From Piedraia hortae CBS 480.64 (lineage: Eukaryota), in assembly GCA_010093745.1 (NCBI GenBank), contig MU005962.1, positions 372,001 to 436,000 on the forward strand: DNA of 64,000 nt. Reading direction: 5' to 3'. Both the position numbers and the translations under genes were made by a program. The notes below the pieces were generated by a model. The model ran no database searches. It was given only the letters and a program-made list of their open reading frames with translations, and had not been told where the DNA came from. Each line of letters starts with the position of its first letter. Within the stretch, counting starts at the first letter, position 1. Positions 1-64,000 of this stretch are shown in pieces.

Positions 1-313
1 GCCCAACGAGAGCAGAAAGAGCTCAATCTACCGCGACAGCGAGTACTTTCAGTCAAATGGCCAGCGACACTCGTTGAATTGACTCTGAGTATATTGATGG
101 GCTGATGATACAAACGACGAATAAGGGGTCAGAGCTGCTCCAAGTGCTTCGCGGAGCAGAACTTTTGGACCTTTGCCTAATTACGTTAATCAAACCAAAT
201 GATGAATACTATTTGTACTGTATCTCGTGAATGTGGGCCTATATTGTTATAGCACGTGTGCGACTTGATACATGATGCAGCAAGACTACATAGGACTCTA
301 GTGTTTCACTATG

Positions 314-1992
314 CTATGCCCGCAAATACAGGCTCGGTAACCTTAGCTCTTCGATGTCTTTGATGACCAGATCAAAAGGAATCATACTGGACATACTTGT
401 AAAACTGTTTGAAGCGAACCCCAAGCCCATGATGGAAGCGGTGGGACTTCCCCAGTCGTCAGAGGACTCATCCAGCAAAACCATACTGCCCGAACCTCCA
501 AGTTGCAAGAAGAGTGGCTCGTTCGTGCCGTTAACAATGTCCCGGCAAAGTGCGTGTGTGGCCTTTTTTAAAGCTCGACAGGCACAACCATCCTAGAGTC
601 ATCTCGGAGATTTAGATGACAGGCTACGCGGTTTACCCGGCCGGCTGTCCACTGTGAGGTGCGCCCATATTTTACCACTTTGTATTCGCCCTCTGGGTAA
701 GCATTTTCCACTTGATAGCGTTGCTCAAATGGGGCAGCCTCATGGCAACCATGGGGTTGTGTGGGGTAGGCATCGAGAGATCCAGCGACGCTCGTAGCAT
801 GATTAGGCCCCATTTAAGGGCCCATTTCAGCCCGCGGCTAAAGGCACATCTCTCCACATCCTCCTTTCGCAATGAGGGTGGGTTGTCTGACCTGATGGTA
901 GTCTTCCTCGGCGGCAGTTTTACTTTCCACGGTATTCAGGTCATTCTCCAGAGTTTCAACGAACTTCGTGTGATCCTCGTTGGAAGGACTGAGCACCTCG
1001 ATGTTGTGAATAGGAGCAATGATACCACTGTTTGGTGATAGTGGTTCATATACGGCAGGAAAAGCGGGATTACATCCCAGGACGTGGTAATGTGTGAGCC
1101 CAAATAGGCCAAGATCTCTCCCGTATTTCGTTGTAAGCCTCAGACGGCCACCACGCATGCCAGAGCCGACTGAAACATCGGTGCTGATAGAAGCGCCTAG
1201 ATTCAAATCGGCATAAGACGTTGCATTCACCTTGGGGCCCAGTATTCCTGACCTTTCAGCGCATTTGTCGACTGCAAGCCTATTCAGATAGGACAACTCT
1301 ACCTCCTAGGTGCCCCTTTCTGATGCAAGCATCCATCGAATCGTCGGCAAAATTTAAATCCACCAGACGTCGTTATTCGCGTCGCTGATCGTGATGACAA
1401 TTGTTGCCTTGAAGGGATTGGGGTTGTGGCCGTTGATGCGGCTTGGACGCTGCCACAGCAAGTCGACCGTTAGCCAGTCCAAGTGGTCAAACACGGCAAA
1501 AATTCTCGAATGCAGCCTTGTCCAGGTTGTGATCTCGTCCCTGTCAGAAGGCACCATGGTGCGTGTTTTTAAGCCCCCTGGATGGACGTAAACGTTTAGC
1601 ACCTCAACATGGACATCATCGTATTTTTTTGAGCGTTTAGAATCGCCCTAATACGCCAGATTGCGTTCTCCCATATTTGGGCCGATCCTTCTGTGGCGAA
1701 ATCATTGACCAAGAGGAAGATTGTGAGAGGCCCGCTGCCAACAGGCTGGTTCTGGTGATATTGTCTGGCTAGCTTGGGACGTCCCCACAATACCGACCTG
1801 TTCTGCGCAAGCAGCATTCCGGATTAGCGGAAGGATTTGGTAGATTCCCTTCGTGCGATCACTTTGCTCTGTTGGTGTCGATAACACAGGCATTATCAAC
1901 AGTATCGGGTGGCCCATACGATACACCACGCGCTTGTCAATCCCAGAATTATGCATGTCATCGTTGTTACGAAAATCATGTTGGATAGTCAT
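314..1992 (-). pseudogene. Frameshifted remnant of a fungal trypsin-fold (Ssy5/S64-like) serine protease-like gene
   Basis: Collinear minus-strand fragments in different frames carry GLTHYHVL (His motif), VVKYGRTSQWTAGRVN and FLQLGGSGSMV (usually GDSGS), then IMGLGFA. Several stops and frameshifts lie between the fragments. Confidence 0.6.
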
Positions 1993-3048
1993 GGTGCCCC
2001 TAGACTTATTAAGTTTTACACCTACCCGGTCTGTGCCCGCTGGTAGATATTGTCAGAAGCTATAGCTCTTGGGTGTTCCAACCAGCTTGCCTGTGTAGAT
2101 CGCACAGGCTTTTCGTAGTCAATTTACCTTTTCGACAAAGTTTTTGGGGTCAACGTCACGTAGTAGTGTGACGTTGGCGAGTGCGGCCAATCGTCCCTAA
2201 GGGGCGGCTTGGCAGAGATGTCTTCTTCCTATCATAGCCAGTCCCACATACGCGGAACACCTCACTTCACGCCTTCTCAGAGCAATGCTCTCCGCCTGCA
2301 TAAACGTGCATTGAATCCGAACGTTTAACCACTCGGTTTTGAAGTCATGTGTAAGGAACGTGATTTGTAGGGTGCTTGACTCAGTGTGATGATTGCGACT
2401 AGGTGTGGTGGGTGACATCGACATAAGGCTTGGCACAAGTGTTCAGCACATCGGCCCACTACTGAACAAAAATCAGCCGGTGCGTGTACGTCATGCAGCG
2501 TGACTTGGTACGCCAATGTCCGATGTTACCGCCCCTCTCTTTCCGGCGTCTCTGAGGCTGCATTGTCTTTTCTCTCCTCTTAATGCGTTGTTCTCTGTCT
2601 CGTTTGCTTTCCATTGTCTTTTTATCTCCCAGCCTCCATCCCTCGTACCTTCCTGCCTCTCGTTCCTCATCCTCGGTCTTGCGCCATGAGGAAAGTCGTC
2701 ATGAGCTTATGACGCTACGACCTTTGGGAATCTCTCGCATTCCCTATAACGGTGTCCTGGATTCATTCAGCCACCTTCTTCAGCGTCTAGGTTTGCCTTG
2801 CGAGGCGACATAAGAGGCAAAGGCGGACAGGTGAAAAAGTCAACCGCCGCGCATGTGAATAGCTGCGCGTAGCGCTATGATTGGCCGATCTGCACTATGT
2901 AATTTACCGCCGTGGATATGGTTGTGTGGACTCTTCCCCGCAGCTGCAAGCAGCTTCCCGAGCCGCGTGGGACCCCCGCAGGGTTCCCAGAAGCCAATCC
3001 AGATTACACAGCTTGTACTCGATCCTGAATCCCTCACACGTCTGGACT

Positions 3049-3861
3049 ATGGTCATGAATTGGCTTGCTGTCCTTCAAGTTCCCGTTTTAATTTTCTCTT
3101 ACTGGAATGCATGTTCCTACCTGGCCAAGTCGGCCAGTGTGCTGCACGGTAGGAACATTAGCTTGCTCATTGCCCACCCAGATGATGAGGCCATGTTCTT
3201 TGCTCCTACTCTGCTTTCATTGACGAAACCGGAATTAAAGAACCAGGTCTCAATATATTGCTTAAGCAGTGGGAATGCAGACGGACTCGGATACGTGCGA
3301 CAGTCTGAACTTTACCAAAGTGCGCTTCAGCTGGGAGTCGAGTCGGGTGAACGCGTTACAATTATAGACGACGTGAAATTCCCCGACTCCATGATGGGAA
3401 TTTGGGATCCCGAACTCATTTCCAATGAGCTAGCAAAAAACCTTGCAAGCATTAACACCATAATCACTTTTGATGAACGCGGGATCAGCCAGCATCCTAA
3501 CCACATCTCGCTGTTTCACGGCGCAAGGCGCTTCATACAGCAATCTCAAGCACCAATCCAGCTATACACACTTAGTTCTGTCAACATTGTGCGGAAGTAC
3601 AGCAGCATATTGGACTCTATCTGGACTTTATTGCATTCGACTTGGAGGAACTTCTCTGCTCGTAATAACCTAAAATGCGGCGATTTGCCAGCAGTGCTTG
3701 TGACAGTTAGCACGCCAGCAGATGTGCGCAGAGCCCAAAAAGCTATGACAACAGCTCATCGCAGCCAGATGCGGTGGTTCAGGTGGGGATGGATAGGGTT
3801 AAGTCGGTACATGGTTGTCAATGATCTTCAACTGTCTTGCAACGGCCAGAGCGGGCAATAG
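3049..3861 (+). CDS. GPI12: N-acetylglucosaminyl-phosphatidylinositol de-N-acetylase (PIG-L/Gpi12)
   Basis: N-terminal hydrophobic segment, LLIAHPDDEAMFFAP, GNADGLG, ITFD..GISQHPNH and AHRSQMRWFRWGWI motifs. ATG at 3049 or 3055; intronless. Confidence 0.93.
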   Translation: MVMNWLAVLQVPVLIFSYWNACSYLAKSASVLHGRNISLLIAHPDDEAMFFAPTLLSLTKPELKNQVSIYCLSSGNADGLGYVRQSELYQSALQLGVESGERVTIIDDVKFPDSMMGIWDPELISNELAKNLASINTIITFDERGISQHPNHISLFHGARRFIQQSQAPIQLYTLSSVNIVRKYSSILDSIWTLLHSTWRNFSARNNLKCGDLPAVLVTVSTPADVRRAQKAMTTAHRSQMRWFRWGWIGLSRYMVVNDLQLSCNGQSGQ

Positions 3862-4387
3862 TGCCGGCATACAGGCGTTCATGCGGCAGCGAGATCACAC
3901 AACATGTAGGGGCAAACGCTGCACGGATCAGCGATGAAGTCGGGCGTGGGGGTGGGAGGGGGGCCCCGCTTGGACTGTCATTCGGCAATGGCGCGTAACG
4001 GAGGAAGGAACGGTGCGTGCGCTTGGCCCAAAAAGGAAGTGATGATCACAACGCCCGCGTCCGAAAGCAAGGTTTTTGTGTTTTGGGGTATGAAACCAAG
4101 AATGACGCCCGAGAATAACGGGGCAGCGTGATTGGCCCATCCACCAATACGCCTTCCTGGCACGCGGGCCGACGTCTATTCAGACGCACGTGTTCGGTCA
4201 AAAGATCCTCACCATCCCGTCCCCTCCCCCCGTTGCCCGGACCGGACGGTTATGACCTGATCATCTGCCCCGTCCCCGGACGCGCTGCGCCAGCGGATAG
4301 TTGAATGGCGCAACGTCTGCGCCTGAACCCAGATATTCCCTCGGTCGATCACCCGAACTCTCTCCGTACGCTCAATTCGGATCAGCA

Positions 4388-7383
4388 ATGTCTCTGAATG
4401 GGTTGGATACTGCAGCTGTGCAGGAGGCATACGCGGCCTCGCTGGCAGACCCCGGAGTATGGTCAGTAAGATCAGAACAGAGGAAGAATCACGCACTGAA
4501 CAGGATACAGGTTTGTGCTAAAATACTCTGCGCGTGACTGCGTCGAGCTCCTCGGACGTGGCAAGGGCGGCGTGCACGAAGCGCGCACCACCATTACCCA
4601 ATACACGGAGCCCTCACCCCTCTATGGGCTCGTCACGTATCGACGGCGGAAGGTGCTGTTCAAATACACCCCCGAAGGCACCTCGAGGCTGTTGCAAGGT
4701 AGGCATTTAAGGAACCACGGCTCGGGCCACGGCTGATGATGCAGCTCGCACTGTCGTCCATTTTCAAGACGTTCTCGAACAATTTTCTCCCTATGAAACC
4801 TATCTTGAATTTACCACCCCCGAGTCTCTCAACGACACTGCTTTGGCATCATCTTTCCCGCTTCACACCGCATCACCCATTGCCTCTGCCTCTTCCACCC
4901 GCCTCAACGAGATTGCAGAGGATGGTGATGAGGTTAGCACTTTTGCGGTGCGGCCTCAAACTGGCCATTCGTCGAGCAGCAGCGTCTTTGGATTCCAAAG
5001 ATATGTGTCCGAAAAGCGCGTGGAGCGTATCATGGGCGGGGGGGGGACTGAACGTCCGCGGTGGTCGGGATCGTCGGCGGCGTTTGGGTTAAGGCCGCCT
5101 TCGCCCCTCACATTACAACCGTCGGTGGCGCCACCAGTCTTGGCACACGATGAGGCGAATCCGCCTGATTCTGATTCTGTAGTTGCTCCCGACCAGCAGC
5201 CTTCTGTTGTCATTGTGCCAGCGCCTGCCGAGCCTCCAGATATTGCGACACATCCAGCGCTTCGAGCGCCGGTCGAAATGGAAGGGATTGATTGGAGCAA
5301 GTTTGACCCCAAGCCCAAGACCAAACTGGGACCCCGTCCTGTGTTGGCCGACGAACTCACCAAGCGTCCGTTGGTGGCCACTGTCTCTACTATTCCTGCA
5401 TCTGTCCGGTCTCCACAAAAGAAGCAGGAACGGATGCGGCCAGCGTTTCATGAGGCAGCTAGGGCCATGCAACCCACGTCACCGGGTACGCATCCTGCGC
5501 CATCGAGCGATATGGCAGAGACCATGTCACGACCAATGTCTCGGGGTAGCATTACGTCCATGTCGTCTCGGAAATCGAGCATGCACAGTATGCACAGCAC
5601 CGACAGGGCGCGGTTGCTGAAGGCGGTGGAGCTGCGACAGCGACAGGTGCAACAGAAAATGCGGTCCATGTCACAAGACACTGTGCAGAGCGTTATCTCG
5701 GAGGAAAATGGCCAACGTGGCCCGCAGGTCGCAGAGCATCCTGCAGTAACGTTACAAGAGGAACCACTCAGGGAAAAAGAACGCCTTCAAGAAAAGGAGC
5801 CGCGAGCGGTTTCCGAAAAGGCCGATTCAGGCTTCGAAATCCCCGACTTAAACCCGAGGGACAATGGCAAATCAGAAGACGCAGGACGACCAGTTGTGGA
5901 TTCCCAAGAGCCACAGGCAACGACTGGAGTCGAGGCAACCGAGCTTACTGTAGCGCTAGATACCAAATCCATCCCTGCTTTGCGCACAGAGGATGTCTCT
6001 ACTCAGCTACCCCAGAGCGAAGAGCCGCCTTCGGTTGCTCGCAAGAACAGCTCCTCGGCTCGGCGACGTAGGGGGTTGTTGGTGTCTTTGCACGTCGAGA
6101 CGGACTGTGAACTTGACCCGGAGGAGCTGCAACAACTGAAAAATGCTACCGTTGAGCAAGCGACACCCGTCACTCTGTCTCGCTCGCCAGTAACGGTGTC
6201 CCCTGAAAGACGTCCAAGTCTCTTCAGTAGTAAATCCAACAGCTCCGTCAAATCAATTGACATCCGGAAACCCGCTTCGCCGAAGCCACCCGACCTGCCT
6301 GGGGAGGCTCTCTCTCCCCAGCGTGTCCCCTCCACGTCTAGCCAGAAGAGCGATGTGCGAAGTGGAGTGAAGCGTAACGTTTCGGCTGACATCACGCGAC
6401 GGATTCAAACACTGGCGGAGGCATCATCGAGCAAGGAATGTCTGACGCCGCCCAGGGTCCAATCTCCGGATTTGCTCCCGCCTGGACGCATCCGCAGTCC
6501 CCCTCCTAAGTTTCCCAGATCAAGGACGCCGGTTCAGTTTGAGACGAAGCACGCATCGCAAGTGCGGCAAGGGACGGAAAGCAGTGCAGAGTCGGTTTCG
6601 GTCAAGGCTCGCATTGTGCGTCCGAACATGACAGGAGAGTCGTCAACGGACGTCCTTCAACAGCCCCAATTGGTGATTGACCACAAGCGCGCATCTCAGC
6701 CAAAACCGCAAGACAAGCCCTCTTTCTCCCCACAACCAGAGCTTGCAAATGGTTCTACTCGTAATATACATTTCGAGCGACCGGATACGCTCCAAATGGT
6801 TGTACGGTCTACTTTTACCGAGAATCTTACATCTCCCGTCCGTGGGCCATCGCGTGGATCTTCGGTATCTACAGATCAGCAGACAATCACAAGTGCCAAC
6901 TCGGGCTCAAAGGAGAAGGAGGGAAATAGGGCAAGCCGTTTCATCAAGCGGATGAGTCATTTGGGTGCCAAGAGAAGAAGTCAGCAACCCCTAGCCTCCA
7001 CTCCCAAGGACAAAAGCGTCATCCTGGGCAATCTCAATGTCCAATTTCCCGACTCTTTGCTCTGGAAGCGTCGACACGCGTCGGTTGATGAACAATCGTA
7101 CATCGTCTTCTCCAACCTGGACTCTATTACGGCTGAAAGTAGGGGGATTGCCGCCCGCAAGTTCAAGCTCGACGAGTTTCGCGAACCATTTATCCCTGAT
7201 CTGGATAGAGAAGAGCTTGCACATTCAATCGTTCTTGATTCTGCACTGGATGGCAGTTGTCTTCAAGTCGCATGCGCGGACGCGACAGCGCAAAAGGTGG
7301 TGCTGGGCAAGCTGGTTGAAAGATGGAAACTGGCTACCGCTCTCCCGCCTTCCCCTGCACCCAATCTTCCTGCGTGGTCGTAA
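4388..7383 (+). CDS. Protein with N-terminal ADF-H (cofilin/drebrin-like) domain, long Ser/Pro-rich region and C-terminal PH-like domain
   Basis: ATG 4388 MSLNGLD...PGVW, GT-AG intron 4462-4510, FVLKYSARD...RRRKVLFKYTPEGTSRLLQ, intron 4699-4744, ARTVVHFQ joining the 846-aa ORF. C-terminal LNVQFPDSLLWKRR...PFIPDLDREELAHSIVL resembles a PH domain. Confidence 0.75.
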
Positions 7384-7518
7384 GGCATTGGAGTTTCTTA
7401 ACGCAATTTTTGTCTAGATGGAATTGTACATAATGGATAGTTATGGGTAGTTAGATGAACTGAGACAAAGAAAGTAATAGAGTCATTTCAATCGAATGTA
7501 CGTGTCCTGTATTCACAT

Positions 7519-8654
7519 CTACAATTCATCCTTCACAGTCTCCTCGCCAACGAACTTGGAAAGAATGTTGGACCTGCTTGTCAAGTCATCCACCTTTGCC
7601 GGTGCAAGGCCTCCCTTGGCCAGCATACCACGAAGCCTCTTCAGCTCCTTCTCAACATATTTCTCGTTTTGCTCGGCCTTCTTGGCAACCTTGGCATAGT
7701 ATTGCGCATAAGCACCTTTAGCTTCGCCCGCAGCCCTTTCCAGCTCAGTGTAGGCTTCATTTCCCCCGCTTTTGAGCTTCGAGACGAGCTCGTCCAAGCT
7801 GGGGATCGTCCCGGCGAGGGTATCAAGACCGCCTCCGGCCACACGATGGGTGCCAACCTTTTCGTTGATGAAACTGACCAGGTCATTTTCAGAGCGGCCC
7901 CCCGTATACGGGATTGCGGTTTTGTTGTTCTTGGCGTAGAAGTTGATGGTGGGATAGGAGCGCACACCGGCTTCTTGGGCCGTGGCCTTTGCATTTTCAG
8001 CTTCGCAGTCGACCTTGGCGATCAATACATCGGGCTCTGAGGCGAAGTCTTTGGCTAATTTCTCCCAGGTCGGCGCAAGAGATTTGCAATCTGTATTGTT
8101 CCAGTCAGCCTGAGGTTCAACCGTGAGAATGGAAGATACCTACGGCCACACCACGGTGCGGTGAACGCTACCAAAGCGGCTTTGTTGCCACCAACCAACG
8201 ATTTGAAGGTTGTATCGCTCAACATCTCCACCGCCGAAGGCGCAGTCGCCTTTCCACGGGGTTTGATGCCCGTCTTGTCGGTAATGAACTTGGCCAAGCT
8301 CTCCAAATCCCGTCCACTGTTATAGTCGCTCGGCTTATCGGTCTTCCCATCGAACCACTTCAGCGTAGGGAAACCCTGGATGCCGAACCTCTGACCCAGA
8401 TCCTTCTCAGCATCGGCGTCAACCTTGGCGATGGTTACTTTACTATCCGCAAATGCAAACTTCTCCGCAAGCTCCTCATAAACCGGTGCGAGGTTCTTGC
8501 AGTGGCCACACCAGGGTGCGAAGAACTCCACCAAAGCTGGCTTGCCGGATTTCAAAACGACTTCGTCAAAGTTGGACGGCGTAAGGTCCTTTACCGCCGA
8601 CGCCGCGCTGAACGCCGCAAAGGCCGTGAACAGAAACGTGGTGAGACGGGCCAT
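7519..8654 (-). CDS. tigA: Protein disulfide-isomerase of the TigA/ERp38 type
   Basis: Signal peptide, two APWCGHCK active sites (the second split by intron 8143-8091), helical ERp29-like C-terminus, terminal KDEL. Confidence 0.93.
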
Positions 8655-8730
8655 GATGATGCCCAGGTTATTTCCTCAGAGTTGCAACCTGGACACAAAG
8701 CTCGAGTTGTAACTTTCGAAAGGACATTGC

Positions 8731-8740
8731 GTCACGTGAC
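8731..8740. promoter_or_regulatory. Palindromic GTCACGTGAC (CACGTG core; Cbf1/bHLH or UPR bZIP-type element) about 80 bp upstream of the PDI start
   Basis: Perfect 10-bp palindrome at 8731-8740; function inferred from motif and position only. Confidence 0.4.
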
Positions 8741-9520
8741 TTGCGGATACGTTTCATTTGTGGGGCTGTTTCCGGCACAAGACTGCTGCGCCTTTGTTTC
8801 TGCCTTGTTAATTGGTTGGTTTTCAATCTCCAACTTTGTAAACCGAAGGATTCGTATGTTGACAAAGGGAAGGTTGAATATCAAATGTGGAAAATTGAGG
8901 TGCCAGCTGTCGACCACAATGTTGGCAACAATAACTTGAGGGGAGCCTCTTGCACTCAAACATGTAGGCGTTTATCCTTTGTGATACAGCTCTTGCTCTC
9001 AAATTGGAAAGAACATTTTCCATGCTCAATGTGTTCAAAGGCTCGTGGGCCTTTCCTTCCTTTTCCTCGGCACATCGAAATCAACGTGAAAAGTTTTCTT
9101 TACAGTGTAATGCTTGGCAGTGGTTCCGGCCCGTTCCGCCCTTGCATTCTTTTTTGCGAGACAGAAAAAAGTTGAGCTCCAACGTACAAAGTGTGTCTTC
9201 GAACTTGAACCATTCCAAGGTCTTCGTTCCATCCAGCATTTATACTGTGTGTAGATTCTAGACTGGATCACAAACTGGACCTGAAGACTTGCATACACGC
9301 ACATTCACGGAAACTTCTAGTACGAGGCTGCATCTTGATGCCCACATGAGATTGGATTTGATGAGAGCTTGCTATACGCGCTTGGGTCAAGCCAATGATA
9401 TGGTCATCTCACTTCCGAAACTTCGCTGGCGTGGTTTCAACAATATCCAATTGGACAATATCTACAGACGTGGCACCTCGCTTTTATATCCGCTCGCGCT
9501 AAATTCGGGTATCTTTTCAA

Positions 9521-10981
9521 CTATACGCTAATCGTCTTAAACACCTCAAATCCATTCCCACCGGTGGCCATGACAGCACCAGGAATCTGGGGGTGCCAGT
9601 GACTCTCTTTTACATTGGGCATATAGTGTAAGAACAAAAGGGTGGGCGGCACGTCCTTGACGTCAGCTGTATACCTGCTTTCTTCGTCGTCTACTTCGAC
9701 AGCCAGATCCCACAGCGACAGTGTACTGTCGCCAGCGCAGACGGAAATTATGGAATTGTCTGTGGGATGCCATTCCAATGAGGTTATTTGCTCTTTGTGG
9801 AAAGAGAAGTGTGCTATGGGCTTGGAAGTGGCTGCTGTGCTGGGAGATTTCCATTGACGAAGATCCCATACGGACCAAGTGCCGTCATCATGTCCTGATG
9901 CCAAGAGGTAATGAGTATGGTGTGACCAACCCAGCACGTTGGCGTCGCTGGTCGACACATTGACTGAAACCGCGTGTGTGCGGTTCTTGGAACGTGCGTC
10001 CCAGATCTTGACTGTGCCGTCGCTGGAAGCACTGGCAAAAACGTTTTGTTCATTGGGAGACCATTGAACCTCTTCTACAGAGCCTGTGTGTCCTTTGTAA
10101 GGTGTTGTGTCAGTTACGAACCCACCGCCATCTGTGCCTTGAGTTATGTACATGGAGCCAACCGAATCGCCCGTCAGCAGCTTTTTCGCCCCTTGAATCG
10201 GTGACCAGTCTAGCGCGTAGCCTTCGTTTTTTTTGTGGGCCCGCACTGTATAGAGCGGCTTAGATGCAGCAGCTGGTATTTGGAAACCAGGTTTATCAAA
10301 GGATTGGAGATGCGCAGTCACGTTGTGGATAAGAATTTCTCCTGATTCTTGCATGGCTGCTGTGACGGTTGTGGGGGACGATGAGGCTTGCGATTGGTGT
10401 GCGCGGATTCGGTTGGTAGTTGAAGTCAGCGAAATGCCCTTGCATTCCAGGACTGGGTCGGACATTTCCACATCATCGTCCTCGTCATCTGAGTTCGTGT
10501 TTTCGGCGTCTTCGCTGGGCCCCAAGCCCGATAGCTTCATCACCATCAGCTGGTTCTCTCTCTCGCGCCCTGCTGCCGCCTGGGTGCCAGCTACGGCATA
10601 GACTGTCGCTGGAAACGACCGCCGTCCTTCGCCCAGGCTGTCTTTTACGATGTCAAAGGATAGGCAAGGCCAGGTTGTCCCCAGTCCATGCCGCATCACG
10701 TAGGCCGTCGGGTCGGGCTCCAGTGTCTGGCCCTCGTCCAATCTGTGGCGGCCGGGAATAAAAGTCTCGCGGTCAACTTCCATGGCGCCGCTGGCCTTTT
10801 CTTCTGCCTCTCGTTCGGCATCCGGCCGTCCATCCACACCGGCCTCGAAAATTTCATCTTCGCTCTCATATTCATCCTCAAACTCGTCTTCAAACTGCTG
10901 GTCGTCGGCCACATCCTCTGCTTGGCGATCGCCGGCCTTGAGCGGCCGGCTAGGTTCGGTTTCTGCTGCGCGCTTTGCCAT
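9521..10981 (-). CDS. RRB1: WD40 ribosome assembly protein Rrb1/GRWD1
   Basis: Acidic N-terminus, [51 protein letters not shown], ends [13 protein letters not shown] at 10981 (MAKRAAE); intronless. Confidence 0.93.
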
Positions 10982-11295
10982 CAAGAGGGAGCTGTATGCG
11001 TGTGTGGTTGACCGTCTTGGCAACAAATTCCAAAGTGGGCAGTGGCTCAGCGCGGGCCGAGCCGCCCGATCGCCAGCACCGCCTCGCGTCCAACAACACG
11101 CCGTGCCGCCGACCAAATTTCCCGCGCATCTGCCTCTGCAACACTCTTGCCGCGGAATGCATACGGACTGTTTGCATCCTTAAACCGAGCGACCACCTTC
11201 CCGCCTCTCTGTTTGCTGTCCGCTTTAGCTGTCAACCCTCTACACTCCGTTCCCGCCCTCCCTCTGCGCCTCTCGCGACCTCCACCCGTCGCACG

Positions 11296-12253
11296 ATGGA
11301 CGACGCTTCACAGGCCGGCGCTGGCAGCACGCGCCACACACCTGTTGAAGAGGCCAACATGCACACGATCACAGCGTCGACGATGCAAAGCCCGCACTAC
11401 GATCCGCGACCGCCGACGAGTTACTCCGACACCAGCTATTCGCGGCCGTATGCACCTTCAGAGGCCGCGGGCGAACCCATGTCCGGTGTCAACGCGCCGA
11501 GCAGACCGCCCAGCACGCCGGCGCAAGGCTACAGCCAGGACAGCCAGCGGCAGGCGGCGCAGAAGAACTCGAGCGTGGTGATCAAAGTGGGTATGGTTGG
11601 CGATGCACAGATTGGGAAGACGAGCTTGATGGTTAAGTATGTGGAGGGAAGCTGGGACGAGGACTACATTCAGACGCTGGGTAAGGCTCGGCCCCGGTGC
11701 GGAACCCGCGACCTGCATTGCTGACGGCGGCCAGGCGTGAACTTCATGGAAAAGACCATCTCGATCCGTAACACGGAAATCACCTTCTCCATCTGGGATC
11801 TGGGCGGCCAGCGCGAGTTCGTCAACATGCTGCCGCTCGTCTGCAACGACGCCGTAGCCATCCTCTTCATGTTCGACCTGACGCGCAAGTCTACGCTAAA
11901 CAGCATCAAGGAATGGTACCGCCAGGGCCGTGGCTTCAACAAGACGGCCATCCCGTTCTTGGTTGGCACCAAATACGACCACTTTGTCAATTTCCCGCGC
12001 GAGGAGCAGGAGGAGATCAGCATGCAGGCTAAGAGGTTTGCAAAAGCCATGAAGGCCTCCCTCATCTTCTCTAGCACCAGCCACTCCATCAACGTGCAAA
12101 AGGCAAGTATCGATATCTATATGTAACCCTCAGCTTGACTAACAGCCGTAGATTTTCAAAATCGTGCTCTCCAAAGCCTTTGACCTGCGCTGCACGATTC
12201 CAGAAATCGAAAACGTCGGTGAGCCCCTGTTGCTCTACCAATCCGTTGGGTGA
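11296..12253 (+). CDS. SPG1: Septation initiation/mitotic exit GTPase Spg1/Tem1
   Basis: [48 protein letters not shown]-terminal [29 protein letters not shown]. Introns 11681-11734 (GT-AG) and 12103-12151 (GC-AG). Confidence 0.95.
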
Positions 12254-12994
12254 GAGCCTCTTGATGACCTAACGTCCCCCGGGACCCACGATTGACGCAC
12301 CTGTACGTTGGCCATAGACGCGCGAGCATGATTGGCACATTATTGGTTTCGGCTGGCAGCATCAGGTATCCTGTTGGCTCCTTTATGTGGCCTGGTTTTT
12401 CTCTCAACGCGTTCGAGTTATCGTCGAGTAATGCAGCAGCACCTAACCTGATATTTCCATATTCCTCCCTTGCTCCCTCCCTAATATGTTACAGTAGATC
12501 TTATCCTCAGCCCTACAATGATCGGCATATGAAGGTTTGACAGATCAGATCGGGGCTAATGTCGATCCGAACCCTGCATTCATTTGTGACGGCGAAATGA
12601 AAATGATTTGTGGTCTCAGTGTGGCTTAGCCAGAGGATTTCATTTCGAATTTCGGAATTTGCCGTCTCCGTCGGAAATGTTTCCGCCTGCGTGATCATCG
12701 CCTATGTAATATTTGCATCGACATCAAAGCGCGTAAGTTATAACACCTCAGTCCAATAGCCTTCAGTAGTAAGCAAGCGGAAAAGATGAAGGGGGAGACG
12801 ACAAATTTTCAAATTCGAAATGGAATCTTCTGGGCTTAGCTATAGAGCGGACCCGGGCCTTCCCGTTGCTCCACTTTTCCAAACTTAACCAGCGCCACTA
12901 CATCAGCCCTTGGCCGGTTTGTGGCCAGTCTGTGGACAGCTTTGTCTCGTGTTCGTCAACTCAGTTTTACGGCTACATAACTGCAATGCCCCAC

Positions 12995-13456
12995 TTATTG
13001 ACCGCCTCCCTTTCTCTCGCGGGATCCCTTGTCCTCGTCATCCAGGATCTGCTGGTAGATTGTTGTGACCTCATCGGGATACCCGAAATCCCAGTCGGAC
13101 CAAGCCAATTCTTCGGGACGGGGTTCTTCGACAGGGTTGTCGTCATGCTTGCGGTTGTACTCTCGGAATGCCGCAATACGCAGCCCTGTTATGTAAGGCG
13201 TTGCGGGTATCTCGAACTCTTCAATTTGCTTGTGGCTGAAAGGGCGGTTCGTTGCGCTCATATTCCGTGATGATGTACGGCCACGCTGGATGTCCCCATG
13301 CTCTTCGGAATTATGTTCGTTGAGTAAGCCTTGCGCTCGATTTTGAGCTAAGTGCGTGCCATTAACGTCGCTCACAACCCCTTCTTTTTCGGTTCCTTTG
13401 CCATGATCCTCAAACAAAAGCAGCTCATCTTTGCTCACATCTGAGTCTTTCATCAT
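12995..13456 (-). pseudogene. Hypothetical acidic ORF, probably part of a decayed gene spanning about 12.5-14.0 kb
   Basis: 153-aa ATG ORF with protein-like composition, flanked by stop-interrupted protein-like fragments; no recognisable family. Confidence 0.3.
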
Positions 13457-14383
13457 GAACTTCTTAAACTAGTGGTTACTTGGCTGGCAGTTTATTCTCC
13501 GTGAGGTGGAATTAACACAGGAGACTGCCCAGGTCCCGAATCAAGGCAGCAGTCACGTTCTGCACATGAAAAGCCCTTTATTGCATTCGTGCAAACATAT
13601 GCTTCGTGACCCAAATGGTGTTTGCGCATCATGGCATGAGTACCACGTGCAGTCAAAAAATTTAGACAACAACTGGTAGCCATTGTGCTGATGAGGGATC
13701 GGCCATGTAGAGTGTTATGTTGAAGATTGTGCTCGACAGTGAATACAACATCCTCTGCGCACTACACAAGGTTTCATACAGACTTGTGCAGCAATCCATC
13801 CGACTGTGGATGATCGTCTCTAGTACAGGCAGCTGGTTGCTGCCAACATATCGGGAATACAACCAAAGGGCTGGAAAATTATCTGACAGCCATATCGTAA
13901 CGGTGCTTGAGAAGACTGTCACCACTAGCCTGATAACTGCGTTATTTCTTACAGAGAGAAGCCAACTGCGTATAGAGCAAGGGGTCCTGTGAGATCTTAT
14001 ACCGAGCCACTGGAATGTTTAAGTGAGTTCATGATACCCACTGCAGGATTCCTGAAAGATCGCAATCATCATCTACTCAGAACGATTCAAATTTGGTTTG
14101 AAAAGAGTTCCGTTAGGCCCTTTATCAAATAGGGAACATGTTAAAGAAGGATAGTGGTCCTGGTGGCGTACATACAAGCCTAAGTGGGCCATTTCCCCGC
14201 AGTTGAGTCAGAAGCCGTACTGCGCCAAATATTCGAGTGAGTCCCTTTGAAATGCTTACGATCACCAATCACAACTGTGGTCGATCTCCTTTTGAAGATT
14301 GGCTTGCAGTTGCAATGCCGAATGCAAAAGCTGGATTGCAAATGCACTTGCTCCACTTAATTCCATCTTCACTAGTAATAATC

Positions 14384-14740
14384 ATGTCTAGTTCGAACCA
14401 TGTCAAGAATGTTGCCATAATCGGCGTGAGTTTGATTTTCCCACATTTACTACCCCTTATTAAATATACTGACAGCAAGCAAGGCCGGGGAAATCTTGGC
14501 AGCTATATTATTACTCAACTTCTGAAAACGGGCAAACATACTGCGACTGCAATTACTCGCGAATAATCCCAGCCGAAACTCCCCTCTGGCCTCCACCGCG
14601 TGCGCAAAGTCAATTACAATGATCACTCATCCCTGGTTCAGGCCTTCAAAGATTAGGATGCACTGATCATCATTCTCGGTCTTTCTGCTCCTCCAGACAT
14701 GCAGCCCAAAATTGTAGCCGCTGCGATCGAGGCCAAGGTA
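14384..14740 (+). pseudogene. Truncated NmrA-like/CipA-like NAD(P)-binding oxidoreductase pseudogene
   Basis: MSSSNHVKNVAIIG, intron donor GTGAGT at 14426, then GNLGSYIITQLLKTGKHTATAITRE*SQPKLPSG...KVNYNDHSSLVQAFKD*DALIIILGLSAPPDMQPKIVAAAIEAKV. In-frame TAA 14564 and TAG 14654, damaged acceptor/frame, C-terminal part missing. Confidence 0.8.
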
Positions 14741-14965
14741 TGTTCAAAGAGGATGGTGGTGATTTCGAGACCTCCAAGGGCACGATGAATGGAGCTTTGG
14801 GTCTACCGAAAGAGAATCTGGATGATGCTACCAAAGGGGCAGTGGAAATGGCGAGGAATAGTGGCTAGTTCTGTACATATATGGCCAGCCCTTTTAAGGG
14901 ATCGAAAAAATATGTGTCATCAGGATCAGCACACCATACGTACCCGTCTATACCCTTTTCCAAAT

Positions 14966-15322
14966 TCACTGCAAAGTACACAAAATGATCGGCTCCTGCT
15001 TCTTACGCCTTTTCTTCTTCTTCCTCTTCTTCTCTTGTTCCCCGCCTGCAACCGGTTTCGCCTCCTCCGGTTTTGCTTCCTTTGGTCTCGCTTCCCCATC
15101 CTCCGGCGAGGGTGACCGCGGAATCGGCTCATTCGCAAACCAATACATATACTTAGGAAGCTTTCCCCCATTTTTCATGACTGGTCGTCCCTTTCTCTTA
15201 TTTTTCACATTCTCTGCTCCTGAACTTGGCCCTGCTCCGTTTTCCTCTGCGGGGGACGCGGTCAGGTTGGCGATACTGGATCTCAGCAACTGAAGCACTA
15301 CAGACAAATGAATGTCGTGCAT
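14966..15322 (-). CDS. Small hypothetical protein with Lys/Arg-rich C-terminus
   Basis: 118-aa ATG ORF ending ...EKKRKKKKRRKKQEPIILCTLQ; AT-rich upstream region; no recognisable domain. Confidence 0.35.
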   Translation of the reverse strand: MHDIHLSVVLQLLRSSIANLTASPAEENGAGPSSGAENVKNKRKGRPVMKNGGKLPKYMYWFANEPIPRSPSPEDGEARPKEAKPEEAKPVAGGEQEKKRKKKKRRKKQEPIILCTLQ

Positions 15323-16030
15323 TCTGGCACTTTTGCTTTGGCTTTAGTTGGTGATAATGAAGGAGAACAAGAGAAGGGGTGAAGATATATGTATGCTAAA
15401 TTTTGTAGGAACGTGATCACCAATGTTTCTATTTTTGTGCATTCGTAAGAGAAGGGACGTACAAATTCGGTAGTGACGAGATATGTGGGACTATGGTAAC
15501 TATTTGATAGAGCTTGGAAGAGGTTTGCTTCTTCATGCGACTGTCGTGCTTATTCCAGAGGGCAAAGGCGTTAATGGTGAAAAATGCCAAGCCTCAAGCG
15601 GGCCGGGCCGAGCTAGATAGCCCTCAGTCTCTCGCATTCCAGAGAGTTCTTGCCGCCTCCAAGAATGGAAAATGGGAATAACAACGTAGCTTGGTTAGTG
15701 TCTGTGCACTTTGCTCAACAATGTGTTCGTGTCCAATGGCTAGTTAAGCCCCGTCTCCATTGGCTGAGGTTAAATCGCACTTCTTTGAATATTCAAAAAG
15801 CAATAGGTATGAACAATACTTTAGGAAAGAAGTGCAATTAACAATTACTAAACTAAGCATGCATTTTTTGAAATGCACCTCGGCTTCCACAAGTTTTGGT
15901 ATATCATCCATTCTAGAAGCAGCATGTTTGGTCAGTGCCTATCACTTTGAGTATGTCGTGACTTGCGTCTGCCATTATCGTTGTTTCCATAACGCACTAT
16001 GTGGTGAGACAAGGGCCTTGAGTCTCTACT

Positions 16031-17335
16031 TTAAGTAGACGATTGCGTTCCAACGCAAAGAACTTCAAATAGATCAAACATGTTTTTTCCGGCGTTGATG
16101 CTGGTCGCAAGTGCGATCGTGATGCCTTCTCCCAGACCTTCTTGATTCTCCCTGGTGGTGCGTGGAGCGATCTCGCCCATGACCACGGTATGTATCGTCT
16201 TCTCTCTTACTGTTCTTCTCTTCAACAGGTCTGCTTTTTCGCGTTTCCGTATTGGGAGGTTGAAAGGATCCACGACCAGACATTGTCTCTTCATGACCTC
16301 TTGAAATCGGCAAAGGGACTTCCACGACACTTGGTGAAGATGCCTTTCCAAGGGGCCAAGGATGATGAGCGTTGCCCTACGATTTTAGACTTAGCCTCAC
16401 CATCTGTCCTCTTTGGGGCGAGGCCATTTGTTGAATTCACAATTTGTGTTCTCGGTAGGAGTTTCCAAAATACCTCTTGAGATGAGAGGGAACGAGGCTT
16501 TGGCTTCTTGTTTAGTGTCAGCAGCACCACTGGAATGTGACTTTTGCCCGACAAATTTGTGCAACACCCTTTTGCCGTTAGTTGACGTTCTAACTGGATC
16601 TGCACCTGCTCGGCTATCTTTCACAGAGGTTTCCTCGGGTCCGCGAGGTTCTTTGGTTAGGCCAGGGTCCTTACGAGTCGATCATTTCTCGGAGCGCACC
16701 GAGGAGCGACTTTTGGTACCGCTTTCCATCCGACTACTGCTGATCCTTCTAAGGTCGGTGGGCAGCGTCGTTTTACCCTGTTCGCTCAGAGGAGGTCTGA
16801 GAATGAGAGGACCATCGGACTTGTTTTTCTGGCGAGAAGGGGACAATCGACTGCCAGCTACTAATGGTGTTCCCGCTTGTCTCTCCATATCCTTTGGAAA
16901 TTGTGCCGGAACAGCGGACGTCTCAATCTGACATTCTTTGGCATGAGAACAGTTGCTGACCAATGCTACTGATCTATTCTCTTTGGAAGAACTCCTGGAA
17001 GCATCAACAGCTCTTTCCTTGCCGCCATTGTAAGAGGCGGAATGGTCCGCGGCTGGCAAAGTTCAATTTCCTCTTTTCTTCTTTTCCGAAATGACTGGAC
17101 CGGCTCTAGCTGTGGGATCATTTCTAGCTCGAGGTGTCTGTTGGCTTTCAGGCGTTTTCCTTGCCAAGTGATCTTGTTCGGGCTTCTTCTTCGGATTTGT
17201 CAGATTTGAGGATTCGGCCATGGGACGAGGCTCTCCATTGCCCTTTTTAGTTTTGTTTGCTGATTTGTCTTCCCCAACTTCAGTATTGTCTATAGACCAG
17301 AAGCACCACGTACCGGTTCCAATTATACAGTGCAA
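16031..17335 (-). pseudogene. Fragmented low-complexity (Ser/Arg/Lys-rich) hypothetical gene
   Basis: Collinear minus-strand ORFs (17063-17335, 16682-17059, 16397-16624, 16074-16325) with similar composition, separated by stops or frameshifts. Confidence 0.35.
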
Positions 17336-17833
17336 TGGATGCCTGTATGAGTTTTTCTGCTGACGATGATATGGATATTGGAATAATATACTTGCCTTCC
17401 AATGCTATTGACCTTGTTAAAGATTACATTTAAGTTAGAAGCCACAAATTTTGATTATAAAGGTCTATTGTATTCTATTGCTTCACGGTAACGCCTCCAA
17501 CGGTAGCTGCATTCGAAAACAAGTATCATGGCTCGAGTGGCTTCGTAACGTGTGCTCAACCTCGTGCAACACAAACATACACTCAGATGAAATCTTGGAT
17601 CACTGGCCGCCGCAGACGCACGCCATATGTACCATCAAGACGTTAAAAGTTTACTTTGGCAAGAGTCAGCCATATAGTGGACTCTATCAATGTCTGCAAA
17701 ACTTTCAGAAAGCAAGGCTGCTCGCAGGATTTGCTGACGCCGCAATCACATATTGATGAGCAAGGGGGCCGTTATTAGTTGCATTGATTGTTCTGGCAGA
17801 GTGGCATTACATGAACAAGAAAGCCACTGGCGG

Positions 17834-19225
17834 CTATTTTTGCTTGAACCACGCGCACTGCAAAGCATGTCCAATGTCCAATCGCTTCTCCATGTCCAGT
17901 TCCAGGCATCCCTTGGTCAGCTCAACTACCTCATCCGCCACGCCCCCTCCTTGTTCAACCGCCGCGCGAAGGATGGTTTCATCCCAATCAGCCCGCATGA
18001 TGCGTTCCACCGTTGCTGCTGGGAACGGACCCCTGAAGGGCAGATCTCCCGTGCACAAGGTGTAAACGACTATGCCAAATGCCCACATGTCACCTGCTGT
18101 TTCAAACAGCTTCCGCCTGACGGACAAGCCCCTAGGCGAGGCGTACTCGAGCGTGCCAATAACGGAAGACGTGGTGGGCTTGCCCATTTCAGCCGCCGCG
18201 TGCTTCAAAGCCTGGTAGGATTTGTCGCCAGGAACATTGTCGATGAAGTCCGCAAGTCCGAAGTCGCAGAGCAACAGCCGCACCTCCGATCCTGAACGGT
18301 CGACGAGGCAATTTTCTAACTTGATGTCGCGATGGCAGACACGCACGTCTTGGTGGAGATAGCGCAGAGCCGAGGCGAGCTGATAGGAATAAAGCCTGGC
18401 CGTGTCTGGAGAAAGCCCTCCTCCTACTGCCTGACGGGATTGTATTACGACGTCGTGCAGCGTGCCACCGACAACGAGGTCCATGAAACAGTAGGTGGCG
18501 TACTCGGTCTCGTGAACGGTGCGTAGACGGAGGATGTGGTGATGAATCAAATGGCGCCAGACCGAAACCTCGTGTTCCAGTGACTGCTGCGCCCGTTCGT
18601 TCTCGCTGGCGCTACGGTCAGGTATGGCCTTGCGCACAACCTTGACAGCGCGAGCTATGGGCACTCCGGCCGCCGAAATAGACTGTACCTCCTTGACAAC
18701 GCCAAAGCCGCCTCTGCTAATGGTGCGGCCGACCACCCAGCGGTCGTCGTCGGGGCCGATCTCTTGACCTTCATCATCGGGTTTGGGGTCGTCAGGGGAT
18801 GGCTCAGGGTCGGCTCGGGTCAAGCCGGTGAGGAAGGCGTGGGCAGGGCTGATGCTGGTGGTCGCCGAGGCGGAGCGGCGGGACGAGCGGGCGGAGCCGG
18901 GACCTGTATTCCGGATAGGAGGCCAAGGGGCACTGCCAACCGACGTGGATATCGATATAGGTGACGCGAGGTTGCTAACTGAACGACCTTCCGGGATGGA
19001 CAATGCGTGGATGGGGAGGCCTGGGGAGTAGGAGAGTGGTGACGGTTCTTCAGTCCACGGGAATGGGGAGCCCACCGCTGCCGCTTCACGCTGCCGACCC
19101 AGCTGGCTCGTCATAAGCGGGTTTGGTGTCCTCGGGGCGTCGCGGGGGGCTTTTGCCGGAGCGTGCTGCTCCTCCGGTCTTGCCGCGGGCTTGACGCGCG
19201 ATGGGGACGGGTACGCGGCGTCCAT
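17834..19225 (-). CDS. Ser/Thr protein kinase (CAMK-like, resembling Nnk1); first in-frame ATG at 19225
   Basis: ISRGGFGVV (Gly loop), AVKVVRK, HEVSVWRHL, HRDIKLENCL, CDFGLA, GTLEYASP, GDMWAFGIVVY; no introns in the catalytic domain. Confidence 0.9.
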   Translation of the reverse strand: MDAAYPSPSRVKPAARPEEQHAPAKAPRDAPRTPNPLMTSQLGRQREAAAVGSPFPWTEEPSPLSYSPGLPIHALSIPEGRSVSNLASPISISTSVGSAPWPPIRNTGPGSARSSRRSASATTSISPAHAFLTGLTRADPEPSPDDPKPDDEGQEIGPDDDRWVVGRTISRGGFGVVKEVQSISAAGVPIARAVKVVRKAIPDRSASENERAQQSLEHEVSVWRHLIHHHILRLRTVHETEYATYCFMDLVVGGTLHDVVIQSRQAVGGGLSPDTARLYSYQLASALRYLHQDVRVCHRDIKLENCLVDRSGSEVRLLLCDFGLADFIDNVPGDKSYQALKHAAAEMGKPTTSSVIGTLEYASPRGLSVRRKLFETAGDMWAFGIVVYTLCTGDLPFRGPFPAATVERIMRADWDETILRAAVEQGGGVADEVVELTKGCLELDMEKRLDIGHALQCAWFKQK

Positions 19226-19865
19226 CGTCGGTGATGGCGTAACTGTCGAATGAAATTGACTTGCCCCGTCGTGTGAAGCTCTCCTGTAGCGCCTCAAGCT
19301 CTGCTGTCTTCTGTTCGGCGCGATTGGTGGTGAAAGTGCGCCAGTCGAGCGGCGTTGGCGGCGGGTGTGGCGGTGACGGTGGCAGACGCTCAGGATCGCT
19401 GTCCTCTGTCCCGCTGTCCTCTGTCCCGCTGCCCTCTGATTCACTGTCCTCGAGGTACTTTGTGCCAGCAAATGGTGACGCAACCGTGTGGCGTGACGGC
19501 TTTTCCGATGGGGCAGCAGCAGCGTCCTTGGCGTCGTCGAAGGCGGTAGGGTCGGCAGCGTTGTTGTTGTTGTTGTTGTTGCTGTCGTCGTCGCTGCTCT
19601 CGTCTAGGTAGGCGAGGGCACCAGCAGCCTGGACGGCGGCAGAGCGCGAGTTGCGGCGGGGTTGGGTAGCAAGGGATGCGGGAGCGGGAGGATCTAGGGA
19701 TTCATCTCTGTCCACTTTTGGGGCGGGGCGGGGCGGATCTTTGACTGCTTTGCGAGCTGGACGGCTTTCGTCGTCGTCGCTGTCGTCAAACGGATGACGC
19801 GACGGCCGTCTACCAGAGTCAGGCCGCAGGCCCTTGAAATGGCGTTGGATGTCGTAGGCTGCCAT
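19086..19865 (-). CDS. 259-aa upstream ORF overlapping the kinase ORF in another frame (possible N-terminal half of the kinase)
   Basis: ATG in CACCATGG context, protein-like motifs RHTVASPFAG and EALQESFTRRGKSISFDSYAITDDG, frame-preserving repeats, stop TGA at 19088-19086 inside the kinase frame. Confidence 0.7.
   Translation of the reverse strand: MAAYDIQRHFKGLRPDSGRRPSRHPFDDSDDDESRPARKAVKDPPRPAPKVDRDESLDPPAPASLATQPRRNSRSAAVQAAGALAYLDESSDDDSNNNNNNNAADPTAFDDAKDAAAAPSEKPSRHTVASPFAGTKYLEDSESEGSGTEDSGTEDSDPERLPPSPPHPPPTPLDWRTFTTNRAEQKTAELEALQESFTRRGKSISFDSYAITDDGRRVPVPIARQARGKTGGAARSGKSPPRRPEDTKPAYDEPAGSAA
19560..19581. repeat. (GTT)n microsatellite encoding poly-Asn in the upstream ORF; a 15-bp tandem repeat (SGTED x2) lies near 19399-19437
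   Basis: gttgttgttgttgttgttgttg and (ctgtcctctgtcccg)x2 seen directly. Confidence 0.85.
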
Positions 19866-19952
19866 GGTGAGTGGGGCCTCGGCGCCAAGCAGCGGGGAAC
19901 AGGGGAGTGGGCTATGTATGAGGGGCGGAAGCTAGATGGGTAGCGGACGACC

Positions 19953-19997
19953 NNNNNNNNNNNNNNNNNNNNNNNNNNNNNNNNNNNNNNNNNNNNN
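19953..19997. other. Assembly gap (45 N) in the divergent promoter between the kinase locus and VAC8
   Basis: Run of n characters. Confidence 1.
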
Positions 19998-20613
19998 GGG
20001 GGATTAGGTGGCAGGAGTGTTGGAGTGCCCGAGCTGCTGGTGGGAGACTTGTCCCATGGCTTTGAGCTCTTAAAATCAACTTTGTTGGGCCCACCCCGCG
20101 ACTTTTGGCAGCGGGGAGAGCTGCTGCGGTCAAGTACGCAACCACGTCTGCAATGCCTTAGGCAGCGTGGGGCATACCATGATCGCTCGACCACCTCGCT
20201 CACACCTTGCAGTGTCAATCCGCCGCCTGTGCCATGTCAAATATCTTCCAATGTTTTCAATATCCTCCTTGGATATCAATGCCTCTCAATGTCAATCTCT
20301 TCTCAATGTTAATGCCTGCTTGCCTACTGCTGCTTCGCTAGTAGATGGTCAGGGCAAATGAAAGGGCCAGGCCGCTGGCAGGTTAACGGCTGGCAAGAAG
20401 TTCCATCACATCGACCGTTGACAGCCATGGCCATTGTTGGCCGGGGCTTAAAACGAACGTGACTTCTCCCATCACTCCCACACCCATCCACGTGACTCCC
20501 ACTCACTCCTGACAAATCCGTCAAGCGTCAGGCGAAACTTCCAAAAGCTCAGCCCGAGAGCCGGAGCCCCTCTTCAGTAGAGAGAGATGCACGCATAGCC
20601 AACACACTTCGGC

Positions 20614-22362
20614 ATGGGCGACTTTTGCCGCAACCTGTTCGCCGCATGCTGCCGGCCGCGCGCCTCGGCCGAGTACGACAACATCCTGGCCCAGTCGGAG
20701 CGCGAGGCTGTGTCGGACCTGCTGAACTACCTGGAGAATGTAAGTGCAACGCCGCTGTTACCGCAACACACCGCTCCGTTCCGCTAACCGTTCACGCAGC
20801 GTGCTGAGACTGACTTCTTCTCGGGCGAGCCGCTGGCAGCTCTTACGACGCTCGTCTACAGCCAGAACATCGATCTGCAGCGCAGCGCAAGTCTTACTTT
20901 TGCCGAAATCACAGAGCGCGATGTGCGGCCTGTCGACGAGCGCACGCTGGAGCCAATCCTGTCGCTGCTGGAAAGCGGAGACGTTGAGGTGCAGCGCGCC
21001 GCATCTGCCGCGCTTGGGAACCTCGCTGTTGATGCCCAGAACAAGGTGCTGATTGTGTCGTTGGGTGGGCTAACACCGCTCATCCGCCAAATGAACTCGG
21101 CCAACGTCGAGGTACAGTGCAACGCCGTCGGCTGCATCACGAATCTTGCTACACACGAGGACAATAAGGCGCGTATCGCGCGATCTGGAGCGCTTGCGCC
21201 CCTCACGCGGCTCGCGAGGAGCAAGGACATGCGCGTGCAGCGCAACGCGACGGGCGCACTGCTGAACATGACACACAGCGACGACAATCGCCAGCAGCTC
21301 GTGGCCGCCGGCGCCATCCCGGTTCTTGTGGGGCTGCTGGGCAGTCCAGACACGGATGTCCAATATTACTGCACCACGGCGCTCTCGAACATGGCCGTTG
21401 ACGCCGCAAACCGCCGACGGTTAGCCCAGACAGAGCCGCGCCTCGTGCAGTCTCTGGTCCAGCTCATCAAAGGGCAGACGCCCAAGGTGCAGTGTCAGGC
21501 CGCTCTAGCGCTGCGAAACCTTGCCAGCGACGACAAGTACCAGTTGGATATTGTGCGCGTTGGGGGGCTAGAGCCGCTGCTGAGCTTGCTGCGGAGCAGT
21601 TATCTTCCCCTTATCCTGTCCGCCGTGGCCTGTATCCGCAATATCAGCATCCACCCAGTGAACGAAAGCCCCATTATCGAGGCCGGTTTTCTAAAGCCTC
21701 TGGTCGATCTGCTTGGGTCAACCGACAATGAAGAGATCCAATGCCACGCAATATCGACGCTGCGGAACCTGGCAGCTTCAAGCGACGCCAACAAGGAGCG
21801 TGTTCTTGAGGCCGGTGCTGTACAAAAGTGCAAGGAATTGGTAATGTCGGTGCGGACTTCGGTGCAGAGCGAAATGACGGCGGCAATGGCGGTGCTGGCT
21901 CTCAGCGACGACCTCAAGCCGCGACTCCTGGCTCTTGGTGTATTTGATGTTTTGATTCCTTTGACTGAGAGTGAGAGCATAGAGGTTCAGGGCAACAGTG
22001 CGGCGGCGTTGGGTAATCTTAGCAGCAAGGGTACGTCTTACCGAAAGCGAAGAGGATAAACACTTGCTAATTGATCAGTCAACGACTACAGCCTTTTCTT
22101 GCAAGCGTGGACATCGCCCAGTGGCGGCATACATGGTTACTTGAAGAGATTCCTCAAGGGTGGCGACGCTACCTTTCAACACATTGCAATCTGGACGCTG
22201 GTGCAGCTGCTCGAGTCCTCGGACGAGCAACTGATCCAAACCATCCGATCATCATCAGACGTCATGGACGTTGTCAGGGAAATTAGCGAACGCGGCGAAG
22301 AAGAGGAAGAAGAGGTTATTGCTCTTGCAAAGCGGTGCATGGAATTGTGTGACAAAAGGTAG
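20614..22362 (+). CDS. VAC8: Vacuolar armadillo-repeat protein Vac8
   Basis: [13 protein letters not shown] (myristoylation/palmitoylation-type start), [29 protein letters not shown] repeats ([32 protein letters not shown]). Introns 20740-20799 and 22031-22078. Confidence 0.96.
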
Positions 22363-23095
22363 TAATCGTCTTTTTTCCGGGCTAGATGAGGGCGGTTGTG
22401 GAGGTATTGGCGCTTGTCTGGCATGTGTGAGGCGTGTCTAAATAACTATGGATTACAATTGAAGTCGATTCTGGTTTCAGTCGAAGGCGCGCTCAACGTT
22501 GATCATCCTCTTATGTCCCAGCAAGGCTTTTCCCCTATCATACGCTTGGAGAAAAGGTGGACGTCTAAGGATATGAAAAGTAACGATAACTTTCCAACAT
22601 CAAGATTGACACAAAGCACACATGGAACTGCCTGTGGGTGATGAATTAAGTTCAATCTTGTGGCGCGAGCCTAACGCGTTGTGTGCCCAGAAACTGAGAG
22701 TCGTTTGGGAAATGCACCTGCTCGAGTTCCCACAGTGTTTTCTACTTAGGTTCTCCCCCTTGCAAAGGGTCGGGGTTTGCACGTGACTACGGCGACTGAG
22801 CCCAATCCCCAATGCATGCAAACGTTAATGACCTATTCCGCCAGAGTCATCCGTCAAGACGTTAAAAAGTTAAATCAATCAATCAAAGTTAACTTTTAAC
22901 ATGTAGACACGTATACACGCACACCCACAGTAGGTTTCAAGTCTTTTCCATCATAAGCAGACTGGTTAAGCAGTTAGATTGCTACATGACCGAGCAAATC
23001 CACAAAAGCTGGATTTGAAAGTGTACGGTAAAGAAAGGTGGTTAGTCGCAATGACTCGCATAGAGTTGCAGTGGACAATGGAGATATATATTTCC

Positions 23096-23111
23096 GGGGG
23101 GGGGGGGGGGG
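23096..23111 (+). repeat. G16 homopolymer in the VAC8-MSH4 intergenic region
   Basis: 16 consecutive G. Confidence 0.9.
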
Positions 23112-23286
23112 AATCTCTGCACTAAGATGCATTCCACAGTGAGATACGGAGGCAAGATTGACGGCTCACGAATGGGGCTCGGGACACGGAAATGCTACAT
23201 AGTTATTCGCTCTATACCTCGGCGCTCCCATTAGAGTATCATGATACTCGCGTATTTGAACAACACAAAGAGCAAGCGTTTCCTTA

Positions 23287-25821
23287 TCATCCGCTGTCAT
23301 ACATTTCACCATCTTCAAGACTTGTCATCTGTACAACAAACTCCCTCTGCAGATTTTGCAGCCATGTCGTCAAAGTCTCGTCTTCCATTTTCCCATTCTG
23401 CGCCTGTAACAGGTGCTCCCTCAAGTTCAAGAGTAGTCTCCTCTTTCTGGCTCGTTGCAGTGCCTCGCTGCATCTCGAAGGCCTAGCTTCGCTTATACGT
23501 TCCAACGCGGCTACCACCATCTCCGCGAAGTTTATGACATCGGGTGGGAGCGCAACCATCCTGGCCAGTTTTAAACCATAATGTGACTGTTGTACTGTTC
23601 CGGAAGCGATGCTGTATAACATTTCCATGTCATCGTTACCACCATCGCAGTTCACCGCAAGATGAAGATTCACAACACCGTTTCTTTCCCCTAGGGTACT
23701 CGCCAATTCACGGAAATGGGTTGCAAACCAAACCAATGCCCTGCTGGCTACAAGCGCTTCAGCTATAGCTAATGAGATGGCCAGGCCATCCCTTGTGCTC
23801 GTACCACGACCGAGTTCGTCTATAATCACTATGGTATCCTTGTCGACGTTGCGGAGTATGAAAGCAGTTTCTCGTAGCTCGGCGGAGAAGGTTGATACGT
23901 TTGCTTCAATATTATCATCGGTGGATACGCGCGCAAACAACTGGCGGATAATGGGGAATGCTGCATACTGCGCGGGCACAAAGCTTCCTATCTGTGCCAT
24001 GATGGTCATCAATGCAACTGAACGGATATATGTACTTTTACCGCTCATGTTGCAGCCAGTTATGATTTGGAGACGGGTTTGTTGAGTCGCATAGACGTCG
24101 TTGGGCACAAAAGGGCTGTGTTGAATTTTCTCGAGAATGGGATGCCGCCCGGAGCGTATGGCAAGAGCATCGGAGATAGTGGGCCGAACGTACTCTTGGC
24201 TAGTGGCTACATGTGCTAGGGACGACAGCATGTCAAGCATGGCTATGCCTTCACCAATCTTGAACAAAGCTGGCATGAATCTCCGCATGTCAGATACGAG
24301 CTGCTGAACCGCCTGATCACTCATCAGCAGAACTTCTGTATGCGCGTCGAAAATCTTTTGGTTGAGTTTCTTAAGGTCCAGGGTTTGACACTCGATCATA
24401 TCTTTCTTCCGATACGCATTGATAAAGACAGGGGGCAATTCTCGCTGTTCCAGGTCGCGAGCTCGCAAACGAATGTAAAACTGCCGCACATTATCGAAAC
24501 GTGTCTGCAGTGGCAAGTTATGTTCATCTTTGAGCTGGCTGATGTGCTCCAATGCGTCTGTCATGGCCTCTTTGTATGTTTGCCTGGCAACGTCAAGCAG
24601 TCCATTTACTCCTGATTTGACGGCATAAGTCCGCTGATTGCGCAGGTCTAACGGCTGACGAGCATAGGTAACATCATCGTTTAGGACTTCCGCAATCAAC
24701 ACTTGGACGGGCTCAACATTTTCTGGTGCGCAAAGAGTGGCAATTTCTTGGAGCATGGATGAGCGTGCGTTAGCCAGGCCCTCCCTGAGTGGTTCGATAA
24801 GGCCAACAAACTGTTTTAGCATGATAACGTTATTGATGGTTTGTTCGATGCCGCTCAAATCTTCCTGCGCTGGTGCCAGGATCAGACGGGTGAGCGCTTT
24901 GTCCACATCAAGGAAAGGCTTCAATGCAGTTCTAACTGCGAAAAACATCTCTTCATTGGTGCTAAGCTCCTCTAGCGCATTGTAGCGAACATCTAATGTG
25001 TCGGGGTCAGTCAGTGGCTGTAATATATTGCTTCGTAACAGCCGGGCTCCCATCGGAGTCGAAGTCTCATTTAGCAGGCCATATAAGCACTCCTTTGACT
25101 TTGGATTACAGATATTTTGTACAAGTTCAAGCGACTGAATGGTGGATAGATCAATCATCATAGACCCCTCGGATGGCTCATACTTGATGCGTAATGAATT
25201 AGGCAAAAACTTTCGCTTGAGCCCAAGCTCGATATGTTTGATCACTGCAGCAAAGCAACACACAGCAAAGTATTTCCCAGTCACAGCCGTTTTGATTGAT
25301 TCTACATCCTCTGGGAATGCCAGGTTCTGGATAGATTTCAATCCGCTCCCTTCATCCCAGTATCGACGGTCCAGAAGGGTTATGGCACTATCAAAATCAT
25401 CCAGGCTATCCTCTAATATGGAGAAGAGCTTGGACTTGGGACGAGCGGCAGTAGCGACAATGATGATTGTGCTCGGGACAAAGACCATAAGCTTATGTAC
25501 CGTGCGTACATACGTCTGACTGTCATTTATTTGGCTGAGCACAGCTTCGCCCGTGTCAAGGTTGACAAAAGCAAGTCCTACGGTTGGAGAAACACCTCGT
25601 GATTCGCCAACTGCACAGATGATATCTTGACTGTCCGCACCGAGAACAGAAATGCCAGTACGGGAGCGTGCAGTGCTTGGTCGACCCGTTGTGCTCGGGC
25701 GAGAAGTGCTTGGTCTACACCCAATGGTTCGAGATCGGGTATTGACGGAAGGAACGTCATCCTGCAGGGGAATTCCCATCAGAATGCTAGCAGTGCTTGA
25801 TGTCTGCCTGGTATTTGGCAT
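23287..25821 (-). CDS. MSH4: Meiotic MutS homolog 4
   Basis: ICAVGESRGVSPTVGLAFVNL, TPMGARLLRSNILQP, YAVKSGVNGLLDVARQTY, ITGCNMSGKSTY (Walker A), IIDELGRGTS, FATHF; no mismatch-binding N-domain; intronless. Confidence 0.95.
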   Translation of the reverse strand: MPNTRQTSSTASILMGIPLQDDVPSVNTRSRTIGCRPSTSRPSTTGRPSTARSRTGISVLGADSQDIICAVGESRGVSPTVGLAFVNLDTGEAVLSQINDSQTYVRTVHKLMVFVPSTIIIVATAARPKSKLFSILEDSLDDFDSAITLLDRRYWDEGSGLKSIQNLAFPEDVESIKTAVTGKYFAVCCFAAVIKHIELGLKRKFLPNSLRIKYEPSEGSMMIDLSTIQSLELVQNICNPKSKECLYGLLNETSTPMGARLLRSNILQPLTDPDTLDVRYNALEELSTNEEMFFAVRTALKPFLDVDKALTRLILAPAQEDLSGIEQTINNVIMLKQFVGLIEPLREGLANARSSMLQEIATLCAPENVEPVQVLIAEVLNDDVTYARQPLDLRNQRTYAVKSGVNGLLDVARQTYKEAMTDALEHISQLKDEHNLPLQTRFDNVRQFYIRLRARDLEQRELPPVFINAYRKKDMIECQTLDLKKLNQKIFDAHTEVLLMSDQAVQQLVSDMRRFMPALFKIGEGIAMLDMLSSLAHVATSQEYVRPTISDALAIRSGRHPILEKIQHSPFVPNDVYATQQTRLQIITGCNMSGKSTYIRSVALMTIMAQIGSFVPAQYAAFPIIRQLFARVSTDDNIEANVSTFSAELRETAFILRNVDKDTIVIIDELGRGTSTRDGLAISLAIAEALVASRALVWFATHFRELASTLGERNGVVNLHLAVNCDGGNDDMEMLYSIASGTVQQSHYGLKLARMVALPPDVINFAEMVVAALERISEARPSRCSEALQRARKRRLLLNLREHLLQAQNGKMEDETLTTWLQNLQREFVVQMTSLEDGEMYDSG

Positions 25822-26234
25822 GATGAGTGTTGAAAGTCGAATTCGCGTGATGGTGCGGAGTGCAAATTTTCAAACCACCATCAGCCCAAGCTTTCGTAAC
25901 CACCTTTGCATCACACCTTCAACAGCTCAATGCGGGGCAATTGAAGGGCATCGCCTAGTCTACGCACATGTTATCCATGGACAATTTACAATGATTCTCA
26001 CGTGCCGCCAAGCAAAGAACTATGATGCTTATATCACTCAACGGTGGAGCCATGGGCGACCCACCAGATCAAATCGTTCACAGATGTGGAAATGAGTGGC
26101 GATTGAGCTAACTTCAAACTCCAAAAGAGATTATTCACCAAAAACTGGACCAGATAGCAGAATGGGTATCATCATTTTTTTCCTCGGGGCCAAGTGTTGA
26201 TTTCATGTGACTCGTAGATGAGACGGGTCTTGTT

Positions 26235-28808
26235 TCACTCCATTTTATTGAAACCAAGCAGCGCTTCCAGCATGTCTACTTCACCCAAAGGTGGCCCGTA
26301 AATGGAGGCGTCTACATCGGCGTTTGCATTGATCAGATTGTCCAAAGGGAGGGTTAACCAATCGCCCATATCTGCTTGTGGCAGTGGCAGTGGGAGCGGC
26401 ATAGGCGAATCAAAGCCCACATATGGCGGTGGCATAACGGAAAACTCTTCTCGGCATGGCATCTCATTGTGAGGGCTGGCAACGGGTGCAGTTGGCCTTC
26501 TCTTGACATGTTTGCCGTCGGCTCCAATGCGAACGAGACGCGGCTTGAGATGGTCTGCAAGACTTTTTAGCAGAACCGCAAACCTTGATGCAACGTGAGC
26601 ATCGTCCACCACACAGGTCTGGAGGGCTTCAATGGTGCGGTCGACCAGCTGCAAGGAATCAGCAGTATCACTAGCCGTGGCACCAAGCGCAAATGATTTC
26701 AAGAGCATCGTGCAGGCACCGACAATGCGAAAATAGGTACGAACTGGGGCAAAGCGGAGGGCTCCATTTGGATACAGGCCGTCAACAACTGCTTTGAGGA
26801 GATTCCTCGCTCCTTCGGCCACAGCTAAGACGTATTTTCTATCTCCCCCAAGCCATCTGGCCAGTTCATGGGGAGGGATGGCAGAGCCGCCAGTGGTAGA
26901 CTCGCTCATGCTTGTGCACCGCTCAGCAACGACCTGAAGCGCCAATGCGCAATTGTACACCCGGCAGTAGTAATATTCAATTTCCAAGACATGACGCTGC
27001 GGCGTGGGAATTTCCGTACAGGCACAGAAATCGCGCCACCAGACGTCAAGGGGGCGTATCATGGAGTCGATGGAAGCATTGTACTGACCGCTGCGGATCA
27101 AGCGTCGCGTAAAGGCTTTGTTCTTGAAGACTTCCTCGTTGCCGCGTCGCATCAAACGTGCAATGCGCAGCCAAAAGTGCAGCACGGCCTGAGGGGGACT
27201 GAATTTCTCGGCTTGGAACGTTGGACTGTCCTCAGGATTGCTGTACGTGCTAGGGACCATGGAAGTCGCACCTAGTCGACCACTCGTTTGCGTCACATAG
27301 GCAAGGAGCAGATCTCGCACGTTGCCGCGTCGATACTCGTAAGCGATCAGATCATCGTGGGTGCCCAGAGTGGAATTGAGAGTTGCTACATGTCTGTCGG
27401 CGTCGGCTGCGTCAAAGACTCCTACTTCGTAAGCCAACGAAGTGGCCATTCCCAGGAGCATCCAGCACATGCGATCACTGCGCCAGCACGGCTCTAACCA
27501 GGCGTCCATATGTTGCCCTCCAGGGCCCCGCGAGGGGTCGGTAGGGTCGCTAATGCTGGGTGTCCCAACGGGATGCTCAGGCAGCATCAGCTCGTCGTCG
27601 GCCTCGTCTGGAGGAAAGAAGACTGCGCGCGGATGCCACTCGGTCAGCAAAACCAGAGACTCAATTGTGCCAAGTGTCCGTAGACCACGGCGTGCAAGGG
27701 GGTGGACATCGCTGGCCGGCTCATTCACCGATTCCGCGCCCAGCTGCTCCTGGCCCCAAACTACTCTATTGATCATGCCCGACAGATACTTCCAGAGCTT
27801 GTTCTGTATAGCGTGCGGGCGGCCCATAGCGCCAGGGCCTTCCAGATGCATGTGGCGCGCAGCAATCAGCAAAATAGTGACAGCCAGCATGGGCTCAGTT
27901 GTGAGCAGACGCTCGTGCATATGATACGGTCTAAAGTCTGGCAGCACGGCGGGTGTCAGGGGCGCGAGGTGAGTGTAAAAGTAGACGACATAGTCGATGC
28001 CTTCCTTCGCCGTAAACCAACCGGCGCGTACAAAGCGGAACCGCAACCACGCACGCAGGGCCCCCATGTATCCCTCGACGTCGCTGGCTACACGTACACT
28101 CGCACTGGCATGGCTGCCTCCGTTCGGCTGTGCCATGGGAAGATCCACGGCTGGGCTCGTTGGCTGCGGCAGAGGCGTTGGGGACAGTCCGGGAAAGCTG
28201 GAGCGATCCATCTTTGACCAGTTCAGCGCATCCCGTTGGGCCGCGAGCGACAGCAGCTTCAGCGCGTCGTGGCCGCTGTGAATCTCCGACGACTGAAGCA
28301 CGGCGGCGGCATGCTCTGCCCCTGCCTCGTCTTCCTCAGTGTATTGCTGGACATGTGAGCCCGGCCTACGCAGAGGCATGCTACGACCTCTTCCGCCTCC
28401 CGGCGTGCGCGGCGGCTCTTCCTCGTCAACTATGCCCGTTTCCGATGTTCCAACGCTGGACAGGATTCGAGGCCGTTTGCGGCCAATCTTAATATCAACC
28501 ACCTCTCCTTCGCCATCGCTGGCGCCCGTCCAACTGCCATCTGCGCGGCGTTTTTTCCTTCGTGTCGATGAAAAGTAGCACTCCTTGCACTCGCGCTTGC
28601 ACCTCAGGCAAGGTGGATCGTTGGGATGGTCGACGGAGCCAAGATCGCAGCGGACCTTGCGTCGGCGACAGGGGATGCAAGCTTGAGTGCGTCAGCAAGG
28701 TTCCTCCATCGCCAGCACCGTTATTTCACCTTGATAGGTGCGTTGGTGCACCGGTTGCTCCTTCCTCTCCGAAGCTGGAGTGGAAGCAGCAACGACGTTC
28801 GAATCCAT
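26235..28808 (-). CDS. ARO80: Zn(II)2Cys6 transcription factor, Aro80-like
   Basis: ATG 28808 MDSNVV...HQRTYQ, intron 28729-28682, ACIPCRRRKVRCDLGSVDHPNDPPCLRCKRECKECYF, running into the 755-aa ORF with FRFVRAGWFTAKEG and LRTLGTIESLVLLTEWHPR. Confidence 0.8.
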
Positions 28809-29350
28809 TGAGGTTTCGTGGCCGCACGTGGAGGGGGCGGATTTGTCTGTACGCTGTCTTTCCCCGCCACCCCGCATTTTTATCGTCTGCGGGGCGGACA
28901 GACGCCAGTGCGGGGCCGATGCATGCCAAGACGCCCTGGAAGACATAGACACTCGCAGAAGAAATTTTCCGGGGGATGGGCTATGTGTGCTTTGGAAGGA
29001 GAACTGGATCCTGCCCTCGGTGTGCATTTTCGACTTGGCTATCTTGAGTTCCTGAGATTGGTAATGCCAAAGTTACCTGGTTCAAACACTCGCTGGTACG
29101 GGTGTTGGCAAGTACTGGCGTCCGGGAAAGCGAAAGTAATGGAAGCCTTTTTCTTCACCTCTCCGTCAGCAAACACTGGCGTCCATGTTGCACTCTTGCG
29201 TAGACGCTGTACGGTGCCATATCATAGCCACGTGGCAAACGTGGGGGCGGGGCAGTGGCTGTGAAGTCATCGTGTGCCACAAACTCAACAGAATCCCCTC
29301 ACCCCCACCTGTGCCCCTGAACGAAGACCCCGCAATTCCAGACAACAACA

Positions 29351-32218
29351 ATGTCGTTCTTGTTTGACAAAGTCAAGGGTGCCATCAATGACATTAGTGG
29401 CAGCGCCAGCGGAAACGCTTCTGCTGCGGGCCTGGAGCAGCCGCAGCCGAAGCGTCGGCCGGGAGAGCGCTTCCACTGCCACAGCAGTGACAATAGAGTT
29501 TGCTCCCACCCGGAGAACCACCACACGCATCGCTTCCAGTCCTTTGCCCCCCAGAGGGCGGGCAATGAAGTCAAATGGTATGTTGATGGCTGTAGTTATA
29601 TGTATGCCGTCAGCGTTGCGCTTGAACAGGCGCGCGAGAGCATATGGATCTTGGATTGGTGGCTGAGCCCCGAGCTGTACCTGCGGAGGCCTCCCGCCAA
29701 GAATGAGCAATATCGGCTCGACAAGATGCTGTTCAATGCTGCGCATAGGGGTGTGCAGGTCAATATCATTGTCTACAAGGAGGTGACGCAGGCTTTGACA
29801 CTGTCTTCGCACCACACCAAGCATTGGCTGGAGGATCGCGATCCCACAGGCAATATCAAGGTTTTTCGCCATCCTGACCATCTTCCAGACAGGCAGACCA
29901 TGGCGTCCAACATGTGGAACAATATCAAGCAGACGGGCCTCAATGCTGCCAAGCTCAGCCAGCTCCCTGGTGACTTTATAAAAGGAGTCTACGGCATGAG
30001 CGGCGACACCATCCTCTACTGGGCTCACCACGAGAAGCTCTGCGTAGTCGATGGGCGCATAGGTTTCATGGGAGGACTGGATCTGTGCTACGGCCGCTGG
30101 GATACCAACCAGCATCCAATTGCCGACTTCCATCCCAATGACCTTAACGAAATAGTTTTTCCCGGATGCGACTATAATAATGCCAGAATTATGGACTTTG
30201 CCGATGTGAGCAACTGGGAACAGAACAAGTTGGACCGCAGGCGCAATTGCCGCATGGGCTGGTCCGACGTGGCACTGTGCATGCGTGGGCCCATTGTGGA
30301 GGATATGAAGTCGCACTTTGCCCAACGATGGAACATGATTTACTTCGAAAAATACGACGTCCGCCAGGATGAGCGCTACCATCCGATTGACCAGCCAACG
30401 TCCAAGGCAGGCATCATCGGGCCGCCATACGAGATGGGACAGGATGGTGTTCTGCGGGGCGAAGGCCAGTATGAAAACTTCCGTGAACGCATGCACCAGC
30501 AACTCGAGAAAGCTCGAAGCGTGATCGAGAATCGCCAGAAGTTGTCGTACCATCGCTTCCCCGAGCAGGAGTATCCTCCTGGCCAGCTCGGCGGCATGAA
30601 CGTGCAGCTGATGAGAAGTTGCGCAAAGTGGTCGCATTCAACGTTCGTTGAGCATTCGATTGCGAACGCTTACATCCAGACAATCGCCAACAGCCAGCAT
30701 TTTGTCTACATCGAAAACCAGTTCTTCATCACAGCCACAGGTACTGCCCAATATCCCGTGCGCAACCGTATTGGCGCGGCGCTGGTGGAGCGCATCGTGC
30801 GTGCTGCTCGAAACGGCGAGCCATATCACGTAATTGTCAACATCCCCGCCGTTCCGGGATTTGCCGGCGACCTCAAGATTGACGATAGCCTGGGCACCCG
30901 CGCAATCATGGAGTTCCAGTACGATAGCATCTGCCGCGGTGGCAACAGCATCATGGAAAAAATCGCCGAAGCGGGCGTGGATCCGATGCAGTACATTCGC
31001 TTCTACAACCTGAGAAACTACGACCGCATTCGCAACGATAGCGACGGACGTTCGGCGCAGAGGGAAACAAGCACCAACTACGACAATGTGGGGCTTGGTC
31101 TTGACCAACGATCCAGGGGTGGCGATGAATACAACGCCTCTCGAGAAATGTCCCAGCAGGGCGAGTACGATGCTACGCAGCAGATGTACCAGGGTAGCGA
31201 CTATCGCAATTCGCGAGCCATGTCGCAGCGCGGCGATTATGGCAGCCAGGATATGTGCCAGGGCGATGGTTATGACAATCCACAAGGAGCGTACCAGGGC
31301 GACAACTATGGCACCTTCCAGGGAATGTATCAAGGTGGCGCCTACAACAACTCGCAACAGATGCAGCACAGCGGAGGCGATGGCTGGAGCTCTGCCCGTC
31401 CACGCGGAGGGGGTCACGGTTGGGACACTGTCTCATCCTGCTACATGCTCGGAGGCGAAGACATTCGCAATGTGCCTTGGGACGGCGACGCAGAATCCGA
31501 ACTGGATGCTTTTGTCAGCGAGCAATTGTACATTCACTCAAAGCTCCTTATCGCCGATGACCGAGTTGTCATTTGTGGCTCCGCCAACCTCAATGACCGT
31601 TCTCAGCTTGGACCCCACGATTCGGAGATAGCAGTCTTGATTGAGGACCAAGAGGAGATTGAAAGCCGAATGGCTGGCCGTCCATGGCGAGCGACTAAAT
31701 TTGCCGCAGGCCTCCGTCGCCACCTCTTCCGTAAACACATTGGTTTGCTGCCCCCACAAGACATGGAAAGGGAAGATGCGAATTATCTGCCCGTTGGTTT
31801 CGATACCAACTTGTACGATTGGGACAGCCAGGAAGACTATGCTGTGGTTGACCCCGTTGATGAAAGCTTTCTCAACCTCTGGAACCGCACCGCGGCCACC
31901 AACACGGAGATGTTCAGAAAGGTCTTCCATCCAGTTCCCGACGACACTGTGAAGAACTGGAAAGACTATGAAAACTTTTACACCAAATATTGCCCCCCTC
32001 CTTCGCCAAAGGACAAGGATGGTGTTCAAATTCAAAAGTTGGGTCACGTTGTGAGGGAAGAATTTTCTCCTGGTGAGGAAGGCTTGAGGGAAGTCAAGGA
32101 ATGTCTCAGCAGAATCAGAGGGACATTAGTGGAAATGCCCCTCACCTTTTTGCAGGAAGAGGACATTGCGAAGGAGGGAATTGGTTTGAATAAGTTGACC
32201 GAGGAAGTGTATACCTAG
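29351..32218 (+). CDS. Phospholipase D lacking PX/PH domains (fungal PldA type)
   Basis: VKWYVDG, WILDWWLSPELYLRRPP, two HKD motifs (HHEKLCVVD, HSKLLIADD..GSANLNDRS), YIENQFF; intronless. Confidence 0.93.
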   Translation: MSFLFDKVKGAINDISGSASGNASAAGLEQPQPKRRPGERFHCHSSDNRVCSHPENHHTHRFQSFAPQRAGNEVKWYVDGCSYMYAVSVALEQARESIWILDWWLSPELYLRRPPAKNEQYRLDKMLFNAAHRGVQVNIIVYKEVTQALTLSSHHTKHWLEDRDPTGNIKVFRHPDHLPDRQTMASNMWNNIKQTGLNAAKLSQLPGDFIKGVYGMSGDTILYWAHHEKLCVVDGRIGFMGGLDLCYGRWDTNQHPIADFHPNDLNEIVFPGCDYNNARIMDFADVSNWEQNKLDRRRNCRMGWSDVALCMRGPIVEDMKSHFAQRWNMIYFEKYDVRQDERYHPIDQPTSKAGIIGPPYEMGQDGVLRGEGQYENFRERMHQQLEKARSVIENRQKLSYHRFPEQEYPPGQLGGMNVQLMRSCAKWSHSTFVEHSIANAYIQTIANSQHFVYIENQFFITATGTAQYPVRNRIGAALVERIVRAARNGEPYHVIVNIPAVPGFAGDLKIDDSLGTRAIMEFQYDSICRGGNSIMEKIAEAGVDPMQYIRFYNLRNYDRIRNDSDGRSAQRETSTNYDNVGLGLDQRSRGGDEYNASREMSQQGEYDATQQMYQGSDYRNSRAMSQRGDYGSQDMCQGDGYDNPQGAYQGDNYGTFQGMYQGGAYNNSQQMQHSGGDGWSSARPRGGGHGWDTVSSCYMLGGEDIRNVPWDGDAESELDAFVSEQLYIHSKLLIADDRVVICGSANLNDRSQLGPHDSEIAVLIEDQEEIESRMAGRPWRATKFAAGLRRHLFRKHIGLLPPQDMEREDANYLPVGFDTNLYDWDSQEDYAVVDPVDESFLNLWNRTAATNTEMFRKVFHPVPDDTVKNWKDYENFYTKYCPPPSPKDKDGVQIQKLGHVVREEFSPGEEGLREVKECLSRIRGTLVEMPLTFLQEEDIAKEGIGLNKLTEEVYT

Positions 32219-32464
32219 ATGGGGTCAAATTATGAGCACAGTATCGTCTTTTCTTCTGACAGATATGCCCACACAAAAATCCTACCCTTGACAACCAGGT
32301 GACTTTATCCTACATCGCAAATGTGCATGGATCCATGTATTATAGCCCCCGATTGGCCACGAATGGACTCGATGACCGTTGCTCGGTGATAAGACGGACC
32401 GGCCCAGCGGACCGAGCCCAATGCTTCATTTTCTTCCCCTCCTCCCAATGCGGTACGATCGAAC

Positions 32465-33315
32465 ATGCTGGTGACGGAAAGCCACACCACGGTTACAACA
32501 TCCCTTGGGGGTGATATGCGAATCTTCCTCTTCCATCCATCCATACCTGGTTACCCGAATGCCAAATTCCCTGGCGTAGTCTTGTTCAGTGAAATTTATC
32601 AAGTAACCGGTCCGGTCGCGCGCTTTGCTCGTCAAATTGCCGGCCACGGCTATATTGTCGCTGCTCCGTCTTCCTACCACGAGTTTACTTCGTGGGAGCC
32701 GTTGGCATACGACATCCCCGGCACGGATAAGGGCAATAAGTGGAAGGTCGAAAAAAAGGTAGCCGCCTATGATGAAGATGCAAAGCTGAGCATAGACGTT
32801 CTCTTAAAGGATGAGAGATGTAACGGTCGCATTGGAACGACAGGCATGTGTTTGGGAGGGCACCTGGCCTTTCGCTGCGCGCTGGATCCCAGGGTGAGTG
32901 CGGCTGTGTGCTATTTCGCCACGGATTTACACTCACACACGCTGGGCGCGGGTGGAGACAATTCCCTTCAGAGAGCAAAAGATATCAAAGGAGAATTGAT
33001 CATGGTACGTGACCGGTATTTGTTTCAGTGGCTAGACTGACTGGGCAGATCTTTGGCAAGAAAGACACCCATGTTCCACCCGCAGGAAGAGATTTGATAC
33101 GGAAAGCTTTGCACGAAGCAGGTGTCATTTTTAGCTTCTACGAGCCGGAGTGGGTCCAACATGCCTTTATCAGAGACGAGTTGAGCAAAGGTCGATACGA
33201 TCCCGCAATCAGTGGCATCTGCTTCCAGATGCTGCTTGAGCTATTTGGTCGAACTCTGAGGAGTGATTTGGGACCTCCAGAAAGTAGCAATGCGGCCCCC
33301 GAGCACGTTTGCTAA
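32465..33315 (+). CDS. Dienelactone hydrolase family (carboxymethylenebutenolidase-like)
   Basis: PGVVLFSEIYQVTGP, GTTGMCLGGHLA (nucleophile Cys), IFGKKDTHVP, QHAFIRDE; intron 33005-33048. Confidence 0.9.
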
Positions 33316-33561
33316 TCTTAACGACAGTTATTTCAATCAACGGAGCTCAGTCGATGCCATTTAGTAGTTCACTTCATTAAAGAGTCAACCCACAGCATGT
33401 AAATGAGCACGGCTTTCACGTAAATGACCATTTAACGACATTTGTTTCATGTACTCAATCGTCGTGCAGAAAAATGCCCAAAGGACAGATGGAAACACGG
33501 CAGCGCGGGACATGAACAAACCACCCAAACGCCCCATTTTATGCAATTGTGCGGCCAACCG

Positions 33562-34378
33562 TTAACGCAAAACATTATGTCTACAATTGTAGATCAGCAA
33601 AATCACTAAACAGACAAAAATGCAGGGACTTACTCCTTCAGAACTGCTTCGACCGTCTTGGGGCTCACCTCACCTTCTTCTGGCAACTCATCAATCAACG
33701 GGACAAGCGTCGCAAATTTTTCCCCGTCTTCGTATGCCAGCAGGGCCGGAACGCCGGCGCGTTCCATTTGTGCTTCGCAGTAGTGCATTTTGATAAATCG
33801 AGTCTGGTCTGCGTACCGCCGCGCCAGGTTACGCAAACATCCTTCTATAACTGTACTCACTTGCGACTAAATTTCCATTAGCATTGCACCCAATCCCCAT
33901 TCAAGGTTGGGAATCGCACGCGGTCGTCAAATATGAACACCACCACTACCGTCCCCGAGGGAGACTGGTCCACGGCTTCAAGGTAGCGCTCTCCATCTAC
34001 CGTAGGCATTCCACCCCACTGTCGTGGTTCGATTTCGGCTTTTCGTCCGCTCCGGAGCTCTTGGAGCCGACCGATCCTCCATTTTCGCATGAAATCGTCG
34101 TCGTCTTTGCTATCACAAGCCCGTGTCCCATTTTGGGTGCGCTGTCGTGAATCGGCATAATCTTGAGCGTCAGAAATGACTCCCTTGGGCCCGGTATTGG
34201 CCTGGTACCGCGTTTTTGGGATTTTGTCACGCGACTTCCCAACTCGTTGCTGCGCCGTCGTGATTTCTGGAGAGGCACCTTCTTCGCTATTGCTACACTC
34301 GTCATCACTTTGAGTCCTTTTCAGTCGATGCTGTCCGCTTCTCATCAGCTGATCAAATTCGTCTTGAGCAGCCGACAT
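33562..34378 (-). CDS. phnA: Phosducin-like protein (PhLP1, PhnA/BDM-1 type)
   Basis: NTGPKGVISDA motif, FMRKWRIGRLQEL, thioredoxin-like domain (VVVFIFDD, FIKMH, GVPALLAYEDGEKFA). Introns 33919-33867 and 33633-33581; ends KEHNVLR. Confidence 0.88.
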
Positions 34379-34770
34379 GGCTGGACGCGACAGCGGTCGG
34401 GAGGAAACGCAGGATTACTTGGACCACAGGAAAGTGGATACCGAGGGGCAAGTCGGCGCCTGTCCAGATGGTGTAGCCTGACTCGCGAACAGCTATATCC
34501 ACATCATTTAGAGTTCTGTGGGAAACATTTTCTGTTTGATCGGATAACCACAGCTGTGGCCTGTTTACCGTGCATTGCAGCTGGACGTCTAACATAAATT
34601 CCAATCACAAGAGAACAGAAGACAGGCATCATAATGCATCGGCGGTGATGTGAATATGTAAACGCCCCAATCACCCAAATAAGCGCGCTCAACAAAGGCC
34701 CCCTCTTGCGCAATTAACAATCGAATTTTATAGACACCTGCTGATAATTAAGGTCAGTTCCTTGCCGCTC

Positions 34771-36019
34771 TTACCACGCCCAGATGCGAAGCTGTGCGTC
34801 AGTTAGCAGAGTGATACCCAGGGTTGGTTGCCATACCATTGAATCCCACGATCCTGTACAGAGAGAAATGGCATCGTTAGAAACGCCCAGGCAGCTCACT
34901 CGGTTATCGTGGCCTTGGAGCGTTCCCACACGCTCGCCCCGGAGCACGTCCCAAACCTGCCAGAATTAGTGTCCCGCTGGTATTGCAGTGGTCAGATGCG
35001 GCTTACTTTGCATTCAAAGTCGTCATAACCGGCAAATAGTAAACGACCCGAGACCGAAAACGCCACAGAGGTGATGCCGCACAGCGGCTCGCCAATCTGT
35101 TATATTAGAACCGGCTACGTTTGGCTCTGTGCAGGCCTGCTTACCGTGTAGCTCTGGAGCTCTCGGTCGGCACGAAGATCAAATAGTCGACATGATGCAT
35201 CGTCTGATCCCGTCCCAAAGGCGTTACCGTTGGGAAAGAATTGAATGGCATTGATATCAGAGTCGTGCGCTGCAAACGTTTGAACGCATTTTTGCAGACG
35301 AATATCCCACAGCTTGGCAAAAGCATCACAAGCGCCTGAGACAAATTGATTGTTGTCTAGGGGGTTGATGCTCAGACTCATGACATCGCCTAAATGGTCT
35401 GCAAACTCGGTCAGCTTCTGACCCGTTTCCATGTCCCACAAAACGCAGGTCATGTCGCCAGACGAGGTGAGAATGCGACGATCGTTAAGGAAGCGGCAAC
35501 AGGATAGGTAGCCCGAGTGGCCGCTGAGCTCTCGGGCCACCCGCGCAGGCCCGTCTCTGGCGGATAAGTTGTAAATGGAGCATATGTTGTCCAGGCCGCC
35601 ACAAGCAACGTAGTTGCCGCTGGGCGCATAGGCGCACGTCATAACCCACGAGGACCGTAGCGGTATGGCGTGCACCTTGTTGGTCGTATAGGCGTCCCAG
35701 ATGATAAGCTTGCCATCCTGCGACGCAGAGACCAGGTGTCGCCGGTCAGTCGACCAGTGCATGGCGTATATCTTGGCTAAATGGCCCTTAAGTGTGCGCT
35801 TAGTCTTCATGCCCAGTCGCGGTAGGGCTTCTGTCCGTTGACGCGCCACGTCGCGCACTGTAGTTATGTGAGCTTCGCAAATTGGCGACAAGGGCTACAC
35901 TCACGCGTGGTGTCGGCGAGCTCATCCTTTTTGCGTTTGATACGGTCCTTGAGCGCTTCCGCATCCCGCCGCGCAAGCTGGATTTTTTGCTGGACCGACT
36001 CCGTGCCGACGTCCGCCAT
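34771..36019 (-). CDS. sfaD: Heterotrimeric G-protein beta subunit
   Basis: [91 protein letters not shown]; four GT-AG introns. Confidence 0.97.
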
Positions 36020-36455
36020 TTCCCCAAACTACGGCCTGGACAGGTGTCAAGGGCGCTGACAGCGTGGCCCCGCACTTGTATGGCCGACCAAGCCGCCGCC
36101 CGTGGCTCGAACAGGGCGGCGAGGTGGGGTAGCGTCAGCAACTGGTAGCGGTAGAGACAGGGGGCGGGGGAGCGAGAGGTAGGTGTACCAAATTCAGCGT
36201 GATTACTGGGTCCAGATACACACAGGGAGGATGAGGAAGGCGCGATGTGTTGCGGCCGGGGCTGTCGGGGCGGGTTCCGGGGCCAGGGTTAGTCTGCTTA
36301 GTCAGTGCACCCTTTTCGGACCGTTGCATTAGCTTATCGCCCAGACCTCATCCGCCTACCTTAGGGAGCATGCACTGAGACGAATGGTGAAGACTATTAG
36401 CTATAGCTAACAATCCCTCTATCATAGTTGTGCTCCTCGTTCCATCGATCAATCA

Positions 36456-37828
36456 TCACCATTTGGGCTGTGCCTTGAACTGTACGCTGGCAACGCCGAC
36501 TTCGCCCGCATCACCCTCCCCATTCTTTGGAGTCACGAGCTCCGGCAAGGGAACATGCTGAGCTGTCATGAAGCCACCACTGATCTCGTCAAGCAGCTAC
36601 CAAGTCAGCTTTGCAGTAACCACATTGGGTGGATGACACTTACCACCAAATAATTCGTTGTGTACTTGATTCTGCACTTGCTGGTTGTTTCAATATGCGC
36701 AACCAGGGACGTAGCCGTCCCAAACGTCTTGAAGCAGGTCGAGCACATAAAGCGACTGAGTAGATGCCACTCTTTCAGGTGGTTCTCAACCTCCTGTCTC
36801 GTTTCGCAAGTGATGTCGCAACCGGCAAATGGGCAGATGAAAAGCTGATGATTCGCATTCCAGAAGAGGCGCAAGTCGAAATCTTTTGATTTCGGGTTGT
36901 ACCACTGAGAGTACAGCATGTTTTCACGGCGGTTCTCCGGGGCCTGCTCGCCGTCCGCTGCCTCCAGGCCTGTTTGCTCACGGGGAGGCGCGTCTCCAAA
37001 AAGAGTACGCGACGTCTTCGACGTTGCCCACGGCACCGGCTCCCCAGTTGCGGTAGCTCCAGTCGATGAAACGTTTTGCGAATCGGAGAGGCTCGGCCAC
37101 GCGGGACGCGCTGATGCGTCTGTATCGTCCTGGGCACCGCCGGTTGCGGGAAGCTCGCCCTTGTGCTTGAAAGGAGGACTCGAGTCATCTAGACTGATGA
37201 GATTTACACCGCTCTCCCCGTTATCGGGCGAAGGGACTCGCAGCTCGAACTTCGGCTGCTGAGCGTTTTCTGGCAGACTGGATGTACGATTCTTCTCCAA
37301 TTTGGCCAAGAATACGTCGGGCTGTGACATGATGAGTTTTACAATGTGCTTGTGTTGAACACTGGTCAAGAATTCCTGGGACTTGATGAAGAGACAGCGG
37401 CCCTCCTCAAGGTGCGCAATCATGGCTGCGGCTCTGGGAAAGCGGTGGGAGCATCCTTTCGCATGAGCTGGACATTGAATGTTTTGGTCGGCCTTGTGCA
37501 TCTGTTCACGATGAATGCGACGCCCGCCAAATGATCGAAAGTCCATACCGCAGAACTCGCAGGTAATATGCGGTGGACGGAGATCGTTGGGATCGCGGTT
37601 AATTGAGTCAAGGTAAGGTGTCATGGCGCGCACCTTGTGTTGTTTAAGATCTTCCCAAGAGTCGCAATCGACATCACATTTCTTGCAGTAAAAATGGTCC
37701 AGATTCTTGACCTTGTGAGTTTTCATTTCCTTGAGCGTGGGGAAAACCTCGCCACAATCGGTATAAGTGCACTGGAAGCTGCCCACGACATCATTGCCTT
37801 GGGCATCTCCGGATCCATGGCCATCCAT
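36456..37828 (-). CDS. Multi-C2H2 zinc-finger protein
   Basis: Several CxxC...H...H fingers (FQCTYTDC, CKKC, CEFC, CPFAGC, CSTC); intron 36643-36597; last exon LLDEISGGF...AQPKW*. Confidence 0.8.
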
Positions 37829-38562
37829 GACGTGGTAAAGTTGTAGCTAGTTTTGCGTTTCGCAGTGCGTGGACGTTAGTGGCTAGCCAGCTTGGCTTGG
37901 CGATATTGAGACTCAGACTCGATCCCCTTAACCAGGTGATGCAGAATCTCTGTTAGTGAAGTTTTGAAATCGTTGCGCCTCAAAAGATTTTTTAGTTGAA
38001 GTGGATCACAACAAAATCTTGGCATCACCTCCCACCTTCAGCATCACGCCAACCCCACACCCGCGGCCGTGATTGTGGCGCAAGACGACTGATCCGAAAA
38101 CATTTATCTTCTTTTTCAGCCTCACGCAAGTCCGTGCTCGTGTAGTCAGGTGCTCATGCAGTATTCCATGCTACCAAAGCCCAATGGCAGGGAGACACTG
38201 CAGCTGCAGGGGCAGTGAGACGGGGTGAAAAGCCCCCACATATGCAAAAGCACGACACTTGCAGCTTGCCCGAACCCGTTACGGCTAGAACGGCGCTCTC
38301 CACACCCACGTGTTGGGCGCATTATCAACATATCAGTTAACCAGATTGAAAACGTATAACTGAAAGTTGGCAGATCTTATGACGGTGTAAAAGAAACAGT
38401 TCAAGCACTGGAATACATGGCGGATGTCAGAGCCTTGCTTCTGCGGGCATGTAGGCCGTGTAACGCGAAACATGACTTCGTACGCACTACATAGCGCACT
38501 GCCGCCGCACGTCATGTGTAGATCAGTTGCTCGCAGAGTTCTTGCGAACGGATTCAATTTCG

Positions 38563-39331
38563 TTACAAATCTTTTGCAAAAGGCCGCGAGCTGTCCGTGC
38601 TTGCCAAGCGCTGGCTATATCTTCGGACGCGTTTTGGAGCATTCGGTTGAGGTGGCTCAGGGTATGTGGGATCATCGTCTAGGTTCCAGAAACAGTTCCA
38701 GCATGCGGCCCAGCAGCTTCCAGTTTCTCGCTAGGTGGATCAGAATCCTGAACAAAGTGCATGCTATTTGGGACAATACCTTCTTTTCCTGAAATTTCTG
38801 TTTGGCACGAGCCGCTGCTCCATCCTGTGCATGAGTTAACGCCCGAGCCCACAGACGCATTTAGCCACGCACCTCCTCTGTTGATTGGTCTGGAACAGGG
38901 AAGGTTGTTATGAAAGACCTAGTCGTGAGTGCTGGCTCAGGTACTGGCAGGCTGGGTAGCGGCGATGTGTCATTATGGTCATGCCCGGGAAGTTCGCGCT
39001 GCGAAATCATCCGGGCCAGGATATTCTCCCGACGCTCCCGCATGCAGCGCGGGCGCGAAGGATCTTCTTCATACTCGGAAGGCGTTACCTCAGCTCCACC
39101 CTGGGTTCGTAGGTAAACGTTTGGCGGGACTTCCTGAGGGTCGATAAGCGCACTTATACGATTCAGGCGTGGTGGGTAAGGCGGGCGTGAAATGGTAGGG
39201 TGTTGCTCTTCGCCGTCCTGGTCTTGCTCAACCATCGAAGGCGCTGGCGGATAAGGCTCGTAGTTCGCGCAGTCCCTCGCTGCTCGGTCTCCGTCCGCTT
39301 TACCCACGTCTTGCAGTTCATAAGATTCCAT
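38563..39331 (-). CDS. Hypothetical Pro/Glu-rich protein with a C-terminal Cys/Trp motif
   Basis: 156-aa first exon; canonical introns 38872-38825 and 38779-38731 give ...KFQEKKRETGSCWAACWNCFWNLDDDPTY...FAKDL*. Confidence 0.65.
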
Positions 39332-39670
39332 TGCGATGTGATGTGCCCGCTGTATCGTTGTCTGTAAAGTGTGTTGCCAGATTGGCTGTGGACCATGTGA
39401 CAGCGCAAGCTTGACCGTAGAGGAAACTGATGAACTTCATGACGTTTGGCCGCTGATGCACTGTTCTGTCCAAATTCATCACCACAAGTTGCCAATCGTC
39501 ACTGCTGGTCAGTGCAGATGTACTGCATGCGAGATTAGCGAGATTGGGGCCACATTTGAGCTTTTTGGGCCAGAAAAGACGGCGACAGCACAACACCTGC
39601 GATAATCCGTCTCAAAAACGAGGGCAGTCGCCTGAGACAGCGTATTGAGACACAACTATGCATGAAGCTA

Positions 39671-40282
39671 TCAAAATCTGGAGTAAGGCAACCTTGGAGA
39701 AGTCAGCAACGTTGCAGCTTGTGGCAAAGGGGCAGGACTTGCCATTTTCCCCTCAGAGTGATCTTCACCCACTCGCCTTTGTCGTCGACCTCCTTTTCCA
39801 CCTTTGTAGAAAAAGTGATGGCGCTCATTATGCCGTCTCCAAATTTTTCGTTGATCACTGCTTTGTACGCATAACCGTAGTTCTGCACTATCTCCCAGAG
39901 CCGATACATTAATGGCTCCCTCGGTGGCATTTCCACCTGCCTACCGCGATCGGGCCAGCCAGTGATTTCCGTTTGTAGCAGCTCCTCTTCGGGGATTTCC
40001 AAGACTTTTGCGAGGTTAGTCACATCTTCGGGCGATGCCTTGGCCTGGCCATAGAAAATAGCCGCTACAGCAACTTCCGATCGACCAAGTGCATTGGCTA
40101 TAGTTTCGAAAGAGAGGTTTTTCTCCTTTTTGGCAGCGAAAAGGATTGGCGACTGAGCTGGCAGTCGGTCGATAATATCGTGCTGGACATGCCATCAGCA
40201 TTATCCAGCGCAACCTTTGTTGAACCTTTCATACATTCAAAACCGCGATGGGATAGCCCGAAGAAGTACCATGTTGTGCCAT
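39671..40282 (-). CDS. CYN1: Cyanate hydratase (cyanase)
   Basis: [64 protein letters not shown]. Introns 40234-40183 (GT-AG) and 39742-39693 (GC-AG). Confidence 0.95.
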
Positions 40283-40705
40283 GGTTGATCTTGTCCAATG
40301 TCTGGAATAAAAACGGCTAGAGAAATAAGCATCAGATGACTTTATCAGGCAAACACCTCGGCCTTTGATTATGTCATGCAGATGAGATGAGCCACGTGAA
40401 ACCGCGGAAGAGCAGAGGAGTGAGCATGAGGTCGTGGTTGCTGGACACGGACGAACACCACCATGATGATGTGGGATCTACCAGGACCCAGATCATCGAG
40501 CCATGTGAGCGGAGCCGCTTATACAAACCTGCAAATTCACTTGCCGAAAGTAGGCCAGCGTGTACTATATGACTGCTTGCTCCTTGCTTTCAAAGTAAAC
40601 AGAACCCTCACCCGAACGGCTGCATTCAAATCTCACGAGAATGATCAGAGGGAGCATATGACACTTGATTAGAATTACAGTATCACTTTTAGGGCATAGT
40701 TACAA

Positions 40706-41146
40706 TCATTGTGGATCGTAGAATATTTCGGGAAAGCGATGAGTGGCGTCCACCACGGCGTTTACAGCCGCAAAATCTTTGACGAAATCGACGTCAGTGT
40801 TTTCGTGAAACAGGATCGCTGTGGGTTTCATACCAATGTTTGATTCCGGGCCCATGTCCAAGCCGGGAGTCAGGACTTTAACGCTCAGATCGTTCTGGAC
40901 CCTACCAATGATTTCGACGGCGTGGTTTAGTTGGAGATGCGAATCCTAATGCCATCAGTAATGCAAAGGAATTCTCAACGCCGGTACCGTGGAGCTTACA
41001 CGGTTCAAGTGCACGACAATTTCCCCCCCAGCATCAATTGTAGCCTGCTCACCGCGCAGCTGACGGACTTTGCCTAGGAGGCGAACAGTGCTGTGGGTGA
41101 ATTGCTCTAGATAAGGCTGGGTGACGCGAGGGGTTGCTTCAGCCAT
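40706..41146 (-). CDS. RFA3: Replication protein A 14-kDa subunit (Rpa3/Ssb3)
   Basis: MAEATPRV...TVRLLGKV, VEIIGRVQNDLSVKV, AVVDATHRFPEIFY; introns 40999-40946 and 40833-40777. Confidence 0.9.
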
Positions 41147-41200
41147 GATTGACTTGCTCGGATATGCGATCTAAATACAGTATTTATACAGCAGTGTCAA

Positions 41201-41211
41201 GCGCGACGCGT
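41201..41211. promoter_or_regulatory. MCB (MluI cell-cycle box) ACGCGT with an adjacent CGCG, upstream of RPA3
   Basis: gcgcgacgcgt about 60 bp before the RPA3 ATG; fits known MBF control of replication genes. Confidence 0.6.
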
Positions 41212-41251
41212 CTTGGCGGTTAGCCCCGCATCAAAAATGTTCCGGCATGTG

Positions 41252-42634
41252 TCAGACAGACAAAGGCGGCGCCGATTGTCTACTCTGGCGTTTTCCTGCC
41301 AATTGGCCCCAACTCAAGTGCTGTTCTCCGGTTTTTACGTTGGTTTCTCTCGGCTCAAGCGGCTGTTCGCCGAGCTCCCGCATGATGGTCGTCTTGACGG
41401 CCTCCACATTGCGTCTTCGCTCCATGTGATCAACTTGCCTCTGCTTCCACAACGTCTGCCCCTCTTCAAACGTTGTTCCCGGCGGCGCCCAATTGCGATT
41501 CATTGCCTGCCATCGCTTCTCCCGCCATGCATCAGCATCCTCCACCACGTGCTCGTCTAGTTGGGGGGCGGTATGGCGGCTCCAGCCCATAGCTACCTGC
41601 GTTACATCATCTGGCCACTTCTTGGCGAAGTCCTTGTCTAGTTCGTTTGCCCAGCGAATGACGACATCTTTGCTACCAAAGCCTGCAAGTTTTTCATCTC
41701 GCGCCGTGCGTCTACTCTGAGTTGCCAGATAGTGGTTTTTGGGCAGGGAGTTGATGATGAAAGGCGGCAGAGGGGGGAGATGATGGGTCCAATCGTCAGG
41801 TGAACTGGAATCATTGCCTCCACGCACCTCAGATGCTGCTGAGGACGTCTTTGCGTGTTCACCTCGCGCCGCTTTGACAGCATCGTGGATAAACTTGATG
41901 GTGGTCTGCTTGGTTTCCAACCTTTTGATTAATCGACCCGCTTTCTTCCACGCCTTAAATTTTGTCGCATCGCTAGGAGCTTCGCCCTTGAATTGGTCAC
42001 GAAGCCTCTTGAGTAGTTTTGCGTTGCGTAGCATCTTATCGTCGGTAGCATCCTGGATAAGTTGAGAATACAGTGCAAGTTCTTTCTTGCGGTAAAGACT
42101 CTGCATTTTGGGTATCGACTCTTGTGCTCGGCTCGCAAGCTCGTTTTGATGTATCAAAACAGCAGCAAGATCAGCAATCGAGTTCGCCTTTTGATCTTGC
42201 ACGATTTTTATGCGTTCCTTCTTCTTCATCCGTTTTATAAGATCCCACGGCGTTTCCTTCTTACTTCCTCCTCGTTGGTCAAGCTTCTTCTGCAACTCGT
42301 CCAGCTCCGAGACAGTGTATTGGCGTTTCAACAGCTCCGTCGGTCTCCAATGATATTCGTGCATCGACCGCCAGTTATGCAGTCTCCATGCGGCATCTTC
42401 GGCCTGTAGTTCGGCAGAAGGGGACTTGGGGAACGTGAGAGCAAAGAGCGGCCGCCACAGATCGCGACGAAGTGCACGATCCTTGGTATTCGCGCCCAAG
42501 TCAGGGAGTTGGGCAAGCGCAGGAAGATTTTTCAGGACGTGACTGTCAGAATAGACAACTTGGTTGGTGCGCACGTGAGAATAGGCGTAGATATTGCGGC
42601 CAGACTTAAACCATGCCGGCCTGACGCGCTGCAT
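41252..42634 (-). CDS. MHR1: Mitochondrial Mhr1 / mitoribosomal mL67 family protein
   Basis: GRNIYAYSHVRTNQVVYS, ALRRDLWRP, DQKANSIADLAAVL, VVIRWANELDKDFAKKWPDDV. Confidence 0.85.
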   Translation of the reverse strand: MQRVRPAWFKSGRNIYAYSHVRTNQVVYSDSHVLKNLPALAQLPDLGANTKDRALRRDLWRPLFALTFPKSPSAELQAEDAAWRLHNWRSMHEYHWRPTELLKRQYTVSELDELQKKLDQRGGSKKETPWDLIKRMKKKERIKIVQDQKANSIADLAAVLIHQNELASRAQESIPKMQSLYRKKELALYSQLIQDATDDKMLRNAKLLKRLRDQFKGEAPSDATKFKAWKKAGRLIKRLETKQTTIKFIHDAVKAARGEHAKTSSAASEVRGGNDSSSPDDWTHHLPPLPPFIINSLPKNHYLATQSRRTARDEKLAGFGSKDVVIRWANELDKDFAKKWPDDVTQVAMGWSRHTAPQLDEHVVEDADAWREKRWQAMNRNWAPPGTTFEEGQTLWKQRQVDHMERRRNVEAVKTTIMRELGEQPLEPRETNVKTGEQHLSWGQLAGKRQSRQSAPPLSV

Positions 42635-43009
42635 CTTTGAAGAGCGTCAATGTGCTGGAAGTCGAGGATGAAGGCAGTTCAAAATGCGGCTAGATCCGCC
42701 CTTCCGCTCGGCGATTGCCGCCAATCGCAGATTGAGGCGTCGGCAATCGCCGGTGGGTACTTACGTTCAGAAAACGAAGATTTCAACGCCTAAGGTGGGG
42801 CCTTGGTCCGAAATCTTACCATCTGCGAAGTAGAACGCTACCTCAATCTCTCGTCCTTTGGCCTCTCGAACAAGCGTGTGAATTGTTCCATCCTTCGCTC
42901 GTTCAAACGGTGCGGGCCCTTCCGTCGGTGCGGCCCGTACCTCATTGCGACCGCGTTGAATAGAGCGAAGAGCGACGGCAGTCATTCGACACTTTGCACA
43001 TCAGCATGC

Positions 43010-44745
43010 ATGGCTACAGAATCCTGTGCCACCGCTGGCATTGTACGCGATAGACCGTGGCTGTTGCCCTCGAACCGCAAATTACGAAATGTCGTTTCCA
43101 TTAGTCTGCGGAACCACTCTTTAACAACCGTTCTGCCTCGGCGCGCAAGAGGAAAAACAATCGACGATGACGCTGTGCCGCAGATGCTACAATCGCCTAC
43201 AAAGCTGGCCGTTTTGAAAGAGCACAGCACTATCGGGCACTCGCGTAGCTCGAGCGATTTAAGGATTGACACTGGACAGAGCAGCAATGCAGGAATGATG
43301 GCCCAACGGCCTTTTCAGCGACGAAGACAAGGTACACTTGAATGGGCACATGCCACACCACAGAAAAGGCAGGAGAAGCTTCTAGATGTCACAGCCAAAC
43401 ACATTGCAGACGTCTTCTTCAGCATCCACGTCCCAGGGATCAAAGGTTGGTACGTGCCTGGAGTGGCCCCTTGGAATTAATGCTGAACCCTGTAGAACCG
43501 GTATACATATCCGAAGTTGTGGAGCAGACCATGAACCCAACATGGCAGCAAGTAGATTGGTCTGGTTGCTGCTCTGGCGCTACCAGGCAAGACTGGATGA
43601 CCTTGGCCTTTTGGGTCAGAACTGCAGCTAATGGCTGGCGACAACTATTGCAGTTGTCGTTATGTCTGACAGATCTTCATTATCTGGGAAAATCTGAATC
43701 GGGCCAAATGCCTCGCAACACTGTCATCTTCCACCTGTCAGACGGTGTCTATACCTCATTTGAGTCTCTATCTGACTACAAGCCACCCCCACTTGCTCCA
43801 CCAAGAGACGTCCAGAGCCCGAGAGCTTTGCCAACATCGTCTTTTGATGCCTTGCTGAGGCTTGCCAAGCTTGAAGATAGCATATCTGATGCAGTCGAGA
43901 CGAGGGAGCAGATAGCGGCTGACCTGGGCGAGTTTCTTCGAGGGCACGACGATGCGCTCTCGGAGCGTGGACAGGTCTCAAGAGCAAGGGATCGACTAAA
44001 AACCATAGAGTATGCCAAAACGACAATCGAGCGCCAGCTCGAAAAGGCACGCAAACAGCAAGCCGAAAAACGGGCTGCGCTTGCCCATCGCCGAAGGTTG
44101 ATGGAGCAAGGCAAGCGAGATGATGGCATCTCGTCCGCACGCTTGCACCAAGCTCGTCAAGATATGCCACAGATCCACGACGAACACGCTGTCCAAATGA
44201 GGGCGATTGCAAATCAGCGTCGCCGCATCTGCGAGGATGTCCACAAAATATACTCCATTCAGTCTGTTCCCGGACAGTCCTTAGCTTTCACTATTCGTGA
44301 CTTGCCTGTCCTAAACCCTGACCATCTGGATGGACTGCAAGCGGATCAGGCAGCGGCAGCACTGGGTTATGTAGTGCATGTGGTGCAACTGCTGGCGATT
44401 TACCTCATGCACCCTTTGCCCTACCATGTCCACTACTGTGGCAGCACGAGTACAATAGAGGACCTGATCAGCCTGCTTAAAACGGGAAACACTACCGACG
44501 ATAGACGTCTGCGTACCTATCCACTTTTCATCAAGGGCGTACCGCGATTTCGTTTCGAATACGCCGTCTTCTTGCTCAACAAGAACATTCAGCTGCTGCT
44601 GGAATCTATATATCATGTCCGGGGCCTGGATATACGCCATACGTTGCCCAACCTCAAGTATCTGTTGTATCTCTCCACTGCAGGCGAGGGGGAGCTTCCA
44701 GCCCGCAAGGTTGGAGGTGTCCGTGGATTGGTCAAGAATAGTTAG
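43010..44745 (+). CDS. VPS38: Vps38/UVRAG-type subunit of the PI3K complex (Atg14/UVRAG family)
   Basis: RPWLLPSNRKLRNVVSISLRN, DVFFSIH..EPVYISEVVEQTMNP (intron 43446-43495), coiled coil, AAALGYVVHVV, RFRFEYAVFLLNKNI, DIRHTLPNLKYLLY. Confidence 0.82.
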
Positions 44746-46223
44746 TCTGCATTTTCCAGCGCTTCCGCGAGGTCAACGTGCTCTGCCGTTGCGCCTCGTC
44801 TGACTTTTTCCCGACCCACCAACGATCTTGCTGTCGGGCACAGCCAAAAGCTTGGCCACATGCCTGCTGCACATTTGCCAAGTCTTTCAAGTGCACTTTC
44901 AATATGCTTGACCACCGCTCGGTTGCTGGTGACGGTAGTGTGCTTAGCCGCCCAGCCGTACAAGAATATAGATTGGTTTATAGGCGACTGGTCTTGCATC
45001 ACTTCGAGTGCCAACTTGGGCAAGTTGCTGTGACAGTTTCCTACATTTTGGTCAACGATCTTGATGGGAAGACGAAGATCCTGGGGCACAGCGGTAATGG
45101 AAAGTTCTTGCATGCGCACCACAGCTGCCTCTGGTTCGTCGCCCAGTAAGATAGCTGTGCGTAGTCTTTCGGTACGAGTCCCGATAGCATCAACAATCTC
45201 ACGCATTCGGGTCGAAGCTTCCTGGGTGCAAACCAACTGACGGCCACACAGGACAGGGTACATCAAGGACGGCAATAGCTGCTCGCGGTCCTCTGAGTCG
45301 ACGTTCCACCGGCGACAGCCGTCAAACCAAGGCTGTTTAGTGACACGAGCGTGGGAGAAGTCGGAGACGAGAGCGAGTAAGATGGTACAGTCGATGTTGA
45401 GAGTATCGGTGAGGGTTCGAGTGGGATCTGACACCATATTGCGCATGGCTACTTCCAGGGGCGGTGGCTCATGGCAATCATCGGCGCAAAAGATTTCGGC
45501 GCCAGTCTGCCGACACTGGCTTAATACACCATCAATTATGCCATCGCCAGGATGTATACGTGGTAAAAAAATCTTGACTTTGGGCTTAAGACCTCGTACA
45601 AGATGATCGTTGGCCGCATCACTCAGTCCATGCACCATCTTTATCAAGGGTATCTCACTGGATTTCAACGTCAGCAAACACTGCAACTCTCACACTTGAA
45701 ATCAAGCACACCTTTGGCCATAGTCCTCATCTGAATCCCAGCCCTCTTTGGCCAAGTCGAACAGTATCCGCCTGCTCGTGACCATTGAGAGCTTTATCCA
45801 CGTCGAGTGGTTATCCGTTACAGCATCCACAAAGACTCCGGTTTTCCCATTAGAGCGGGAACCATGGGGCAATGGAAGGCGCCGCTGTAAAGCGGTGACA
45901 TTGTGACATCCCTTGACAATGTCCCATAACTTCTCCAAAAAAGGTAGGTTAGATGATTGTAGTACATGCAGTTGCGGCCCATCTTGGGGTTTTACTTGAC
46001 CTTCATCTAGGCAAGAAATGGCCTTTTCGCTATTTGATTCCTCATTATTGCTTTTGCTGTCATCCTTGGCTCGTCGTAGAGCAGACAGTTCTTCGGTTAT
46101 CGCAGATACGAATCCGCGTGATCTAGTCTTGGTGTTTCTCAGCGAGTTTGAGAGCTGGAGAAATTCGTTAACTTCACTGAGCAAGTTTTGAGCTCGGGCG
46201 ATGAGATCTTCAAGTGTGTCCAT
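44742..46223 (-). CDS. DUF1308 / UPF0415 (C7orf25-like) protein
   Basis: SSNLPFLEKLW, VDAVTDNHSTWIKLS, TLNIDCTILLALVSDFSH, ARSLVG; intron 45711-45658 joins the two ORFs in frame. Confidence 0.8.
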
Positions 46224-46432
46224 GTGGAACGAAAATGGTTATGTGTTTTCACGCCACATTAACGCGAGGCTCTTGTCTTGGCTCTTCACCGCACTCGTTA
46301 TTCAAGGTGTGAGCAATGACGTTACGCCAGTGGAGCGGGCCATCCCGCTAGCCTTTTTCGGAAAAATTACCTTGGTAGTTCATAACTTGCGGGAAATCCC
46401 TTCTGTGTAGTTTTGCGTCAGGCAACCACACA

Positions 46433-47013
46433 ATGGTTTATCTCCGCACCGGTGACGAATGGCGAAAACAATCAGAGCGGCTGCTACATGCGCGCCCCAT
46501 GGCATGTCTATCTTTCTCTAGGATCCTTTCGATTGCTAACCATACTAGGCGCGAGTAACAGCAAAATATAAGATCGCGCCGTCTAGCCCAAGGGGTAGCA
46601 AAAAAGCTTCGAAGAAAGAGACTCTTCATATACCAGAAGAAAAAGAGAAGGTTGAGAGAGCTCCAAGGGCCTTTTTGACTCTGAAAACCTACGACCCCAA
46701 GTCTGGAGTAACGCTCAAGTTCAAAACGTGCAAGGCAACTGACCTCGGGCGGCTCATTGCAGAAATGGATAAGTTGGGTTGCAGAATGGCTGGGATGGAG
46801 GACAGTGTCCTCGATCATATTCAGGATCAAGATGTCGACATGGCAGATTCTATAGAAACAAATGGAGCAAGATCAAAGGGTATCGACAAGACAGCTACCG
46901 AGAAAGATCAAAGTCCTGTAGTTGTACCGCAGACTTCTGTTCGAGCAAATAAGGCACCAACGCAAACTAGCACTAGTGGAGTAGCCAAGAAGAAGAAAAA
47001 GGGCAAGAGATGA
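46433..47013 (+). CDS. SRP21: Signal recognition particle Alu-domain subunit SRP9/SRP21
   Basis: MVYLRTGDEWRKQSERLLHARP..RVTAKY, LTLKTYDPKSGVTLKFKT.KA.DLGRLI, basic tail KKKKKGKR; inferred intron 46502-46548. Confidence 0.85.
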
Positions 47014-47883
47014 TAAGGCGCAAAAGCAGTTCATTTCGGCGGATCTCTATAGCATTTAAAGATTGCGACGCCCGACGATGAATATGTGCACGTGTTAGTT
47101 TTTTCCAGTTGACTTGAGTCAGAACGAAGTGGAAGGCTTCACTGCACAAGCTGCCAATCACAAATAACTAGATAACAAGTGTCTTGCAGGTGCTGAAGAG
47201 GATTCAATAAGAGACTGAGTTTGGAGTATTGCATCGTGTAAATCATTATACCCGACTCTGCAGTTGGCGTGTACCCCATCCAATTGGGCCATCATTCTTG
47301 CGGTGGTGCTGAGCGAAGCTTTACACGCCACCGCTAGATCAGTACGTTCTTTTTCCACAATCCTTCGAACAACGAAAAACTGGAATGGCGCTCCAATTAT
47401 GTACGATGAGGATGTTGATTCGGGAACCTGGTTCGACTTTTCAACGTTTTATCATGGTTCTACGGTTTTAACATGCGTCGTCGGTGGCATTGATGCGAGA
47501 TTAGAGATCGAGTTACCATATTCACTTACAGGTGGATCAATCAACACTCATCAAAGAGAAAAGGCCTGGCTCACAGACAACGAGTGTCACATACTCGTTC
47601 TTCTGATGACGGATCCTGAAATATGAATGCACTATCCCAGCGTGGCTATTGCACATGCAGTGGTATTTTTGCGCCTGAAAGTATTATAATTGTGAGTAGA
47701 TGTGTACCAGTATGCACACAAGTCTCTACAAAAAACTAGTTGACGCGTCAAGAGCCCCGAGCGCCGATTACTAATACTGCGCGTAATATACCGCATATTT
47801 GTTGGATTCAAGCATCGCCGCTAGCGCGTATGCGGGGCATTTGCATAGCAATTCAGCGATACCTCTTACACTACCAGCTGCAC

Positions 47884-48131
47884 TGTCACGGCACGAGGCT
47901 AAGGACGAGAGGTCGGGGTCGAGGGATCGATGAGAGACAAGGGTGAGAGGCTCAAAGCAATGGGCTATGGACGAGAGGACTGAGTAGACCCTATGTAGAC
48001 AGAGAACAACGCATGAAGAAGAGAAGAGAAAAGTTTGTGCCGCCTGAGTATGTGCTGCAGAGTGGGGCCACTAGACTCGGGCCGTGGACGGACCGGGCCC
48101 TTCCGCATGACGTAGGCCCTGAGTTCTGACA
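47884..48131. mobile_element. Solo LTR (248 bp) of an LTR retrotransposon
   Basis: Starts TGTCA, ends TGACA (5-bp inverted termini, TG...CA); flanks TGCAC/TTCAC form a 5-bp target-site duplication with one mismatch; purine-rich interior. Confidence 0.7.
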
Positions 48132-50542
48132 TTCACCCTAGGTTTTTCCCTCACAGAGATTTTCCCTCAGGGTCATGTCATATATGACATGGTGAATGCG
48201 CCTGCTAGTGTACGACGTGACGTCAACGGCCCACCGGTACAGAATTTTCATTCTGACGTCCCCTCATAGAGATAGATAATCATCTCACACTGTCATTTTG
48301 ACACTGATATTGACTCACATACATCTACATCTGTCCTGTCACTGACTCTGTCTATCGCTCCGTCCTCTTCGGGTCGCTGCGCAATCTCACCCACGGGAAC
48401 TAAAATCTCTACAATATTCACAACAGAAAGTTTTTAAGGCTACCTTTAGAGGCAAAGACTTTTGCTGGGAAACCATAACAGCCGATTCCATTGAAGGGGT
48501 CGCTGTGAACGATCACTAACAGGGTAAAGGATGATCATTTGGTAGCAGGCCTTTCGTATATGACCAAAGAAAACTTGATATTGATCATATAGCCTAAGAA
48601 GATCGGGCAACCGAGTTTTTGGCCAACAACAGCCGTCAATTAGGGTTCAGTTTCCATACCACTCGTTGGTTCTTGAATGTTGGCATGAAAAGCCCAGTCC
48701 TCGGTATTTCCTTCACATCAATACCCCATGGTCAGAAATCCACTGTACAATGTGAAATGGTAAAAATGGCACATCCTGACGCATAAGTCCTGATGAGAAG
48801 CATTTTTGATATTTAAGATCTCATTTCCATTGCAAGCAGGCATCTCGCTCTAAATCCTGTTTCCGTGCAGCTTTGCAGCTGCATGAAGCACACTTGTGGG
48901 ACGCAAAGCATGTCAAAGGCGCAGACAACATTTAAAGTAGGGTTTTGAAAGTCGAAACCCAGTGTGGTATCGAACAGGGAAGTCGAAATTTGCGTGCACT
49001 ATCAGATATGTCGTCCGAAACGAGAGACGGACGCACAGAGTTGCGAAAGCGTAATCGGTGATCCCTAGTACTGACGTGCAGATATGGACGAAACCTACAT
49101 GGGCAACGACTAAGCCGTCATACATACCCATAAGTATGGTGGTTTACTGTATTGCTACCGTCAAAATGGAAAGCTTGCCATTGATCAGCTAAACATGCCA
49201 CGCCAGTCCCAGTGAGTTGGCTGGAAGATTACTGGGCAAAATCAGCAATGAATGCCGCAGGGCAATTCAGGGAAGCAAGGCAGATTTACGAAAGGAAATG
49301 AGACTGAGATGAGAGTAGCGATGGCAGGTCCGGATTCACAGATGTACAGCCACATGCACGCTTGCACTGCGGGAGCGAACTAGAGTACAGTATTTTGCAC
49401 GACGAGAGCAGAGTTTAGTCATTGTATGTAGTGTAGGGCTGGATGCACAAGATTTTATCCCTGCGACCTTATGTGACATGACTCATATCGGCTATGTAGA
49501 AACCATTTTGACCAATCCCGCACGACAGGGTTTTACGGTTGCAAGGACTACTGGTTTCGATGACTTTGGCCCGCGCATGACAAAAAAGCATTTTTAAAGC
49601 CATGGAGAAGCGCCACTGCACATTGTGAACAGATGAGTGGCCTGCCCAGGAAGTTCATGTGGGGCAAAGGGCGATGACACTACTGTAGGGCAAAGCGATC
49701 GCCTATAAGGGCTGCCGCCGTTACAGGAGTCGGCAGCCACACTGGATCAGTAGCCAAATAGTAGCGGCGGGTCCTGGACTAGCAGCCGGATGACTTGCTG
49801 CGAGAAAAAGTATGTTTGATTTGTGCGTCGTGCAGCATAAATGATTTGGAGAGGCCGTGCCAAAGGTTTGGAACGTTCAAGGCTGCATCGCACATAGGTT
49901 TATCCATGTGGAATCAGGGCAAGAAGCCAGAAGCCCGGTGATTGATGCACAGAGCCAATGTTACGAGCAATGGATGATTTGACGACAAAGAACCAGAGCC
50001 ACAGGCACACAAGCGAGCGATCGAAGCCAAAGTTTCACAGCACCAAACTAACGCTCACAATGTCCGGTGGGTTTATGCAGTCAGTCTGGCCCCTACGTGT
50101 GGTTCGGACATGGCTTGATGGCTCGTGGACACTGTGGCGACGGCAACGTGCATGGCGTCGACGTGCAGCGGATCGAGCTCGTTGGCAATTTTTAGTTTTT
50201 GTGATTCGCTGAGGAGGAATCGGTTAGGAGGGAAGGCTGCTGGTTGGAAGTTCCCCGCGGGCCGACGGCGGATGCCTGACTGATGGCAACTGGATGCCTG
50301 ACACATGCTGGAACGCTGGCCAAAACTGAAACATCATTCGGCATTGCCTGCCAAGTCCGCTAGGCCGAACCTCGTTGCCACCGCTTCCCCCCACAACCCC
50401 ACACTTTATCCCCACTTTTTTCTCCGAACTCCACGATTCTTCTGTGGCCAAAACAGCGGCAGCTAAGCCGGTGAAGCGTAAGAGCTCGCAGCGGGCGCGC
50501 TACTGAACGCTGCGCCGCACAATACGAACCGCTGGACGTAAC

Positions 50543-50570
50543 TGACGTCATCTAGATCTGCCACGTGACG
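50543..50570. promoter_or_regulatory. CRE (TGACGTCA) and CACGTG box upstream of the AmdX-like gene
   Basis: tgacgtca at 50543-50550 and cacgtg at 50562-50567. Confidence 0.4.
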
Positions 50571-50948
50571 CCATCTGCCCAGCCCCACACTTTCGGCTCC
50601 AGGGGAAATTGATTGCCCAGCGATGCCAGGCTGCAGGGCACGCGCTCAGCAGCTTGATTCGCGTGCCCGGCTGTCAGCTGCTCTGGCATCGGAACACCAA
50701 TAGCCAGGAGGGAGGAAAAAGAAACTCGATGACATTTCATCGTACCCACGAGTGACTGCGTGGCGCCCGCCTCCCGCTGCACCCTGGACGCCACTCCAGC
50801 CGAGTTGGGAGCGACACCATAAACGTCGCCACCAGCCATCCAAGAGCTTTGCGACCTTCATGTCTGTTCGCTGTTGCGGAAAACTCCCCTCCAGCCCACC
50901 CTTGCCGCGTCTGCTCCCCGTCGCCGGCGTGAACGACTGTACCAGAGC

Positions 50949-53900
50949 ATGCGATCAGACATTGATGTGAAGGACGACTTGGATGCAGACTTGCCCGACG
51001 AGAAGAACACGGCAGCTCCGCCCGCGGCCAAGGACAAGACGGACAAGCCGCGTCCCCATGTATGCGTCACCTGCAATCGCTCCTTTGCACGCCTCGAACA
51101 CCTGAAACGCCATGAGCGCTCGCACACCAAAGAGAAGCCGTTTGAATGCCCGGAATGCTCACGCTGCTTTGCCCGCCGCGACCTGCTGCTGCGGCATCAG
51201 CAGAAGCTGCATTTTACCACTGCCACAGCCTCTAGCCGGCCGCGCAGTGCCCGAAGGGACAGCATGGGCGGAGCGGCGGGCGGGAGCGGAACAAAAGTGC
51301 GCAAGAATGCCGGTGGTGTGACCGGGGGCTGGGGACACAGGCCAAGAGCCAAGACGCTGAGCCATTTTGACCCGGCCTGTCTGGCGCAGCTGGAAGAGGC
51401 CACGAGTGCCAACGTGTACTCGACTGGACTGGCGGGAAACGGGAGTGGGAACGCAACACCCCGCGGCCCCTCCTTGGCCCGCCATCCTCCGCACGGCCTG
51501 CCAAAGCTGGATTTGTCTGGGATGGGGATGCACAACTTCAGCAGCGACCTGCGTACCGCTCCGCCATTTCCCGGGTTTGGCCACGAATATGGCTTCCGTG
51601 ACAATCCCTTCTTTGGCCCCGTCTCCACCATCAATCCTGCAGCGCTGCACATGAATGCCGGCCATGATGTGCAGAACATCTCCCAACTAGATTACTCGGC
51701 TATCCCAGAGCACGATGACCTAGTATACACCCACAACTGGGCCATGCCGATGGTACACGACAGCTTAGAGAAAGCCATTGAGTCCTCGCCGTCTCGCCTG
51801 AGCAGCGGAGATAGTCCTGATACCGGAGACGGTCTGGGCTCCTCTCATCCCGTACGGCAATCTGAGGCAGCTTCGTGGCTACCTCCAGGCATTGATTCGG
51901 CAGACCTTTCTCATCCTTTCTCGCCCCAGTATGCCTTCCAACTCAGCGCACTGGGTGCTGGCCTGCCCCGGATAGACGCTTCTCTTGGCACGCTGTCTCC
52001 AAGCCACCTTCGCGATGCTTCCACTTCCTACTTCGCATCAGAGACGGGCTACACGGCGAGCGAATGCCTTGGCCGCTTTGGGCAGGCAAACATGAGTTCC
52101 GACTGCCCCAGCCTCTCCCCTTCCATGACCGATAGTGTTGCCCAGAGCTCGACAGCTTCTTTATCCACAGATTACGCGCACGATCTCACCCAACAAGCGC
52201 TGCTGGCCCGCATCACGCAGGCTCAGAGCTTAGCTTGGACCTATGGTAACCAATACATGCCGCCATCCGCTTCTCACGGAGTTTCCCGCTCGTGTACAAC
52301 AATGAACCTTCCCAGCGCTGCTGACCTGCGCCGATTCGGTGATGCTTTTGTGCGTCATGCCCTTCCTCACTTACCCGTAATTCACGTTCCCACACTTCAT
52401 TTTGATGGCTCAGACCAGCTAGCCGGCAGCATGAACCATCTATCCCCGAAAGCCAATAGCGCTGCCGGAGGGGGCGGCCTCATACTTTTCATGGCCGCTA
52501 TAGGTGCCTTGTTCGAGTTGGACAGAGCTACTTCAAAGAGACTGTTCGATGCCGGACGCAAGGCCACCACTCTTTTCCTAGATGAACAGCGAAAATCGCA
52601 AGCTCACGGGGACAGCATGCAAGAGGCTCCACCGCCACTATGGCTAGTACAAGCGCAACTTCTAAGTGTGATTTATGGTTTCCAGTGTGGAGACTCGCTG
52701 TCTGTCAACATCGCGAACAATCAATGTGCGTCTCTAGTCAGTCTAGCCCGCGCAGCTGGCTTGACAAAGCAGCCTTCAGAAGAATCGATCCAACCGTCTG
52801 GAGATATGGAAATGCTGGAGGCTGATGCAGCCGCTGATGATTCGTTATCGCCTGGTAATGACCACCTTCGCAAAAAGTGGCTTCAGTGGAAGTTGGCTGA
52901 GGAGCGCAAGCGTACCTTCTTTGCCATATTCGTCATATCCAGTCTGAGGACGGCAGCACATAATCACGCACCTCTCATTGTGATCTCAGAGGTCAATCTG
53001 GACCTCCCTTGTGAAGAGAGCCTATGGATGGCTGAATCAGCCGAAGAGTGGAAAGCTCGGGGTGGATTGACTTCGGGTTCTCACCGTCTCTCCTTTGCCA
53101 ATGCACTTAGCCAGCTGCTAAAAGCCGCAAACAATCTTCCTGGCGTACACAACGCTAAAGCTACGGTAGCATCTTCGGACTCCTCCTTGATCGGACCGAA
53201 GCCAGGCGCATTTGGATATTTTCTCTTAATAAATGCTTTACATACTCTCATGTGGGAGGCACAGCACTCTTGTGGTAGCCGAGCATCGCCACACTCTGAG
53301 GCGACTTTGACCCAAATTGAACCCGCGCTGAATGCTTGGCATGCAATGTGGAAAGCTGATGGTTATTGTGAGCTGACACACCCAGGCGAACAAAGTCCAA
53401 TGCCTCTGGCAACAGACTGTATCCCATTACTGGATTTGGCCCGAGTACACTTACACTCTTATCTTGCACAACGCGCCAATGACGAGGGGGCCGCTCTTAG
53501 TGACATGACAAACCCTGCAGGCGTTGCTGAACACAAGGACAATTCAGACCGCCGCTCATCACTTGTTAGCCCAATATCCAGTCGTCGAGAACGCCATCTG
53601 CGCAGGGCAGCTTGGCATGCGGCTGATTCACTTTCTGTGGCTTGTAAGCATAAGCTTACCTACTCGGATCCTTCTTCAAACATTCTACCTATTCAATCAG
53701 CAGTGTGCTTCTTCCATTGTGCACGAGTATTGGCCGAGTGGGCCGGTACTGTCCAGGAACGATTCGGCCCGTACCTTGGAGTACTTGGTCGGGACCATGT
53801 CGAATATGCAAAGGTACCGGCGATGCTTCTGCTGGAAAGCGAGGACGTTGAGTTACTTCATAAATTAGACGCAATTTGTGCCACATTGGAAAAACGCTGG

Positions 53901-54155
53901 GCATATGAAAATACGATGCAAGCCGATGCATCACCAGTTGAAGCGACAGCCTTGGCCAACTGTGGTTATGGTAGCAAGATCCTGCGAGCAGTTGGAATCA
54001 TGCTGGGCAAAGGCTTAGCGTGGCCAGGTGAGAGGGCCTTGCGCTTACAAAATTTCACTGCTGACGAGTGTACAGTCACCCAAATCATGGCCAAACGACT
54101 GGAAAAGCTCGCGAGACACTTCGACCAATGCGCCGAGGCTTCCTGTACCACGTAA
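50949..54155 (+). CDS. amdX: C2H2 zinc-finger plus fungal TF-domain regulator, AmdX/Adr1-like
   Basis: [82 protein letters not shown]. Probable 48-nt intron 54028-54075; start uncertain. Confidence 0.85.
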
Positions 54156-54504
54156 GAAATTCCCACCCACCATTGGACTGCCATTCAGCACCATGTACAA
54201 AATATATCTTGTTCAACTTTGGGTTGCATCACGTGTAATGAACACGCGACGTAGGAAAGAGGATTGCATAGCGTACATAAGTCCACGATAACCATGAAGT
54301 TTCCATCCTCTGGTTAAGATAACGCTAGTATTGGCACACTGCTGGATGAAGCTTGTCAAGGTGACAGCTGACGTATGCAGAATATATCACATGTGACACG
54401 CGTGCACATAGCGGCCACAACTTCTGACACCATGTCGACGGCGATCAGAACGTGCGAGGGGCTCATACCACAATGGGCCAGCACAAGAAAGCTGGACACT
54501 CCAA

Positions 54505-55599
54505 ATGTGTCGCTTCCTCATCTACTCTGGCCAAGCCCCTATTCTGCTGGCTGACCTCATCACCAATCCTGCCCACAGCATTTTGACCCAAAGCTATGAC
54601 TCGCGCCTGCGCCTTGACCATCGGAGGCCGCACAACGGCGATGGCTTTGGAGTAGGTTACTACACGACTGAAGAGGCGGCCAAAATCCACCTCGGGCCCG
54701 AACCATGCATCTTTACTTCAATTATTCCAGCCTGGAACTGCAGGAACCTGGATAGGCTGGCGAGCAAGACTGTCTCGCCGCTCATATTCGCCCATGTACG
54801 AGCCAGTACAGAAGGCGCGCTGAGCGATAGCAACTGCCACCCATTCAGTCGCGGAGCGCTAATGTGGATGCACAACGGCGGCATTGGAGGGTGGAAGCTC
54901 GGCATCAAGCGGCAACTGGTGTCTGACATTACAGACAAATGGTTTGAGAGCGTGAGTGGTAGTACTGACAGTGAATGGGCATTTGCCCTCTTTCTCGACA
55001 CTCTCGAACGGAATGGAGTTGACCCGGACGATGAGACTAGGCAACTCCAAGGGTTTGGACACGCTGTTCTACGCAAGGCGATGCTCGGCATCATAGAGCG
55101 CATCAACGGGTTCCGTAAAGCTCTTCCAGACAAGGTCCGCCAAAACAATGATCTGAGGAGCCTGCTAAATTTTGCTGTGACGGATGGGCACAGCGTTGTG
55201 TGTACGCGCTATGTGAGCAGCAAAACGGATGAGGCGGCTTCGCTGTTCTTCAGTTCTGGCACAAGATGGCATGAGTTGTCATCCAGTGTGACGCCTGGTA
55301 AATTGCAAGTCAGGTCTGGAGAGTACAAGATGGAACGACGCGACAAAGGAGCCGATATCGTGCTTGTTGCTTCGGAACCTTTGACATTTGAGCGCGATGA
55401 CTGGGTGACGGTTCCAACCAACAGCGTATTGACGATTGATAACCAAACTGTGCTGGTACATCCTATCGTGGATGAGTTCTACAATCATGAACCCCAACTG
55501 ACAAGAAGTAGGGCGTTTGCCACAACAAAAGGTCAATCTACTGGAGCAGGCATGGCGGGTGCTGCAGAACTGGCAGTCAGGTCTATCAAGTGTAATTAA
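54505..55599 (+). CDS. DUG3: Class II (Ntn) glutamine amidotransferase Dug3 (glutathione degradation)
   Basis: MCRF (N-terminal Cys nucleophile), HSILTQSYDSRLRLD, NGDGFGVGYY, FAHVRAS, NCHPF, MHNGG, TDSEWAFALFL, VLVASEPLT. Confidence 0.92.
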   Translation: MCRFLIYSGQAPILLADLITNPAHSILTQSYDSRLRLDHRRPHNGDGFGVGYYTTEEAAKIHLGPEPCIFTSIIPAWNCRNLDRLASKTVSPLIFAHVRASTEGALSDSNCHPFSRGALMWMHNGGIGGWKLGIKRQLVSDITDKWFESVSGSTDSEWAFALFLDTLERNGVDPDDETRQLQGFGHAVLRKAMLGIIERINGFRKALPDKVRQNNDLRSLLNFAVTDGHSVVCTRYVSSKTDEAASLFFSSGTRWHELSSSVTPGKLQVRSGEYKMERRDKGADIVLVASEPLTFERDDWVTVPTNSVLTIDNQTVLVHPIVDEFYNHEPQLTRSRAFATTKGQSTGAGMAGAAELAVRSIKCN

Positions 55600-56390
55600 A
55601 CCTCGCCAATGTTCGGCTATACAACTAAAGTCTTCATCCTTCATCAGTGGCACACGCCTAATCAGAAAGATCCTTCCATTCCTGTTGGCTACTCTGCGCG
55701 AAAGTTAGAGCACCTCCAACCCTGTTCGCTATATAGTTACCTCTCTCTCCCATAAGTTGCAAACCATTGCTTTCGTAGCGCGATGACGATACGTATACTC
55801 GTATGGACGCTTGGCTGGCTTGCAGACGTGAATTATTTCACTGGGCCCTTCAGAATGCGTTCCCTCAGTTGGCCGCCGTGGCTGGTGAAGCGGAATCCGG
55901 TGGCCGCATCGGAGCATAAAGATTGTTCCAAGAAGTTAAAGGGGACGAACAGATAGTGTGAGTAGTACTGAGACTTGATATGCATAGTTACCTATACTGC
56001 ATACATGAGGGGATGTTTTTCATTGTCATCACGTGACACATCCTTCAACTCAAGAAAAAGCTGGGCATATCTCCGTTAAGGGCAGGATGTCTCGGGTACA
56101 GAATATTGTCAGGTCGACAGGGCGTAAGTGGGGGTTCGGTGGCATGACGTAATCGGGAGCGGGGCAAGTTCCTGCCGGACGGGTGGGGCACGTCCAACGG
56201 CATTTCCAATTGCATTGTCCACCTGCTCATCAAAGAAGTGTTTTTCTTGCACATCGCTTTACACATCTCTCACACTTGAACATATCAGAAGCAAGTGACT
56301 ATGGGCCGTAATATCTCTGCATGTCACTCGTGATGAAATGTCGGTCGAAGCCACAAAAAGAAGCGCACCTCGAGCTATGCGGAAATTTTT

Positions 56391-57305
56391 ATGGTTGAGT
56401 TTCGCAGATGTAAGACCTATATCGAGGCTTGGATTGCACCGACCGAATATACAGACGAGCAGAAGGCGGCGCTTTTGGTCCCGGGAGGCGGTGACAACGT
56501 AGAACAATGTGTGAGCTCATACGCCCGAATTAATGTCACGACAAACCAAGGCTTTGCGACTACCAGATCAAAATGGATCCGGACAAGGCATCGCTACCGG
56601 TGCTCTCCTTACTCGAGGAGGCAAGGGAGGCTGCCTAACGCCTCTCCGCCCATATCAACCATCGCTCGCGTCAACTTGACCACAAGCCAAGGATTTGCGG
56701 CCGCGTGGCTCAAATGGTCAGAGAAGGCTGGCGCGTGGCCGGCGGGGTCAGACTTTGAGCAGGCTTTTGGCAAGTGGTGCTGTCGCGGGGGCTCGTGCAA
56801 TGAGCCGTAGCCGTGGTGGTCCAAATGTATGAAAACTGCCGGCTGCACATTTAAGTCACCCAGCCGCGCCGCTCTGTCGTTGCATGAACTGTCATGCGCA
56901 ACAGTGAAGGCCGAAAAGATGGCAGAGGCGGTGGCCAGCGGTCGTGGCTTGGGCTGCCAAATCGAGCGGTGCGGCTTCGCAGTCTCGCCCACTGCGAAGC
57001 AATCAGCCAAGCGTTTGCGGGATCATACCCGCAATGCCTACGAGTGGCAAGCGAAGACCTGTGACCTCGGGTGCGAGGATGGTGTCGTCTTTGACAGAAA
57101 AAGCAAATGGATACACCACGTTAAGCTGAAGCATCGGGCGGGGGCAGCCGAGTTGACTCGGTACTCCTTTGCAGAATGTCAGCACCCAACTGTTTTCGCC
57201 TCGCGGTCGGGGCTCAAGCATCACCTGAGAAAACAGCACCAGCGGAAGAAGGTGAACAGAACAACCTCCATCAAGCAGGTCTGTGAAGCGGGCTTACACA
57301 ACTGA
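56391..57305 (+). pseudogene. Interrupted C2H2 zinc-finger gene (in-frame TAG at 56808-56810; 5' part frameshifted)
   Basis: ORFs 56391-56810 and 56829-57305 share a frame; fingers CMKTAGC..HELSC, CQIERC..RDH, CDLGC..HVKLKH, ECQH..HLRKQH. Confidence 0.55.
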
Positions 57306-57380
57306 AATTGGTCCGCCTGGGCTTTTCATGGGCAATGGATGGGTCGCTATGTACATACTGTTCTTATCTAGATCGTATAG

Positions 57381-57590
57381 ATGTATAGCGTGCATAAGCA
57401 GGGGCACATCGACCTCAATGCTTACCTTCACCAAAGGAAAGTTCTGGGCATAGACAGAAGATGCGGTTGCGGATACGAAAGACAAGATGCACGGCATGTA
57501 CTCATGTGCGGAAATCAAATGGTCGGGAGAGCTGAAATGATCGCACACTTTGATCAGATGACCGCCACGAAGAAGGACAAACTGCAGTAG
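57381..57590 (+). mobile_element. Fragment of a non-LTR retrotransposon (Tad1-like LINE) ORF2 C-terminal zinc knuckle
   Basis: GHIDLNAYLHQRKVLGIDRRCGCGYERQDARHVLMC matches the GHxxLNxYL...CxC...HxLxxC end of fungal LINE ORF2. Confidence 0.7.
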
Positions 57591-59146
57591 CCAAGTGGAC
57601 GATAGAGCGTGACATTCTGGCCCAATCCAGCCTACACAGCACGCATTATGGAGCAAAAAAATCGCCCAGAGGCAGGAGAAGAAGACAAGAAGGTAGTAGG
57701 GAGGGTCGTGAAGAAATCGTGGGCGACGGATGGACCTTGGCACCACACAGCGGTATGAGGAATTTTGTCCAGCGAGGTTTTACCCTCACCAACGACGAGA
57801 TCTTCACTACAAGAACTTCCCGCGTGGAAGAAATTATCTATGATCTACTCACCCCATGAATGCTTCTAGTACATCAACCCAAATCATATGCTGAAACAAT
57901 ACTGCGAACACAAGGCAGAAATCCCATATTTCCTCCAGCACCCAGCAGCTTAGACCGGAAACCGATGAAAAAAAGGGCTCGCGTCAGCTGGAGGTAGTGC
58001 GATACCAGCGACACTGTACTCCCGAACATGAGCAGGCTCAGCGGTCGCAGGAGCGAATTCCAAAAATGAGTATAATCAGAGAAGCCTCCGTAGAGGCGTT
58101 TTAGAGATTAAACTGAAAAGAACAGATACTACACTTGATCTAAGCCAAAAGGCAAAGAGATCTGAAAAAGAAAGCAATTTTGGGGGCGAAGAAACTTCTA
58201 TATAGGACGACAGATTGGCGCTAGCAAGTCATGTTTCATGTTCCAGTTCATTCTATGGTTTGTCATTGGCTGTGAGCAGGCAGGCTAGGCAGTATTGGAT
58301 TAGACTTCCCACTCATAACATATGCGTCGCAAGTTTTCAGCAACCAAACTGTTGCAAGGAACGTAGAGGCACTGGCAAGACTGCCAATGAGTGTTCCCGG
58401 GCAATGCTGGGTCACCATGGGCGCACAGAAAGCCACTAAGTGGAATGGGGCTTTCTCTGGCCCAGTATGATACCTTTCATGGTGACAAGCTCCACACAAC
58501 CAGATCAAGACATTGAATAAGGCGGATGCATTACGATCTCAAGGGTAAACTCAGCTATCAATGGCAGGGTCAAATAGTGACCTGGGTTCCGAGGAAGTTA
58601 GGGATACAGCCCTGGCGGACGAACCATTTCCTGTTCGAGTCATTCTCACCACTCGCAACGACATGGAAGGGCTCTTCAACCGGGCCAGATTGTCGCTCAC
58701 GTGGTTGCATCTGATGCACATTACTGAAGCAACGTTTGATGACAAGCGCACAAAGCTATGCAGCAACGAGGTGAGGTACCATGGATCATCATGCCCAAGC
58801 AGATTCCCATCAAATCCTGCCCTAACACGACCTGGCTAGACCTCAGGCAGCCTCGCTTTTGTCATAGGTTCACGTCGCACAGTATCGACGTGTCGAATTT
58901 GGCCCTAAACATCCTCTGATCCTTCTGGAACAGTTGACACTTTCGTATTTTTACAACGCCGTTTTCACTTATTAGATCATACCATGTTCACTGCAAAAAT
59001 TCATGTTCAACAACATTGATGAAGACCATTGGACCATGTAGGAGGTTATTGGATATGGTTTGGCGTTGCTCGCGTACCTATTAATATCGAAAACCATCCA
59101 GTCAGTGACAGGCTGTCACCCCACCAATTCACCTTGAAACTCTGAC

Positions 59147-60366
59147 ATGGGTACTAGAGTTGAGCCTCCAAGCCCACCTATCCCAGCGCTGAGGGCCAAG
59201 GGGGCTCGTATGCTGGCTTGCGATGGCGGAGGGGTCAAAGGAGTTTCAACCGTCATAATCCTCGATGCCATAATGAATAGAGTGCGTGAAATCGAGCTCT
59301 TGCGAGACCCGTCAGCATCTACTGCGTTACGGAAGCCAGTGGATTATGTAGGTAATTTGAAGTCACTTGGGGAATACTAGAAGCTAAGGGCAAACGGTTC
59401 GATCTAGCTGCCGGTACGAGCACAGGAGGGCTCATCGCGCTCATGCTGTTCCGGTTGCACATGGACACCCGCCAATGTTTGGATATGTATCGGCAGCTCT
59501 CACGAAATATCTTTGCACCGACACTGTTTGGAAGCAAGTTCCTAGGGATGTTTTTTCCAGGGCCATTGCGTTGGATTGCCATGGGCATCAACTTGTTATT
59601 CTACGGTGCCGCGTTCTCCGGTCGACCATTGGAGGAAGCAATTGGGAAAGTGCTAGCAGAGCATTCGCAAGCCGAAGATCCGTGGCGGGACTACCTTGTG
59701 CATCCAAACTCGGGCATGATGTTTGTGTGCGCGACTCTTCAAGATAAGGGAGAGTCCATGCTACTTCGGTCATACGCTCAACCAAAGGATGCCTGCCCCA
59801 TCACAGATGCGGCTAAAGCAGCAAGCGAGTCGGGGGCGGTGTCCCGCATCGACATCATAAGTGCGGCCAGAGCCACGTCAGCCGCACCCATTTACTTACC
59901 GGCGGAGACGTGGCAAGGTATACGCTTCTGGGACGGAGGGGTGTTGAACAACAACCCTGTAGACCAACTCTGGAACGCGAGGTATGATTTGGTTGCCCAG
60001 GGAGAGCCACCCCCTTTGGTAGAATGCATGGTGAGTTTGGGATGCGGATTATCGGATATGCCCCAGAAAAAGTGGTGGTGGTGGCTACGTGTGGCAGAGG
60101 TTGCTTCGCGTTATGTCCAAACTTTTCTGGTCAACTCGATTGCCAGGCATCGCGACTTCGCAAGGCTCGTACAACGCATGCGACACCGCGGTGATTCCTA
60201 TGTAAATGTGCGGTATTTCCGGTTAGATTGCCCAACGGGACCAAAATTCTTGGATATTTCAGATCCAAGCATCATGTCCGATTTGGAAGAACGTACCAGA
60301 GACTATGTAAAAGGAGAGGCGTGGGACGATATTGAGGCCATTTCCCAGATGTTGGCAAAGCCATAG
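59147..60366 (+). CDS. Patatin-like phospholipase (iPLA2-like)
   Basis: LACDGGGVKG, FDLAAGTSTGG (GxSxG), ARATSAAP, FWDGGVLNNNP, SLGCG; one intron near 59348-59397 with an abnormal acceptor. Confidence 0.85.
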
Positions 60367-60796
60367 GTTTGTTGGCAAGCTATTGGTTATAGAGGTATAC
60401 ATGTATGCTTTCCGAACTGCAGTTGTGACACTGGGTCTGATGAATGGACTGGAATTATGCTCACGTCCCTTGGAAAAACTGTCATCCTTATAAATGCGCA
60501 GCCTGGAATATCTGCCACACCATGCACTAATTATCCCTACCGGCTGCAAGTACGTGATGACGGTGTTCTAACAGGACAACGAAAATGCTGGTTTTTCGCA
60601 TCCAAGTTTCCAATTGCAACACCTACCCGTGCGCCAGAGGACAATATAGAACAACACAGAGCACTACGAAGCTGCCGTTGGTAAGATTTTAGCTTTTCAC
60701 AGTTCGCTAGGTCAGGAAGAATGTTGACCAAAGCAGTGTGATGGGAACGCGCTACGCAGGAGACATTATACCGTGATTCATGCAGGAAACGAGTAG

Positions 60797-63700
60797 CTAG
60801 AGAAAGCCAGACTCTGATAACAATCTAAGGCGCAGTCAGTTGTGGTCCCGACAGGACGTGTTAAGAAGCCTACCTTGCAATCTTTTCGTCTTCACGCTCT
60901 CGAGGCTCAACTTGCAACGACCGATTGTACATCTCATGGACACTCCCGGCCGATTGCACGCTGCGGGTAATGAACTCTTGCAGTTCCGGCACCGGTTGCA
61001 GCCCGTACGGCACTTTTTGATACTGCTGAATGTCTTGGATGATCTCGGCTGCTTTGGTCCTTTTGGAAAAATTGATCAGGTTCGTTCTCTTGATGATGGA
61101 CGGGATGCCGTCTTCGATAAAAGTGAGATCTGTCAGGAAAACTCCCAAGAACGGGATGCATGGGGGATTGGCTCGATGAAGAGCTTCACGATACTCGCTA
61201 AAGTTCCGGTGAGCCCCCATGAGCTTGCGCATCGACTCAAGGTTTTGAGTCATTCGGGTACTGACTTGAGCCCACGTCCTATGCAGGCGATGGATTGGCG
61301 CCGATCCGAGAGCTGATATGAGAGACGTTAAGCAGGAAAAGTTGTTCAGCGCCCGGCACTTATCGGAAATCATGATGAAATGCTTAATTACCATCACGCG
61401 TCGCTTCAAGTCTGCTTGCGCCAAAATCGTTTGGGCAACCCAGTTTGTGAGTTGGTTTGAATTGAAGATCAAACTCTTGACATTTTCTGCTGGCTCAGGT
61501 TCGCCTGGGCCAGGCTTCTCCTGCCAAGTCTTGTTCAAGCATTCGGTCACCTTGATCTTGCCATACATTTTTGCCTCGAGTAGTGTCAACTGTCGCGCAA
61601 ACTCCAGTGGATCAATGTCAAGGATTTTAAGCTTCTTCAGATTTTTGGGAAGGATCGGCGGGGGCGCCTGTCCGTTCAGTGTAAGGATCAGCTGCTTGGT
61701 AGACACAGCCTGGCCCCGTAGGCGCTGCTCTATTGCCGTAAGGAGCGGAGCGGCGCCTGGGATGCTTGTAGACTGCATGATGCTATTGACAAAAGTATGC
61801 ATTCGCTGCAGCACCTGCTTGCTTTCATCATCATCAGGCTCCAGCCAGTTGCTTTCCACCCATGACCTAAGGGCATTGACTACTCGAAAGCGGATCAGCT
61901 TTTGCTTTGAATCGGTCCACATCTCCAACTCTGCAGGTGTTAGACCATATGGCGGCTGGATGTTCCACCTTTTGATAAGTACATCAAGCAGCTCAGCACC
62001 CGTCGTGAAGGAGCGGTAAGTTAGCAGAAAAGTGTTGGTGAAGGGCCAGTCCATTTGATTATGCCGTGTCAGGTGCTCTACAAGGCCCATCAAAGTGCCA
62101 CCTCTCACGATTGGCGGGTCAGTCTTTAAGGGGTCGTAGAGGATCTCGTGTTCGTAGTCCAGCCCCAAGAAAGATGGCACCGTTGGCTCACGAGCCGTAG
62201 GTGGAGTCGGAACCTCACCAAAGAAGCGCTTGACTTTTGAATTTTCCCCGTTCCGTTGGATATCAGCGGTTGGATCCGATGGCGCAGCATCGCCCAGAGC
62301 AGGCTGACGAGCAGAAGTAGATTCGCCTCGCCGGTGTCCCGGGGGCTGCGTCCCATGACCGTCGGTCGGCAGAAGACGCTGGCCTACGTCAGACCTTTTG
62401 GTTTCCTCTGCCTGCGACAAGAGCTCGGACAATAGTAAGAGAGAGTTGAAGACCTGCGAGGCTGCTGTCTCGAGCTCTCGACCCACCTCTTGTACGCGTC
62501 GTCGACGTTCCTCCAGTGTGGGATGTCGTACCTGTGCCCACTCATCCGAGAGCGGGGCCGCGAAGGCTTGGCAAGCCATCACCAGATCCAGCGTGGCATC
62601 GTACAGTCTCTGCTTGTGTTCTGAAAACTCGCCTAGCTGTGGCCGGGCAAGACCTGAACTGAGCGGCACAAGGTAAATCAGCTCTGCAGTCGCTAGATAT
62701 GGACGGCAGCTCTCGACCACTTCGCTGCCCGCACGACACAGCGCGTCCCCCATGCGGCGGTGTGCCAGTGGAGACACAAGGGACTGGTGAAGCGCCAGGT
62801 GATCGTCCAATCGCCGCACACTCGACACTATAAGGCGCTTCAGCTCATCCATACGCTCCAGAACCGTGGCATTCAAGGGGGTCTGAGGCTCAATAGGTGC
62901 ATCAGAATCGTCATCAATGAACGAGACAGGAGCTAAAGGATCAGACTGCGTCAGGCCATTGTTTTGCCAGCCGCCGCCTGTGCGTCCATTGGAGACGAAG
63001 CCGGGAGTTAATCGGGGAATCTCCTCCCCACGTTGGCGACGAGCAACCTCGACGAACCCATAGACACCATGCAGCACGCCATCAGCTTCTTGCAGACACT
63101 TTTGGTACGAATCCGGCGGCGGCCAGTCTGTGGCGGCAATGTGCGACGAGAGAACCAGCTTTGAAAAGCGCGACATCATCTCTCGGAAGTGCGGGTAGAG
63201 GGCTTTGTTGGTTGAGATGATGGACGGGTTTCCCGAATGATTGTCTGTTGTGCCAGACCCGGCCGCCAGCAGCAGCCGGAGATGATCGGAAATATCCTCG
63301 GCCTTGCGCACCAGCTCAGAGCGGTCCCCGTCGCTCAGCACGTCACGGTAGCGCTGCACGGCGCGACGCATATCCTCGACCATGACGTTCCAGGTCAGTG
63401 GCACAGGCTGAGCATCGTCGAACAGACGGTGGGAAGGCAGCGGCCTTCCGACACCAGACACCGATACCGAATCGGAGAAGGAACCCATGGTCGTGCCAAT
63501 GGGCAGAATTCCTTGGCGCAGCGACGAGATAGAGGGGGCCAAGCTGGAGTCGGCAAAGTTGTTGCGAGAACGGCCTCGGGGAGACGACGGCGCATCGAAC
63601 GAATTGGTCGGGGATGTGGTGTCGGAAACGTACGACCGGCGATTCTGCAAAAGGCAGGGTCAAAGACGGTCGAGGAACAAAGGAAGGGCCTTACTTACGC

Positions 63701-64000
63701 TTAGCGCCTGAAAGCTGGACGACGCAGCACTGTCGGGTGCTGCCCGATCCAAATCCTTATCGATTTCAGCTTCGCCATTGAGATTCCCGTAGCCCGCGGC
63801 TAGCAGCTCTGGCGGCACGCGGGTGCGATTAGGGGCAGGCATGTTATTGCGGTCCCTGGAGACCGATTCCTGTAGCGAGTTCGGCGTCTCAAGTGGGAGC
63901 TCCATGGTGCTGTGGCCCGTCAGCGTGTTGAAATAGAATAAGCGGCCGTCGGGCGTGGCCTGTGGGATCCAAAAAGCCGCCTCTTCGCTGTCCAGGCTGT
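60797..64000 (-). CDS. CDC25: Ras guanine-nucleotide exchange factor Cdc25 (5' end beyond the window)
   Basis: WW-like PQATPDGRLFYFNTLTG, REM domain (GGTLMGLVEHLT..TFLLTYRSFTT), RasGEF domain (ARQLT, LNNFS, PPCIPFLGVFLTDLTFIEDG, LINFSKR), ends RLLSESGFL*. Introns near 63698-63645 and before the last exon. Confidence 0.93.

Follow-up and report, generated by a model that had tools for sequence, protein, structure and literature searches.

The minus strand of the window (the whole 64,000-nucleotide stretch of DNA analyzed here) carries a 259-codon upstream open reading frame (frame A) that is overlapped in the +1 frame by a complete CAMK-like kinase ORF (frame B). Frame A (19086..19865, minus strand) begins at an ATG at 19865 whose context, CTCACCATGG, is strong, with A at −3 and G at +4. 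It ends at a TGA at 19088-19086 (context GCA GCG TGA A), which occupies the frame-break position common to the orthologues and precedes the SIPEG/QTIPE anchor by 82-85 nt. Frame B (17834..19603, minus strand), with the whole kinase inside it, is open between a TAG at 19606-19604 and a TAG at 17836-17834, and the two frames are both stop-free over 518 nt. The first kinase-frame ATG (19223..19225, minus strand; context CCGACGATGG) is formed by the GAT-GG within the conserved frame-A motif TDDG, and a start here would yield a 463-aa kinase. A second (19112..19114, minus strand), situated 26 nt 5′ of the frame-A TGA, would yield a 426-aa kinase, and the next ATG beyond it in frame B is found only within the kinase domain. 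An earlier note on this DNA had described two overlapping frames with boundaries at 19865 and 19086 and at 19603 and 17834, and a first ATG at 19225, all of which we confirm; it had overlooked the ATG at 19114. From the frame-A start to ATG 19225, the only intervening ATG, whichever frame is considered, is located at 19705, where it opens a short +1-frame ORF (19604..19705, minus strand) that closes at the TAG at 19606-19604.

The length of the two-frame overlap is by itself unremarkable in the window: when frame A was shuffled synonymously 500 times, the +1 frame was open at least as far in 27% of cases. The overlap length is mildly unusual in orthologue loci L013 and L014 (p 0.018 and 0.024). 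What does exceed chance in the window is the alignment of single orthologous proteins first to frame A and then to frame B. In tblastn searches with P0083, P0067 and P0026, the alignment to frame A extends up to ~19107-19056 (E 6e-38 to 3e-40), and that to frame B begins at ~19200 (E 2e-123 to 6e-142). A profile along the gene of GC content at the three codon positions was uninformative.

Conserved motifs within the upstream ORF include MAAYDIQ, HTVASPFAGTKYL, RGKSISF, TDDG and GKSPPRR. A phmmer search with this ORF recovered 27 relatives, and a search against Pfam matched no family. Judged from sequence, this ORF represents the N-terminal part of an ancestral kinase protein, a region of low complexity that is free of Met. 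Its length ranges from 259 to 430 codons across the window and its relatives, and the linker in the window lacks several motifs that relatives retain (YDP..KTNPFTGEPVRR, PDIRID and DSADSILSKL). The proposal that repeats in this ORF are multiples of 3 nt holds for the two main arrays, with a 15-nt unit present 2.8 times and a 3-nt unit present 8.7 times, and fails for weak arrays of 11-nt, 7-nt and 5-nt units.

The protein kinase domain (17846..18733, minus strand) matches Pfam PF00069 with an E-value of 1.6e-40 over aa 291-586 of the frame-B translation, scoring 139.6 bits against a curated cut-off of 31.7. The AVKVV lysine, HRD and DFG catalytic motifs are present, and the kinase is 50-57% identical to most of the orthologues listed (41-58% over all 119 listed). 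Among solved chains, the nearest are those of DAPK2 and DAPK1 (E 8e-22). Past the break, strong conservation in the kinase frame first appears at the motif LSIPEG (18986..19003, minus strand), the counterpart of SPQTIPEG in relatives.

The frame break in related fungi

We fetched 16 metagenome orthologue loci, 14 of which reach the junction, and each of these 14 exhibits a 0-frame stop followed by the kinase in the +1 frame. The distance from the stop to the QTIPE anchor takes values of 82, 85, 88, 91, 109 and 112 nt, all equal to 1 modulo 3. These loci represent at least five lineages besides that of the window, and close orthologues thus carry the frame break rather than the continuous ORFs whose presence the earlier note had suggested checking for. 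Because the same split is found in many related fungi, it must be old and maintained rather than a sequencing error. The last codon and the stop differ across six lineages (CAG TAG C, TCC TAG C/T, CAG TGA T, CGA TGA A, CAA TAA C and, in the window, GCG TGA A), and no shift site comprising a P-site codon and the next codon is conserved among them. In relatives the frame-A stop always falls 4-7 codons past the conserved IRI of a PDIRID tail. The +1 ATG derived from the TDDG motif is present in the window and in 12 clade loci and is absent in L001, L003, L009 and L014; the motif itself was not found in L013.

Annotated genomes also reflect the division, with the two parts called as adjacent genes in Neophaeotheca (g4507/g4506) and Rachicladosporium (B0A51_17604/17603), and with a stand-alone 407-aa N-terminal protein annotated in Cercospora. 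In outgroups the gene is unbroken, such that the ORFs P0118, P0122 and, apparently, P0135 hold the N-terminal motifs, an SLTSES motif and the kinase in a single frame.

Selection and start codons across the overlap

Selection across the overlap was assessed in a 10-locus clade by scoring parsimony events in each frame as synonymous (S) or non-synonymous (N), with positions numbered relative to the frame-A stop. From −141 to −96, the 0-frame experienced 14S/9N and the +1 frame 2S/21N. From −96 to −45, the +1 frame shows 17S/15N (p 6e-4) and the 0-frame 6S/26N, a +1 signal that is weak when the deep branch is removed (11S/14N, p 0.03). The final stretch, from −45 to 0, holds just 5 events, compared with 33 and 32 in the adjoining stretches. 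Immediately past the stop, from +3 to +70, the +1 frame accumulates 26S/5N, with a pN/pS of 0.08. Events that are synonymous in the +1 frame also occur directly 5′ of a conserved clade AUG at −83 (8S:8N). Purifying selection on the kinase frame thus sets in ~96 nt ahead of the stop, and in this clade the overlap is therefore dual-coding. By extension from these ten loci, the corresponding overlap in the window (19086..19225, minus strand), where frame A continues to its stop and frame B is open from its first ATG, is a candidate for dual coding. Dual coding accounts for the near-invariant last 45 nt and the conserved PDIRID peptide as well as a stimulator of frameshifting does.

The distribution of start codons was compared among 11 loci. 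A pyrimidine occupies −3 of the first AUG in 10 of them, with the window as the exception. In all 11, only 1-2 ATGs are present in the 637-916 nt that separate the first AUG from the first kinase-frame AUG, which is fewer than expected from base shuffles (p <= 0.045 each). However, this count is not below that of synonymous, protein-preserving shuffles, and the AUG poverty may therefore simply reflect a polar composition poor in Met and Cys. Internal Met accounts for 6 of 4239 residues in the 11 upstream-ORF proteins versus 8 of 419 in the N-terminal parts of outgroup proteins, and Cys is as rare as Met in the upstream-ORF proteins.

Both the window (19114) and most lineages have a +1-frame AUG no more than 120 nt 5′ of the frame-A stop. 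In relatives, for example, products beginning with MHDED and MSPT would start ~7 nt and ~8 nt 5′ of the stop, respectively. No +1-frame AUG holds its position from lineage to lineage, and the 50 codons 5′ of the stop in L013 contain none.

Two proposed overlapping cistrons and the alternatives

We favor, with about even confidence, a reading in which the locus comprises two overlapping cistrons and the kinase is started at its own +1-frame AUG (in the window, at 19225 or 19114). An ancestral single gene, encoding an N-terminal regulatory region and a CAMK-like kinase, would have been broken by a +1 frame change in its linker. This break would have arisen in the ancestor of a large Dothideomycete group and been retained since as overlapping cistrons. 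The upstream ORF (19865-19086) would now encode a stand-alone disordered protein, and the last residues of this protein in most relatives (PDIRID plus 4-7 aa) would come from sequence that once encoded SLTSES and is now read out of frame, a reading that may itself have come under selection. The kinase ORF would be read in the +1 frame, starting within the upstream ORF. Ribosomes might enter the kinase frame by leaking past the upstream start and scanning through the AUG-poor stretch of one mRNA, or by restarting after termination at the nearby stop. Alternatively, a shorter internal transcript might bear only the kinase.

Some observations count against two cistrons. The first AUG of the window has a strong context, which speaks against much leakage there, and the AUG poverty may be no more than a matter of composition. 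Moreover, the +1 signal upstream of the stop comes from a single clade, weakens without the deep branch and is accompanied by +1-synonymous events 5′ of the AUG at −83. The +1 AUGs also shift in position between lineages, and L013 has none near its stop. The long-kept conservation and adjacency of the upstream ORF, as well as the one-chain ancestor, would be equally expected if a fusion protein is still made.

Such a fusion is what programmed +1 ribosomal frameshifting would provide, an explanation that we consider possible and rather doubtful. If a fraction of ribosomes slipped, whether at the stop itself (in the window, GCG UGA A) or at an earlier point of the overlap, they would make a 676-aa fusion that restores the ancestral architecture, and the rest would produce the short protein. 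One may tentatively extend this to a programmed shift conserved across a large Dothideomycete clade, yielding a regulated fraction of fusion beside abundant short protein, with the PDIRID tail and the near-invariant 45 nt serving as the stimulator. Were this correct, the locus would add a new member to the cellular recoding genes of filamentous fungi and would be the first of them to encode a protein kinase. In keeping with frameshifting, the +1 register with a 0-frame stop is preserved in the window and all 14 loci, spanning at least five other lineages, despite many indels, and the ancestral protein was one chain. Strong purifying selection on the +1 frame is evident from the first codon past the stop, ahead of any downstream AUG. 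The scarcity of events in the last 45 nt and the constant spacing of the stop from the IRI are likewise compatible with a recoding site, as are precedents in antizyme and YIP3 (see below).

Nevertheless, all six lineages differ in the stop and in the codon that precedes it, and the window has no PDIRID peptide. Selection on the kinase frame begins at about −96 in the 10-locus clade, and neither a stop nor a known shifty motif lies at about −97; entry into this frame therefore cannot depend solely on a shift at the stop. The predicted RNA fold of 19130-18960 is no better than that of shuffled sequences (z +1.20; 180 of 200 shuffles fold as well). AUG poverty and the weak context of the first AUG, furthermore, play no part in frameshifting. 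The antizyme-like shift at GCG-UGA put forward in the earlier note thus finds no support in relatives, given the variation between lineages at this site and the selection on the kinase frame ~96 nt before the stop in the clade where it is measurable. The alternative offered there, a separate upstream protein with the kinase started independently, perhaps from one mRNA, is a better fit.

It is very improbable that a spliceosomal intron, or some other RNA-level event, removes 3n+1 nt and thereby joins the two frames in the mRNA. A genuine intron does lie ~100-130 nt upstream in many orthologues, after KTNPFTG. In addition, the NCBI models P0083 and P0127 from Friedmanniomyces depict one fused protein, as if predicted introns bridge the break, and the models from Peltaster (P0130) and Hortaea (P0026) are possibly bridged likewise. 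However, the two Friedmanniomyces models span the break at different places. Among 918 deletions with GT/GC/AT...AG/AC ends that would restore the frame in the window, 19 spare both KSPPRR and LSIPEG, and none of these is GT-AG. Two GC-AG candidates are found among the motif-sparing deletions, of which one is 28 nt long and the other has the donor GCCCCG. The 112-nt joining intron suggested previously (19214-19103) would take out GKSPPRR (19154-19137), which is conserved. Within the 10-locus clade, the 0-frame is selected up to the stop and the +1 frame directly after it, which leaves no space for an intron. No joint was seen in contigs over 17700-19940, all of which is spanned by contigs from run X2, whose RNA type is a guess. 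Contigs and sequence have thus revealed neither a splice joint of the kind that would have counted against the earlier note nor a usable intron.

Use of an alternative 3′ splice site for intron 1 of the orthologues, 16 or 19 nt downstream and giving the +1 frame, was also considered and rejected because the +1 frame is unselected from −141 to −96; no intron of that kind is present in the window. Loci L008 and L015, which may or may not be spliced mRNA, lack this intron, are only 86-94% identical to intron-bearing loci and carry no poly(A).

A sequencing or assembly error, or a strain-specific lesion marking a pseudogene in the making, is scarcely credible as the source of the break: run X1, a possible source run, has a depth of only ~9 and the window has lost the linker motifs listed above, but contigs from X1 (18920-19738) and X2 (18926-19163; a different sample from a different study) match the window with 0 differences and 0 gaps and so contain no indel of the sort that the earlier note had wished to exclude, the break recurs at the same place in 14 of 14 orthologue loci, and the kinase ORF, undamaged and still bearing its catalytic motifs, has the identity to orthologues given above. 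We conclude that the frame break is genuine and conserved and that splicing does not remove it in DNA-level models.

In public annotations the locus appears variously as two unrelated "hypothetical" genes, as a truncated kinase or as fused models with invented introns, and recognition of the conserved +1 split should lead to corrected gene models. If two overlapping cistrons are indeed present, the locus would be a clear natural example of gene fission with overprinting, wherein the SLTSES sequence has been reread as PDIRID and this reading placed under purifying selection. By any route of entry, the upstream ORF would have to gate the amount of kinase, and the locus could therefore serve as a tractable model of non-canonical translation in filamentous fungi. 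To our knowledge, few cellular cases of such translation are known in these organisms, and a full-text literature search found no paper on this split kinase locus.

Comparison with known systems

The production of two interacting parts from overlapping ORFs of one locus is familiar from human MOCS2, which encodes the subunits of molybdopterin synthase and differs from the present locus in protein family and organism. Among fungi, the YIP3 gene of most Pezizomycotina uses a −1 shift with a pseudoknot, as demonstrated by tagging (PMC3777964). Like our kinase locus, YIP3 is cellular, belongs to filamentous ascomycetes and comprises two conserved ORFs, which in Capnodiales have a published +1 configuration that lacks a conserved slippery site or pseudoknot. 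It is nevertheless a different gene, and its 3′ ORF is an extension rather than a catalytic domain. Antizyme likewise combines two ORFs in +1 register with a junction at which the 0-frame ends in a stop. The GCG_UGA of the window is the site used by S. cerevisiae antizyme, and the UCC plus stop of the 10-locus clade recalls the UCC_UGA common among antizymes (PMC5009743). Unlike antizyme, the unrelated kinase gene has a site that varies between lineages, is selected in its downstream frame 5′ of the stop and yielded no stimulatory structure.

Initiation-based systems offer further parallels. Certain human overlapping ORFs, such as CASQ2, are translated by coupled termination-reinitiation, which in the published case needs an Asp-rich run at the C-terminus of ORF 1 (PMC3923131). 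The kinase locus is similar in having ORF 2 in the +1 frame, one or more AUGs in the 120 nt that precede the ORF 1 stop and Asp in the ORF 1 tail. However, it has no Asp-rich run, as PDIRIDD contains only 2-3 Asp and the window tail PAYDEPAGSAA only one. Moreover, its upstream ORF is 259-430 codons long, and reinitiation there is putative. Bicistronic nuclear genes of green algae are translated by leaky scanning, and they are characterized by a weak ORF 1 start and by under-representation of AUGs before ORF 2 (PMC11291117). The ORFs of the kinase locus differ from these in that they overlap in the +1 frame and would derive from the fission of one gene. The first AUG of the window is also strong, the ATG poverty is within the expectation from amino-acid composition, and a single mRNA is putative. 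The likeness to the algal bicistrons lies in the presence of two ORFs on one locus, in the weak first start of 10 of 11 loci and in the 1-2 ATGs that separate the two starts in all 11.

A kinase and its N-terminal region in two frames

On the minus strand of the window, an upstream reading frame (frame A) of 259 codons runs from an ATG at 19865 (context CTCACCATGG) to a TGA at 19088-19086. A second frame (frame B), lying in +1, is free of stops from 19603 as far as a TAG at 17836-17834 and contains a whole protein kinase domain (18733-17846; Pfam PF00069, E 1.6e-40, frame-B residues 291-586), for which DAPK2 and DAPK1 are the closest solved chains (E 8e-22). Frame-B ATGs occur at 19225 and 19114, and the following one already lies within the kinase domain. 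Both frames are open over 518 nt, a length not unusual for the composition because 27% of 500 synonymous shuffles equal or exceed it. Frame A matches no Pfam family and carries two in-frame tandem repeats, one of 15 nt (x2.8, an SGTED repeat, 19397-19438) and one of 3 nt (x8.7, an Asn run, 19560-19585). A run of 48 N at 19950-19997, 85 nt 5′ of the upstream ORF start, represents either masking or a gap in the scaffold, and it hides the 5′ leader together with any AUGs there.

A search with the kinase part, in which 8000 candidates were scored, returned 650 proteins with E <= 0.001; the named matches are all from Dothideomycetes, and the best non-self identity among the matches listed is 58%. 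Three long orthologue models from Friedmanniomyces (P0083), Pseudocercospora (P0067) and Hortaea (P0026) were aligned to the window by tblastn. Their frame-A alignments run from 19865, or from 19787 for the N-terminally partial P0026, to about 19107-19056 (E 6e-38 to 3e-40), and their frame-B alignments reach 17843 (E 2e-123 to 6e-142). The final conserved motif of frame A is GKSPPRR (19154-19137, minus strand), and the earliest strong motif of frame B is LSIPEG (19003-18986, minus strand). By these alignments, the upstream ORF is the N-terminal region of what is, in relatives, the same protein as the kinase. A scan of 1.84 billion representatives with this ORF, made without a profile, gave 27 matches with E <= 0.001, mostly stand-alone proteins of 363-426 aa, with four joined to the kinase. 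One stand-alone protein of this fungal family (P0128) is filed as Quercus suber in NCBI nr, and is probably fungal contamination in a plant assembly.

Conservation and origin of the break

It is highly likely that one kinase gene is divided at this locus into two ORFs that overlap in +1, and that this conserved division exists in the DNA itself and is common to many Dothideomycetes. An alignment of stand-alone N-terminal proteins found 16 metagenome loci, two of which (L002 and L003) stop short of the junction. In all 14 that reach it, the N-terminal frame is closed by a stop and the kinase goes onward in +1 with no space for an intron; the earlier note had asked whether the break is conserved, and in these loci it is. 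The distance from the stop to the kinase-frame anchor motif QTIPE is 82-112 nt and equals 1 modulo 3 every time; in the window, where the anchor reads LSIPEG, it is 82-85 nt. One clade accounts for ten of the 14 loci, and about six lineages are represented in total when the window is included. In annotated genomes the two parts are neighbouring genes, for example in Neophaeotheca (g4507/g4506) and Rachicladosporium (B0A51_17604/17603), and stand-alone N-terminal proteins are found in Cercospora and Cryomyces.

Gene models treat the break inconsistently. For example, two Friedmanniomyces endolithicus models (P0083 and P0127) omit different segments, and an Acidomyces richmondensis kinase model (P0005) begins far upstream, with an N-terminus resembling what the YDP..KTNPFTG codons give when read in +1 (cf. 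L009 in that frame). Directly after the KTNPFTG codons, an ordinary intron (GTGAGT or GTAAGT, then CTAAC, then CAG; ~60-75 nt) is present in L001, L004-L007, L009-L012 and L016 (for instance L010:2535-2607), which is why many ORF-style protein calls stop at NPFTG(E). It is exactly missing from L008:980-1100 and L015:400-520, which are 86-94% identical to intron-bearing loci and reflect either intron loss or transcript-derived contigs.

Judged from sequence, the ancestral state was one ORF. Three uninterrupted ORF calls (P0118, P0122 and P0135) carry the N-terminal motifs, NPFT.EPVRR, the linker, SLTSES and the kinase in one frame; P0118 shares a 90% cluster with P0117, named Delphinella strobiligena, and P0122 is of the same kind. 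In broken lineages, the SLTSES-like kinase-frame nucleotides give (L/I)PDIRI(D/E) in the upstream frame, with the stop 4-7 codons on (the overprinted site being the 45 nt 5′ of the stop in orthologue loci, such as L004:7236-7281). Across five lineages, variation in the P-D-I-R-I codons is confined to upstream-frame wobble positions, and this overprinted tail is therefore itself under purifying selection. The window keeps the break but lacks the tail and several neighbouring motifs.

Selection around the stop

Synonymous (S) and non-synonymous (N) substitutions were counted by parsimony on the tree of the 10-locus clade, in which L010 equals L012 over this stretch. From -141 to -96 nt relative to the stop, the upstream (0) frame has 14S/9N and the kinase (+1) frame 2S/21N. 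From -96 to -45 nt the counts are 6S/26N and 17S/15N (p 6e-4 versus 25% synonymous), the latter becoming 11S/14N (p 0.03) when the deep branch is omitted. The last 45 nt hold five events in total (4S/1N and 0S/5N), and from +3 to +70 nt, 5′ of the first downstream AUG, the 0 frame is not selected and the +1 frame has 26S/5N (pN/pS 0.08). We infer from these counts that in this clade the kinase frame is translated from ~30 codons 5′ of the stop and that the overlap is dual-coding. A +1-frame AUG lies at -83 in 9/10 clade loci, and also in the related proteins P0081, P0086 and P0087. Just 5′ of it there are +1-synonymous events too (8S:8N), and a shift near -97 is thus also conceivable.

Entry into the kinase frame

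We give about an even chance to the kinase being begun at its own +1-frame AUG, which ribosomes would reach by leaky scanning or reinitiation, or which an internal transcript would supply. Such initiation would be expected to show few preceding ATGs, a pyrimidine at -3 of the first AUG and rare internal Met. Eleven sequences have a complete upstream ORF (the window, L001, L004-L007 and L010-L014; L008, L009, L015 and L016 lack its start), and in all of them the 637-916 nt from the first AUG to the first kinase-frame AUG hold just one or two ATGs, a density of 1.1-2.8 per kb versus 8.5-20.8 per kb over the following 1300 nt (p <= 0.045 versus base shuffles). A pyrimidine occupies -3 of the first AUG in 10/11 loci, and internal Met makes up 6 of 4239 residues in the 11 upstream-ORF proteins versus 8 of 419 in outgroup N-terminal parts. 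Against separate initiation, the first AUG of the window stands in a strong context, ATGs are no scarcer than in synonymous shuffles, Cys and Met are equally rare, none of the +1 AUGs keeps its position across lineages, and L013 has no +1 AUG within 50 codons of its stop.

A programmed +1 frameshift, yielding a 676-aa fusion, is the less probable route. A shift exactly at the stop (GCG-UGA), as the earlier note proposed, is not favoured, since the last codon and stop differ across lineages (CAG TAG, TCC TAG, CAG TGA, CGA TGA, CAA TAA, GCG TGA), the kinase frame is under selection before the stop, and no RNA structure stands out. No description of the locus was found in literature on programmed frameshifting in Dothideomycetes or ribosomal frameshifting in Zymoseptoria, nor among the best matches on overlapping ORFs, leaky scanning or bicistronic fungal kinases.

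Splicing, sequence error and a private lesion are, even taken together, very improbable. A contig from a possible source run (X1, depth ~9; 18920-19738) and one from another sample in another study (X2; 18926-19163) agree with the window with no differences or gaps, showing no sign of the indel that the earlier note asked to exclude, and there is no reported joint across 17700-19940. The RNA label of X2 is a guess, and we do not take this run as expression evidence; its word depths over the gene (17700-19940) are 1463-3650, and 89 of its 138 contigs are only 90-99% alike, which could reflect error variants in very deep data or a mixed population. Among 918 frame-restoring deletions of at least 21 nt with GT/GC/AT...AG/AC ends, 19 retain both KSPPRR and LSIPEG. 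None of these is GT-AG, and two are GC-AG, one 28 nt long and the other with donor GCCCCG. A 112-nt intron considered previously (19214-19103) was rejected because GKSPPRR would be lost.

Known systems offer precedents for frameshifting and for separate initiation. For frameshifting these are antizyme (PMC5009743) and YIP3, whose genes in Capnodiales have their ORFs in +1 but no slippery site (PMC3777964). For separate initiation they are human overlapping ORFs read by coupled termination-reinitiation, in which ORF 2 is in +1 and its AUG comes shortly before the end of ORF 1 (PMC3923131), and green-algal bicistrons, for which few intervening ATGs and a weak first-AUG context were argued to favour leaky scanning (PMC11291117).
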